Assembly: GCF_963921235.1 (NCBI RefSeq)
Contig: NC_086108.1
Coordinates: 7,626,001 to 7,690,000 of the forward strand
Length of the DNA: 64,000 bases
Reading direction: 5' to 3'
Source: Mobula hypostoma
Taxonomy: Eukaryota
Part shown: piece after piece, positions 1-64,000 of the stretch
Numbering within the stretch: position 1 is the first letter of the stretch
How the letters are laid out: each line of letters starts with the position of its first letter
Notes under the pieces: generated by a model
Told to the model about the DNA's origin: nothing
What the model saw: only the letters and a program-made list of their open reading frames with translations
Database searches by the model: none
Translations under genes and position numbers: made by a program

Positions 1-224
1 AACAAACCTAGTGTTTAATTTGTACAGACACCTTACATGCTGCAAGCTCACAGAGAGTTCAGATTTTTATCTTTTTACAAAATTAATTACACCACAACAC
101 ACTGTATGCTACATTTCCTCACCAGTGGTTGGGTTTAGTTGTTTGGAGAATGTTATTAATGTCTGGCATTCAAGAACTACTGCATTTATGAAGAGATTGG
201 TGGGGATAGTTCCACTATGATGGT

Positions 225-1325
225 TTGAAGAGGTTGCTGATTCTTGGTTGCATCAAGCATGGTATCTCTTTTGAGTTCAAGAACTGTGAGGTAATGTTCC
301 AACTCAATAAAACCCTAGTTAAATCACACATAGAATATTGTGTTCAGTTCTTTTCGCCTCATGATGTGGGACATGGAAGCTTTGGAGAAGGTGCAGAGGA
401 GACTTACCAGGATGCTGCCTGGATTACAGCGCATAATTTATGATGATAAATTGAATGAGCTAGGCTTTCCCCTTTAGAGCCAAGGAAGATGAGTGGCTCA
501 GTGGCTGGTACGCTGACGGAGAAGATCCTGACAGGCAGGATTTATGAACATTTGGAGAGGTATAATATGATTAGGAATAGTCAGCATGGCTTTGTCAAGG
601 GCAGGTTGTGCCTTACGAGCCTGTTTGAATTTTTTTGAGGATGTGACTAAACACGTTGATGAAGGAAGAGCAGTAGATGTAGTGTATATGGATTTTAGCA
701 AGGCATTTGATAAGGTACCTCATGCAAGGCTTATTGAGAAAGTAAGGAAGTATGGGATCCAAGGGAACCTTGCTTTGTGGATCCAGAACTGGCTTGCCCA
801 CAGAAGGCAAATTTTCCCATATAAATTAATGGTAATTGCTTCTTCACTTTATGCCACTTTGGCTTACGAACGGTTTCATAGGAACGCTCTACATTCAGAT
901 AGCGGGGAAAACCTGGTACAGAGAAAAGAGAAAATTAGGTAGGTCTTATTCCTTGGAATGTAGAAGATTGAGGGGAGATTTGATAGGCATATACAAAATT
1001 ACGAGGGATATAGATAGGGTAAATGCAAGCATGTTTTTCCGAGGTGAGGTTGGGTGAGACTACAACCAGAGGTCATTGGTTAAGGGTGAAAGGGAAATCT
1101 TTAATGGGAACATGAGGGAGAACTTCTTCACTCAGAGGTGGTGAGAGTGTGGAATGAACTGCCGGTGCAACTAATGCACGCGAGCTCAATTTCAACATTT
1201 AAGGAAAGTTTGGACAGGGCTATGGTCCCAGTGCAGGTTGAAGGGAGTAGGCAGTTTAAATGGTTCAGCATGGACTAGAAAGGCTGAAGGGCCTGCTTCT
1301 GTGCTGTGCTTTTCTATGACTCTAA
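225..1325 (+). mobile_element. Cluster of degenerate CR1 LINE fragments (RT and 3' end)
   Basis: Peptides VDVVYMDFSKAFDKVPH, HIEYCVQF and RRLRGDLI are CR1 ORF2 motifs; a CR1-type 3' UTR ends near 1325. Confidence 0.85.
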
Positions 1326-1374
1326 GGCCCTCCATTTTTCTATCATCCATGTGCCTATGCAAGAGTCTCTTACC

Positions 1375-1655
1375 TACTTACCTGCTGGTGTTTAGGGCAG
1401 CAGTGAAGGTCCTCTATCTCTGGTGGTGTTCAGGGCTTCCTTCATCGTGTTAGTAGCTTCCTCTCAGTTTTCACTACCGTCAGTCATGCAAGTCCCAGGT
1501 GGAGGCTCAGGAATACCATCACACTCAGATATAGGATTCTTATTGCTGGTCCCATAACAATCTTGTTTTACCAGTCAGGATTGTTAGCACTGAGCTAAAC
1601 CTCTGAACCTGGAAGACCGTTGGACCACTCTTAGTCTGTCCTCTACCCTTTGAGC
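1375..1655 (-). mobile_element. RTE-related non-autonomous repeat fragment
   Basis: Its reverse complement resembles 42545-42770 (gggctaacaaccctgaccagtaaaac motif), which I recall as typical of RTE 5' UTRs. Confidence 0.5.
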
Positions 1656-1959
1656 CACAACTCACTGTGCAAAGAATTTACATCTGATATCCTCCCCTAT
1701 ATGTTCCTCCAATCACCTTAAAATTATGTCCACTTGTATTAGGTATTTTTGTTCTGGGAAAATAAATCCCCATGCAGCAGTCTTGAGGGGTTTGAGGGAT
1801 TTATGTGGACCCCAAGATCACTCTGTTCCTCTATACTGCTAGCTGCCAGTGAAAGTGGGAGATGTGGGTCAACTGCAGCATTTAAGAGAAGTTTGGGTAG
1901 CTACTTAAATGCCAAGGGTATGAAGGGCCATGGTCTGGGAAAAAGAGTAGACAGGGAGT

Positions 1960-2545
1960 ATCCATTGATGCCTCTCATAAGCTTATTAAACCTCTATCAG
2001 ATTTCCCCCTCAGCCTCTGACACTCCAGAGGAAACAATCAAGTTTGTTCTACCTCTCGTGATATTCCAGGCAGCATCCTGGTAAACCCCTTCTGCACCCT
2101 CTCCAAAGCCTCAACATCCTTCCTATAATGAAGCAACTAGAACTGTATGCAATGCACGCCTAACTAATGTTTTATAAAGTTGTGACATAACTTCATGACT
2201 TTTGAACTCAATGTCTTGATTAGAAAAGGCAAACATGCCATATGCCTTCCTAAACACCCTGTCAACCTGTGTAGCCACTTTCAAGGAGCTATGAACTTGG
2301 ACCCCCAAGATCCCTCTGGTCTTAACCTTAACAGTGTACTGTCTCCTTGCATTTGCCTTACCACAGTGCAATACTTCACATTTGGCCGGGTTAAAATCGG
2401 CTACTCCTCTGCCCATATCTGCAACTGATCTATATCACGCTGTATTCTTTGCCAGTCATCTACACTATCCACAACTCCATCAATCTTGGTATTCAGTACA
2501 AACTTACTAAGCCACCCATTTACATTTCCATCCAGGTCATTTATA
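1960..2545 (-). mobile_element. CR1 LINE RT fragment
   Basis: Peptides FNPAKCEVLH and LYKTLVR on the minus strand. Confidence 0.85.
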
Positions 2546-2559
2546 TACAGTACATCACA

Positions 2560-2942
2560 AACAGCTCCATCATGGGTACTAGCCTCCAAAAGGTGGCGTC
2601 CATCATTAAGGACCCCCACCATCTAGGACATGCCCCCTTCTCATTGTTACCATCAGGAAGGAGGAACAGGGCCCTGAAGGGACACACTCAACAATTCAGG
2701 AACAGCTTATTTCCCTCTGCCATCTGATTTCTGAATGGACAGTGAAACCACAAACACTACCTCACTACTTTTTATTTCTGCTTTGCACTACTTATTTAAT
2801 TTAACTATTTGATATATATTTATATACTTCTGTAATTCACAGGTTCCCCCCCCCCCCATATTATTATAAACTGCATTGTACTGCTGCTGCAAAGACAACA
2901 AAGTTCATGACACATGCTGGTGATATTAAGCTTGATTCTGAT
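2560..2942 (+). mobile_element. Rex1/Babar-like LINE 3' end
   Basis: C-terminal peptide SIIKDPHHLGHAPFSLLPSGRR...FRNSLFPSAI and a (GATTCT)n-type tail. Many further copies occur in the window, e.g. 4770-5380(-), 29570-29860(-), 36910-37380(+). Confidence 0.8.
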
Positions 2943-4406
2943 GGTTGAGGGGTAATAATTGTTCGTGAATTCCCCCATCAGGGTCATGTGAAGTCATGGG
3001 AGCAGGTGGCAAAGGAAATTAAAAAAAATATTTTCCATCAACCACTGGAGAAGAATTTGAATCCATGGTGGAACAATCACCTTGGCTCATCATTAGTTGA
3101 AGTGAATAAGGGCAAAGGGAAAGTGCAATATTCACTGACCATCAGGTGTTACGAGAAAGAAGGCAGCTGCACAAACTCACCCAAAAAAATAAGCACAAGG
3201 TCTCGTTCAATGCTGTTTTCCTGAAATTTCAGCGGTCCTTTATTTTTGATACAGGTGGTGTTTTGGTCGGATTGACGTGGGAGTCATTTCCAAGTGTTTG
3301 TATGAAGGGAAGCAGTGATGCTGGGTTGGAGCAGGTGGGACAGGGAGGGTTGGTGTCTGCAGTCTCCGTACAGATGAACAACTGAGTAGCACTGACAATG
3401 GAAAAATTAGCTGGCGTGGCAGGAAACTGGGCTTCAGCTATTTATAATTAATCCTTAGGGCCAGCACTGAAAATAAACCAGCACGTTTTCAACAAAATAT
3501 TGCAGAAATTAATTACTTTCCGTCCAAACACTTGGCAAGAAGATATTAGGGAAAGCAATCACAGATGCAGAAACTTTACTACAGAATCGAAGAAGCTTAC
3601 TGCAAAGAGTGTGATTCATTAACCCGCTTGAGAGGGGGAAAGGACAACAAAGGCCCGTGGAATTCGTTGCCACAGGGGGCTGTGGAGGCCAAGTTACTGG
3701 GATATTTAAGGCATGAGAAGATTCTTGATTGTTCAGGGCATGAAGGGATACGGGGAGAAGGCAGGAGATTAGGGCTGAGAGGAAAAATGCATCAGCCATA
3801 ATGAAATGGTGGAGCAGACTTGATGGGCCAAATGGCCTAATGCTGCTCTTATATCTTATGGTCTTAATTGTTGTCTTAAAATAAATGAAGCATTTCACAC
3901 ATAAATGGTGCTGAAGTTTCAAAGTGCATACTTTATACAACCTTGAGATTCGTCTCTTTACAGGTTGCCATAAAACAAAGAAACCCAATAGAAGCCATTA
4001 AAAAAAGACTGTCAAACATCCAGTGTAGGGGAAAGGACAAGGATGAAGAGGGAGGGTTAGGGCGAGAGTGCGTGGGCAGCGCGGTGCGAGGGGGAAAACT
4101 ACATGCAAGCAATAAAAGCAAGCACACAGCATTCAGAACTGAAGCTCACAAAAGTCAGGCGTCAGTCAGAAGTCCACTAGTTGCAGGCCACAGCCTCAGT
4201 CCGGCACAGAGATGAGCAATCTCTGTGGAGCAGCGATCGAACTGGACCGTCCCTCGCCTCGAACCCCGGCACTTAAATCTGACTTGTATAATTGTAGCAG
4301 GGAGGGAAGAAGGGATGGAACGTCGACTCAGACCATGAGAAGCCTGCGCGGGCATTTTCATGCAGATTGGAAGTCTGTGTGGGGTGCCACTCCTCGCTCA
4401 GACACT

Positions 4407-4530
4407 AGAGCAATGTGTGGTTAAGTGCCTTGCTCAAGGACACAAACACGCTGCCACAGCTGAGGCTCGAACTAGCGACCTTCAGATCACTAAACGAACG
4501 CCTTAACCACTTGGCCATGTGCCCAACACT
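4407..4530 (-). mobile_element. tRNA-derived SINE head with CORE-like domain
   Basis: Minus strand: A box TGGCCAAGTGG, B box AGTTCGAGCC, then gtgtccttgagcaaggcacttaacc (CORE-like). Confidence 0.75.
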
Positions 4531-4683
4531 AAGGCCTTGTATAATTCAATATTAGGTCAGATACTGCCAGCTCGAGTACAATCAGTAGCCCAGAGACTAA
4601 ACCTAAAGCAGCTGTTTTCAAACTAAATGTCACTAATTCCAACCATCTTCAACCCTCCCCCCCTTTTAAAGCTCACTTTAGAA

Positions 4684-4763
4684 CAGAGGTCCCCAACCTT
4701 TTTTATGCCATGGACCCCTACCATTAACTGAAGGGTCCACCACCCCCAAGTTGGGAACTGCTG
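4684..4763. mobile_element. ~80-bp hAT (Charlie-like) MITE
   Basis: Imperfect TIRs CAGAGGTCCCCAACC / AGTTGGGAACTGCTG; 8-bp flanks ctttagaa / gtttagat. Related copies near 23203-23270, 31244-31322, 36643-36721 and 43660-43741. Confidence 0.7.
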
Positions 4764-7107
4764 GTTTAGATCAGAATCAGGTTTAACAACACTGGCATGT
4801 GTTGTGAAATTTGTTAACTTTTTGGCAGCAGTACAATGCAATACATAATGATAGAAAAAAAACTATGAATTACAGAAAAAATATATATATTAAAATTAAG
4901 TAGTGCCAAAATAGAAATAAACAAAAGTAGTGAGGTAGTGTTCGTGGGTTCAATGTCCATTCAGAAATTGGATGGCAGAGGGGAAGACCATCTCAGTCGT
5001 TGAGTGTGGGGCTTCAGGCTTCTGTATTTCCTTCCTGATGGGTCCAGAGAGAACAAGGCATGACCTGGGTGATGGGGGTCCTTAATGATGGACAGCATTG
5101 TTTTAAGGCATCGCTCCTTGAAGATGCCCTGGATACTATGGAGGGCAGAGCTAATGATGGAGATGACTAAGTTTACAATTCTCTGCAGCTTACCAGACGG
5201 TAATGCAGCCAGTTAGAATGCTCTCCACTGCACATCTGCAGAAATCTGCAAGTGTTTTGGTGACATACCAAATCTCCTCAAACTTCTAATGAAATATAGC
5301 TGCCGGTGTGCCTTCTTTGTTGGGTTTGGGATAGATCCTCAGACATATTGACACTCAGGAACTTGAAATTTCTCTTGAAGTTTTGAAATATATTGCAGAT
5401 TTAATTGTTTTATTTCATCACTGAGATTTGGCAATCACTTTTCTGTCTGATGAAACTGCTGACTCTTTCTGGTTGTTGGTGTGTCATATACAGAACTGAT
5501 CTCCCACACCTAGCCCAAGGTTTTTCTGAGGCAAATTACGTCAGCCAATAATGGGAGATTATCATGAACAATGCCCCTGTCAAACTGATATTGCTACCAC
5601 CCACCCAGATACTTTTCAAGCAATAGCCACTATATATAAATCACACATCCCACACTCAACCTTTGTGCCACATCAGTTAACAGTTTCTGCAGTAGCCTCA
5701 TAAAACAGGTAGCTGCAAAAAACATGCCACAACCACTGGTTTGCTAGTATTGTTCAAAGGGCAGCATGCCAAAATCTTCTCACTGCCTCAGCAAAGTAGT
5801 CAGCATAATCAAAGGTCTCACTCCCCCTGGACGTTCTCTCTTCGACCCTCTTCTATCAGGCAGAAGACACAAAAGTCTAAAGCTTGTATCAGCAGGCTCA
5901 ATGATACAGTCATAGGAAATTACAGCACAGAAATTCACTTTCAATAAATTACAGATCTGTGCTCCCAGATCCCTTTGTTCTACCTCACTCCTCAACATTC
6001 ACTATGTAAGACCTACCCTAATTGGTCCTACTGCAGTGCAAAGTCTCGCACTTGTCTGTATTAAATTCCACCTGCCATTTTTCAACCCATTTTTCCAGCT
6101 GATCCAGATCACGCTGCAAGCCACGATAGTCTTTCTTGCTGTCCACTCCATCCTTAATCTTGGTGTCATCTGCAGACTTGCTGATCCAGTTAACCACATT
6201 ATTGTGCCCTCTTCCAATACATAGAAGATACAAAAGTCTGAAGGCACGTACCACCAGGCTCAAAGAAATCTTCTACTCCTACCAAATAGCTCTCTAGTAC
6301 AACAAATTGGCCTTTTAACATCACAATCTATCTCGTTATGATCTTGTATCTGATTGTCTATGTTAGGGTGTTTTTTTGGGTTCAGCACATATAGCAAATA
6401 ATTTCAACGACCAACTTCAGCCACCAATCTTCAGATCTGAATAAAGACTGCAGATTAAATTGAAAATGCAGCTCTGAACGATGGGTTCCCTAAGAGCTAC
6501 AGTTAATTGGAAGACAATGCTGATTTAAAATTCATTTGGGTGTCTGTCATGTGTGTACAAAGCAGAAGGTGCGAAGGCTGTGTGAAGTTCAAAGAAAGCA
6601 CTATGGATGCATTACAAAAATATGGAATTGTCCTTTGAGCTTTAGCATATAAAATGTCATGTAATGTCGGGTCAAGCAGGCCTCTTCCTCCAAAAGGGTC
6701 TCAATATACTGCCTGCTGTGTCTCATTTTGTTGAACAAAGAGACTATTTAATACCTACCCGCTACTTCTCTACCGAGACTTTGTTCATGCGACAACAGAC
6801 TACCTGCATTGCACTTTCTCTATAGCTGTTACACTTTATCCTGCGTTCTGTTATTATTTTACCTTATTCCACCCCAATGCACTGTGTAATGAATAGATCT
6901 GTATGCAAGACAAGCTTTACACTTTATCTTGGTCCATGTGACACTAACAAACCAATTCCAATATGAATTAAAAAAGGCACCACACGGGGTTAAGCGTCAC
7001 ACTATAAAGTACATGAAAGATTCAGACTACAGTGCTTGCATGCAACTCAGAAGGACTGGAAGTTTAAAAAATTATCCAGTTACATAGTGCAGAGGCTGTC
7101 CCTTTAC

Positions 7108-7210
7108 CTTGAAGTAGGAAATAATCGCTTGGGGTTCGTTTCAGAGAGGAAGCTTTTTCGCTGCTCCAGTCCACTTCCAGAGCCTCTTTGAGGTGGCAAA
7201 AATTCACTGT
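7108..7210 (-). CDS. SAE1: Internal coding exon of SUMO-activating enzyme subunit 1 (equivalent to human exon 6)
   Basis: The minus strand reads tttccttctttttcttggtgcag|ACAGTG...CTTCAAG|gtaaag: polypyrimidine tract, AG acceptor, GT donor. The 103 nt (phase 0 start, phase 1 end) translate to TVNFCHLKEALEVDWSSEKASSLKRTPSDYFLLQ, matching recalled human SAE1 KVVFCPVKEALEVDWSSEKAKAALKRTTSDYFLLQ. Confidence 0.95.
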
Positions 7211-7963
7211 CTGCACCAAGAAAAAGAAGGAAAGCAGAAATCAAACCCGGGAACACAATGAGACAAATTGCCATCTCCAAAGACAAAAGAGCAGAACAAG
7301 GCCATTTGGCCCATCGAGGCTGCTTTGCCATTCAAACATAGCTGATTCTTTTTGTACCCCTCCTCAGCCCCACTCGCCCGTCTTCTCCCTGTAACCTTTG
7401 ACACCACATCCAGTCACGAACCTATCAAGCTCTGTCTTAAATACACCCAATGACCTGGCCTCCACAGCTGCCCGTGGGAATAAATTCCACAAATTCACCA
7501 TGCTCTGGCTAAAGAAATTCTACTGCATCCCTGTTTTAAATGGACGCCCCTCTATCCTGAGGCTGTGCCCTCTTGTCCTAGACTCCCCCACCATTGGAAA
7601 CATCCTTTTCACATCTACTTTGTCTAGGCCTTTCAACATTTGAAAGGTTTCAATGTGATTCCCGTTCATCCTTCTAAGTTCTCTAGTGAGCACAGACCCA
7701 GACCTATCAAATGTTCCTCATAGGAAAACCCTTTCATTCCTGGAAATATCCTTGTGAACTTCCTCTGAACACCCTCCAATGGCAGCACAACTTTTATGAG
7801 AGGAGGAGCCAAAATCTGTCACAATACTCAGGGTGAGGCCTCACCAGTGCCTTATAAAGTCTCAGCATCACATCCCTGTTCTCGTACTCTGGATCTCTTG
7901 AAATGAAAGCTAACATTGCATTTGCCTTCCTCACCACTGACTCTACCTGCAAGTTGACCTTTA

Positions 7964-10143
7964 CAGTACCTATAAAAAAGTATTCAGCCCCCTTGAAAGT
8001 TTTCATGTTTTATTGTGGATTTAATTGTATTTAGTAGATGCACCTTTGGCAGCAACTACAGCCTTGTGTCTGTGTGGATACATCTCTACCAGCTTTGCAC
8101 ATCTGGACTCTGCAAAATTTTTCCCATTCTTCTTCACAAAACTACTCAAGCTCTGTCAGATTGCATGGGGATTGTGAGTGAACAACCCTTTTCAAGTCCA
8201 GCCACAAATTACCAATTGGATTGAGGTCTGGTCTCTGACTTAGCCACCCCAGGATATTAACATTGTTGTTTTTAAGCCAGTACTGTATAATTTTGGTTTT
8301 ACACTTGGGGTCATTGTCTTGCTGGAAAACAAATCTTCTCCCAAGTAGTAGTTCTCTTGCAGACTGTATCAGGTTTTCCTCCAGGACCTCCCTGTATTTT
8401 ATTGCATTCATTTTACCCTCTACCTTCACAAGTCTTCCAGCACCTTCTGCAGGGAAGCATCCCCACAGCATAATGCAGCCACCACCATGCTTCACGGTAG
8501 GGATAGGGTGTTTTTGAAGATGTGCAGTGTTTAGTCTGATGGCCAAAAAGTTCAATTTGGTTTCATCAGACCACAGAATCTTCTTCCAGCTGACTTCAGA
8601 GTCTCCCACATGCCGAGATGTGAGCTTTTTATCAATAGTAGGTTTCTCTTTGCCACTCTCCCATAAAGCTGCAACTGGTGAAGCATCTGGGTAACAGTTG
8701 TATGTGCAGTCTCTCCCATCTCAGCCACTGAAGCCTATAACTCCTCCAGAGTTGTCATAGGTCTCTTGGTGGCCTCCCTTACCAGTCCCCTTCTTGCACG
8801 GTCACTCAGTTTTTGAGGACAGCCTGCTCTAGGCAGATTTACAGCTGTGCCATATTCTTTCCGTTCCTTTATGATTGACTTAACTGTACTCCAGGGAATA
8901 TTCAGTGACTTGGAAATTTCCTTGTATCCATCTCCTGGCTTGTGCATTTCAATAACCTTTTCATGGAGTTGCTTGGAGTGTTCCTTTGTCTTCATGGTGT
9001 AGTTTTTGCCAGGATACTGACTCACCAGCAGTTGGACCTTCCACATACAGGTGTATTTTTACTACAATCAATTGAAACACCTTGACTGCACACAAGTGAT
9101 CTCCATTTAACTAATTATGTGTCTTCTGAAACCAATTGGCTGCATCAGTGATGATTTGATGTTTCATTTTAAAGACGGAGGGTGAATACTTATGCAATCA
9201 ATTAATCATTGTTTTATATTTGTAATTAATTTAGATCGCTTTGTAGAGATCTGTTTTCACTTTGACATGAAAGTGTTTCTTTTTTTCCGTTGATCAGTGT
9301 CAAAAAAAGCCAAATTAAATCTACTGTGATTCAGTGTTGTAAAACAATACAACATGAAAGGCTCAATTTCCATCTTTAATATATTTATTTTTTTCCTTTC
9401 TGGGTTCTTTTGAAGACCCTGACCTGGAGTTACACGCTGACTTCGGTTCTTTGTGGGAATGGGACCCTCTCTCGGGGTTTCACAACTGGCTGTTGTTTGG
9501 CACGCCAAGGGGTTTGCCGAAGAGTCCGGCTCAGATTTGGAAGCCCAGGATCTCAGGGCTCTGGTGATGGGTGGATCGAAGGTTGGTGTCACAGCAGGAG
9601 ACCCCTGTGTTGTCGGGGGAGTCGAAACATCTACAGCTGTGTGCCTGGAGACCCAAGATCTTTGGGCACAGAGCTCGAAAAAAGTGATGTAACAGACTTT
9701 TAACATCGTAAACCAACAAGTTGTTTGTTATGTCTCTCCGCTCACTGGGAAAACGGTGACACCTCCTTCTCCCTTATTAGGGAGGGAGAGAGAGAGAACC
9801 TGTGGTATGTCTCATACCAAGTGAAATGCAAAGTCTTTGGGGTTACTGCAAGTCTGTGTCTTTGCTATTGCTTTGCTCGCGCTTGAGTGCTCGGTGGTGG
9901 GTGCCAATGCTTATTTTTGCCATGGGGGGGAGGGGATTGTTGCTTGCAGCTGCTTATGCACAGGAGGAAGGGGAGCTGGGGGGGGACTTTGGGGTTCTAG
10001 CATTTAACTGGTGTTCATTCTTTGGGGGCACTTTGTTTTTGTGGATGGTTGTAAAGAAAAAGCATTTCAGGATGTATATTGCATTGGACCTTTGGACCTT
10101 TGAACTTTCAGGGTGAGGGGCTGAATATTTTTTATAGGCCACG
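7964..10143 (-). mobile_element. Tc1 DNA transposon (Passport/Eagle-like, DD34E class, defective)
   Basis: TIR CAGTACCTATAAAAAAGTATTCAGCCCC and its inverse ending at 10143; TA TSD. Transposase pieces MKTKEHSKQLHEKVIE, ILWSDETK, KHGGGCIMLWGCF and FQQDNDPK-(34)-PIGNLW (catalytic E replaced by G). Confidence 0.95.
9360..10103 (+). mobile_element. Non-coding non-autonomous retroelement with (ACCTTTGR)n tail, inserted in the Tc1 TIR
   Basis: Collinear with 37768-38609; ends ggacctttggacctttgaa; interrupts the Tc1 terminal repeat. Confidence 0.8.
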
Positions 10144-12694
10144 TAGGTTGTTCTGCACAAAGACTCCCAAGTTTCTTTGCATTTCAGATTCTTGGATATT
10201 GTCTCTGTTTAGAAAATAGTCTGCACATTTACTTCTTCTACCAAAGTGCATGACCATGCATTTTCCAACATTGCGTTTCATTTGCCACTCTCTTGTCCTT
10301 TCTCCTAATCTGTCTAAGTCCTTCTGCAGCCTACCTGTTTCCTCAACATTATCTGCCCCCTCCATCAATCTTTGTATCATCTGCAAACTTGGCAACAAAG
10401 CCATCTATTCCATCATCTAAAGCATACAGCATAAAACAAAGCAGTCCCAACACCGACCTCTGTAGAACACCAACAGTCAGTGGCAGCCAACCAGAAAAGG
10501 ATCCTTTCATTCCATCTCGCTGCCTCCTACCAATCAGCCAATGCTCTAACCATGCTGTAACTTTTCTGTAAAACCATGGGCTCTTAACTTGGTAAGCAGC
10601 CTCATGTGTGGCACCTTGTCAAAGGCGCCTGAAAGTGCAAATATACAACATCCACTGCATTCCCTTTATCTATCCTACTTGTAATCTTCCCTCAAAGAAT
10701 TCCAACAAGTTCGTCAGGCAAGGTTTTCCCTTAAGGAAACCATGCTGACTTTGTCCAATCTTTTCCTGTGTCAGTAAGTACTCCATAACCTCATCCTTAG
10801 CAGTCGACTCCAACATCTTCCCAAACATGGAGTTCAGGCTAACTTGCTCTATAATTCCCTCTCTTGCCTTCCTCCTTTCTTAAAGAGTGGAGTGACATTT
10901 GTAATTTTTCAGTCTTCAGGCACTATGCCAGAGTCCAATGGTTTTTTTGAAAGATCATTAGTAATGCCTCTATAATCTTTCCTGCTACCTCTTTCAGAAC
11001 CCGAGGATGCAGGTCATCTGGTCCAGGAACCTTATGTACCCTTAGATGTTTCAGCTTTTTGAACACCTTCTCCCTTGTAATAGTAACTACACTTACTTCT
11101 CTTCCCTCACACCTTTCAACATCTGGCACACTGCTTGTGTCTTCCACAGTGAAGACCGATGCAAAATACTCATTTATTTCATCTACCATCTCCTTGTCCC
11201 CTATTATTATTTCTCCAGTCTAATTTTCTAGTGGTCCTATAACCACTCTCATCTCTCTTTTATATTTGACATACTTGAAAAAGCTTTTACTAACCACTTG
11301 GACATTGTTTGCTAGCTTGCTTTCATATTTCATCTTGTCCCTCCTAATGACTCTTTTAGTTGCTCTCTGTAGGTTCTTAAAAGCTTCCCGATAATTTTTC
11401 TTTGTTGTATGCCCTCTCTTTTGCTTTTACATTAGTTTTGACTACCCTTGTCAGCCACAGTTGTACTATTTTGCCATTTGAGTATTTCTTTGTTTTTGGA
11501 ATACATCTATCCTGCACGTTCCTCATTTTCCCCCAGAAACTCATGCCATTACTGCTCTGCTGTCATCCCTGCCAGCATTCCTTCTAATTTAATTTGGCCA
11601 ACTCCTCTCTCATACCACTGTAATTTCCCTTACTCCACTGAAATACTGCTATGTCAGACTTTTCTTTCTCCGCCTCAAATTTCAAGTTGAACATCAATCC
11701 TATTGTGATCACTGTCACTTAAGGGTTCTCTCACCTTAAGCTCCCTAATCACCTCTGGTTCATTACATAACACCCAATCCAGTATAGCTGATCCCCTAGT
11801 AGGCTCAATGACAAACTGCTCTAAAAAGCCATCTCGTAGGCATTCAACAAACTCACTCTCTTGAGGTCCATTACCAACCTGCACGTTGAAATCTCCCATG
11901 ACTATCATAATGTTGCCCCTACGACACGCCTTTTCTATTTCCTGTTGTAATCTGTAGTCCACATCCCAGCTACTGTTGGGAGACCTGTATATAACTGCCA
12001 TCAGGGTCCTTTTACCCTTGCAGTTTCTTGACTCAACCCACAAAGATTCAACATCTTCCAATCCTATGTCTCATCTTCCTACTGATTTGATGCCATTCTT
12101 TACCAGCAGAGCCACACCACCCCCTCTGCCAACCTTCCCATTCCTCTGATATAAGGTGTAACCTTGGACATTCAGCTCCCAACTACAACCATCCTTCAGC
12201 CACGATTCAGTGATGGCCACAACATCATACCTGACAATCTGTAATAGTGCAACAAGATCATCCATCTTATTTCTTGTACTCTGTGCATTGAGATATAACA
12301 CTTTTGAGTTAACCACATTTACTACCCTTTTTGACTCTGCATCCCTAATACATGGCTACTCATCCTGCTGGCTGCAATTTTGTCCTATCATTTGCCTGCC
12401 CTTCCTGACAGTCCGACTGCACGCTATCTTTGCTTTTTCACCATCCATCCATAAGTTATCTTTACAGTCCCCTTCAATATCTGGTCAGCACTCTTACCAG
12501 CGGTGTGCATCAAAGCACACAATCATGTCCGTGGGCTGAGGATTAACTGAGAATTATCAGAATCAGAATCAGATTTAAAATCACCGGCACACATCATGAT
12601 ATTTGTTAAGTTTGCAGCAGCACTACAAGGTAACACATAATAATAGAGAAAAACCTGTAAATTACAGTAAGTATATCTATTAAATAGTTAAATT

Positions 12695-13160
12695 GCTATC
12701 ATGTTTGTTGTTGTGTGCTGGGGCAGCAGGCTGAGGGTAGCAGACACCAACAGATTCAACAAACTCATCCGTAAGGCCAGTGATGTTTTGGGGATGGAAC
12801 TGGACTCTCTCACGGTGGTGTCTGAAAAGAGGATGCTGTCCAAGTTGCATGCCATCTTGGTCAATGTCTCCCATCCAGTACATAATGTACTGGTTGGGCA
12901 CAGGAGTACACTCATTGCACCGAGATGCAACACAGAGTGTCATAGGAAGTCATTCCTGCCTGTGGCCATCAAATTTTACAACTCCTCCCTTGGAGGGTCA
13001 GACACCCTGAGCCAATAGGCTGGTCCTGGACTTATTTCCTGGCGTAATTTACATATTACTATTTAATTATTTATGGTTTTATTACTATTTAATTATTTAT
13101 GGTGCAACTGTAAAGAAAACCAATTTCCCCCGGGATCAATAAAGTATGACTATGATTATG
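12695..13160 (+). mobile_element. Young LINE 3' fragment (Rex1/Babar-like) with (ATGACT)n tail
   Basis: Peptide ...NKLIRKASDVLG...SHPVH...RKSFLPVAIKFYN; near-identical to 14134-14584. Confidence 0.8.
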
Positions 13161-13332
13161 AATTAAATAAGTAGTGCAAAAATGGATTAAAAAGTAGCAA
13201 GGTAGTGCTCATGGGTTCAATGTCCATTCAGAAATTGGATGGCAGAGGGGAAGAAGCTGTTCCTGAATCGTTGAGTGTGTGCCTTCATGCTTCTGTACCT
13301 CCTTCCTGATGAGAAGAGCACATGTCCTGGAT

Positions 13333-13589
13333 CCTCCTTCCTAGCGTGTCGCACCAGACAGTCAGCCATTCTTGTCTGGCGCGTAGTGTCAGGATTGGTC
13401 TCCTTTTGGATTAACCGGGTCACGATATGAACGTTCCTGGCTCGACCCTTGTTTTTTACGAGGCTAAGTGGCTAACCCAGCACGGATGGAAAGCGTGCCC
13501 GGGAGCTGGCCCGACTTGGACTCGAACTCAAACTCGGGAGCCTTCACTCCGAAGTCCGGCACTGATGCCACTGCGCTACCAACCGGCCA
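13333..13589 (-). mobile_element. 257-bp tRNA-derived SINE with 11-bp TSD
   Basis: A box TAGCGCAGTGG and B box GTTCGAGTCC on the minus strand; TSD ATGTCCTGGAT at 13322-13332 and 13590-13600, inside a Rex1-like remnant. Confidence 0.88.
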
Positions 13590-14133
13590 ATGTCCTGGAT
13601 GATGGGGGTTCTTAATGAGGGATACTGCCTTTTTGAGACACCACTCCTTAAAGATGTCCTTGATGCTATGAAGGCTAGTGCTCATGATGGGCTGATTAAT
13701 TTTACAACTCTCTGCAGCTTACTTCGATCCTGTGCTGTTGCCATCCCCACACCAAGTGGTGATGCCGCCAGTTACTGAGGTTACAGAGAAAAACACATGA
13801 TTTCTGATGCTACAGGTGTTTTTCTCTTATGTTTACTCTGCACTAATTAACACTGCAAAGCTGTTAAAATCTTGAATAGTGCAGAAGAGCCCAGGCCAGC
13901 TGCCAGCATAGACTCCTTGCTGAGAATTGAATAGAGCCAACCAGATAGGGGAAGTCAAGATAAACAGGCACATAAGCCCAGCACTTAAGGGCAATTATGA
14001 AGAAGGCACAGCACTTCCTTAGGGCTCAGCAGCGATTTGGCATGATATCTAAAACTTTGACAAACATCTATGGTTGTGTAACAGCGAGAATATTGACTGG
14101 TTGCATCTCAGCCTAATACTGAAACACTAAAGC

Positions 14134-14584
14134 AGGCTGCAGGCTGAGGGTAGCAAACACCAAAAGAATCAAACTCATTCGTAAGGCCAGTGATGTTGTG
14201 GGGATGGAACTGGACTCTCTGACGGTGGTGTCTGAAAAGAGGATGCTGTCCAAGTTGCATGCCATCTTGGACAATGTCTCCCATCCACTACATAATGTAC
14301 TGGTTGGGCACAGGAGTACATTCAGCCAGAGACTCATTCCACCGAGATGCAGCACAGAGCGTCATAGGAAGTCATTCCTGCCTGTGGCCATCAAACTTTA
14401 CAACTCCTCCCTTGGAGGGTCAGACACCCTGAGTCAATAGGCTGGTCCTGGACTTATTTCCTGGCATAAATTACATATTACTATTTAACTATTTATGGTT
14501 TTATTACTATTTATTATTTATGGTGCAATTGTAATGAAACCAATTTCCCCTGGGATCAATAAAGTATGACTATAACTACGACTA
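14134..14584 (+). mobile_element. Second copy of the young LINE 3' fragment
   Basis: Near-identical to 12720-13155; flanked by TAAAGC on both sides within an older Rex1-like remnant. Confidence 0.8.
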
Positions 14585-15071
14585 TAAAGCCCTTGAAGGG
14601 AAAATCCTACAAAAAGTAGTAGATACAGTCCAGTCCATCGGGGCAAAGCCCTCCCTCCAACTGAGCACATCTATACGAAACGCTGTCACAGGAAAGCAGC
14701 ACCCATCATCAGGGACACCTCCCCCACCCCCAACCACCATAGACATGCTCTCTTTCCTCTGCTGCCATCAGGAAGAAGGTACAGGAGCCTCAGGATCCTC
14801 ACCACCAGGTTCAGGAACAGTTATTACCCCTCAACCATCTTGAACCATAGGGGATAACTTCATTCAACTTCACTTTCCCCCATCACTGAGATGATCTCAC
14901 AACCAGTGGACTCACTTTCAAGGACTCTTCATCTCATGTTCTCAATATTTATTACTTATTTATTATTACTATTTATTCTTCTTGTAATTTGCACAGTTTG
15001 TTGTCTTCTGCACTCTGGTTGAGCATCCAAATTGGGCAGTCTTTCTTTGATTCTGTTATGGTTATTATTCT

Positions 15072-15257
15072 TTTTTTAAAATCTTTTTATTAGTTTTCAA
15101 GTTCACAAACATAATAGCAATAGTGATAGGAAGAGATTGGAATTACATTATTGCTAATAAACATATACAAGAGAAACTACAAATAGCACAAGTGTAATAA
15201 ACTTCCAAACTCTTGATATAATTAATCATGAAGAGAAAAAAAATGAAAAGAAAAAAA
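15072..15257 (-). mobile_element. Short poly(A)-type retro-insertion (L1-like 3' end) with 14-bp TSD
   Basis: Exact TSD ATGGTTATTATTCT at 15058-15071 and 15258-15271; the minus strand ends AATAAAAAGATTTTAAAAAA. Confidence 0.75.
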
Positions 15258-15440
15258 ATGGTTATTATTCTATGGATTTATTGAGTATGCCCACAAGAAA
15301 ATGAATCTAAGGGTTGTGTATGTTGACATAAATGTACTTTGATAATAAAATTTACTTTGAACTTTGAATAGGTGAAGCTTTGCAAAATGTACTCCAAAAA
15401 AGCGAGGCAATGCAAACACCTAAGGAATTCTTTATACAAT

Positions 15441-16095
15441 GAGGAGGCGGGAGGAGAAGATGGCAGCGCCATGCAGCGCGCGCGGCCGCTCCGAATGATA
15501 TCGTATGTGTTAACTAGGGGTTGTGCACAATCCTGATTTGATGGAGACAGCCGTGAGAAGCACAGAGGAACACCTGGAGAAACTTCTGAAATGCCCGCTT
15601 CGCTGCCGCTGCTACTGCGCGATCGAGAATCTCTGGAGGGGAAGGCCCCAAATCCTCGGCTTTGCCTACTGCCTCATGCCGGAGCCGGCGTTGAGGCGCT
15701 CAGTGTCGGAGGCTCGGAGTTTTCAGACGGACTCGAGAGGTGGCTGTGGTCGGGTGCTTCCAGGGTGCTGCATCGGCAAGTTTGCAGCGCTGGAGGTTCA
15801 TGGCAGGAAGAGTTTTTTTTCTTCCTTCTACCGTCTGCGTGAGATGATGGGACTTTCGAGAGACTTTGAGACTTTTTTTTTTACCGTACCCACGGTCTGT
15901 TCTTCATCAAATTACGGTATTGCTTTGCACTGTTGTAACTATCTGTTATAATTATGTGGTTTTTGTCAGTTTTTCAGTCGGTTTGTCTTGTGTTTCTGTG
16001 ATATCATTCTGGAGGAACATTGTATCATTTCTTAATGCATGCATTACTAAATGGCAATAAAAGAGGACTGCGTGTCCTCATAATCTAATCTAATC
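15441..16095 (+). mobile_element. CpG-rich non-coding retroelement with (TAATC)n tail
   Basis: Starts ggaggagAAGATGGCagcg with a CpG-dense 5' half; AATAAA followed by taatctaatctaatc; acaat occurs on both flanks. Confidence 0.7.
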
Positions 16096-16999
16096 ACACA
16101 ATCTCTGCTCTGTTTATAACCTTCATCTACAGCAAATAGGCTGCTCATTAGAAATGCTCCTGTAAAGGCAAGAAGCCTTTGAAAGTACTGAACAATTATT
16201 TCTCCATGTTTATTTCATTCCTCCACTTGCATAAGAAATTGTAGAGCTGGCAGGATTGGATCTGTATAACTTAAAATCAGTATCTGAGGCGGGATGGAGG
16301 TATATCTCAACCAAAAGAGGTGTAAGGGGCTCCTTCCCTCTGCTAGCCTGCAGGTCACCCTTGGGGAAGGTGTAGCACCTGCTTTGCCCCCGATCAGGGT
16401 CACATGAAGCCACGGGAGCAGGTAGTAGGTGGTGCGTATCACAAGTCCTGGTTATGATGCTATGCAGGCAAACTCTGAAATGAACCTCAGGGTAGTAGAT
16501 AATGACATATATGAACTTTTGATAATAAATTTACTTTGAATTTTACTATATGGTATCAGTGATTTAAAGACAAGAGTTTTAAATTTATGGATTTTGGGAT
16601 CCATAAGATGTCAACAGCAAGAATTGAGAGGTAAAGTGGGAGCAGAGAGCATGGAAAGAACTTGAATAATATACGGGCAGTATACTAGAGGGCAATCTTC
16701 TTCATTAGAAGTGTGCAGTTTGCAATGGACCATTTTAATAATTGATCATCATCATAGCTATAATCTTCTCTGTATGTGCTACAATGTTTGGTCTTAGCAA
16801 TATTGATTAAGGAGGATTACCTCTGAATTTTCACAATCAGAATTTGGACAATCCCACAAATGCCAATTAGCTCCAGATAATCCAGCTCGATAATGAAGAT
16901 CAGCCTAACTCATTTGTGTTAAATAGATTATGTCTCATGAAAACACCCTACAAAGTATTACTTGTCAATTGCTACACTAATACATTAGGAGTGATAAGA

Positions 17000-17590
17000 C
17001 AGGAGTTCCTTAAGGTTGCTATAGCCAGGGGTGGTAATGGGGATAAGCTTCCACTACCTTTTCAATGTTCCCAATGGTGTACACCTAAAATAGCCTTTGA
17101 CAACCAAGTCCAGCTCCTGGCCTTTACATATGGCTTAGCTACTAAGCCTGGCGGAACCATTTCTACTGACAGGTGAAGGGGCAAAGGTGGGTCATTGGTG
17201 CTTTAAAACCAGTCACTCTGGGCAGATGGGACTCATCAGCTGTAGCTCATGGTAGCTCATCTAGGAGAACTCTGATCTCAAATCTCTGCTGCCTTGCAGC
17301 TATAGCCACTCATGGGTAAGGCTTCGGGAGTAAATCCAGAGGGAGAAATCTGGAGCTGGAGTCCCTAAGGCAGTCCTACATTGAATTCAGTGCTGACTGG
17401 CAACTCCTGCGATGCTGCTGGTGCCAAACTGTATCATCTCTGCCGTTCCCTTGGATTTATAGATGGGTGGAGAGGGGGAACTTGTTACATGGGCAACAGC
17501 TTGCTCTCCATATCGTACTGCCCTGGCTTGCATATCTAGACAGCCAGGACACAATGTCCATGGTTAACCCTGACCAATGGAAGCCTCAGA
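17000..17590 (+). repeat. Interspersed repeat, probably derived from an RTE 5' UTR; further copies at 20200-20437 and 37383-37760
   Basis: Three collinear copies sharing gggtggtaatgggga...cccactacc...gacaaccaagtccagctcctggcc. Confidence 0.7.
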
Positions 17591-20453
17591 TAATACAGAA
17601 AATCAGAATGATGATAAGACAAGAAAACATGAATAAATAAAAAGTAGTCATAACTTGATACCATCAAGGTGGGAGCGGATGGTGAGTGGGTGTTCAGTAC
17701 TGTCTACCAGCCTGTTGTTCCCTGCTGCCAGTAGAAAGTCCCTGCGTTTGAATGGTCTCTCGCTCAAGGCCACCAGGTGACTGTACTGGAGTCCTTAGTC
17801 TTGGGCAAGATTTAATTGACATGGTTTGGCCTCTACAGTTCACAATATGGTGTGTTTCTGGTCGCTCCTTTCGTTTGTTGCTATTTTGATTGGCCTGCAG
17901 ATAATGAATGACATAACTCTAGATTGAACTGAACTGAATATGCTTGAACTTTTTTGATTTTTGTGTTTTATATTCAGTGTCTTTTGCTCCTATTTTTGCT
18001 GCTTGCACGGTTTATTTATTTGTGTGTGTGGGGGGGTGGTTTGATGATTTTCTTTGAACGGGTTCCATGTTTCTTGTTTGTTTTGTAGCTGTCAGCGGGA
18101 AGCAAGATCTCAAGAGTTGCATGCTGCATACAATCTTTGCTGAAGAGGCCTGTCATGGCTTCCATGACAGATGGCACAAATTTAATTAAATAAATTCTCC
18201 CCATTTTCTCATTTCTCCCCATCTCTGAAACATCCTGCAGTGTTCCGAGATCTCTGCCCTCCACCAAGTTTCTTTGTTACGCACACCTCAGTTTAATTCA
18301 CTCTACTATCAACTGGAGGTCCTTCAATAGTGGCCCTAAGGTCTGGGATTCACCCCCTACTTCTCTCTCTTCTTTTCAAATACCCAATATCTTACGCTTT
18401 CACTAAGCTTTTAGTCACCTTTCCTGATATTTCTTATACCATTCCAGATCAACCTAGAATTTCATGACCAAAAATCTGAGGTGCAAAGGGACCTTACTTG
18501 GGAGCCCTTGTGCAGGATTTGCTAAAGGTTAATTTGCAGGTTGAGTCGGCAGTGAGGAAGGCAAATGTGATGTTAGCATTCATTTCGAGAAGGACTAGAA
18601 TATAAAATAAGGGTGTAATGTTAAGGCTTTATAAGGCACTGGTGAGGCCACACGGAATATTGTGAGCAGTTTTGGGTCTCTTATACAGGAAGAGATGTGC
18701 TGACATTGGAGAGGATTCAAAGGAGGTTCACAAAAATGATTCTGGGCTTGAAAGGCATTCAATGGCTCTGGGCCTGTACTCACTGGAATTCAGAAGAATG
18801 AGGGGGATCTCATTCAAAATCCATCAAATGCTGAAAGACCTCAACAGAGTGCATGTGGAAAGGATGTTTCCTATGCTGGGGGAGACTAAGACCAGAGGAC
18901 ACAGCCTCAGAGTAAAGGGACGTCCATTTGTCATGGAGATGAGAAGGAATTTCTTTAGCCAGAGAGTAATGAATCTGTGGGATTCACACCCCTGGCTGAC
19001 ACCGCCCATGCTCAAGTGTAGAGAATCATATTCGCGGAGGGCCAGCAGAACTGAACTAACCTAGCATTTATGAGAGAAAGGTAACAACAACACTGGGTAT
19101 CCTTCAGAAGGCTGCAGTCTATGAACATCTTAAATGTGCATTTATCCCTATACATTGTGAGTATAATGGTTATCTGATTTGCTTTGGGAATTTAAACTAG
19201 GTGATTGAGGGGAGACTTGATAGAGGTATACAAAATTATGAGGAGTCTGGATAGGATAAATGCAAACAGACTTTTTCCACTGAGGTTTGGTGGGACTACA
19301 ACTAGAGGTTGTGGGTTAAGGCTGAAAGATGAAAAGTTTAAGGGGAACATGAGGGAAACTTCTTCACTCAGAGGGTATGAGCTGCCAGCGCAAGTGGCGC
19401 ATGTGAGTTCGATTTCAGTAGTTAAGAGAAGTTTGGATAGGTATATGATTCGTGGGGGTATGGCAGGCTATGGTCCAGGAGCAACTCAATGGGGGTAGGC
19501 AGCTTAAATGGTTTGGCACAGACTAGATGGGCCAAAAGGCCTGTTTTTGTGCTGTACTTTTCTATGACTCTCTAACACTGTGGCATCTCCCTCTGCAGCG
19601 AAAAGAAAAACAAAGTGAAAAGGAAATACATAGCATTAATCTCAAGGCTATAATCTCATTGAGTCCTGAGCCCTCTTCGTACACAGAACGTTATTGGAAC
19701 TCCTCAATAAAATTCCGCATTCTTGGAAAAGTTAGGTCTGACAAGGATATGGAAAACATGGGTACTCTAAAAGCTGATGTAGGTACAAAGGTAGACTAAG
19801 AGCAGAATTCTTTGGATTTAAAGTCAGCATTTGTGTTAAATAGGAAACCAAGGAGCCTGTAACCCAGTCTGAGCTCATATGGCTGTTGTGAGCTTTGCTG
19901 CTTGCTATTTAGGTCATCGTTTTAATCTCTCAATCAGATGTTGTGCTCTAACCATCACAGCGGGTCTATTATTATTCAACTCCAGAGTCCTTCAGCCTTC
20001 CATTTGAATCTTTGGACTTATTTTCTTAGGAATACAGCTTTAAAAGTTATTTAATGGCAATGTTTTGTATCTAAATCAATTTGCATCAGAAACAAGTCAC
20101 AATGGAGTCAGTTCACTTCAGTACTCTCAAATACAATGGGCAGCCCAATCAGTTCTTTATTTCTCAGCATGCATTCATAGAAATAAGTACAATTATAAGG
20201 CAGGTGTTCCTTAAGGTTGTTATAGCTGTGGGTGGTAATGGGGACAAGCTCCCACTACCTATTAAATGTTCCCAATGACGTGTGCCTCAAATAGCCTCTG
20301 ACAACCAAGACCAGCTCCTGGTCTTCACATGTGGCTTAGCTACTCAGCCTGGCAGAACAGTTTCTACTGACAGGAGAAGGGCAAAGGCAGGTTACTGCCT
20401 CCCGAAAACCAGTTGCTTTGGGCAGATAGGGCTCCTCAACGTGCCAATATTTA

Positions 20454-21688
20454 CAAACCCCATTTCCAGAAAAGTTGGGATATTTTCCAAAATGCAATAA
20501 AAACAAAAAATCAGTGATATGTTAATTCACGTGAACCTTTATTTAACTGACAAAAGTACAAAGAAAAGATTTTCAATAGTTTTAGTGACCAACTTAATTG
20601 TATTTTGTAAACGTACACAAATTTAGAATTTGATGGCTGCAACACACTCAACAAAAGTTGGGACAGAGGCATGTTTACCATTGTGTTACATCACTTTTCC
20701 TTTTAATAACACTTCTTAAACGTTTTGGAACTGAGGATAATAATTGTAGTAGATTTGCAATTGGAAATTTTGTTCATTCTTGCTTAATATAAGACTTCAG
20801 CTGCTCAACAGTCCGTGGTCTCCGTTGTCTGATTTTCCTCTTCATGATGCGCCATACATTTTCAATAGGAGATAGATCTGGTCTGGCAGCAGGCCAGTCA
20901 AGCACACGCACTCTGTGTCTACAAAGCCACGCTGTTGTAGCCTGTGCAGAATGTGGTCTGGCATTGTCCTGCTGAAATAAGCATGGACGTCCCAGGAAGA
21001 GACGTCGCTTTGATGCCAACATATGTCTCTCTAAAATTCTAATAATACGCCTCAGAGTCAATGGTACCTTCACATACATGCAACTCATCCATGCCGTGGG
21101 CACTGATGCACCCCTATACCATCACAGATGCTGGCTTTTGCACCTTTCACTGATAACAATCTGGATGGTCGTTTTCATCTTTGGCACGGAGAACTCGACA
21201 CCCGTTTTTTCCGAAAACTAGCTGAAATGTGGAATCATCTGACCACAGCACACGGTTCCACAGTCTTTCAGTCCATCTGAGATGAGCTCAGGCCCAGAGA
21301 ACTCGCCGGCGTTTCTGCATAGAGTTGATGTATGGCTTCCTCCTTGCGTAATACAGTTTCAAGTTGCATTTCTGGATGCAGCGATGGACTGTGTTGAGTG
21401 ACAATGGTTTTCCAAAGTACTCCCGAGCCCAGGTGGCTATAGTTGTCACAGTAGCATTTTCTGTGCACTTTTCAATCTTATTTTAACTCTGTCCCAACTT
21501 TTGTTGAGTGTGTTGCAGCCATCAAATTCTAAATTTGTGTATGTTTACAAAATACAATTAAGTTGGTCAGTAAATCTATTGAAAATCTTTTCTTTGTACT
21601 TTTGTCAGTTAAATAAAAGCTCATATCACAGATTTTTGTTTTTATTGCATTTTGGAAAATATCCCAACTGTTCTGGAAATGGGGTTTG
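20454..21688 (-). mobile_element. Internally deleted Tc1 transposon (DD34E) with ~200-bp TIRs
   Basis: TA|CAAACCCCATTTCCAGAAAAGTTGGGA ... TCCCAACTGTTCTGGAAATGGGGTTTG|TA; inner repeat AAAAGTTGGGAC; peptide FQQDNARPHS-(34)-PDLSPIENVW; the N-terminal coding region is missing. Confidence 0.95.
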
Positions 21689-22214
21689 TACAAAATTATA
21701 TGTACAAGGAAACACAATAATAGCTCTGTACTTATTCTTGTCCAGAGTGTGTGAACTCCTGGCAGCCCCTATCTTTCCCTTTTACTGAGGGCAAAGAGAT
21801 TTTTATTTGGCACTACAACATACCATCTTTAATTACCCACAAGGCTAACTTCAGACTACACATGAATCAGAATATGATGCACCCCACAATGAGTTACAGT
21901 CATATTACAAAATAAACAGAAGTATCTATCTTAATACAATAAACAAACAACATGTACACATCCCAATTACTACAGAAGACATTCAGCTCGACTTGTCCAT
22001 GCAACTGTGTTGTCCAGTGAGCTAGTCCCATCGGGCTATAGACCTCTAAACCCCTCCTCCATATGCACTTATCTAGATCACTTTTGAATGTTGTTAATGT
22101 GCCCACTTCAGTCATTATTCCTGACAGCTCTATCCATTTTTCATGTGCAGAAGTTGCCTCTAATATCCCTTTTAAATCTCTTGTGTCTGATCTCTAACGC
22201 ATATCTGACTCTTG

Positions 22215-23130
22215 GGTTAGTAAGTTTGCTCATGACACAAAGGTTGGAGGTGTTGTGGAGGTCTGTCAGAGGTTACAGTGGGACATTGACAGGATGCAAA
22301 ACTGGGCTGAGAAGTGGCAGATGGAGTGCAACCCAGATAAGTGTGAGGTGGTTCATTTTGGTAGGTCAAATATGATGGCAGAATAGTCATAGTCATAGTA
22401 TTAATGGTAAGACTCTTGGCAGTGTGGAGGATCAGAGGGATCTTGGGGTCCGAGTCCATAGGACGCTCAAAGCATCTGCGCAGGATGACTCTGTGGTTAA
22501 GAAGGCATACGGTACATTGGCTTCATCAATCGTGGGTTGAGTTTAAGAGCCAATAGGTAATGTTGCAGCTTAATAGGACCCTGGTCAGACCCCACTTGGA
22601 GTACTGTGCTCAGTTCTGGTCGCCTCACTACAGGAAGGATGTGGAAACCATAGAAAGGGTGCAGAGGAGATTTACAAGGATATTGCCCGGATTGGGGAGC
22701 ATACCTTATGAAAACAGGTTGAGTGAACTCGGCCTTTTCTCCTTGGAGCGACGGAGGATGAGAGGTGACCTGATAGAGGTGTATAAGATAATGAGAGGCA
22801 TTGATTTTGTGGATAGTCAGAGGCTTTTTCCCAGGGCTGAAATGGCTGCCACAAAAAGACACAGGTTTAAGGTGCTGGGGAGCAGGTACAGAGGAGATGT
22901 CAGGGGTAAGTTTTTTTTACGCAGAGTGGTGAGTACATGGAATGGGCTGCTGGCAATGGTGGTGGAGGTGGATATGACAGGGTCTTTTAAGAGACTTTTG
23001 GATAGGTACATGGAGCTTAGAAAAATAGAGGGCTATGGGTAAGCCTAGTAATTTCTAAGGTAGGGATATGTTCGGCACAACTTTCCTGGGCCGAAGGGCC
23101 TGTATTGTGCTGTAGGTTTTCTATGTTTCT
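22215..23130 (+). mobile_element. CR1 LINE 3' fragment
   Basis: LVRPHLEYCAQFWSPHYRKDV...RGDLIEVYKIM; tail tttctatgtttct. Confidence 0.92.
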
Positions 23131-24107
23131 TTTTAGTACCCCATTCCTATGTGCCTTCAATCTGGTCCCTGCCCATCATTATCCTATTACATACCCCTAT
23201 ATCAGGAGTTACCAACCTTTCTTAATCCATGGATCAATACCAATTGAGCAAGTAGTCAGTGGACTCCTGCTTTATACAAGTGATCCCTCAATCTCTTACG
23301 TTCTAAGGAATAAACACAACCTCTTCCCCACCCCTCCCCCCCGCCCCAGGCAAAGTCCAGTCAATATCCAGGTAAATCTTCTCTGCACACTCTCTCTCTC
23401 TCGCTCGCTCGCTCGCTCTAGTTTAATAACATTTTTCCCCAAAACAAGACAAGCAGAACTATATGCAATACTCAAAGTGTGGCCCCACCAACATCCCAAA
23501 CTGCAGTACAACCTCTCAGAACCGATGAAGGCCAGCATGTTCTTAAATCCCCTAAGATTCTGTCACTAATCTATACACTTCTAACAGTTTACAATGCACA
23601 ATTGAAATGCAACTAGCTTATTTTTTGGGGTGTGTGAGGAAGCCAGAGCACCCACACAGTTACAGGAGAAGATGCAAACCCCACACTAGGAGAAGCACAG
23701 GTTGGGATAGAACCTGAGTTGTTGGAGCCCTGAGGTAGCATCTCTGTGTATCATTCCTTCGCTGCCCATCGGACAACGCAGAACAGTGCATCATTGGAAC
23801 AGTTCCCTCGACCCATGATGTTATGCTGAACTAATTAGACTAGTAGTTAAGTACCGAACTAAACTAATCCCTTCTGCCTACACAACATCAGTACCCCTCC
23901 ATTCTCTCCCTACCTGAGAACCTCTATCAAACTTGTCTCCATAGGGCATTTCAGGTACCCACCACTCTGTTTTAAAAAGAATCCTTGCCCCATATCTAGG
24001 CTGGCCCACCATCCAGACCATGCTCTCTTCTCACTATTATCATCGAGCAGGTGGTATAGATACCTTAAGGTCCCAGACCACACTGGTATGGATAACATCT
24101 CTCACCT

Positions 24108-24300
24108 CAATGAGCCTTAGGTCCCACACCACCAGGTTCAGGAACAGTTATCACCCCACAACCATCAGGCTCCTGAACCAGTGTGGATAACTTCACTCAC
24201 CACAATGAGCCTCAGGTCCCACACCACCAGGTTCAGGAACAGTTATTACCCCACAACCATCAGGCTCCTGAACCAGCGTGGATAACTTCACTCACCACAA
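24108..24300 (+). repeat. 95-bp tandem duplication within a Rex1-like 3' end
   Basis: caatgagcc...ggataacttcactcacca starts at both 24108 and 24203. Confidence 0.85.
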
Positions 24301-24739
24301 CTCTGAATTGATTTCACAATCTACAGGCTCATTTTACAAGGGTCTACAACTCATGTTCTCAGTATCATTTATTTATTTATCTATCTATCTATCATAATCA
24401 TTAATTGTTTTTATTTGTATTTGCATAGTTTGTCTTCTTTTGCACCTTGGTCAATCTTTGTGTGTAGTTTTATACTGATTCTATTGTATTTCTTCATTCT
24501 ACTGTGAATGCCTGCAGGACAATATCAGGGTAGTATTTGGTGACATGCACGTACTTTGATTACAGGACAATTTACAATGACCAACTAACCTACTAACTGG
24601 TACGTCTTTGAACTGTGGGAGGAAACCAGAGCACCTGGAGGAAATCCATGGGTTCATAGGGGAGAACGTACAAAACTACTTACAGGCAGCAGTGGGAATT
24701 TACTTTGAACTTTGAAGCCTACCAGGTTTTCTAACTTTA

Positions 24740-25800
24740 AAAGTTCAAAGTAAATTTATTATCAAAGTACATATATGTCACCATATACAACTCTGAATTC
24801 ATTTTCTTGTGGGCATACTCAATAAATCCCGAACAGATTTAATACAGATACAGAACACAAAATGGATGTTCAACCAGTGTGTAAAAGACAACAATTCTGT
24901 GCAAATACAAAAAGGAAGAAATAATAATAATAAATAAGCAATAAATATTGAGAACATGAGATGAAAAGTCCTTGAAAATGAGTTAATAGCTTGTGGGAAT
25001 ATTTCAATGATGAGGTAAGTGAAGTTGAATGGTTATGCCCTTTGGTTCAGGAGCCTGATGGTGCAGGGGTAATAACTGTTCTTCAATCTGGTGGTGTAAG
25101 TCCTGAGACTCCTGTACCTTTTCCCTGATGGCAGCAGTGAGAAGAGAGCATGATCTGGGTGGTGGGGATCCCTGATGATGGATGTTGCTTTCTGGTGATA
25201 ACGTTTTATCTCAATAGTGGGGAGGGCTTTATCTGTGACGGGCTGGGTCAAATTCAGGACCTTTTGTAGGATTTTCTGTTCAAGGGGATTGGTACTTCCA
25301 TAACTGGCCATGATGCAGCCAGTCAATATACTCTCCATTACACATCTATAGAAGTCTGTCAAAGTTTTAGATGTCATGCCGAATCTTTCTAAGGAAGTAG
25401 AGGTGCTGCCGTGCTTCTTTTGTGATTGCATTTACGTGCAGGGCCTCTGAAATGATAACATCGAAGAATTTAAAGTTCCCTTTGATCTCCCAATGAGGAT
25501 TGGCAAGTGGACCTCCAGTTTCTTCCGACAGCAGTACTTGGTCCTGCTGGCAGTGAGAAGAGGTTGTTGTGGCACTGCTCGGCCAGATTTGCCATCTCCC
25601 TCCCTCAAGCTGGTTCATCACCACCTTTGATTCGGCCTACCACAGCGGTGTTCTCAGTAAACTTCAATCTGGCATTGGAGCTGTGCTTAACCACACAGTC
25701 ATAAGCAAGCAGAGCACTGCCTTGTGCTGATGGAGGTTACGGAGGAGATGTTGTTGCCAATCTGAACTGACAGGGATCTGCAAGTGAAGAAATCCAGAGT
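24740..25800 (-). mobile_element. Rex1/Babar-like LINE 3' fragment
   Basis: FYRCVMESILTGCI...DPHHPDHALFSLLPSGKRYRS. Confidence 0.85.
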
Positions 25801-25999
25801 CCAATTCCACCTTCCTCACAGACCTCTGTTTTCCTTAATACCTTGCGTACTTGGTGATTCGACGTATGATTTATGCCCAATTTATCTGTGGCTAAGGCAG
25901 TCACGGGTAGATAGCCACTCAGAATGCAGCAACAAAGCCAAGGTGTTGTGCCTAAGCCCTCACCCTCCCATTTCCAAGAATTGCAAAACACTATAGAGC

Positions 26000-26590
26000 A
26001 CTTGACGTTGCAGTGTTCGCCGAGCTTGGCAATAGGCTGCAGACGTTTCATCAGCAGTTGGGGTGACATTCCCAGTGCGTAGTTACTGGTGTTTCTCTCT
26101 GGGAGTGCTTGCATTTATATACGCTCCTGTTCGCTTGCCTCGGTCCTGACTGGCTACCCCTTCAGTTGACCTATTGGCTCGCGTTTCTTTGGCACTTATG
26201 TCTATTTCAACGTTTGCTTACAGAGTTATCAGAAGAGAACCACACTTCTAAAACATTTCATGCCTGCTCCAGAACCACCGCAGTGTCTGGTTAAAGTGGT
26301 GTCCTTCTCGGTCTTGAAGTACCGAGATCAGCGACAGTAGATCATGTCTTCAAACTGCCAGTTTACGTTCCCGTAAACAAGGTGAGAGTTTACCTCCTGT
26401 CTAGCCAACATGGTTCTTGTTGCTGTCTCCACAGGTGACCCTGTACACCACATTGCTTTTGTCAGTTGTCTTTACTGGTACCTTGGTTCTTGAGACAAGC
26501 TTTCTTAAAGTCACTACTGGCTTGTGAGTGATTGTGACGTCATGACGTTTGAGCAGTCAAGCTGTCATTTCTGAGATATCTTTCATATAT
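26000..26590 (-). mobile_element. Penelope-like element remnant (Poseidon-type GIY-YIG plus 3' repeat with decayed hammerhead)
   Basis: Manual minus-strand translation YMKDISEMTA*LLKRHDVTITHKPVVTLRKLVSRTK...KSNVVYRVTCGDSNKNHVG*TG is a degenerate thumb plus GIY-YIG; hammerhead-like motif at 26038-26079. Confidence 0.75.
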
Positions 26591-27119
26591 AACCGTATAA
26601 CAATTACAGCACGGAAACAGGCCATCTCAGCCCTTCTCTTCTGTGCTGAACTCTTACTCTCACCTAGTCCCACTGACCAGCACTCAGCCCATAACCCTCC
26701 ATTCCTTTCCTGTCCATATAGCTGTCCAATTTAACTTTAAGCGACAACATATTCAAGCAGCTCAACCCAAGCTACCAATATTCATCACTGTCCTAAACTA
26801 CAGAGCACTACTGATTGATGCCTTGAGGATATCACAGATACTCAGTGATTACAGTGAGGGATTCATTCTGGAACATGCCCAATAACTGCCATTGCACCTC
26901 AAAAGTAAACGAAACATTAAAAGACAAACTATATATGAGTCATGGAAAAATACTGCACAGAAATGAGCCCCTTGGCCCATATAGTCTGTGCCGAGCCATT
27001 TAAACTGCCTACTGGAGATCGAAAGAGAACTCAGCCAAGGTTGGAAGCACACAGGTGGTCAGTCAGCAACAGCAGGAACAATTATACCAGTGCCCAGAAA
27101 CAGCAGGGTGAGCTGCCCA

Positions 27120-28360
27120 TCGTCCAGTGGCACTCACACCTTTGGCGATGAAGTGCTTTGAGAGGCTGGTCATAGCTAGAATCAACTCCTGCCTTAGCAA
27201 GGACCTGGACCCACTACACTTTGCCTATCACCACAATAGGTCAATGGTGGACGCAATCTCCTTGGCCTTGGGTCACCTGCACAATGCAAGTACTTATGTC
27301 AGGATGCTGTTTATTGACTACAGCTCAGCATTCAACACCATCATTCCTACAGCCCTGATCGAAAAGCTACAGAATCTAGGACTCTGTACCTCCCTCTCCA
27401 ACTAGATCCTCGGCTTCCTAACCGGAAAACCACAATCTGTGTGGAAGTAGCATCTCCACCTCGCTGACAATCAACACTGGCACACCTGAGGGATGTGTGC
27501 TTCGCCCACTGCTCTACTCTCTCTACACCCATGTCTGTGTGGCTAGGCATAGTTCAAATATCATCTATAAATTTGCTGATGATACAACCACTGTTGTCAG
27601 AATTGCAAGAGAGCGAGATACATCAGCTGGTTGAATAGTGTCGTAGGAATATCGTTGCACTCAACGTCAGTAAGACCAAAGAACAACTTGTGGACTTCAA
27701 AAAGGGTAAGATGAGGGAATATACACCGGTCCTCATTGAGGGATCAGAAGTGGAAAGAGTTCCTGGGTGTCAATATCTCTCAGGTACTATCCAGGGCCAA
27801 ACATATCGATGCAGTTAGAAAGAAGCTACAATAGTGGCTATATTCTAACTGGCTGCATCATGCCTCTGGTACGGGGGGCGGGGGGTGGGGGGCTACTGCA
27901 TGGGATCAAAATAAGCTACAGAGAGTTGTAAACTTAGTCAGCTCCTTCATGGGCACTCGTCTCCATGATACCTTCAAGCAGCAATGTCTCAAAACAATGG
28001 CGCCCATCATTAATGACCCCCATCACCCAGGTCATGCCTTGTTCTCATTGCTACCATCAGGGAGGAGGTACAGGAGCCTGAAGACACACACTCAATGATT
28101 CAGGAACAGCTTCTTCCCCTCTGCCATCAGATTTCTGAATGGACATTGAACCCACGACACTACCTCACTAGTTTTGAATTTTTATTTTGCACTACTTATT
28201 TAATTTAACTACTTTATATATATATATATATATATATATGTATTATATAATTCACGTTTTTCTCTATTATTATGTATTGCATTGTACTGCTGTCACAAGG
28301 GACAACAAACTTTATGACATATGCTTTATGACCAATGATATTAAACCTGATTTAGATTCT
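27120..28360 (+). mobile_element. Rex1/Babar-like LINE RT fragment and 3' end
   Basis: [28 protein letters not shown], aaatttgctgatgatacaacc (KFADDTT). Confidence 0.9.
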
Positions 28361-28930
28361 GAACTTCAGGAAGAGAAACAGTTAACGTTTCTGGTCCAGG
28401 AACCTTTTTCGGGGTGTAGACCTGTTTTTCTCTCTCTTTGCAGGTGCTGACTGACCTGCTGAGTGTTTCCAGTGTGTTCTATTTGTCATATCAAAAGCAT
28501 TTTGTTGCTTGTGGGATATTGAGGTTGAGAAATGCAAAACATTTCTTATTATTTGCATTGATTTGAAATTAATTAAATAATCTGAATCAAATGACCAATC
28601 CAAAAGAAATATCGATCCGGAAGGAATCAGACCAGTTACTCTGTCATTCACTATCTGTTTACTTTTGATTAAAATGTTGAAGCAGCTGATTCAGATGACA
28701 GGCTCAATTGATTTGTACACAGAAAACTACACAGCAACGTTAAAACCAACAGCACCGACTAATGGTATAACCAGAAAAGACAGGAAAATGATCAAAACAA
28801 TAAAAAAAAGCTTTGAGAGCTTACAGAATCTAATTGCTGGAAGATAACTTTTCTCAGTGGGGTGCATACATTCATTTTGTAAAAAAAATGTCAATACTGT
28901 GAATAGCTTGGTGCAAAAAGCTTGGGCACA

Positions 28931-29308
28931 GAGGAGAGGCAAGGAGGAAAAGAGAGAGAGAGATAGAGATGGGGGAGAGAGGGAGGGAGAGAGAGATAGA
29001 GGGGGGAGAGAGGGAGGGAGAGAGACATAGAGATAGAGAGATAGAGATAGAGGGGGGAGAGAGAGGGGGGAGAGAGAGGGGGGAGAGAGAGGGGGGAGAG
29101 AGAGGGGGGAGGGAAGGAGGGAGAGAGAGATAGAGATAGAGGGGGAGAGAGAGAGGGGGGAGGGAGGGAGAGAGAGATAGAGATAGAGGGGGGAGAGAGA
29201 GAGGGGGGAGGGAGGGAGAGAGAGATAGAGATAGAGGGGGAGAGAGAGAGAGGGGGAGGGGGGAGGGAGAGAGAGAGATAGATAGAGATAGAGAGGGGGG
29301 GGGGAGGA
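28931..29308 (+). repeat. Compound polypurine microsatellite (GA / GGGA / GAGATA units)
   Basis: About 380 nt that is almost entirely G/A, with a recurring higher-order unit of roughly 50 nt. Confidence 0.97.
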
Positions 29309-29370
29309 ATTTTGGTACCTCGGGTTGAGGTATTTGACGTTGCGATGTTCGCCGAGCTTGGCAATTAGCT

Positions 29371-29412
29371 TGCAGACGTTTCATCACCAGTCCAGGTGAC
29401 ATCCTCAGTGCA
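29371..29412 (-). ncRNA. Minimal type I hammerhead ribozyme motif (Penelope-derived)
   Basis: Minus strand: ugca-CUGAGGA-u-GUCACC-uggacu-GGUGAU-GAAAC-GUC-ugca. Complete core, 6-bp stem II, 4-bp stem I, palindromic ACGU in place of stem III. Confidence 0.8.
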
Positions 29413-29904
29413 CAGTTGTTTCTCTCTGGGAGTGCTCACGTATATATAGCGACCCCCCCACCCCCTTCAGCTGTCCTTTGAATTCTATTACTTTGTGTTT
29501 CCATACCAAAATAGATGCCATCTATGAACCACAATAGATAGATAGATAGATAGGCGTGTGTGTGTGAGTGTGTTAAATTAAATAAGTAGTGCAAAAAAAA
29601 AAGTAGTGAGGTGGTGTTCATGGGTTCAATGATCGTTCAGAAATCAGATGGTCCTGAATCTTTGAGTGTGTGTCTTCAGGTCCCTGCACCTCCTTCCTGA
29701 TGGTAGCAGTGAACAGAGGGCATGTCCTGGGCGATGGGGGTCCTAATGATAGACACCGTCTATTTGAGGTATCACTCCTTGAAGATGTCCCGGGTGCTGG
29801 GGAGACTAGTGCTCATGATAGAGCTGACTGAGTTCACAACTCTCTGCAGCTTACTTTGATCCTGATAGAACTGAAAACAACTTTGCTCTACAGTGTAGTT
29901 GCTT

Positions 29905-30300
29905 GTAAATCGGTAACCTCCAACCTGATGGTATGAATATCAATTTCTCCCACTGGTAAAAAAATTCCCTCCCTTCCTTCTCTTATTGCCCATTCTGGCT
30001 TCTTACCTCTTTCACCTGCCTATTACCTTCCCCTGGTGCCCCTCCTCCTATGGTCCTCTCTCTCTCCCATCAGATTCCTTCCTCTCCAACCCTTTACCTT
30101 TCTCACCCGCCTGGCTTCACCTAACACCTTCTATACAGTCATCCACCCCATTCCCCCACCTTTTTATTCTGGCGTTTTCCCCCTTCCTTTCCAGTCCTGA
30201 AGAAAGGTCTTAGCCCAAAACATTGACTATTTATCCATTTCCACTGATAGTGCCTGACCTGCTGAGTTCCTCCAGCATTTGTGTGTGTGTGCGTGTGTTG
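29905..30300 (+). mobile_element. Penelope (Neptune-type) terminal repeat fragment with decayed hammerhead
   Basis: Collinear with 61085-61500; cagtcCTGAAGAaaggtcttagcccAAAACATTgact at 30192-30229. Confidence 0.8.
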
Positions 30301-32319
30301 ATCATAAACGAAGTGTTAATCTTGGAGCTGGTATAAATTACAAGTCGATGAAGCCGCATTAAAATACCATTTATCTCAAAGTGATAATAATGCAGCTTTA
30401 TAATCTGCATAGCCAATCACCACGGCATTGAGAAATAAACATTCTTCACAGATCTGTATTAAGAAGTAATAACAACACTGGGCAGTCAGTTTCAATCTGA
30501 GCATATTGTCCCATGCTAGGCCCTGATCTGTGTGTTGGGGTAACTGATCCCAATTATGTCTGCAGTACATACAATTGGTCAAAGTTCAAGGTATATTATA
30601 CAACCTTGGGATTCTTCTCCTAACAGATACCCGATGTGCAGAGAGAGAGAAAAAAAAAACAAATCATGCAAACAATAACCGCAAGCAATTAGTGTTCTGA
30701 ACGAGAGTCCAAGACCCCTAGTTCATTGCAGAGCCCAGCAATGCTGGAAACTGTAGTAGTGTCATGTCAGGTGAGAGCAGGCCAGGTTCATTGGTAATGG
30801 TCTCCATACTCAGGTAACTGAATCCCATTTAAAAACTGAGGTGACTGCCACAGTGAGCTCATGCAACGCTGTAGCCAGTAACCAAACAATACTACTGAAC
30901 ACTTGTGAAAGACCACAAGATACAGGAGCAGAAATAGGCCATTTGGCCCATCGAGTGCTTTACACTAGTCAAACATGGCTAATTTATTACCCCTCTCAAC
31001 CCCATTCCCCTGCCTTCTCCCGGTAACCTTTGATGCCATGACTACTCAAGAACCGATAAACCTCCGCTTTAAATATATTTAATGACTGGGCCTCCACAGA
31101 GTCATCCTCAGGTTCATCACCCTCTGTCTAAAAACAATCCTCCTCATCTCTATTCTAAAGGGATGCCCTTCTATTCTGAGCCTGTGCCCTTTGGTCCCAG
31201 ACTCCCACACTACAGGAAAGATCCTCATCCACTCTATCTAGGTCAGGCGGTTCCCAAACTTTTTTATGCCATTGACCAATACCATTAAGCAAGGGATCCG
31301 TGGACCTGAAGTTGGGAAGCCCAAATCTAGACCTTTCAATATTCGATAGTTTTCAATAAGATTTCTCCTCATTCTTCTAAATTCCAGCAAGGACATGCCC
31401 AGAGCCATCAAACTTTCCTCAAATGTTAAACCCTTGGGAATCATTCTCATAGAGCCTTCTCTGGACCCTCCCCAGTACAATCACATCCTTTATTAGGTAA
31501 GGGTCCCAGAACTGCCCACAATACACCACAAATGTGAGCTGGCCAATGCTTTATTAAGTCTCAGCTTTACAGGACAGAGGCTTGCAGAGGAGAATTAGGT
31601 TGCTGGCTAGAGCACAGAAAATCAGGCAAGGTTTAACACAGTAAAAGGAAAACAGTTTCAGGACCTCAGCAGGTCAGGTAGCACCCCTGTAGAGGAAAAG
31701 GAATTGCTGTTTCGGCTCTCAACTTGAAATGTCAAAGTTCAAAGTAACTTCATTGTTAATGTATGTATATGTCACCATATATACTATCCTGAGATTCATT
31801 TTCTTGCAGGCATTTATAGTAGAACAAAGAAATACAATAGAATCTTTTTTTATGGTTTTAATAAGTCATTAGTTGAATTAATGAGATTTTAGCAATTTTA
31901 GTTTTAGAGTCATAGAGTCAAAGAAATGTACAGCACAGACACAGGTCCTTCAGCCCATCTGCTCTGTGCCAAGCCATTTAAACTGCCTACTCCCATCGAC
32001 CTGCTCTGGAGCCATAGCCCTCTATGACCTACCATTTATGTACCTATCCAAACTTCTCTTAAACATTGAAATAGAAATAGCATGCACCACTTGCGCTGGC
32101 AGCTCACTCTGCACTCTCACCACCCTTTGAGTGAAGAAGTTTCCTCTCATGTTCCCTTAAACTTTTCACCTTCCACCCTGAACCCATGACCTCTGTTTGT
32201 AGTCCCACCCAACCTCAGCGGAAAAAGCCTGCTTGCAATTACCCTACCTATACCTCTCATAATGTATACCTCTATCAAATCCTGTCTTAATCTTCCACAT
32301 TCCAAGGAACTGAATTTAC

Positions 32320-32820
32320 TTACATCCTTCACATACATGAGGAGTAAAAATCTTTACGTTACATCTCCGTCTAAATGTGCAAAGTGCAATCATAATAATT
32401 TATAATAAATAGAACAGTCAATGTAATACAGAGTACACTCAAGTCAGTGTGAGTTCAGCAGTCTGATGGCCTCGAGGAAGAAGCTGTCCCGGAGCCTGTT
32501 GGTCCTGGCTTGTATGCTGCAGTACCGCTTCCCAGATGGTAGCAGCTGGAATAGACCATAGTCGGGATAGCTTGGGTCCCCAATGATCCTACGGGCCCTT
32601 TTTACACTCCTGTCCTTGTCCTGGATCATGGGAAGTTCACAACTACAGATGCGCTGGGCTGTCTGTACCACTCTCTGCAGAGTCCTGCGATTAAGGGAGG
32701 TATCATTCCCATACCAGGCAGAGATGCAGCCAGTCAGGATGCTCTCAACTGTGCCCCTGTAGAAAGTTCTTAGGATTTGGGGGCCCACAGCAAACTTCTT
32801 CAACCATCTGTTGTGCCTCT
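32320..32820 (-). mobile_element. Rex1/Babar-like LINE 3' fragment
   Basis: FYRGTVESILTGCISAWYGN...LLPSGKRYCSI; same family as 61545-63130. Confidence 0.85.
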
Positions 32821-34946
32821 TTCACCTCAGACAGTTGAATGCTAAGCTATTCAATTTTTCTATACAACTCAGGTCTTCTACACAGGAGCACATCAGACAG
32901 ATCACAGCTGCTTGTTTACTAACATTTTTAATCTAGGTTTTTCACAATATGTGGTTAGACTCCACCTACAGGTGGCAAAGCAGTAGATAAGAGTCACCTA
33001 ACGTTTCATCACTTTTTCATTTTTTATTGGCTAAGTGTGAGCACATTACACACTTGCTGTGCCTGTGTGCCTTTGCTTATCTCAGGAATGTGGCTTTATC
33101 TCAGTACAAAAGTGTCAGTCTCTGCAAAAATTGCCATCTTGACTTTGTCCTTAGTATCTTGTCTTAAGTCTTTTCCTGAGGTTCTTTCCTTTAGTTTCAT
33201 ATGTTCTGTGTCTGTTCTTTTGTATAAACGATCGTAAAGCAACAAGTTTTCAGTCATTGATGGACTCCTAAAAGAACACACAGATCCCATACCAGTGAAA
33301 AGCTATGCACAAAGACTGACAATCAACCGATGTGCAATATTAAACAAAATGTGCAAACACAAAAAAAACAAATAATACTCAGGTCATGAGTTCTAGAGTC
33401 TTTGAAACTGAGTCTATAGGTTGTATTCAGTGAACAGTTCAGTGTTGAGATGAGGGAAGTCATCCACGCTGGAGGAACGCAGATGTGGAACATTTGTTTT
33501 CCTCCACAGATGCCGCCTGACCTACTAATTTCCTCCAGCAAATCATAAATCCAAGAGACTATGCAGATGCTGGAAATGCAGAGTAACACACAGAACGCTG
33601 GAGGATCTTAGCAGGTATGCAGCATCTATGGAGAGGAATAAACAGTCAATGTTTCAGAAGTTCTTCAGCAGTTTCTCTGCTGCTGCATATTTTAGCATCT
33701 GCAGTCCCTTGTGTGTCTCAGGATTTATAGGGTGAATGAAAAGCCTCCTTGCTGGCAAATGTGTTGTAATCAGGTGGAACAAGTACAAGCTAAAAGACAG
33801 AGGCGAGAAGGAAAGTTTTTATTTAAACACAAGTAGTTGCTGAGACTTGAAAACACCGAAGCGGTAACAGAAAAATATTCAACTGAAAATGATGGTAGTC
33901 GAAGAGCAAAACCAAAAACTGTTACATTGTGAGAGAAGGAAACGGGGGGAGGAGTGGGACTAATGGAGAGCATTAAGAGCCACTGCAGGCACAATGGGCT
34001 GAATGGCCTTCTGTGCTGTGGGATCCAATACTGTGAAGGGAAAAGAAATTGCAAGAAAATACCACCAATATATTATCACTATGGCAACATTACCACAAAA
34101 ATCCTATGCTCTAATACTGTTCGGTCTATTTATAATTATCTTAAAATGGAAGTCTTTGTCACCAGCTTGCAGTTTTAAATGGCCACCCGCTAATCTGACA
34201 CTGATCAGGGAGAAATTCATGCTGGTCACTCGTTTCCTTTTGAAACTATTTTTTCCACAGTAGTTCTCACCTTTCTTAGTCACTCGTAGCATCTGCACAC
34301 ATCAGACAGATCACAACATCTTATTTATTTCCACCATGTGCACAGGTAAAAAGAATCGTTTCCCATTCAATCTGCCCTAATCCATTCATTACTGGGTCTT
34401 CAAACACAGAACAGCCCCCCTGGCCTATGATGATGTTGTGCTGACCCCTTAATTTACTTCAGAATCAGAAACAGGTTTAATATCACCGGCATATGTTGTG
34501 AAAATACATAGTGCAAAAAGAGGAAAAATGGGGAGGTAGTGTTCATGGGTTTATTGTGTATCCACAAATCTGATGGCAGTGGGGAAGTAGCTGTTCCTGA
34601 AACAGAGTGTGTGTCTTCAGGCTCCTGCACCTCCTCCTTAATGGTAGCAATGAGAAGAGGGCATGTCCTAGGTGATTGGGGTTCTTAATGATGAATGCCA
34701 GCTTTATGAGGCATCATCTTTTATCATCACCTGGATGCTGGAGAGACTAGAGCCCATAATGGAGCTGGATGTGTTTACAATGTTCTGCAGCTTATTTTGA
34801 TCCTGTGCAGATGACTGTGTGGCTAAGCACAGCTCTGATGCCATATTTAAGTTTGCTGAAAACACTATTGTTGTAGGTGATGGTGATGAATCAGCATAAA
34901 GGACAGAGATTGAAAAACTGGCTGAGTGATGCCACAATAACCTCTC

Positions 34947-35450
34947 AATAGACAATAGGTGCAGTAGGCCATTTGGCCCTTCGAGCCAGCACCACCATTC
35001 ACTGTGATCATGGCTGATCATACACAATCAGTACCCTTTTCCTGCCTTCTCACCGTATCCCTTGACTCCGCTATCTTTAAGAGCTCTATCTAACTCTTTC
35101 TTGAAAGAATCCAGAGAATTGGCCTCCACTGCCTTCTGAGGCAGAGCATTCCACAGAACCACAACCCTCTGTGTGAAAATGTTTTTCCTCAACTCCATTC
35201 TAAATTGTCTACCCCTTATTCTTAAACTGTTGCCTTTGGTTCTGGACTCCCCCAACATCGGGAACATGTTTCCTGCCTCTAGCGTGTCCAATCCCTTGAT
35301 GACCTTATATGTTTCAATCAGATCCTCTCTCATCCTTCTAAATTCCAATGTATACAACCCCAGTCGCTCCAATCTTTCAACATATGACAGTCCCGCCATC
35401 CCAGGAATTAACCTCGTGAACCTCGCTGCACTCCCTCAATAGCTAGAATG
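34947..35450 (-). mobile_element. CR1 LINE 3' fragment
   Basis: GLSYVERLERLGLYTLEFRRMREDLIETYK; CR1 3' UTR hairpin region. Confidence 0.9.
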
Positions 35451-36365
35451 TAGGAGCTCCACTTCACTTCAGAAGGAAACCAGCAGTCCATTAGCCAGTC
35501 CTCATCAAGGGATCAGAGGTAGAGAGGGTCATCAGCTTTAAATTCCTCAGTGTTATCATTTCAGAGGATTTGTCATAGGCCCAGCATGTAAGTGCAATTA
35601 CAAAGAAAGCATGGCAGCATCTCTACTTCCTTAGGAGTTTGTGAAGATTTGGTATGACATCTAAAACTTTGACAAACTTCTATAGGTGAGTGGTGGAGGG
35701 TAGATTGACTGGCTGTATCACAGCCTGGTATGGGAACACCAATGCCCTTGAATGGAAAATCCTAAAAAAAAAAGTATTGGATACAGCCAGTCCATCATAG
35801 GTAAAGCCCTCCCCACCATCGGGCACATCTGTTGTTGCAGGAAAGCAGCATTCATCATCAGGGACCCCGTCCACCCAGGACATACTCTCTTCTCACTGCT
35901 GCCATCAGGAAGAAGGTACAGGAGCCTCAGAACTCACACCATCAGTTTCAGGAACAGTTATTACCCCTCAAATATCAGGCTCTTGAACCAGAGGGGATAA
36001 CCTCACTCAACATCACTTGCCCCATCATTAATATATTCCCACAACCAATGGACTCACTTTCAACACCTCATTTTGTGTGACCTCTACTCTGATCCAGGCA
36101 TAAGAGACAGGCTGCTGGTTCATGGTATCCCAGAATAAAGTTGATGAAGTGGAAAGGAGCCTGGCTTTAAATGTTCAAAAACCATTGACCTTTTCTGTTG
36201 TGCAGTTACAGCCATTGAGATCACTTAATTAACCTGCCTTATGAATACCATTACCCATGCCTTTTCTTTCACGAATATCCTTATTTCCTTAAAGAAACAG
36301 TTATTTAGTTTAAAACAGAAAGATGGTTCTACTACACAAATACAGATGAATTTCCTAGTAAACCT

Positions 36366-36615
36366 GAGACAGCCTGCAGATGCTGGAAATCCAAAAGAAC
36401 ATACACAAAACGCTGGAGGAATTCAGCAGGTCAGGCAAGATCTATGGAAATGAATAAACTGTCAGTGTTGTAAATAGGACTTTATAAATTCATCCAGTCT
36501 TGAAGAAGGCAGCCCAACAAATTGACTGTTTTTTCATTTCCATAGATACAGCCTGACCTGCTGAGTTCCTCCAGCATTTTGTGTGTGTTGCTCTGGATTT
36601 CCAATATCTGCAGAA
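36366..36615. repeat. Inverted pair of Penelope terminal-repeat fragments (~95-bp arms)
   Basis: ctgcagatgctggaaatcca...cagcaggtcaggc...ctatggaaatgaa is the reverse complement of ttcatttccatag...gcctgacctgctgag...tggatttccaatatctgcag. Confidence 0.85.
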
Positions 36616-37767
36616 CCTCGTGTCTGTCTATTCATATAGATGAAGGGTTCCCAACCTGAGGTACACACACTCCTTGATTAATGGTAGGGATCCATGGCAC
36701 AGAAAAAGGTTGGAAACACTGATACAGCACTTCTACAAAGATGAACTTCCTTAGCCAAAGTTTCCAAAAATAACCATCCAATTTATTCAACTGGCTGATG
36801 GTTATGGCAGCTAAGCTGAATGCAGACACCCAACAACACTTCACTTTGCACTAATGACGGGATAGTAAACCTGGCCTCACTGTGCTCAGGTTCTTTAAGG
36901 TTGCTAGATGTACCGTGGAGAGCATTGTAACTGGCTGCATCACTCTCTGGTACGGTGGTGGGGCTGCCGCACAGGAGTGAAGTAAGCTGCAGAGAGTTGT
37001 TAAATTAGTCCGCTCCATCAAGGGCATTGGCCTGCGTAGTATCCAAGACAGCTTGAAGCAGCATTGCCTCAAGAAGGTGACGTCCATCAGTAAGGACCCC
37101 CATTACCCAGGACATGCCCCCTTCTCAGTGCTACCATCAGAGAGGAGATACAGGAGCCTAAAGGCGCACACTCAGCAATTCAGGAACAGCTTTTTCCCCT
37201 CTACCGTCCCATTTCTGGACGGACATTGATCCCATGAACACTACCTCACTACTTTTTTTTACACATATTTTTTTAACTGTAATACACAGTTTTTTCCCTG
37301 TATTATCATGTATTGCATTGTACTGCTGCCACAAAGTCAACACATTTCATGACATTTGCTGGTTATACCTGATTCTGATTATGGTCATAGCAGGGGGTGG
37401 AAATGGGGATAAGTTCCCACTACCTAGCAAATGCTCCCAATGGAGTGCTCCTCAAATACCCTCTGACAACCAAGTCCAGCTCCTGGCCCCCATGTGCGGA
37501 TCAGCCACTAAGCCTGGCAGATGCACTTCTACTGACAGAAGGGGCAAGGGCGGGTTACTGGCACCTTTAAACCAGTCGCTTTGCACAAATGGGGCTCGTC
37601 AGCCATGGTGTCTGCTCATTCAGGAAATGGAAAACTATGATCTTAAACCTCCAACATACATGGGGGAATGCTTTGGGACTAAACCCAGAGGGAAAACACC
37701 AAAGCTGGAGTCCCTAAGGCAGTCCTGAGTTGAGTTCAACATTGACTGGCAACTCCTGCCAGGAAAT

Positions 37768-38609
37768 GGAGGCTGAGTGAAGATGGCGTTAAACGGCGGC
37801 TCCTTTGCTTGCATCTTCGGAAACAGCTCTATTTCCATCTTTAATGTCTTTATTTTTCCCTTTCAGGGTTCTTTTGAAGACCCTGACCTGGGGTTACACA
37901 CCGTCTTCAGCTCTTTGTAGGAATGGGACCTGTTCTCAGAGTTTCAGGACTGGCCGTTGTTCGGCACGTCAAGGATTCAGCCTGAGAGTCCAGCTCATAT
38001 TGGAAGCATAAAACCCCAGGGCTCTGGAGACTGGTGGATCGAGGGTCGGTGTCACCGCAGGAGACCCATATGTCACTGGGGGAGTCAGAAAATCTACTGC
38101 CGCTGTGTGCCCGAAGATCAGGGATCTTTGCCATCTTCAGGCACAGAGCTCAAAAAAAGTGATATAATGGACTTTTAACATCATAAACCAGCGAGATGTT
38201 TGTTATGTCTCCCTGCTCGCAGGGAAAATGGAGACACCTCCCTCTCCCTTATGAGGGAGGGAGGGAGGGAAGGACAGAGAGGGGGAGGGGGAGGGGGAGA
38301 GGGAGAGGGAAGGGGAGCGTGCGAGCTCCAGCCTGTGGTATATTGAATGTCAGATGAAATGCGAAGTCTTTGGGGTAACTGCAAGTCTGTGTCTTTGCTA
38401 TTGCTTTGCTCATGCTTGAGTGTTCGCTGGCGGTGCTGATGCTTGCTTTTTTTTGGCCGGTGGGGGGAGGGGGTCTTTTCTCACATTTAACTGTCGTTCA
38501 TTCTTTGGGGCACTTCTCTGTTTTCGTGGATGTTTGCAAAGAAAAAGCATTTCAGAATGTATATTGTGTACATTTCTCTGACATTAAATTGGACCTTTGA
38601 ACCTTTGAA
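37768..38609 (+). mobile_element. Apparently full-length non-coding retroelement (same family as 9360-10103)
   Basis: Starts ggaggctgagtgAAGATGGCG; internal GA-rich tract; ends ggacctttgaacctttgaa. Confidence 0.8.
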
Positions 38610-39074
38610 TTAGGCCATTCAGCCCATCAAATCTGCTCTGCCATTTCATCGTGGCTGATCCATTTCCCTCTCAGCCACAATCTCCCACCTTCTCCCCGTA
38701 TACTTTCATGTTCTGACTAATCCAAGAATCAATCAACCTCTGCTGTAAATATAGCCAATAACTTGCCCTCCACAGCTGCCTGTGGCAAACGAATTCCACA
38801 GTTTCTCAAGTTCTGATGAAGGGTCTCAGGCCGAAGTGTTGACTGTTTACTCTTTTCCATAGATGCTGTCTGACTTACTGAGTTCCTTCAGCATTTTGTG
38901 TGTGTTGCTTTGAATTTCCAGCATCTGCAGATTTTCTCTTGTTTGTGACACCACAGATTCAGTACTCGCTGGCTAAAGAAATTTCTCTTCATCTCCATTC
39001 TAACTGGATGTCTCTCTATTCTAAGGCTGTGCCCTCTGGTCTCAGACTCCTCCATCATAGGATACATATTTTCC

Positions 39075-39517
39075 TTTCGGCACCTCCGACCCTTCGGTTA
39101 AATTTGAAGAAACTTGAAGACCATTTATTCAACATTTCCAATCCTTTTTTTAAAACTTAAAATACACGGAGAGGAGAGGAGTTAACGACACTAATGATTC
39201 TATCCAATGTAATATGTTAGCCTGTCCTTTTTTTCTCTATAGTTTTGTTCTTTTAGCTTTATTTAGTTTAGGTTAATATTGCTCAGTTTAATTAATATGT
39301 CTTTTTGTTTCTTTTCTAATTTGGGTTTTTTTTAGATTTTTTCTCATTTATCCCTCTTCCATGTTTAATTATATTTAGAGTTTGGGAAATTTAATATATC
39401 TGTACTATTACCAATGTTATATTTGCAATGTCAATTATTAATAATGTAATTCCAATCTCTGTTCATTAATATTGTTGCTATAATTTTGAAAATTAATAAA
39501 AAGATTGGAAAAGAAAG
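39075..39517 (+). mobile_element. L1-like 3' fragment with 18-bp TSD
   Basis: TSD ATAGGATACATA(T/C)TTTCC at 39057-39074 and 39518-39535; ends AATAAAAAGATTGGAAAAGAAAG; inserted in a CR1 remnant. Confidence 0.75.
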
Positions 39518-39764
39518 ATAGGATACATACTTTCCAAAGCTACTCTCTCTATGTCTTTCAACATTCGATAGGTTTCAGTCAGATACCCCCACCTTATTCT
39601 TCAGAATTCCAGTGAGTACAGGCCCAGATCCATCAAATGCTCCTCAATGGAGGTCTACCCTATGCTCAGGAACTTCTCTGTCCACAGTATCTTTGGAGAG
39701 CTGTACTTACAGGTCACATGACTTCAATAAATTTTATGGCATGTACCTCTCTAAGACAGCTAGA

Positions 39765-40710
39765 ACATAGAACATAGGAGCAGGTCATTCAGCTTACAAT
39801 GTTGTGGCAAACCAGCTAAAAAGCAAATCAAAAATGCGCAAACACTAATCCCACCTACCTACACCATGTTCATATCCTTCTTTCTGCATTACATTCATGT
39901 GCCTAACCAAATGTCTCTTAAAACCCTCTATGTAGTTGCCTCTACTCACATAGAAGGCAGCGTATTCCAGACGTTCACAACACACTGAGTGAAAAATTTA
40001 CCCCTCAGCTCCCCTTTGAACTTACTTCCTCTTACCTTCAATTCATAACATTTGGTATTAGGAATTTCAACCCTGGGAAATAGATATTCTCCGTCCACAC
40101 TATCTATGCCCCTCATAATCTTGTAAACCTCTATCAGATCTCCTCTCAGCCTCTAATACTCCATAGAAAATAACTCAAGTTTATCCAGCCTCTTGTGATA
40201 GTACATGCCCTCTACATCAGGCAGCATCCTGGTAAACCTCTTCTGCACCCTCTCCAAAGCCTCAACATCCGTCCTATAGTGGGGCAACCAGAAATGTATT
40301 CATCCTCCAGATGTGGCTAAACAGAGTTTTATAAAATTGCAACATAACCTCCTGACTTTTGAACTCAGTGCCTCGACTAATAAAAGTAAGCATTCCATAA
40401 GCCTTCTTAACCATCTTATCGACTTGTGTAGCCACTTTCAAGGAGCTATTAACTTAGATCCCACGATCTCTCTGCTTAACAACACTGTTAAGGACCTTGC
40501 CCTTAACACTGTACTGTCTCCTTGCATTTGCCCTGCTGAGGTGAAACACCTCACATTTATCGGGGTTAAACTACATCTGCCATTTCTCAGACCATATTTT
40601 CAACTGATCTATATCGCGCTGTATTCTTTGCCAGTCTTCTAACTATCCACAACTCCACCAATCTTGGTTTCATCTGCAAATTTACTAACCCACCCATCTA
40701 TGTTTTCATC
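39765..40710 (-). mobile_element. CR1 LINE 3' fragment
   Basis: Collinear with 1960-2545; tail agaacatagaacatag. Confidence 0.85.
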
Positions 40711-43700
40711 CACTTGGTTCTGAAAATCAAGTTGACAAGGCTTACATAAAATGAAATACAGACAGTCGTACAGAGACAGAGAAAAAAGTTCACTAGATCT
40801 TTAGATAAGCATACAGTCTTCTTTGAATGGAGAATGATCCACAGAAACCACATTTCCTGGAAAATGTACCCACTTGTGGACACACCCCATAATGGTCTTT
40901 GCACCAAAATACCACAAGATATTCCATTCTGTATTGCAGTATGGCTTCTATTGGTCTACTCAAGCCAGATAATAGAATAACAAAAATTATCTAAACCGCA
41001 CACAGGACTTTTGTTCGCTTTCTGAGCCTCAACACTGCTCTAAAAGGCAAAAGACAAATCAGTAAAAATGCAGAAAATAGCCATGGACTCTATTTCGAAG
41101 AACTATGAACAAATTTGAGAACAACATCTTACATCACCAACTTTTGCTGAATCTCATTTGATTCATCTTCATTGTACTCGTCTACACAAATCACCCAGAT
41201 TGTTAAAAAATGTTAGACCATAAGATATAGGAGAAGATTAGGCCATTTAGCCCATCGAGCCTGTTCTGCTATTTCACAAATTTCCCTCTCAGTCCCAATC
41301 TCCTGCCTTCTCCCCATATCCCTTCATGCCCTGACCAGTCAAGAATCTACAAACCTCTACCTTAAAGCACATAAAGATTTGGCTTCCACAGCTGCCTGTG
41401 GCAACAAATTTCAGAGTCACTACTCTCTAGCTAAAGAAATTGCTCTTCATCTCCTTTCTAAAAGGACACCTCTCTATTCTGAGGCTGTGTCCTCAGGTCT
41501 TAGACTTTCTCACAACGTAGGAAACATCCTCTCCACGTCAAGGCCTTTCACCATTCAATAGGTTTCAATTAGGTTACCCCTCATTCTCCTGAATTCTAGT
41601 GAATACAGACCCAGGGCCTCCAAACATTCTTCATGTGACAAGTTGTTCAATCCTGGAATTATTTTTGTGAATCTTCTTTGAACCCTCCCCAGTTTCAGCA
41701 CATCCTATCTAAGATAAGGAGCCAAAACAGCTCATAACTCCAAGTAAGGCCTCACCAAAGCTTTATAAAGCCTCAACATTATGTCCTTGCTTTTATATTC
41801 TAGTCCTCTTGAAATGAATGCTAACATCGCATTTGCCTTCCTCACCACAGACTCAACCTGGAAATTAAATATATTGGCAACACATCAAATTAGCAGACAG
41901 TATTAAAATAGGGAAGGCTGAGTGTGGTGGCTGTCTATCGTGTCCGATGATGGCAAGAAATTTTTAAAGTGGGGCAGTTCCACTCTCTCAACCTCAAAAG
42001 TCCGGGTCCAGTGGTACAAACAAATGTCACAAACTGGGGTCTTCTTTGGTTGCAGTGGATGACCATGACGTCTTCTGTGCCCTATCATGCTCTTCGCTGT
42101 CCATAGAGTGTTGCAGTACTGCATTCCTGGCCATTGGATCTCACTATAGATCTCATCCACCGGAGCTGACTTCACATGCCAGCACGGACATGTTTCTACC
42201 TCACAGTGGTATGAGGCCGCCAGCTCCCTTCACCTGGTTTAGCCCACCTGTCAAAGCTGTGTACCAGGATATGGCTGCTGCAAAAGAGCTATTTGGAGCC
42301 CACAGGTGGGAGCTGAGTAAGCTGTCCCAGATTGAGCATGACAAGACCCTTTAGCAGAGGTGCTATCTCTCCCTAAACACTTCACTTGGTGCTTATTCAC
42401 GTGTTAAACTGGACAATGATAGCAAGCTGTTCCAGTGCGAAGAGCACCAAGGCTGAACGTGGTCACATATCCTGATCAGGGTGCAGGATAATGATCTGCA
42501 GCCTATTTACCTTCTTCTTCCTTACTCCTGCCCTCCAAGAGGACCACACCCCTTGCATGCCTCAATGACCTGGAGAGCTATGTTGGCTGGAGTCAGGACC
42601 TTGTGCTTTGGCTGTTGGTAGGGTCATGCATGCCGAACAGGTCAAAGGGCAGAGGCTAGACTAAGAGTGAACCACCAGTCCTCCAGGTTCACGGGTTCAA
42701 CTCAGGGCTAACAACCCTGACCAGTAAAACAAAACTGTTATGGAAAGAGCAATGAAGAATCCTATATTTGGGTGCGACATTATTCTCCACAAACAAGAGA
42801 AAATCTGCAGATGCTAGAGATCCAAGCAACACACACAAAATGCTGGAGGAACTCATCAGACCAGGCAGCATCTGTGGAAAAGAGTATCGTCAACATTTTG
42901 GGCCAAAACCCTTCATCAGAGTCATGACAATGATTCTGGGATCGAAAAGCTTTTGAGGAGCGTTTGATGGCTCTGGCCTCTACTCACTGGAATTCAGAGG
43001 AATGAGGAGGGACCTTACTAAAAACCTATCGAATGTTGAAAGGCCTCTATACAGTGAATGTTTCCTAAGGTGGAGGAGTCTAAGACCAGAGGACACAGCC
43101 TCAGAATAGAGGAGCATACTTTTAGAATGGAAATGAGGAAGAATTTCTTCAGCCAGAGAGTGGTGAATCTGTGGAATTCATTGCCACAGGAGGCTGTGGA
43201 GGCCAAGACATTAGGTATATTTACAGAAGAGGTTGATAGATTTTTGTTTAGTCAGGGAAGAGATGAGAAGGCAGGAGATTGGAGCTGAGGGGGGAAATGG
43301 ATCAGCCATGATGAAATGGTGGAGACTTGATGGGCCTAATGGCCAAATTCTGCTCCTATATCTTATGAACAATGGTTATACTCTCAACGCCACTAAGAAA
43401 GCTAACCCTCCTCATGTCTTACTAGATTTACCTTTGGGGGGGGTGCACCAGCAGGCAGAGAACTGGGTATTGTAGGTTGGCACCAGAAGCGTGGCGACAC
43501 TTGCGGGCTGCCCCCAGCACATCCTCGGACTGTGTTGGTCACTGATGCAAAACGATGCATATTAATTGTATTTTTTGTTGTATGGATGACAAATAAACTT
43601 TTGTAAGATATTACAGCACATTTGGCCAGCAATTTTGTGCCAATCTTTTAACCTACTCTCAGGTTAACTTTCCCAACCTGGGTTCACTGACCCCTTGCTT

Positions 43701-44364
43701 AATGGTATTGGTCCATGGCATAAAAAAGGTTGGGAATCCTCTTATCCTTCCCTCCCACATAGACTTCCATTTTTTTATCATAAAATTTATGATAAAATTA
43801 ATAAATCATCATATTTGATGTGCTCTGAGGCTTGTTCTTTACGAATGGCTTGCATGCTGAGTTATTATAGCCAGAATCCCACGTGAGTGAAAAGTGAACA
43901 TTTAATTGCTGAACTCTGCAAGTCAAAGATCTACTATATCATTAGTACCTGTAGGTACCTGCATCTTTAGAGAGAATTGGCAGCAGCCCAGTATTTGATT
44001 TGTATCTGAACTGGGCAAGGCAATTAATAAATTCTCCTCTATTAATGAGCTCTCTAGCTCATTTCTAGGTAGTGTTTCACCGACAGCATCAGATTTATCT
44101 TCATGAAGCCCAGTTACTGTTGAATTCAATCTGCCTGATATGTATCTGAATCTCATGGGTGGAGGTGGGGGTGTGGGCAGTAACCAACACAAATTTAGAG
44201 CCAGATAAATAAAGAACAAAACAACTTTGATGCCCGCTGCAGTCCCAGCAGAATAAATGTAGTTTATTCATCAAAATTGTGACCTAGCATTCTGTTCATA
44301 TTAAAGTTTTAAACTGTAGGTAAAAACGACCTTGCCCAAGTCGACTCTTGCACAACCCCATCCT

Positions 44365-44856
44365 GACTCGATAGTAAGGGGGTCAGGTAGGCGATTCTAT
44401 GGACGCAGTCCAGAGACCCGGATGGTAGTTTGCCTCCCTGGTGCCAGGGTCCGGGATATTTCTGATCGTGTCCAAGATATCCTGAAGTGGGAGGGAGAGG
44501 AGCCAGAGGTCGAGGTACATATAGGAACCAATGACATAGGTAGGAAAAGGGATGAGGTCCTGAAAGGAGAATATAGGGAGCTAGGAAGGGAGTTGAGAAA
44601 AAGGACCTCAAAGGTAGTAATCTCGGGATTACTGCCTGTGCCACGCGACAGTGAGAGTAGGAATGCGATGAGGTGGAGGATAAATGCGTTGCTGAGGGAT
44701 TGGAGCAGGGGGCGGGGATTCAAGTTTTTGGATCATTGGGACCTCTTTTGGCGCAGGCGTGACCTGTACAAAAAGGACGGGTTACACTTGAATCCTAGGG
44801 GGGCCAATATCCTGGCAGGGAGATTAGCGAGGGCTACTGAGGTGACTTTAAACTAG
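44365..44856 (+). CDS. CR1 ORF1 C-terminal SGNH/GDSL esterase domain (5'-truncated)
   Basis: DSIVRG (GDS block), LPGA, HIGTND and DGLHLN motifs in an open frame ending ACT TTA AAC TAG. Confidence 0.9.
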   Translation, partial: DSIVRGSGRRFYGRSPETRMVVCLPGARVRDISDRVQDILKWEGEEPEVEVHIGTNDIGRKRDEVLKGEYRELGRELRKRTSKVVISGLLPVPRDSESRNAMRWRINALLRDWSRGRGFKFLDHWDLFWRRRDLYKKDGLHLNPRGANILAGRLARATEVTLN

Positions 44857-47800
44857 AATGGTTGGGAGGTGGGAATCAAATTAAAGAGGCTAGGCGTGAG
44901 GAGGTTAGTTCACAACAGGGGGCTGGGAACCAGTGCAGAGAGACAGAGGGGTGTAAAGTGAGGGTAGAAGCAATAAGTACTAAGGAGAAAAGTAAAAGTG
45001 GCAGGCCGACAAATCCAGGGCAAGCATTAAAAAGGGCCACTTTTCAACATAATTGTATAAGGGCTAAGAGAGTTGTAAAAGAGCGCCTGAAGGCTTTGTG
45101 TGTCAATGCAAGGAGCATTCGTAATAAAGTGGATGAATTGAAAGTGCAGATTGTTATTAATGATTATGATATAGTTGGGATCACAGAGACATGGCTCCAG
45201 GGTGACCAAGGATGGGAGCTCAACGTTCAGGGATATTCAATATTCAGGAGGGATAGACATGAAGGAAGGGGAGGTGGGGTGGCGTTGCTGGTTAAAGAAG
45301 AGATTAATGCAATAGAAAGGAAGGACATAAGCCGGGAAGATGTGGAATCAATATCGGTAGAGCTGCGTAACACTAAGGGGCAGAAGACGCTGGTGGGAGT
45401 TGTGTACAGGCCACCTAACAGTAGTAGTGAGGTCGGAGATGGTATTAAACAGGAAATTAGAAATGTGTGCAATAAAGGAACAGCAGTTATAATGGGTGAC
45501 TTCAACCTACATGTAGATTGGGTGAACCAAATTGGTAAAGGTGCTGAGGAAGAGGATTTCTTGGAATGTATGCAGGATGGTTTTTTGAACCAACATGTCG
45601 AGGAACCAACTAGAGAGCAGGCTATTCTGGACTGGGTTTTGAGCAATGAGGAAGGGTTAATTAGCAATCTTGTCGTGAGAGGCCCCTTGGGTAAGAGTGA
45701 CCATAATATGGTGGAATTCTTCATTAAGATGGAGAGTGACATAGTCAATTCAGAAACAAAGGTTCTGAACTTAAAGAGGGGTAACTTTGAAGGTATGAGA
45801 CGTGAATTAGCTAAGATAGACTGGCAAATGACACTTAAAGGATTGACGGTGGATATGCAATGGCAAGCATTTAAAGGTTGCATGGATGAACTACAACAAT
45901 TGTTCATCCCAGTTTGGCAGAAGAATAATTCAAGGAAGGTAGTTCACCCGTGGCTGACAAGAGAAATTAGGGATAGTATCAATTCCAAAGAAGAGGCATA
46001 CAAATTAGCCAGAGAAAGTGGCTCACCTGAGGACTGGGAGAAATTCAGAGTTCAGCAGAGGAGGACAAAGGGCTTAATTAGGAAGGGGAAAAAAGATTAT
46101 GAGAGAAAACTGGCAGGGAACATAAAAACTGACTGTAAAAGCTTTTATAGATATGTAAAAAGGAAAAGACTGGTAAAGACAAATGTAGGTCCCCTACAGA
46201 CAGAAACAGGTGAATTGATTATGGGGAGCAAGGACATGGCAGACCAATTGAATAATTACTTTAGTTCTGTCTTCACGAAGGAGGACATAAATAATCTTCC
46301 AGAAATAGTAGGGGACAGAGGGTCCAGTGAGATGGAGGAACTGAGCGAAATACATGTTAGTAGGGAAGTGTTGTTAGGTAAATTGAAGGGATTGAAGGCA
46401 GATAAATCCCCAGGGCCAGATGGTCTGCATCCTAGAGTGCTTAAGGAAGTAGCCCAAGAAATAGTGGATGCATTAGTGATAATTTTTCAAAACTCGTTAG
46501 ATTCTGGACTAGTTCCTGAGGATTGGAGGGTGGCTAATGTAACTCCACTTTTTAAAAAAGGAGGGAGAGAGAAACCGGGGAATTATAGACCGATTAGCCT
46601 AACGTCGGTGGTGGGGAAACTGCTGGAGTCAGTTATCAAAGATGTGATAACAGCACATTTGGAAAGCGGTGAAATCATCGGACAAAGTCAGCATGGATTT
46701 GTGAAAGGAAAATCATGTCTGACGAATCTCATAGAAATTTTTGAGGATGTAACTAGTAGAGTGGATAGGGAGAACCAGTGGATGTGGTCTATTTGGATTT
46801 TCAAAAGGCTTTTGACAAGGTCCCACACAGGAGATTAGTGTGCAAACTGAAAGCACACGGTATTGGGGGTAAGGTATTGATGTGGATGGAGAATTGGTTA
46901 GCAGACAGGAAGCAAAGAGTGGGAATAAACGGGACCTTTTCAGAATGGCAGGCGGTGACTAGTGGGGTACCGCAAGGCTCAGTGCTGGGACCCCAGTTGT
47001 TTACAATATATATTAATGACTTGGTTGAGGGAATTAAATGCAGCATCTCCAAGTTTGCGGATGACCCGAAGCTGGGTGGCAGTGTTAGCTGTGAGGAGGA
47101 TGCTAAGAGGATGCAGAGTGACTTGGATAGGTTGGGTGAGTGGGCAAATTCATGGCAGATGCAATTTAATGTGGATAAATGTGAAGTTATCCACTTTGGT
47201 GGCAAAAATAGGAAAACAGATTATTATCTGAATGGTGGCCGATTAGGAAAAGGGGAGGTGCAACGAGACCAGGGTGTCATTATACACCAGTCATTGAAAA
47301 TGGGCATGCAGGTACAGCAGGCGGTGAAAAAGGCGAATGGTATGCTGGCATTTATAGCGAGAGGATTCGAGTACAGGAGCAGGGAGGTACTACTGCAGTT
47401 GTACAAGGCCTTGGTGAGACCACACCTGGAGTACTGTGTGCAGTTTTGGTCACCTAATCTGAGGAAAGACATCCTTGCCTTAGAGGGAGTACAAAGAAGG
47501 TTCACCAGATTGATTCCTGGGATGGCAGGACTTTCATATGAAGAAAGACTGGATGAACTGGGCTTGTACTCACTGGAATTTAGAAGATTGAGGGGGGATC
47601 TGATTGAAACATATAAAATCCTAAAGGGATTGGACAGGCTAGATGCAGGAAGATTGTTCCCGATGTTGGGGAAGTCCAGAACAAGGGGTCACAGTTTGAG
47701 GATAAAGGGGAAGCCTTTTAGGACCGAGATTAGGAAAAACTTCTTCACACAGAGAGTGGTGAATCTGTGGAATTCTCTGCCACAGAAAACTGTTGAGGCC

Positions 47801-47893
47801 AGTTCATTGGCTATATTTAAGAGGGAGTTAGATATGGCCCTTGTGGCTACGGGGATCAGCGGGTATGGAGGGAAGGCTGGGGCGGGGTTTTGA
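44847..47893 (+). CDS. CR1 ORF2 (APE endonuclease + reverse transcriptase) with one frameshift at ~46768-46770
   Basis: NARSI, GITETWL, VYRPP, MGDFN, SDHN, NYRPISLTS, QHGF, LDFQKAFDKV, GVPQGSVLGP, FADD. The two ORFs (44862-46838 and 46778-47893) join if one G is restored in gatagggagaacc. Confidence 0.93.
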
Positions 47894-48039
47894 GTTGGAT
47901 GATCAGCCATGATCATAATAAATGGCGGTGCAGGCTCGAAGGGCCGAATGGCCTACTCCTGCACCTATTTTCTATGTTTTCTATGTAACCATCAGCACGC
48001 CACCCTAGTCTTGAACTCAAACCATTCTTGTAATCTATG

Positions 48040-48125
48040 TGGATGTTCCAGTGCAGTACTGAAAAAGTGCTGAATAGATGGAAGAACTGTCCTGTCCTCT
48101 GGATGAGACATCTAACCAAAAATGT
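48040..48125 (+). mobile_element. Ancient Deu-domain SINE remnant (SacSINE/AmnSINE-like)
   Basis: gtgcagtactgaaaaagtgctg...gtcctctggatgagacatctaacc resembles the recalled Deu-domain consensus gtgcagtactgagggagtgctg...gtctttcggatgagacgttaaacc. Confidence 0.5.
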
Positions 48126-48259
48126 ATCTTAACTCTCAGAATCAACACTTGAACAATTTATTTCATTACTGGTTGCTCGTGGGCACACAAAAGGACAGGC
48201 CAAAATTAATTACTTACCTGCAAATAACTGAAATCTTAAAGAATCCTACTTAAAGTTAA

Positions 48260-48660
48260 ACAACACACACAAAATGCTGGGGGAACTCAGCAGGTCAAGC
48301 AGCATCTATGGAAAAGAATAAACACTTGACGTTTTGAGCCGAGACCCTTCTTCGTGGCTGGAAAGGGATGGGAAGGATGCCAGAATAAGAAGGTGGGGGG
48401 AAGTGAAGGGAGTACCAGCTATAAGGTGATAGGTGGGGCCATGTGGGTGGGGCAGGGGGCGTGAACTAAGAAGCTGGGAGGTGATAGGTGGAAAAGGTCA
48501 TGGGGTGGAGAAGAAGGAAGATGGGAGAGGAGAGTGGACCATGAAAGAGAGGGAAGGAGGAGAGGCACTAGGGGGAGATGATAGGTAGGTGAGAAGCTAG
48601 AGTGGGGAAATGAAGAAAAGGGAAGGGGTAGAGGGAAAGAATTACCATAGGATGGAAAAA
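48260..48660 (-). mobile_element. Penelope (Neptune-type) terminal repeat fragment
   Basis: Reverse complement of the 61130-61500 type sequence; decayed hammerhead at 48323-48360. Confidence 0.8.
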
Positions 48661-48763
48661 TGCAAGGATTGTTGTTAAGCTTCAAATGACAACATTTATT
48701 AGCCAAATTGTGGGTGCCTTTTAACTTGTTCTCAAAATGGGGGTACTAGTAGACAAAAGATTA

Positions 48764-49050
48764 GGGTGCCAGGATAGCTTAACGGTTAGTGCAACACTAT
48801 TACAGGTCAGGGCATTCTGAGTTCTGAGTTCAATTCTGGTGCTGTCTATAAGGAGTTTGTATGTTCTCCCTGTGACTGCATGGGTTTCCTCAGGGCGCTC
48901 CTGTTTCCTCCCACAGTCCAAAGACATACCAGTTGGTAGGTTAATTGCTCATTGTAAATTGTCCTCTGATCAGGTTAGTGTTAAATAGGTGGGTTGCTGT
49001 GCAGTGCAACTCCTTGCCTTTCTGCAGTGCTTCTCTAAATAATAAATAAT
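48764..49050 (+). mobile_element. V-SINE (HE1-like)
   Basis: tRNA-like head, then V domain ggagtttgtatgttctccctgtgactgcatgggtttcctc...tttcctcccacagtccaaagac; (AAT)n tail. Related copies at 53560-53800(+), 56100-56340(-) and 24560-24700(-). Confidence 0.8.
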
Positions 49051-50009
49051 AAAGAAAATAAAGTGAGCAACTTAGTCCCAGCCCTAGATACTTCTTCCTG
49101 GTGACACACTTATTCAAACCACCACAATGCCTTAGGTGAAACTACCCAAAGTTGCTGATTGCAATTTGATACAGCCGAGTGACGTACTAGTCCGTGACAG
49201 GAAGCAAGCTTTCATGAGACAACCTAGACCAGCTAGCCTAAGTCAAGTTGAGTTTATCGTCATGTGCACCAGTACGGTGAAGAACAGGTACAATAAAACA
49301 CCAACTTGCAGCAGCATCATGAGCACGTAGGAACTGCTGGATTAGGGCATACAATAGATATTCTTTCAGTACTTTCCTTGTAGGTTTAACTTTCCTATCT
49401 TTTATTATCATCTATTTCAATGCACTGCTGCCACATAACAACAAATTTCATGACATATGGCAGTGATATTAAACCTGATTCTGATTCAGAAATATGCCAT
49501 ACACCATTATGTGGTTTACTAATGGCACCAGCACTTCATCTGAAATGAGAATAATGGGACTTAAATTGCAGAAAGATGCCTCCACAACATCAGAACAAAT
49601 TCTTCAGTCCCATGCACTCAACGCTGAATTTTACACAATTCGGTCACCTTTGTTCTTTGAACTGCGACCCACAAGAGTCACTGCCTCAGGCACAGGTAGA
49701 GTTTTTGTGCTCACTTTAAAGTTCGTGGAGAGGTCATTCCAGGGTGCTGAATCAATTATATTAAATTAAAAATGAGCAATGCATCAGGCTTGAGGTTATT
49801 GGAACTTGTCGTCAGGGCTAACACAGAGAATCACTGAAAGAATTTTGAGACCGACTTATGCTTTGCACTGGTTTAAAACGGTTTCAAACAGAAGAGATTC
49901 AAAAATGAATACAGAAGCCATGTACATCTCAATCTTAGTGCAAGTCAGTTGTCCAGAGTAGAGGACATGCCCTCTTCTCATTGCTACAGCCAGGGAGGAG
50001 GTACAGAAG

Positions 50010-50830
50010 CCATCCATAAATTTGCTGATGACACAAACATTGTTGGTAGAATTTCAGATGGTAACGAGAGGGGATACAAGAGTGAGATAGATCAGTTAGA
50101 TGAGTGATGTCGCAGCAACAACCTTGCCCTCAATGTCAGTAAGCCCAAAGAACTGATTGTGGACTTCAGAAAAGGTAGGGCGAGGGAACACACACCAGTC
50201 CTCATCAAGGAATCATAAATGGAACAAGTAAACAATTTCAAGTTCCCGGGTGTCAGTATCTCTGAGGATCTAACCTGGTCCCAACATATTAATGCAGCTA
50301 CAAAGAAGGCACAGCAGCGGCTATATTTCATTAGGAGTTTGAGAAAATTTGGTATGTTGCCAAAAACACTCAAAAATTTCTACAGGTGTATGCTGGAGAG
50401 CATTTTAACTGGGTGCATCACCGTCTGATATGGGGGGGGGGGCTACTGCACAGGATCGAAGTAAGCTTCAGGGAGTTGTGAACTTTATCAGCTCCATCAT
50501 GGGCACTAGCCTCTGTAGCATTCAGGTCATCTTCAAGAAGTGATACCTCAAAAAGGTGGCATCCATCATTAAGGACCCCCATCACCCAGGTCATGCCCTC
50601 TTCTCATTGCTACCGTCAGGGAGGAGGTACAGGAGGCCGAATGCACACACTGAACGATTCAAGAACAGCTGCTTCCTGTCTGCCATCAGATTTCTGAATG
50701 GAGATTGAACCCAGGAACACTACCTGACTATTTTTGCAATTGTTATTCAATATTTCTCATCATACTTATAGTATATTTTATGTATTACACTGTACTGCTG
50801 CCATGAAAATAACAAATTTCACGACAAATA
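50010..50830 (+). mobile_element. Rex1/Babar-like LINE 3' fragment
   Basis: KFADDT, FKFPGVSISEDLTWSQH, KKAQQRLYFIRSLRKFG. Confidence 0.88.
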
Positions 50831-51009
50831 TCCGCGAACCTGATCTAGTAATCTCAAAATCCGAAATCATCAGTCTTTCTAAGTATCCACTCTAACAGCA
50901 TTGTACATGAGCGTAAAAATGCCAACTGTATTAGTCACAGTCCTACAAACTGGATAGCTCGGTTGACCGCACAAACAAAAGATCTCCTCTTTAAAATCAC
51001 ACTCCATGA

Positions 51010-51855
51010 GCTTCCACACCCAACACATACCTTCGGCAACTTCCAGCATCTCCAAAGGGATCCTACCACCAAACATATCTTTACCTCTACCCCCACCCCC
51101 CACTTTCTGCAGCGATCCGTGATTCCCTGGTCCATTTGTTCCTTTCCACTAATCTCCCTCCCAGCACTTACCCTGCAAACGGCCAAAGTGCTACACCTGG
51201 CCATTCACATCCTCTTTCTCCTCCACTGAGGCCCCCAAACAGTCCTTCCAGGTGAGGCAATATTTTACCTGTGAATCTGCTGGGATCGTAAATAGTGTCT
51301 GGTGCTCCCGATATGGCCTCCCTTACACTGGTGAGACCTGTCGGGCACCTCCGCTCCATCCGCCAAAAGAGGGACTTCCCGGTGGCCAAACATTTTAATT
51401 CCCATTCTCATTCCTGTTCCCACATGTCGGTCCATGGCCGCCTCTTCTGCCAAGATGAGGCCGCCCTCAGGGTGGAGGAGAAACACTTTGCATTCCATCT
51501 GGGTAGCCTTCAACCTGATGGTATGAATATCGATTTCTCCTTCCAGTAAACAAAGCCACCCTCCCCTTTTCTTCTATTCCTCACTCTTGCCACATACCTC
51601 TCCTCACCTACCCTTGGGTCCCCTCCTCCTTCTCTTTCTCCTGTGGTCCATTCAGATCCTATCAGATCCTTCCTCACTAGCCCTTTACCTTTCTAGCTAT
51701 CCTCCTCCCGCCGTCAACTTTTTATTCTGACATGTTCCCTCTTCCTTTCCCGTCCTGAAAAAAGGGTCTTGACCCAAAATATTGACTATTTATTCATTTC
51801 CATAGATGCTGCTGATTTGCTGAGTTCCTTCAGCATTTTGTGTGTGTTGCTTTGG
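51010..51855 (+). mobile_element. Penelope (Neptune-type) GIY-YIG plus terminal repeat fragment
   Basis: Collinear with 60590-61500; decayed hammerhead at 51751-51789. Confidence 0.85.
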
Positions 51856-53864
51856 GTTTCATTGACCAGGGCATCATTAATGGGGACGAAGCCAAGGTCA
51901 CAGCAGGCAGTAGAGGCATTCTTCATGCAGAGAATAGCCATGGAAAATGCCACTGATTTAGGACAGACAGCACTGATCAGTCATGGGAAGGTCATTTCTA
52001 ATTAACTTAATTCTATGAGTGCGAGAGGTTGAGGCGGGGGGGGGGGTAGTTGGTAGTAACAAACAGGGAAGTAGACACGTGATATTCTCCAGATACTGGA
52101 AATGCAGAGCAACATGCACAAAATGCTGGAGGAGCTCAGCAGGTTAGGCAGTATCTATGGAAGGGAATAAAGAGTTGTCTTGATGAGGTATACATAGAGT
52201 TTACAAGTCTTTTGACAAAATCCCAAAAGGCAGGCTCTCAAAGATGTAAAAGCCCATGGGGTCTAATCAAATTGGATCCATAATCGGCTCATGGGAGTAA
52301 GCAAAGGATAATGTTAAATGGGTGTTTTTATAAGAGGAGGATTGTCTCACTGGGAATCCACAGGGCTCACCTCTCAATCCTTTGCTTTCTTTGGTGGTGG
52401 GATGGAGACACAGCCCTACTGAATAATGTGTATGAGCAGCCGGTGCATATCACAAATCCTGGTTATGTGACCACTGATGCAACGCAGACAATCTCTGAAG
52501 AGTATTGATAATGGCTGGGGTCACCCGTCTTGTAAAGACACTGCCCAGAAAAAGGCAATACTAAACCACTTCTGTGGAGAAATCTGCCAAGATTTGAACG
52601 CCTTTGCCAAGACGTGATTGCCCATGTGATACAACACAGCACAATCCTTGTGCAGGATTCCGTAAAGGTTAATTTGCAGTCTGAACCGGTGGTGAGAAAG
52701 GCAAATGCAATGTTAGCATTCATTTCAAGAGGACTAGAATATAAAAGCAAGAATATAACACTGGGCATAAAGCACTGAAGAGTACTCACTTGGAGTACTG
52801 TGGGCAGTTTTGGGCTGCTTATCTAAGAAAGGATGTGGTGACATTAGAGAGGGTTCAAAGGAGGCTCATGAAAATGATTCTGGGATAGAAAGGCTTGTCA
52901 CCTGAAGAGCATTTAACTCACTGGAATTCTGAAGAATGAGAGGTGACCTCATTGAAACCTACTGAATCTTGAAAGGCCTCAACAGAGTGGACGAGGAGAG
53001 AATTTTTCCTACGGTGGGGACATAACCTCAGAATAAAGGGTTACAACGGAGATGAGGAGGAATTTCTTTAACCAGAGGGTGGTTAATCTATGGAATTTGT
53101 TGCCACAGGCGGCTGTGGAGGCCAAATGTTTACGTATACTTAAGGCAGAGGTTGATAGATTCTTGATTAGTTAGGGCAGAGGATTGGAACTGAGAGGGAA
53201 AATGGATCAACTATGATGAGATGGCAGAGCAGATTCTACGGGCCAAATGGCCTAATTCCTACTTCTTATGGTCTTATTATGACCTGCACTGTGCTGTAGT
53301 GTTCTATGTTTGGTACATGGCAAGTAGTTTGATATATAAAAAAATGACTACAGCACCAAATTCACAACAGGGTGGTCTTACAGGGTTTGCCATTTAGCTT
53401 GTTATGATGGACTTGCCGCTCATTGCTGTAGAAAGATTAAAATAATCCTGAAAGATCAATGAACATTTGTTGTAGACTTGCACAGGAACTCCAGTGAAAC
53501 TTCATGCAGCTCACAGGATTTTTCACCCAATGCTAACTGTTTAAAGTGCTTCCTGGTGAACAGGCAGCAGGGTAGCCTCGCAGTTAGCGCAGTCGTTTTA
53601 CAGCACCAGCGATCACCGATCAGTGTTTGAATCCCACTGCAGTCTGTATGTTCTCCCTGTGACTGCAGGGTTTCTTCCAAGTGCTCCGATTTACTCCCAC
53701 ATTCCAACGGTTAGGGTTAGGGTTAGTGAGTTGTGGAGATGTATATTGGCACCGGCAGCTTGGCAACACTTGCAGCTCCCTCAAACACAACCCTTAGACG
53801 GTGCAAAATGACACATTTCACAGACATCATCATCATTATGTCGTATGACATAGCTGATTATAGT

Positions 53865-55310
53865 CTTAGAAAACCTACAGCACGATACAGGCCCTTTGGC
53901 CTACAAAGCTGCGCCAAACATGTCCTACCTTAGAAATTAACTAGGGTTACCCATAGCCCTCTATTTTTCTGAGCCCGTGTACCTATCCAGGAGTCTCTTA
54001 AAAGACCCTATCGTATCCCACTCCATCACCGTTGCTGGCAGCCCATTCCACACACTCACCACTCTCTGCATAAAAAACTTACCCCTGACATCTCCTCTGT
54101 ACCTGCTTCCAAGCACCTTAAAACTGTGCCCTCTCGTGCTAGCCATTTCAGCCCTGGGAACAAGCCTCTGACTATCCACACGATCAATGCATCTCATCAT
54201 CTTATACACCTCTAGCAGTTCACCTCTCATCCTCCGTTGCTCCAAGGAAAACAGGCTAACTTCACTCAATCTTTTCTCATAAGGCATGCTCCCCAATCCA
54301 AGCAACATCCTTGTAAATCTCCTCTGCACCCTTTCTATGGTTTCCACATCCTTCCTGTAGTGAGACGACCAGAACTGAGCACAGTACTCCAAGTTGGGTC
54401 TGACCAGGGTCCTATATAGCTGCAACATTACCTCTCGGCTCTTAAACTCAATCCCACGATTGACGAAGGCCAATGCACCGTATGCCTTCTTAACCACAGA
54501 GTTAACCTGCGTAGCAGCTTTGAGTGTCCTATGGACTCGGACCCCAAGATCCCTCTGATCCTCCACACTGCCAAGAGTCTTACCATTAACACTATATTCT
54601 GCCATCATATTTGACCTACCAAAATGAACCAGCTCACACTTATCTGGGTTCAGAATCAGAATCAGGTTTATTATCACCAGCATGAGACATGAAATTTGTT
54701 AACTTAGCAGAAGCAGTTCAATGCAATACATAATCTAGTAGAGAGAGAAAAAATAATAAATAAAACAAAACATAATAATAAATAAACAAGCAAATCAATT
54801 ACGTATATTGAATAGATTTAAAAGAATGTGCAAAAACAGAAATACTGTATTTTAAAAAAAGCGAGATAGTGTCAAAAGCTTCAATGTCTATTTAGGAATC
54901 AGATGGCAGAGGGGAAGAAGCTGTTCCTGAATCACTGACTGTGTGCCTTCAGGCTTCTCTATCTCCTACCTGATGGTAACAGTGAGAAAAGGACATGCCC
55001 TGGGTGCTGGAGGTCCTTAATAATGGACACGGCCTTTCTGAGACACTGCTCCCTGAAGATGTCCTGGGTACTTTGTAGGCTAGTGCCCAAGATGGAGTTT
55101 ACTAGATTTAGTTTACTAGCTTCTTTCGGTCCTGTGCAGAAGCCCCTCCATACCAGACAGTGACGCAACCTGTCAGAATGCTCTCCACGGTACAACTATA
55201 GAACTTTTTGAGTGTATCTGCCACTGCCACTTCTCAGCCCAGTCTTGCATCCTATCAATGTCCCGCTGTAACCTCTGACAGCCCTCCACACTATCCACAA
55301 CACCCCCAAC
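53865..55310 (-). mobile_element. CR1 3' fragment (same subfamily as 22215-23130), interrupted by a Rex1-like insert at ~54651-55215
   Basis: NPDKCELVHFGRSN...LVRPNLEYCAQFWS; the CR1 resumes near 55216 (VDSVEGCQRLQRDIDRMQDWAEKWQ). Confidence 0.9.
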
Positions 55311-55595
55311 ATGGCAAATTTTTCTACAGAAGTGGGTTTGCCATTGCCTTCTTCTGAACAGTGTCTTTACAAGTCGGGTGACCTCAGTCATTATCAACTT
55401 TGTCTGCCTTGCGTCAGTGGTTGCGTAACCAGGACTTGTGATCTGCACCGGCTGCTCATACGACCATCCACCCCCTGCTCCCATGGCTTCACATGACCCT
55501 GCTCGGGGTGGGGGGGGGGGCACTAAGCAGGTGCTACACCTTGTGACCTGCAGGCTAATGGAGGGAAGGAGCACCTTACACCTCCTTTGGTAGAG
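55310..55595 (-). mobile_element. RTE/BovB-related non-autonomous element; further copies at 16270-16480(+) and 52395-52640(+)
   Basis: Three collinear copies; the minus strand carries AGAAGAAGGCAATGGCAAACCCACTTCTG. Confidence 0.6.
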
Positions 55596-58500
55596 CTACC
55601 CATTTCATATTATGTTTCAATATTTTGATATATACGTGACACCTAAAGGTAATTTATTTTTAGATGCTTGACAAATTTTTGGAATCCTTACTGCTTGAAA
55701 GATTGATGCACCCTTTGTTCAAAAATCTACTGATGTCTGCATTCAGCCGGTGGTAATTAAAGAGGAGTTGGGCTGGGAGGTGGGAGGTGGGGGCTGGGCG
55801 TTAGGACTGCAGGGGAATTCCACGGCATGCTCCAAATATCCTGACAGAAGACAACAGATCCCTTGGATCCCATTAACTTCGCACATTGCACAAAAGGATG
55901 GGATTTTCCCCAAATCCATTATAAATGACTGCTACAAAGCACCATTTGTCTATACCACCGGCAACACTGGTAATTAAAAGACAATGGTCCTCAATAACGA
56001 CCTGTTTTGAGAGACATCATTTTCCTTCATTTGAAATTTTTACCCTGCATCACTTCCTAAGAGTGGCAGGAAGTTTTGAGTATTTATTTTATTGCTTTTT
56101 TTTTACTTATTGAGATACAGCACAGAATAGGCCCTTGTGGCCCTTTCAGCCTCACCGCCCAGCAAACCCCACATTTAATCCAAGCCTAATCACGGGACAA
56201 TTACAATGATCAATTAACTGACCAACCAGTATGTCTTTGGACTGTGGGAGGAAACCCATACAGTCACCGGGAGAACATACAAATGTAGTAACGGGAATTG
56301 AACCTGGGTCGTCTATGCTGTAAAGAATTGTGCTAACCACTCAAATTTTGCAAATTAATTTATTTTTGTTGTGGTTTGCTATTACAGCCACAAAGTGGGT
56401 TTGTGGCTTCAGGAATGTGTCAAATGCCCCAGTTCAAAAACTCCCATTGAATAATGTTTCCCCATAGCTCAATATTATCAGGAATTTTACATTTTACTTG
56501 GTCCACCTGGGGCCACTGGAAAAGCAGTTACCACTGCGTTCACATTTACTTACAAAACAGGACATATGGAATTAAAATATGTTCAACATCTTGGCACATA
56601 TACTCCATTTGATGTTTCCTATGGTGTGGGAGTCTCAGACCAGAAGACACAGCCTCAGTACAGAAGGGTGTCCTTTTAGAATGCAGATGAGGAGAATTTC
56701 TTTAGACAGAGAGTGGTAAATCTGTGAAATTTGTTGCCACAGACAGCTGTAGAGGCCAAGTCATTGGGTATACTTAAGGCAGAGGTTAACAGACTCTTGA
56801 TTAGTCACGGCATGAATGGTTACAGGGAAAAGGCAGGAGATTGGGGATGAGTGGAAAAATTTTGAAATAGCAAAGGAGACATGATAGGCCAAATGGCCCT
56901 AATTCTGCTCCTGTATCTTATGGTCTTGAACCTCCTCTTCACTTTTTACATTTGCAACTTTCTGTTTAACTCTTTATGCCCTTCTTCCTCAAGGTCTCAG
57001 TCATAAAAATAGGTCCTGCAACCCAAGACATTCCGCTTCCCTGCTTTTCAACCTCCTCTGAAACGTACCAATAGTTTTTGCTTCCATCACTCTCTGTGGA
57101 AGCAAGTTCCACATTCTCACTACCTTTGCATAAATAGTTTTGCCAGAGTCCACGACAGGGAGGTCTCTCTTTCCCTCGGGCTTACTGCTGCTGGAGGGAA
57201 GTGTCTGTGATGGTCTCCCTCCCTCTCACTCGCTGCTCCTGGAGCATGACCCCTGCACTCAAATGGTCTCGCTCTCTCTCCCTCAATGCTGTCGGAGGAT
57301 GATGCCAGAATCCTGGGTCTTAGGCAAGGTTTAATCAATGCGATTTGTGGATTGGGCTCTGGAGTTCATGTTCTGATGTTTCTGGTTTCTGGTAGTTCCT
57401 TTTTTTTGTTGATAGTTTGTGTGATTTTGATTGTGGCGGCCTGCAGATAATGAGTGGCACAGTGCTAGATTGAACTGAACTGAGGTGAACTGAATATGCC
57501 TGGACTCTTCCAATGACTCAGTAGGTTGCTGTTTTATATTCTATGTTTCTTGTTTTTTTTTGCCATTTGTGTAATTTGGTTTTTTAACATGGGTGGGGGG
57601 AAGGTTGATGGTTTTCTTTGAATGGGTTCCATGATGTTTCTTTTGTTTTGTGGCTGTCTGTGGAAAAGACCAATCTCAGGGTTGTATACCGCATACATAT
57701 CTTGATAATAAGTAAATGTAAATGTACTTTGAAGGATTTCTTGCTGAATATCCTGATCATGTTCTGACCCATGTGTAAACTTTTTCTTCACATCAGTCCC
57801 ATGCAAACATTCACCTATTGGGTTACTTTTCAGCTCTCCTTTCTCACGCAACAGCATAGTACAGAAACTTCAGCCCTTTGTCTGCCATCCTGTTAACTTA
57901 CTCTAAGATCAATCGAACCCTTCCCTCCCACATCACCCAGGAGCTTATTAAATGTCCCTAATGTATCTGCCTCTAGCACCATCTCTGGTAGTGCATTCAA
58001 CGCACCCACCACTCTGTCTGAAGAAACTTACCACTGATATTCCCCCCTATACTTTCTTCCGAACTCCTTGAAGTTATTCTCCCTTGCATGAGCTATTTTC
58101 ACCCTGGGAAAAAGTCACACTGTCATAGAAAAGTACAGCACAAAAAAAGGCCCTTGGGTCCATTAGCTCATGTTAAACAATTTAAACTGCCTGCTCCCAA
58201 CGACCTGCACTGAGACCATCGCCTGACCATCCATGTACCTATCCAAACGTCTCTTAAACCTTGAAATTGGCCTTGCATGCACCACTTGCGCTGGCAGCTT
58301 GTTCCACACTCTCACCTCCCTCTGACTGAAGAAGTTATCCCTCATGTCCCTTTTAAGGGTGTCATCTTTCACCCTTAACCCATGACCTCTGCTGTAGTCC
58401 CACCCAACCACAGTGGAAAAAGCCTGTTTGCATTTATCTTGACCAAATCTTCCCTGAATCTTCTACATTCCAAGAAATAAAGTTCTAACCTATTCCAGCT

Positions 58501-59409
58501 TTCTTTATAGCTCAGGTCCTCCAGTCCCCGCAACATTCTTGATACTTCACACTGTATCCCAATAATAAATCTTATACACTGCTATCGAGTAACTTCTCAC
58601 CCTTCTTCGCTCTAAAGAGAAAGGCCCTAGCTCACTCAACTATTCCTGATCAACCCAGCCCATTCCATACAGCCAGAAAGACAGTCACATTAGCACGTTC
58701 TGAGCATCTACTGTATATCTAGATCAGGAACTCCTAGGAGTCGGAAACATCGACCAGCCCTCCAACCAAATAAGCAGAACATGATCATACTTTATCTCTG
58801 CCGCTCCTGATCTCAATCATGCCAGTCACATAAATCTAATCACCATCCATTGAGAGATTACAGTAAATACTTGGTAAACAGGCCGCGATGTTTTCAACCC
58901 TTTATGGGTCACATTCAGAAAAACACTGCATAATAATTGATTTGTAAAAGTCCAGCCTCTGCAGACAAGAATTGCAAAGCAAAGCTGCCATCTGTTGGTC
59001 TGATTCAATCAAACCCTCAGTCCTCGTGTTACCTGATGTACCGATAGTATAACTAAACCAAGAGTAGAACATAAAACAGAACAGGCCCTGTGCCCCACAA
59101 TGCTGTGCCGACCTTTTAAACTACTCCAAGATCAATCTAGCTCTTCCCTCCCATATAGCTCTACATTTTTCAATCATCCACATGCCTATCTAAGAGTCTA
59201 TTATATGTCCCTAATTTATCTGCTTCTACCATCATCCCCATCAGCACGTTCTACACAGCCAACACTTTGTTGAACAAAAATCTACCTCTGATGTCCTTCC
59301 ATATACTTTCCTTCAATCACCTTAAAATTATGCCTCTCATATCAGCCATTTCAACTTGTCTCTCATTGTCCACTCTATCTATGCCTTATTCATCTTGTAC
59401 GCCTCATAC

Positions 59410-61525
59410 GTCTCTTGGGTCTTCTCTAAGGCCAAACGACAGCTCTCTGACACCACCTCTTACTTACCCCTGGAACAGGACCCCACCAAAGAACATGAAA
59501 CTATTGTCTCCCGCACCATCACCGCCCTTATCAACTCCGGAGACCTTCCATCCTCAGCCACTAAGCTCATAATTCCCACAGCCCATACTGCCCGGTTTTA
59601 CCTCCTCCCCAAGATCCACAAGCCTGACTGTCCCAGTAGACCCGTAGTTTCTGCCTGCTCCTGTTCCACCGAACTTGTATCTGCCTACCTGGACTCCATT
59701 TTGTCACCCCTAGTTCAGTCCCTCCCCACCTACATCCGAGATACATCCCATGCCCTCCACCTCTTCAATAACTTCCAGTTCCCCGGTCCCAACCACTTCA
59801 TTTTCACTATGTATGTCCAATCCCTATACACCTCCATTCCCTATCAAGAAGGCCTCAAAGCCCTCTGCTAGTTCTGGATAATAGACCTCACCAGTTCCCC
59901 ACCACCACTGCCCTCCTCTGGTTGGAGGAACTGGTTCTCACACTCAATAACTTCTCTTTTGGCTCTTCCCACTTTCTTCAGACTAAGGGTGTATAGCTAT
60001 GGGAACTTGCATGGTCCCTAGCTATGCCTGCCTCTTCGTTGGTTATGTGGAACAGTCTGTGCTCCAAACCTATTCCGGTACTGCTCCCCAACTTTTCCTT
60101 TGGTACATTGACGACTACATTGGTGCTGTTTCCTGCACCCATGCTGAGCTCGTCAATTTCATCCACTTTACTTCAAACTTCCACCCAGCCCTCAAATTCA
60201 CTTGGTCTATCTCGGACACTTCTCTCCCCTTTCTCGATCTCTCGGTCTCCATCTCTGGAGATAGACTGTCCACTGACATCTTCTACAAGCCCACTGACTC
60301 TAATAACTACCTCGACTATACCTCTTCCCACCCTGCCACATGCAAAAATGCCATTTTCTATTCCCAGTTCCTCCGTCTCACCGCATCTGCTCCGAGGATG
60401 AGGTTTTCCGTTCCAGGACATCTCAAATGTCCTCTTTCTTTAAGGATTGTGGTTTTCCTTCTACCGTCATCAATGATGCCCTCACCCACATCTCCTCCAT
60501 TTCCTGCACTTCGGCCCTCACCCCATCCTCCCGCAAACACAACAGGGACAGAGTTCCCCTTGTCCTCACCTACCACCCCACCAGCCTCCAGATCCAGCAC
60601 ATTATCCTCCGCAACTTCCACCACCTTCAACAGGACCCCACCACTAAGCACATCTTTCCCTCTCCACCCCTCTCCGCTTTCCGCAGGGATCGGTCCCTCC
60701 CCACGGATCTCCCAACTGGCACTTATCCCTGTAAGCGCAAGTGCTACACTTGTCCCTACACCTCATCTCTTGCAACCATTCAGGGCCCCAAACAGTCCTT
60801 CCAGGTGAGGCAACACTTCACTTGTGAGTCTATTGGGGTCATCTATTACATCCGGTGCTCCCGGTGCGGCCTCCTTTACATCGGTGAAACCTGACGCAGA
60901 TTGGGGGACCGCTTCGTCGAGCACCTCCGCTCCGTCCGCCACAACAGACAGGATCTCCCAGCAGCCACCCACTTCAACTCTGCTTCCTAGTCCCATTCAG
61001 ATATGTCCATACATGACCTCCTCTACTGCCATGATGAAGCTAAACTCAGGTTGGAGGAGCATCACCTCATATACCATCTAGGTGGTCTCCAGCCTCTTGG
61101 TATGAACATAGGATTCTCCAACTTCCGGTAATTCCCTCCCCCTCCCTTCCTCTATCCCTATGTCACTCTGCCGCCTCCCCCAGCTGCCTATCACCTCCCT
61201 CATGGTTCCGCCTCCTTCTACTACCCATTGTGTTTTCCCCTATTCCTTCTTCACCTTTCCTGCCTGTCACCTCCCTGCTTCCCCCCCCCCACCCCTTTAT
61301 CTGTCCCCTTACTGGTTTTTCACCTGGAATCTACCAGCCTTCTCCTTCCCACCTTCCCCTCACCTTCTTTACAGGGCCCCTGCTCCCTCCCTCTACAGTC
61401 CTGACGAAGGGTTCCGGCCCGAAACGTCGACCAATCTTTTCCACGGATGCTGCCCGACCTGCTGAGTTCCTCCAGCGTGTTGTGAGTGTTGCTTTGACCC
61501 CAGCATCTGTAGATTATTTTGTGTT
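59410..61525 (+). mobile_element. Penelope-like retroelement (Neptune-type), 5'-truncated and degenerate: RT + GIY-YIG + terminal repeat
   Basis: FYLLPKIHKP..PSRPVVS, SLYTSIP, MGTCMVPSYACLFVG, YIDD, LPFLDL, Cys linker CKRKCYTC, and GIY-YIG VIYYIRCSRCGLLYIGET. Confidence 0.93.
61396..61431 (+). ncRNA. Minimal type I hammerhead ribozyme motif in the Penelope terminal repeat
   Basis: caguc-CUGACGA-a-GGGU-uccg-GCCC-GAAAC-GUC-gac: complete core, 4-bp stem II, 3-bp stem I, ACGU palindrome. Confidence 0.78.
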
Positions 61526-61544
61526 TAGGAACTCAAGAAATGCA

Positions 61545-63130
61545 GCTACCATCTGCGCAAAGTAATCAAGGCAGCAAAACGACAACACAGGGACAAGATC
61601 CAGACACAGCTCTCCAACACGCAGCTTATGGCAGGGTCTGCACACCATCACAGACTTCAAGCTAAGTGCAGTGGTGTTTCCAACATTGATGCCTCTCTCT
61701 CCCAGATGAGCTAAATCTTTTTAACGCTCAGTTCGATATTGTAAACTCTGAGCCCCCAAGGAGTGCCACCTGCACCTTGGTCATCTCTGAGGCTGAAGTG
61801 CGCAGGTGTTTCCAATGAGTGGACAGTCACAAGGCTGTGGGACAGCTCGGCATCCCAGGGAGGGTACTCAGGATGTGCGTGGCACGACTGGCAGGTGTGT
61901 TTATGACATTTTTCATCTCTGCCTCTCCCAGTGTAGAGTGCCCTCCTGCTTCAAAACATCCACCATTGTCCCTGTACCCAAAAAGACCAAGATAATACGT
62001 CTGAACGACTGGTATACTGTTATGCTCACCTCAAAAACAAGCAACTGCTTTGAGAGGCTGGTCAAGGACTACATCTGCAGCATGCTGCCATCCACATTGG
62101 ACCCCTACAATTCACCTACCGACACAACCGATCGACAGATGACGCAATAGCCACAACTCTACACAGCGTTCTTACACATCTGGAGAAGAAGGATGCTTAT
62201 GTGAGAATGCTGTCCTTGGACTACAGTTCAGCATTCAACACCATAATTCCCTCCAAACACGACAGGAAGTTCAGAGACCTCGTGCTTCACCCGGCCTTGT
62301 GCAGCTGGATCCTGAACTTTCTGTCAGATCACTGGCAGGTGGTAAGAGTGGACTCCCTCACCTCTGCCTCTCTGACCCTCAACACAGGTGTCCCTCAGGG
62401 CTGTGTCCTAAGCCCCTCTCCTTTACTGATGATACTGCATTGATTGGCCTAATCTCAAATAACGACGCAGCCTACAGAGAAGTCATCACCCTGACACAGT
62501 GGTGTCAAGAAAACAAACTCTCCCTCAATGTCACAGAAACAAAGAGGCTGGTTGTGGACTACAGGAGGAATGGAGACAGGCTAACCTCTATTGACATCAA
62601 TGGCTCTGGGGCTGAGAGGGTGAACAGCTTTAAGTTCCTCGGCATAAACATCACTGAGGATCTCACGTGGTCTGTACATACCAGCTGTGTGGTGAAAAAG
62701 GCACAACAGCGCCTCTTTCACCTGACTGGCTGCATCACTCCCTGGTATGGGAACAGTTCTTCCCTCTATTGTAGGACTCTGCAGAGAGTAGTGCGGACAG
62801 CCCAGTGCATCTGTAGATTTGAACTTCCCACTACAAGACATTTACAAAGACAAGTGTGTGAAAAAGGCCCAAGGATCATTGGGTCTCGAGTCACCCCAGT
62901 CACAAACTGTTCCAGCTGCTACCGTCCGGGAAACAGTACTGCAGCATAAAAGCCAGGATCAACAGGCTCCAGGACAGCTTCTTCCACCAGGCCGTCAGAC
63001 TGATTAATTCACGCTGATACAATTGTATTTCTATGTAATATTGACTGTCCTGTTGTACATACTATTTATTACAAATTATTATAAATTGCACATTGCACAT
63101 TTAGGCAGAGATTTAACGTAAAGATTTATG
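61545..63130 (+). mobile_element. Rex1/Babar-like LINE (degenerate RT and 3' end)
   Basis: [62 protein letters not shown]. Confidence 0.92.
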
Positions 63131-63700
63131 AAGGATGCAAGTAATGCAGTCAAGTCAATTGAATTCAATTCATTTGTTTTTGTGTTTCTTAGTTTCGTGG
63201 CTGCCTGTTAGGAGACAAATCTCAAGGATGTGTAATGTATACATACTTTGATAATAAATGTACTTTGAACTTTGATTCACCACTCTCTGGCTAAAGGAAT
63301 TCCTCCCCATCTCTGTTCTATAAGGACGCCACTCTATTCTGAGGCCATGTCTTCTCGTCTTAGACTCTCCCACCACAGGAAACATCTCCACATCCACTCT
63401 GTCAAGGCCTTTCATCATTCGATAGTTACAATGAGGTCATGCCTCATTTTTCTGAATTCTAGTGAATACAGGACCAGAACCATCAAATGCTCTTCATATG
63501 ACAGGCCAGTCAATTGTGGAATCATTTCCTTTGAACTCTACATTATTTTGAAGAAATGGGGCCCAAACCTGTTCACAATACTCTGTGAGGCCTCACCAGT
63601 GCTTAGACCATAAGAAATAGGAGCAGAATTAGGCCATTCAGCCCATCAAGTCTGTTTCGCCATTCCATCATGGCCGACCCCGGATCCTACTCAACCACAT

Positions 63701-64000
63701 ACATAGAAACATAGAAACATAGAAAATAGGTGCAGGAGTAGGCCATTCGGCCCTTCGAGCCTGCACCGCCATTTATTATGATCATGGCTGATCATCCAAC
63801 TCAGAACCCCGCCTTCCCTCCATACCCCCTGACCCCTGTAGCCACAAGGGCCATATCTAACTCCCTCTTAAACATAGCCAATGAACTGGCCTCAACAGTT
63901 TGCTGAGGCAGAGAATTCCACAGATTCACCACTCTCTGTGTGAAGAAGTTTTTCTTAATCTCGGTCCTAAAAGGCTTCCCCTCTATCCTCAAACTGTGAC
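63701..64000 (-). mobile_element. 3' end of a young CR1 (same subfamily as 44364-47986), running off the window
   Basis: Reverse complement is near-identical to 47688-47986; (TTTCTATG)n tail. Confidence 0.95.

What the first reader, a model, noticed from the sequence alone, without database searches (positions are those of the whole stretch)
44841..44900. Canonical -1 ribosomal frameshift signal joining CR1 ORF1 (esterase) to an AUG-less ORF2
Seen: ORF1 ends ACT TTA AAC TAG, placing the heptamer T_TTA_AAC (44847-44853) exactly in X_XXY_YYZ phase just before the stop. ORF2 is in the -1 frame and open from 44841 (TTT AAA CTA GAA TGG TTG GGA... = FKLEWLGGGNQ). Its first in-frame AUG is at 45492, about 210 codons in and inside the endonuclease (VIMGDFN), so AUG initiation would lose most of the APE domain. 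A G-rich tract (GGTTGGGAGGTGGG) starts 6 nt after the heptamer, where a stimulator would sit. Established: UUUAAAC is the coronavirus -1 PRF heptamer, whereas L1 ORF2 is made by termination-reinitiation. Inference: this LINE makes an ORF1-ORF2 fusion by gag-pol-like frameshifting. I cannot say whether this has already been shown for CR1.
Basis: partly seen in the sequence, partly recalled or inferred. Interest (0 to 1): 0.78.

Follow-up and report, generated by a model that had tools for sequence, protein, structure and literature searches.

The report
Conserved frameshift signal in CR1 LINEs
The junction between the two genes of this CR1-type jumping element carries a slippery UUUAAAC site, a stop codon and a G-run that are kept in distant vertebrate relatives, so the second protein is probably made by a ribosomal -1 frameshift, which has not been the accepted model for LINEs.

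Summary
ORF1 (GDSL/SGNH esterase) ends ACT TTA AAC TAG, so T_TTA_AAC (44847-44853) is in X_XXY_YYZ phase. ORF2 (endonuclease + reverse transcriptase) lies in the -1 frame, opens 6 nt before the heptamer, and has no ATG for 215 codons.

The window copy is dead: 5'-truncated at 44365, with a frameshift in the RT. The signal belongs to the family and reaches far beyond it.
- Five ORF1 families of the same genome and 10 metagenome-borne relatives (28-40% ORF1 identity) have NNT TTA AAC plus a stop (one has G_TTA_AAC). A G5 run follows 10 nt on in 12 of 15, 9 nt in 2 and 7 nt in 1. Flanking sequence is about 40% identical.
- Of 171 distinct ORF1 homologues from rays, sharks, coelacanth, frogs, turtles, squamates and birds, 109 end in -LN, 12 in -GN and 3 in -KN. 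The preceding residue fits NNT, NNG and NNA respectively, as U_UUA_AAC, G_GGA_AAC and A_AAA_AAC require.
- No conserved RNA structure follows the site.

-1 programmed frameshifting that makes an ORF1p-ORF2p fusion is the best explanation (about 0.8). It is untested at the bench. Nine full-text searches found no description of it, and three older closed papers could not be read.

The parts
44365..47985 (+). 5'-truncated, decayed copy of a young high-copy CR1-group LINE (family A)
   Evidence: similarity to a full-length-ORF1 copy (L047) starts at 44365; 1606 candidate copies in the genome; the 40 scored are 97-100% identical; the 3' tail repeat TTTTCTATG x2 is at 47968-47985.
44365..44853 (+). 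3' part of ORF1 (residues about 149-311 of 311), SGNH/GDSL esterase domain
   Evidence: PF13472, 1.1e-13. (tblastn, 93% to the intact ORF1 P0001). (PDB 4c1b, ZfL2-1 ORF1p esterase, 7.3e-30).
44838..44840 (+). TGA that closes the -1 frame 6 nt before the heptamer, so the shift window is confined to the heptamer
   Evidence: Other families of this genome are arranged the same way: the -1 frame opens 6-15 nt 5' of the heptamer.
44847..44853 (+). Slippery heptamer T_TTA_AAC in X_XXY_YYZ phase
   Evidence: Intact in 30/30 (one search set), 29/31 (one search set) and 20/22 (family B, one search set), all counted. Present in 15/15 divergent lineages, one of them as G_TTA_AAC.
44854..44856 (+). ORF1 stop codon TAG directly abutting the heptamer
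   Evidence: In the 15 lineages the stop is TAG in 12, TAA in 2 and TGA in 1, always adjacent to the heptamer.
44864..44873 (+). Conserved G tract (GGGAGGTGGG here; GGGGGGTGGG in the family), starting 10 nt after the heptamer
   Evidence: A G5 run lies 10 nt after the heptamer in 12/15 lineages, 9 nt in 2 and 7 nt in 1. The Gly codon inside it is GGG in 15/15. A>G at 44867 at about 100% of depth in four runs.
44841..46838 (+). ORF2 part 1 in the -1 frame: about 85-codon linker, AP endonuclease (about 45144-45714) and the start of the RT
45492..45494 (+). First ATG of the ORF2 frame, inside the endonuclease
46769..47893 (+). ORF2 part 2 (rest of the RT and the C-terminal region) in another frame because of a copy-specific indel
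   Evidence: RVT_1, 1.5e-21.

Best explanation
The junction is a programmed -1 ribosomal frameshift site of a CR1-group LINE.

Proposed mechanism. Ribosomes translating ORF1 (zinc-finger/coiled-coil plus SGNH esterase protein, 311 aa) mostly terminate at the UAG that abuts U_UUA_AAC. A fraction slip back one base on the heptamer, with tRNA-Leu moving UUA to UUU and tRNA-Asn moving AAC to AAA. They then read CUA GAA UGG... and continue through the linker, endonuclease and reverse transcriptase. The product is an ORF1p-ORF2p fusion of roughly 1,300 aa, in the gag-pol manner, and the shift frequency sets the ORF1p:ORF2p ratio.

The conserved partners of the heptamer are the adjacent 0-frame stop codon and a linear G5-6 tract 10 nt downstream, not a hairpin or pseudoknot.

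Shown: the anatomy, the phase, the lack of a usable AUG, and deep nucleotide-level conservation including synonymous positions.

Inferred: that slippage occurs, its efficiency, that the fusion is the functional form of ORF2p, and any role of the stop codon and the G tract as stimulators.
For: (a) Anatomy. The heptamer is in phase, ORF2 is in the -1 frame, the -1 frame opens 6 nt upstream, and the first ATG is 215 codons in and would delete most of the endonuclease.

(b) Family level. The heptamer and TAG are intact in 30/30 copies nearest the window. In the set the heptamer is intact in 29/31 and the stop in 30/31. In the older subfamily B the heptamer is intact in 20/22 and the stop in 19/22. 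The TGA seen 12 codons into the -1 frame in two B copies is CpG decay of CGA: 12 C, 9 T and 1 G among 22 copies.

(c) Other families of the same genome, found with distant queries:
- C: GGT TTA AAC TAA
- D: GCT TTA AAC TAG
- E: GAT TTA AAC TAG
In each, the -1 frame opens 6-15 nt before the heptamer.

(d) Metagenome-borne relatives with 28-40% ORF1 identity. Ten junctions with downstream sequence all have [T/G]TTAAAC plus a stop. The endonuclease is in the -1 frame in the 6 undamaged junctions among 10 loci with both ORFs.

(e). Across 14 junctions the only high-information columns are the heptamer, the TA of the stop and the G run. The median pairwise identity of the 60 nt upstream is 0.40.

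(f) Synonymous sites. Leu = TTA in 15/15, Asn = AAC in 15/15, the preceding third base is T in 14/15, and the Gly codon in the tract is GGG in 15/15.

(g) Proteins.
- Of 171 distinct ORF1 homologues that keep the last esterase motif near their end, 109 end LN, 12 GN and 3 KN. About 11 more have an invariant x-K-N 5-15 residues before the end.
- Before LN, residues whose codons can only end in a pyrimidine outnumber those that can only end in a purine 26 to 2.
- Before GN the count is 0 to 8, all Q (Fisher p = 1.5e-6).
- Before KN the residues are S, A, T, R and Q, all of which can end in A.
- This is the pattern expected of U_UUA_AAC, G_GGA_AAC and A_AAA_AAC, not of a peptide motif.
- N311 is one of 12 invariant columns in A1. 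G-N is invariant in A4 and K-N in A5.

(h) Two stingray gene models read ...REG-FKL-NLQGAG and ...RGG-FKL-DVQGAG across the junction. This confirms TTT AAA CTN in the -1 frame there.

(i) Contigs of four other coded organisms show no variant at 10% or more at 44844-44864 but do show variants on both sides. This is weak evidence: they are contigs, and the same family.
Against: - No frameshift product, ribosome profile or reporter value exists.
- No canonical 3' stimulator was found. The 100 nt after the heptamer fold no better than shuffles in 13 sequences (z from -0.8 to +0.8). Five families share no consensus structure (-0.66 kcal/mol, 2 pairs; the coordinates I gave for three minus-strand loci were offset, though the junction was included).
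- A G-quadruplex is possible in some lineages but not all (my reading).
- 4 of 15 lineages have an ATG 4-5 codons after the heptamer in the -1 frame (L081, L082, L088, L110), so reinitiation is conceivable there.
- The GN and KN classes are inferred from proteins only. Their DNA could not be fetched, and their hosts are unnamed.
- 47 of the 171 ORF1 ends fit none of the three classes (5 FR, 3 SN, singles). Some are decayed or mis-called; others are unexplained.
- The lineages are related, so the counts and the Fisher p overstate independence.
- L1 shows that a LINE can translate ORF2 without an AUG by another route (PMC5009743, passages).
Confidence: 0.8

Rival explanations
1. ORF2 is made as a separate protein by AUG-independent termination-reinitiation (as proposed for L1) or stop-start coupling (as in SART1). 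The conserved stop and G tract would then be the tethering or reinitiation signal, and the heptamer would be incidental or part of that signal.
For: The stop codon is always adjacent, and a conserved linear motif with GGGA-like cores follows it. 4 of 15 lineages have an ATG 4-5 codons after the heptamer. LINE precedent: L1 ORF2 uses an unknown initiation independent of AUG (PMC5009743, passage), and SART1 uses UAAUG with a downstream structure (PMC3894237, passage).
Against: This rival does not explain several findings:
- Why TTA, AAC and the preceding third base are fixed at synonymous sites in 14-15 of 15 lineages.
- Why the -3 residue covaries with L, G or K as X_XXY_YYZ demands.
- Why the -1 frame is open across the heptamer in every lineage but closed just upstream.
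In addition, there is no conserved restart codon, and family A has none for 215 codons.
Confidence: 0.12
2. The conserved letters serve something other than ORF2 translation: a C-terminal -LN peptide signal of ORF1p together with a Gly-rich ORF2p N-terminus, or an RNA/DNA motif such as a TATA-like TTTAAA, a packaging site or an RT recognition site.
For: The terminal Asn is invariant and Leu nearly so at the protein level. The -1 frame peptide FKL..G.G is also fairly conserved.
Against: A peptide signal would not fix one of six Leu codons, one of two Asn codons, one of four Gly codons and the neighbouring wobble base. L, G and K are chemically unrelated but share XXA codons. A fixed-sequence nucleic-acid motif would not change to GGGAAAC- or AAAAAAC-compatible forms while keeping phase, though that change is inferred from proteins only.
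Confidence: 0.06
3. Chance: a slippery-looking heptamer happens to sit at the end of ORF1 in one repeat family.
For: A single family by itself would be only about a 0.4% coincidence (my estimate), and very many windows are scanned.
Against: The same arrangement is found in five families of this genome and in 10 distant relatives. 109 of 171 ORF1 proteins across vertebrate classes end LN.
Confidence: 0.01

Closest known systems
gag-pol / pro-pol -1 PRF of retroviruses and LTR retrotransposons, and the ORF1a/1b site of nidoviruses (U_UUA_AAC; heptamer identities recalled, not from a call)
   Same: The same heptamer in the same phase. An upstream structural or accessory ORF is fused to a downstream polymerase ORF in the -1 frame, which lacks its own start. 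The logic of a fixed product ratio is the same. PMC5009743 (passage) reports that 28 of 51 animal LTR elements have pol in the -1 frame, many with classical heptamers.
   Different: The host element is a non-LTR retrotransposon. No pseudoknot or hairpin follows the site. The 0-frame stop abuts the heptamer, and the only conserved 3' element is a linear G tract 10 nt away.
Protein-dependent or distant 3' stimulators of frameshifting (arterivirus nsp2TF C-rich motif, cardiovirus 2A-bound element; names recalled)
   Same: A short linear element placed about 10 nt or more 3' of the shift site. PMC5009743 (passage) states that a minority of stimulators start 12-15 nt 3' of the site, can be linear mRNA, and act with trans-factors at the edge of the entry channel.
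   Different: Here the motif is G-rich, no binding factor is known, and any stimulatory role is untested.
L1 ORF2 unconventional termination/reinitiation and SART1 UAAUG coupling
   Same: A bicistronic LINE RNA in which ORF2 translation depends on ribosomes that have translated ORF1, and ORF2 output is low relative to ORF1.
   Different: L1 has an inter-ORF spacer and an AUG-bearing ORF2, and SART1 has an overlapping stop-start AUG. This element has a -1 overlap with a slippery site and no conserved AUG.
HeT-A gag frameshift in Drosophila telomeric non-LTR elements
   Same: It is the only non-LTR frameshift named in the 2016 recoding review (PMC5009743, passage).
   Different: It lies within gag, not at an ORF1/ORF2 junction, and the element has no RT.

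Membership tests
Canonical -1 programmed ribosomal frameshift site | X_XXY_YYZ heptamer in the phase of the upstream ORF | tested here: met
   T_TTA_AAC at 44847-44853 in ORF1 phase. The same holds in 14 of 15 lineages, with G_TTA_AAC in one.
Canonical -1 programmed ribosomal frameshift site | Downstream ORF in the -1 frame, open across the heptamer, with no start codon of its own | tested here: met
   The -1 frame opens 6-22 nt upstream in most lineages (118 nt in two). First Met positions are not conserved, and in family A the first Met is 215 codons in.
Canonical -1 programmed ribosomal frameshift site | Heptamer conserved beyond what the protein requires (synonymous sites) across diverged relatives | tested here: met
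Canonical -1 programmed ribosomal frameshift site | Stable RNA structure (hairpin or pseudoknot) 5-9 nt 3' of the heptamer | tested here: not met
   z from -0.8 to +0.8 in 13 sequences; no consensus fold. Pseudoknots and long-range pairs were not searched exhaustively. Only a linear G tract at +10 is conserved.
Canonical -1 programmed ribosomal frameshift site | Measured frameshifting or a trans-frame protein | not testable with these tools
   No RNA run is on record for the stretch, and no proteomic or ribosome-profiling data are available.
CR1-group LINE (CR1/L2 lineages of the Jockey superfamily) | ORF2 with an AP endonuclease followed by a reverse transcriptase | tested here: met
CR1-group LINE (CR1/L2 lineages of the Jockey superfamily) | Esterase-type (type IV) ORF1 | tested here: met
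   PMC13343379 (passage): esterase ORF1s were the only ORF1 subtype identified in vertebrate CR1 and L2.
CR1-group LINE (CR1/L2 lineages of the Jockey superfamily) | 3' end with short tandem repeats instead of poly(A) | tested here: met
   TTTTCTATG x2 at 47968-47985. That this feature is typical of CR1 is recalled, not from a call.
CR1-group LINE (CR1/L2 lineages of the Jockey superfamily) | Placement in the CR1 clade by RT phylogeny | not tested
   No tree was built. CR1 versus L2 is therefore not resolved here.
SART1-type stop-start coupling | Overlapping stop and AUG (UAAUG) at the junction | tested here: not met
   The junction reads AAC TAG AAT, and no AUG overlaps the stop in any of the 15 lineages.

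The most novel reading that the evidence does not exclude
Esterase-ORF1 CR1-group LINEs, the dominant retrotransposons of most non-mammalian vertebrates, make their endonuclease/reverse transcriptase only as an ORF1p-ORF2p fusion by -1 frameshifting. The shift is driven not by an RNA structure but by a new stimulator type: a stop codon abutting the heptamer plus a linear G5 tract 10 nt downstream, read by a trans-acting G-tract-binding factor or by the ribosome itself. Sister lineages use G_GGA_AAC or A_AAA_AAC in the same place.
Probability: 0.35. Interest if true: 0.9.

Novelty: new variant of a known kind. Interest (0 to 1): 0.8.

Why it matters
How LINEs translate ORF2 is a long-standing open question. 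The accepted answers (L1 reinitiation, SART1 stop-start coupling, 2A peptides, IRESs) all give a free ORF2p.

A gag-pol-like fusion in the CR1 group would have several consequences:
- It would change models of RNP assembly, cis-preference and ORF1p:ORF2p stoichiometry for a very large share of vertebrate repeats.
- It would give annotators a simple rule for calling ORF2 in these elements.
- It would add a widespread cellular-genome example of -1 frameshifting in vertebrates.
- It would offer a structure-less stimulator to dissect.

The idea is directly testable with a 150-nt reporter.

Tried and rejected
- First script timed out.
Short stretches were fetched instead.
- Genome contigs: alignment A1 had no usable stretch. 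A2 found only true bacterial SGNH hydrolases at 24-31% identity, which are of no use.
- Viral-contig scans for the GN and KN classes: none, and one unrelated 23% hit.
- Cluster look-up gave no host names for the GN and KN proteins.
- RNA evidence: no RNA holder is listed. The four runs laid are contigs of uncertain kind and say nothing about expression.
- The 'longer' protein search for natural ORF1-ORF2 fusions gave only 5 hits, all chimeric gene models.
- Local RNA structure and consensus folding: nothing.
- A G-quadruplex as a universal stimulator was rejected on reading the 15 tracts, because several lack four G-runs.
- The second CR1-like copy in the window (10691-12352, minus strand) has no ORF1 or junction.
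- Literature: nine searches, plus passages of eight papers, found no mention of frameshifting at a CR1 or L2 ORF1/ORF2 junction. Kapitonov & Jurka 2003 is not held.
Full report
**What is in the window**

- ORF1 ends ACT TTA AAC TAG (44845-44856).
- T_TTA_AAC (44847-44853) is in X_XXY_YYZ phase.
- The -1 frame is closed by TGA at 44838-40 and then open from 44841 to 46838.
- Its first ATG is at 45492, inside the endonuclease.

Pfam names ORF1 a GDSL/SGNH esterase and ORF2 an AP endonuclease plus reverse transcriptase. The esterase matches the solved ZfL2-1 ORF1p esterase, 4c1b (7.3e-30).

This particular copy is dead. Similarity to full-length copies begins at 44365, so ORF1 lacks its first 148 or so codons. 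The RT is split between two frames near 46769-46838. The element ends in a TTTTCTATG x2 tail at 47968-47985. The finding is therefore about the family, not this copy.

**Family level**

The window's genome (3.48 Gb) holds at least 1606 candidate copies of the junction region, and the 40 scored are 97-100% identical.

| Copy set | Heptamer intact | Stop intact |
|---|---|---|
| One search set, nearest the window | 30/30 | 30/30 |
| One search set, picked by the Pfam esterase model | 29/31 | 30/31 |
| Older subfamily B (83-85% to A) | 20/22 | 19/22 |

This is what neutral decay of copies of a master bearing the signal looks like.

The intact ORF1 is 311 aa. In 14 of the 16 copies whose -1 frame stays open for at least 218 codons, the first Met is the same one, about 215 codons after the heptamer. 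A TGA 12 codons into the -1 frame of two B copies first looked like a refutation. It is CGA in 12 of 22 B copies, TGA in 9 and GGA in 1, which is CpG decay.

**Beyond the family: DNA**

Searching the same genome with distant ORF1 proteins and cutting short stretches revealed three more families:
- C: GGT TTA AAC TAA. This also carries G_GGT_TTA in phase.
- D: GCT TTA AAC TAG.
- E: GAT TTA AAC TAG.

A scan of metagenome contigs with an ORF1 alignment returned 38 loci at 25-52% identity. Fourteen reach the ORF1 end, and ten of those have downstream sequence. All ten read [T/G]TTAAAC followed directly by TAG, TAA or TGA. Ten loci show both ORFs, and in the six with undamaged junctions the endonuclease is in the -1 frame. 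The other four are frameshifted copies in which the motif is still present.

Anchored on the heptamer, the only high-information columns among 14 junctions are the heptamer, the TA of the stop and a G run. The 60 nt upstream have a median pairwise identity of 0.40.

Across 15 lineages:
- Leu is TTA in 15.
- Asn is AAC in 15.
- The preceding wobble base is T in 14.
- A G5 run starts 10 nt after the heptamer in 12, 9 nt in 2 and 7 nt in 1.
- The Gly codon inside the run is GGG in 15.

The -1 frame opens only 6-22 nt before the ORF1 stop in most lineages and 118 nt before it in two.

**Beyond the family: proteins**

ORF1 homologues were collected from rays, sharks, a sawfish, coelacanth, frogs, turtles, lizards, a snake, hummingbird and alligator, and from a profile search of 1.84 billion representatives (18,511 hits at E <= 0.001; best 150 taken). 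After removing duplicate C-termini, 171 keep the last esterase motif within 48 residues of their end.

Of these, 109 end -LN, 12 end -GN and 3 end -KN. About 11 more carry an invariant x-K-N 5-15 residues before the end.

The residue before the dipeptide covaries as a heptamer demands:
- Before LN, pyrimidine-only-ending residues (C, Y, D, F, H, N) number 26 and purine-only-ending residues (E) number 2.
- Before GN the count is 0 against 8, all Gln (Fisher p = 1.5e-6; relatedness inflates this).
- Before KN the residues are S, A, T, R and Q, all of which can end in A.

L, G and K share nothing chemically, but their codons UUA, GGA and AAA complete U_UUA_AAC, G_GGA_AAC and A_AAA_AAC.

Two stingray gene models read straight across as ...G-FKL-....

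**What speaks against the reading, or is missing**

- There is no canonical stimulator. The 100 nt after the heptamer fold no better than shuffles, and five families share no consensus structure.
- A G-quadruplex cannot be formed by all the tracts.
- Four of 15 lineages have an ATG 4-5 codons after the heptamer.
- Forty-seven of the 171 protein ends fit no class.
- The GN and KN classes lack DNA confirmation.
- No RNA, ribosome or protein data could be had.

**Mechanism proposed**

Most ribosomes terminate at the abutting stop and release ORF1p. A fraction shift -1 on U_UUA_AAC and continue, giving ...TLN-LEWLGGGNQ... and an ORF1p-ORF2p fusion of about 1,300 aa.

The adjacent stop may help by leaving the A site empty after AAC is decoded. 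This slippage regime is known from other systems (recalled, not from a call).

The G tract at +10 sits where the mRNA enters the ribosome. The recoding review notes that some stimulators 12-15 nt away are linear and act with trans-factors (PMC5009743, passage). Both roles are inference.

**Comparison and novelty**

The site works like gag-pol frameshifting and uses a textbook heptamer. It differs in three ways: it sits in a non-LTR element, it lacks a structured stimulator, and it has a conserved stop-plus-G-tract module.

The 2016 recoding review names only HeT-A gag among non-LTR elements and treats LINE ORF2 as an initiation problem. A review of non-LTR protein biogenesis does not mention frameshifting. 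Neither do a 2026 survey of vertebrate CR1-group elements, the ORF1 domain survey, the esterase structure paper or chicken and coelacanth CR1 papers. For all of these I saw passages only. Nine full-text searches found nothing. Three older closed-access papers that first described full-length CR1 elements could not be read, so prior mention cannot be excluded.

**Verdict**

Confidence in -1 frameshifting is about 0.8. It is a new variant of a known kind, with interest 0.8.

Noticed in passing
window 10691-12352 (minus strand): A second, different CR1-like ORF2 fragment (45-53% aa identity to the family A ORF2, several frameshifts). No ORF1 or junction motif lies upstream of it.
   Followed up: partly
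window 19191-19200: A second TTTAAACTAG, followed by ...GGGGAGACTTGATAGAGGTATACAAAATTATGAGG. This reads RGDLIEVYKIMR, i.e. the C-terminal region of another CR1 ORF2 fragment. It is not an ORF1/ORF2 junction.
   Followed up: partly
L128-L136 (own genome, family C): Family C carries two overlapping in-phase slippery heptamers, G_GGT_TTA and T_TTA_AAC (GAG GGT TTA AAC TAA).
   Followed up: no
L083:680-689: One distant relative has G_TTA_AAC instead of T_TTA_AAC (TCG TTA AAC TAG), and its spacer to the G run is 7 nt instead of 10.
   Followed up: no
proteins P0021, P0084: A protein labelled Pseudomonas aeruginosa SGNH/GDSL hydrolase is 60% identical to this ray LINE ORF1 and ends -GLN. A Protopolystoma (frog parasite) entry resembles the frog type. 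Both are probably host DNA in those assemblies.
   Followed up: no
proteins P0028, P0062, P0065, P0255, P0256: Public gene models named 40S ribosomal protein S24 isoform X2, TMEM204 isoforms, hydroxyacid oxidase 2 isoform X1 and VSIG10-like 2 contain LINE ORF1 or ORF1-ORF2 sequence. These are likely annotation chimeras.
   Followed up: no
window 44867: The window copy and 7 of the 29 other nearest copies share an A that interrupts the G6 run (GGGAGG). All 30 copies picked by the Pfam model, and four other coded organisms, have G at this position.
   Followed up: yes
proteins P0116, P0117, P0178, P0210, P0243: A small group of ORF1 homologues ends -FFR or -GFR rather than -LN, -GN or -KN. Whether they carry another shift site (for example a U-rich heptamer) is unknown.
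   Followed up: no
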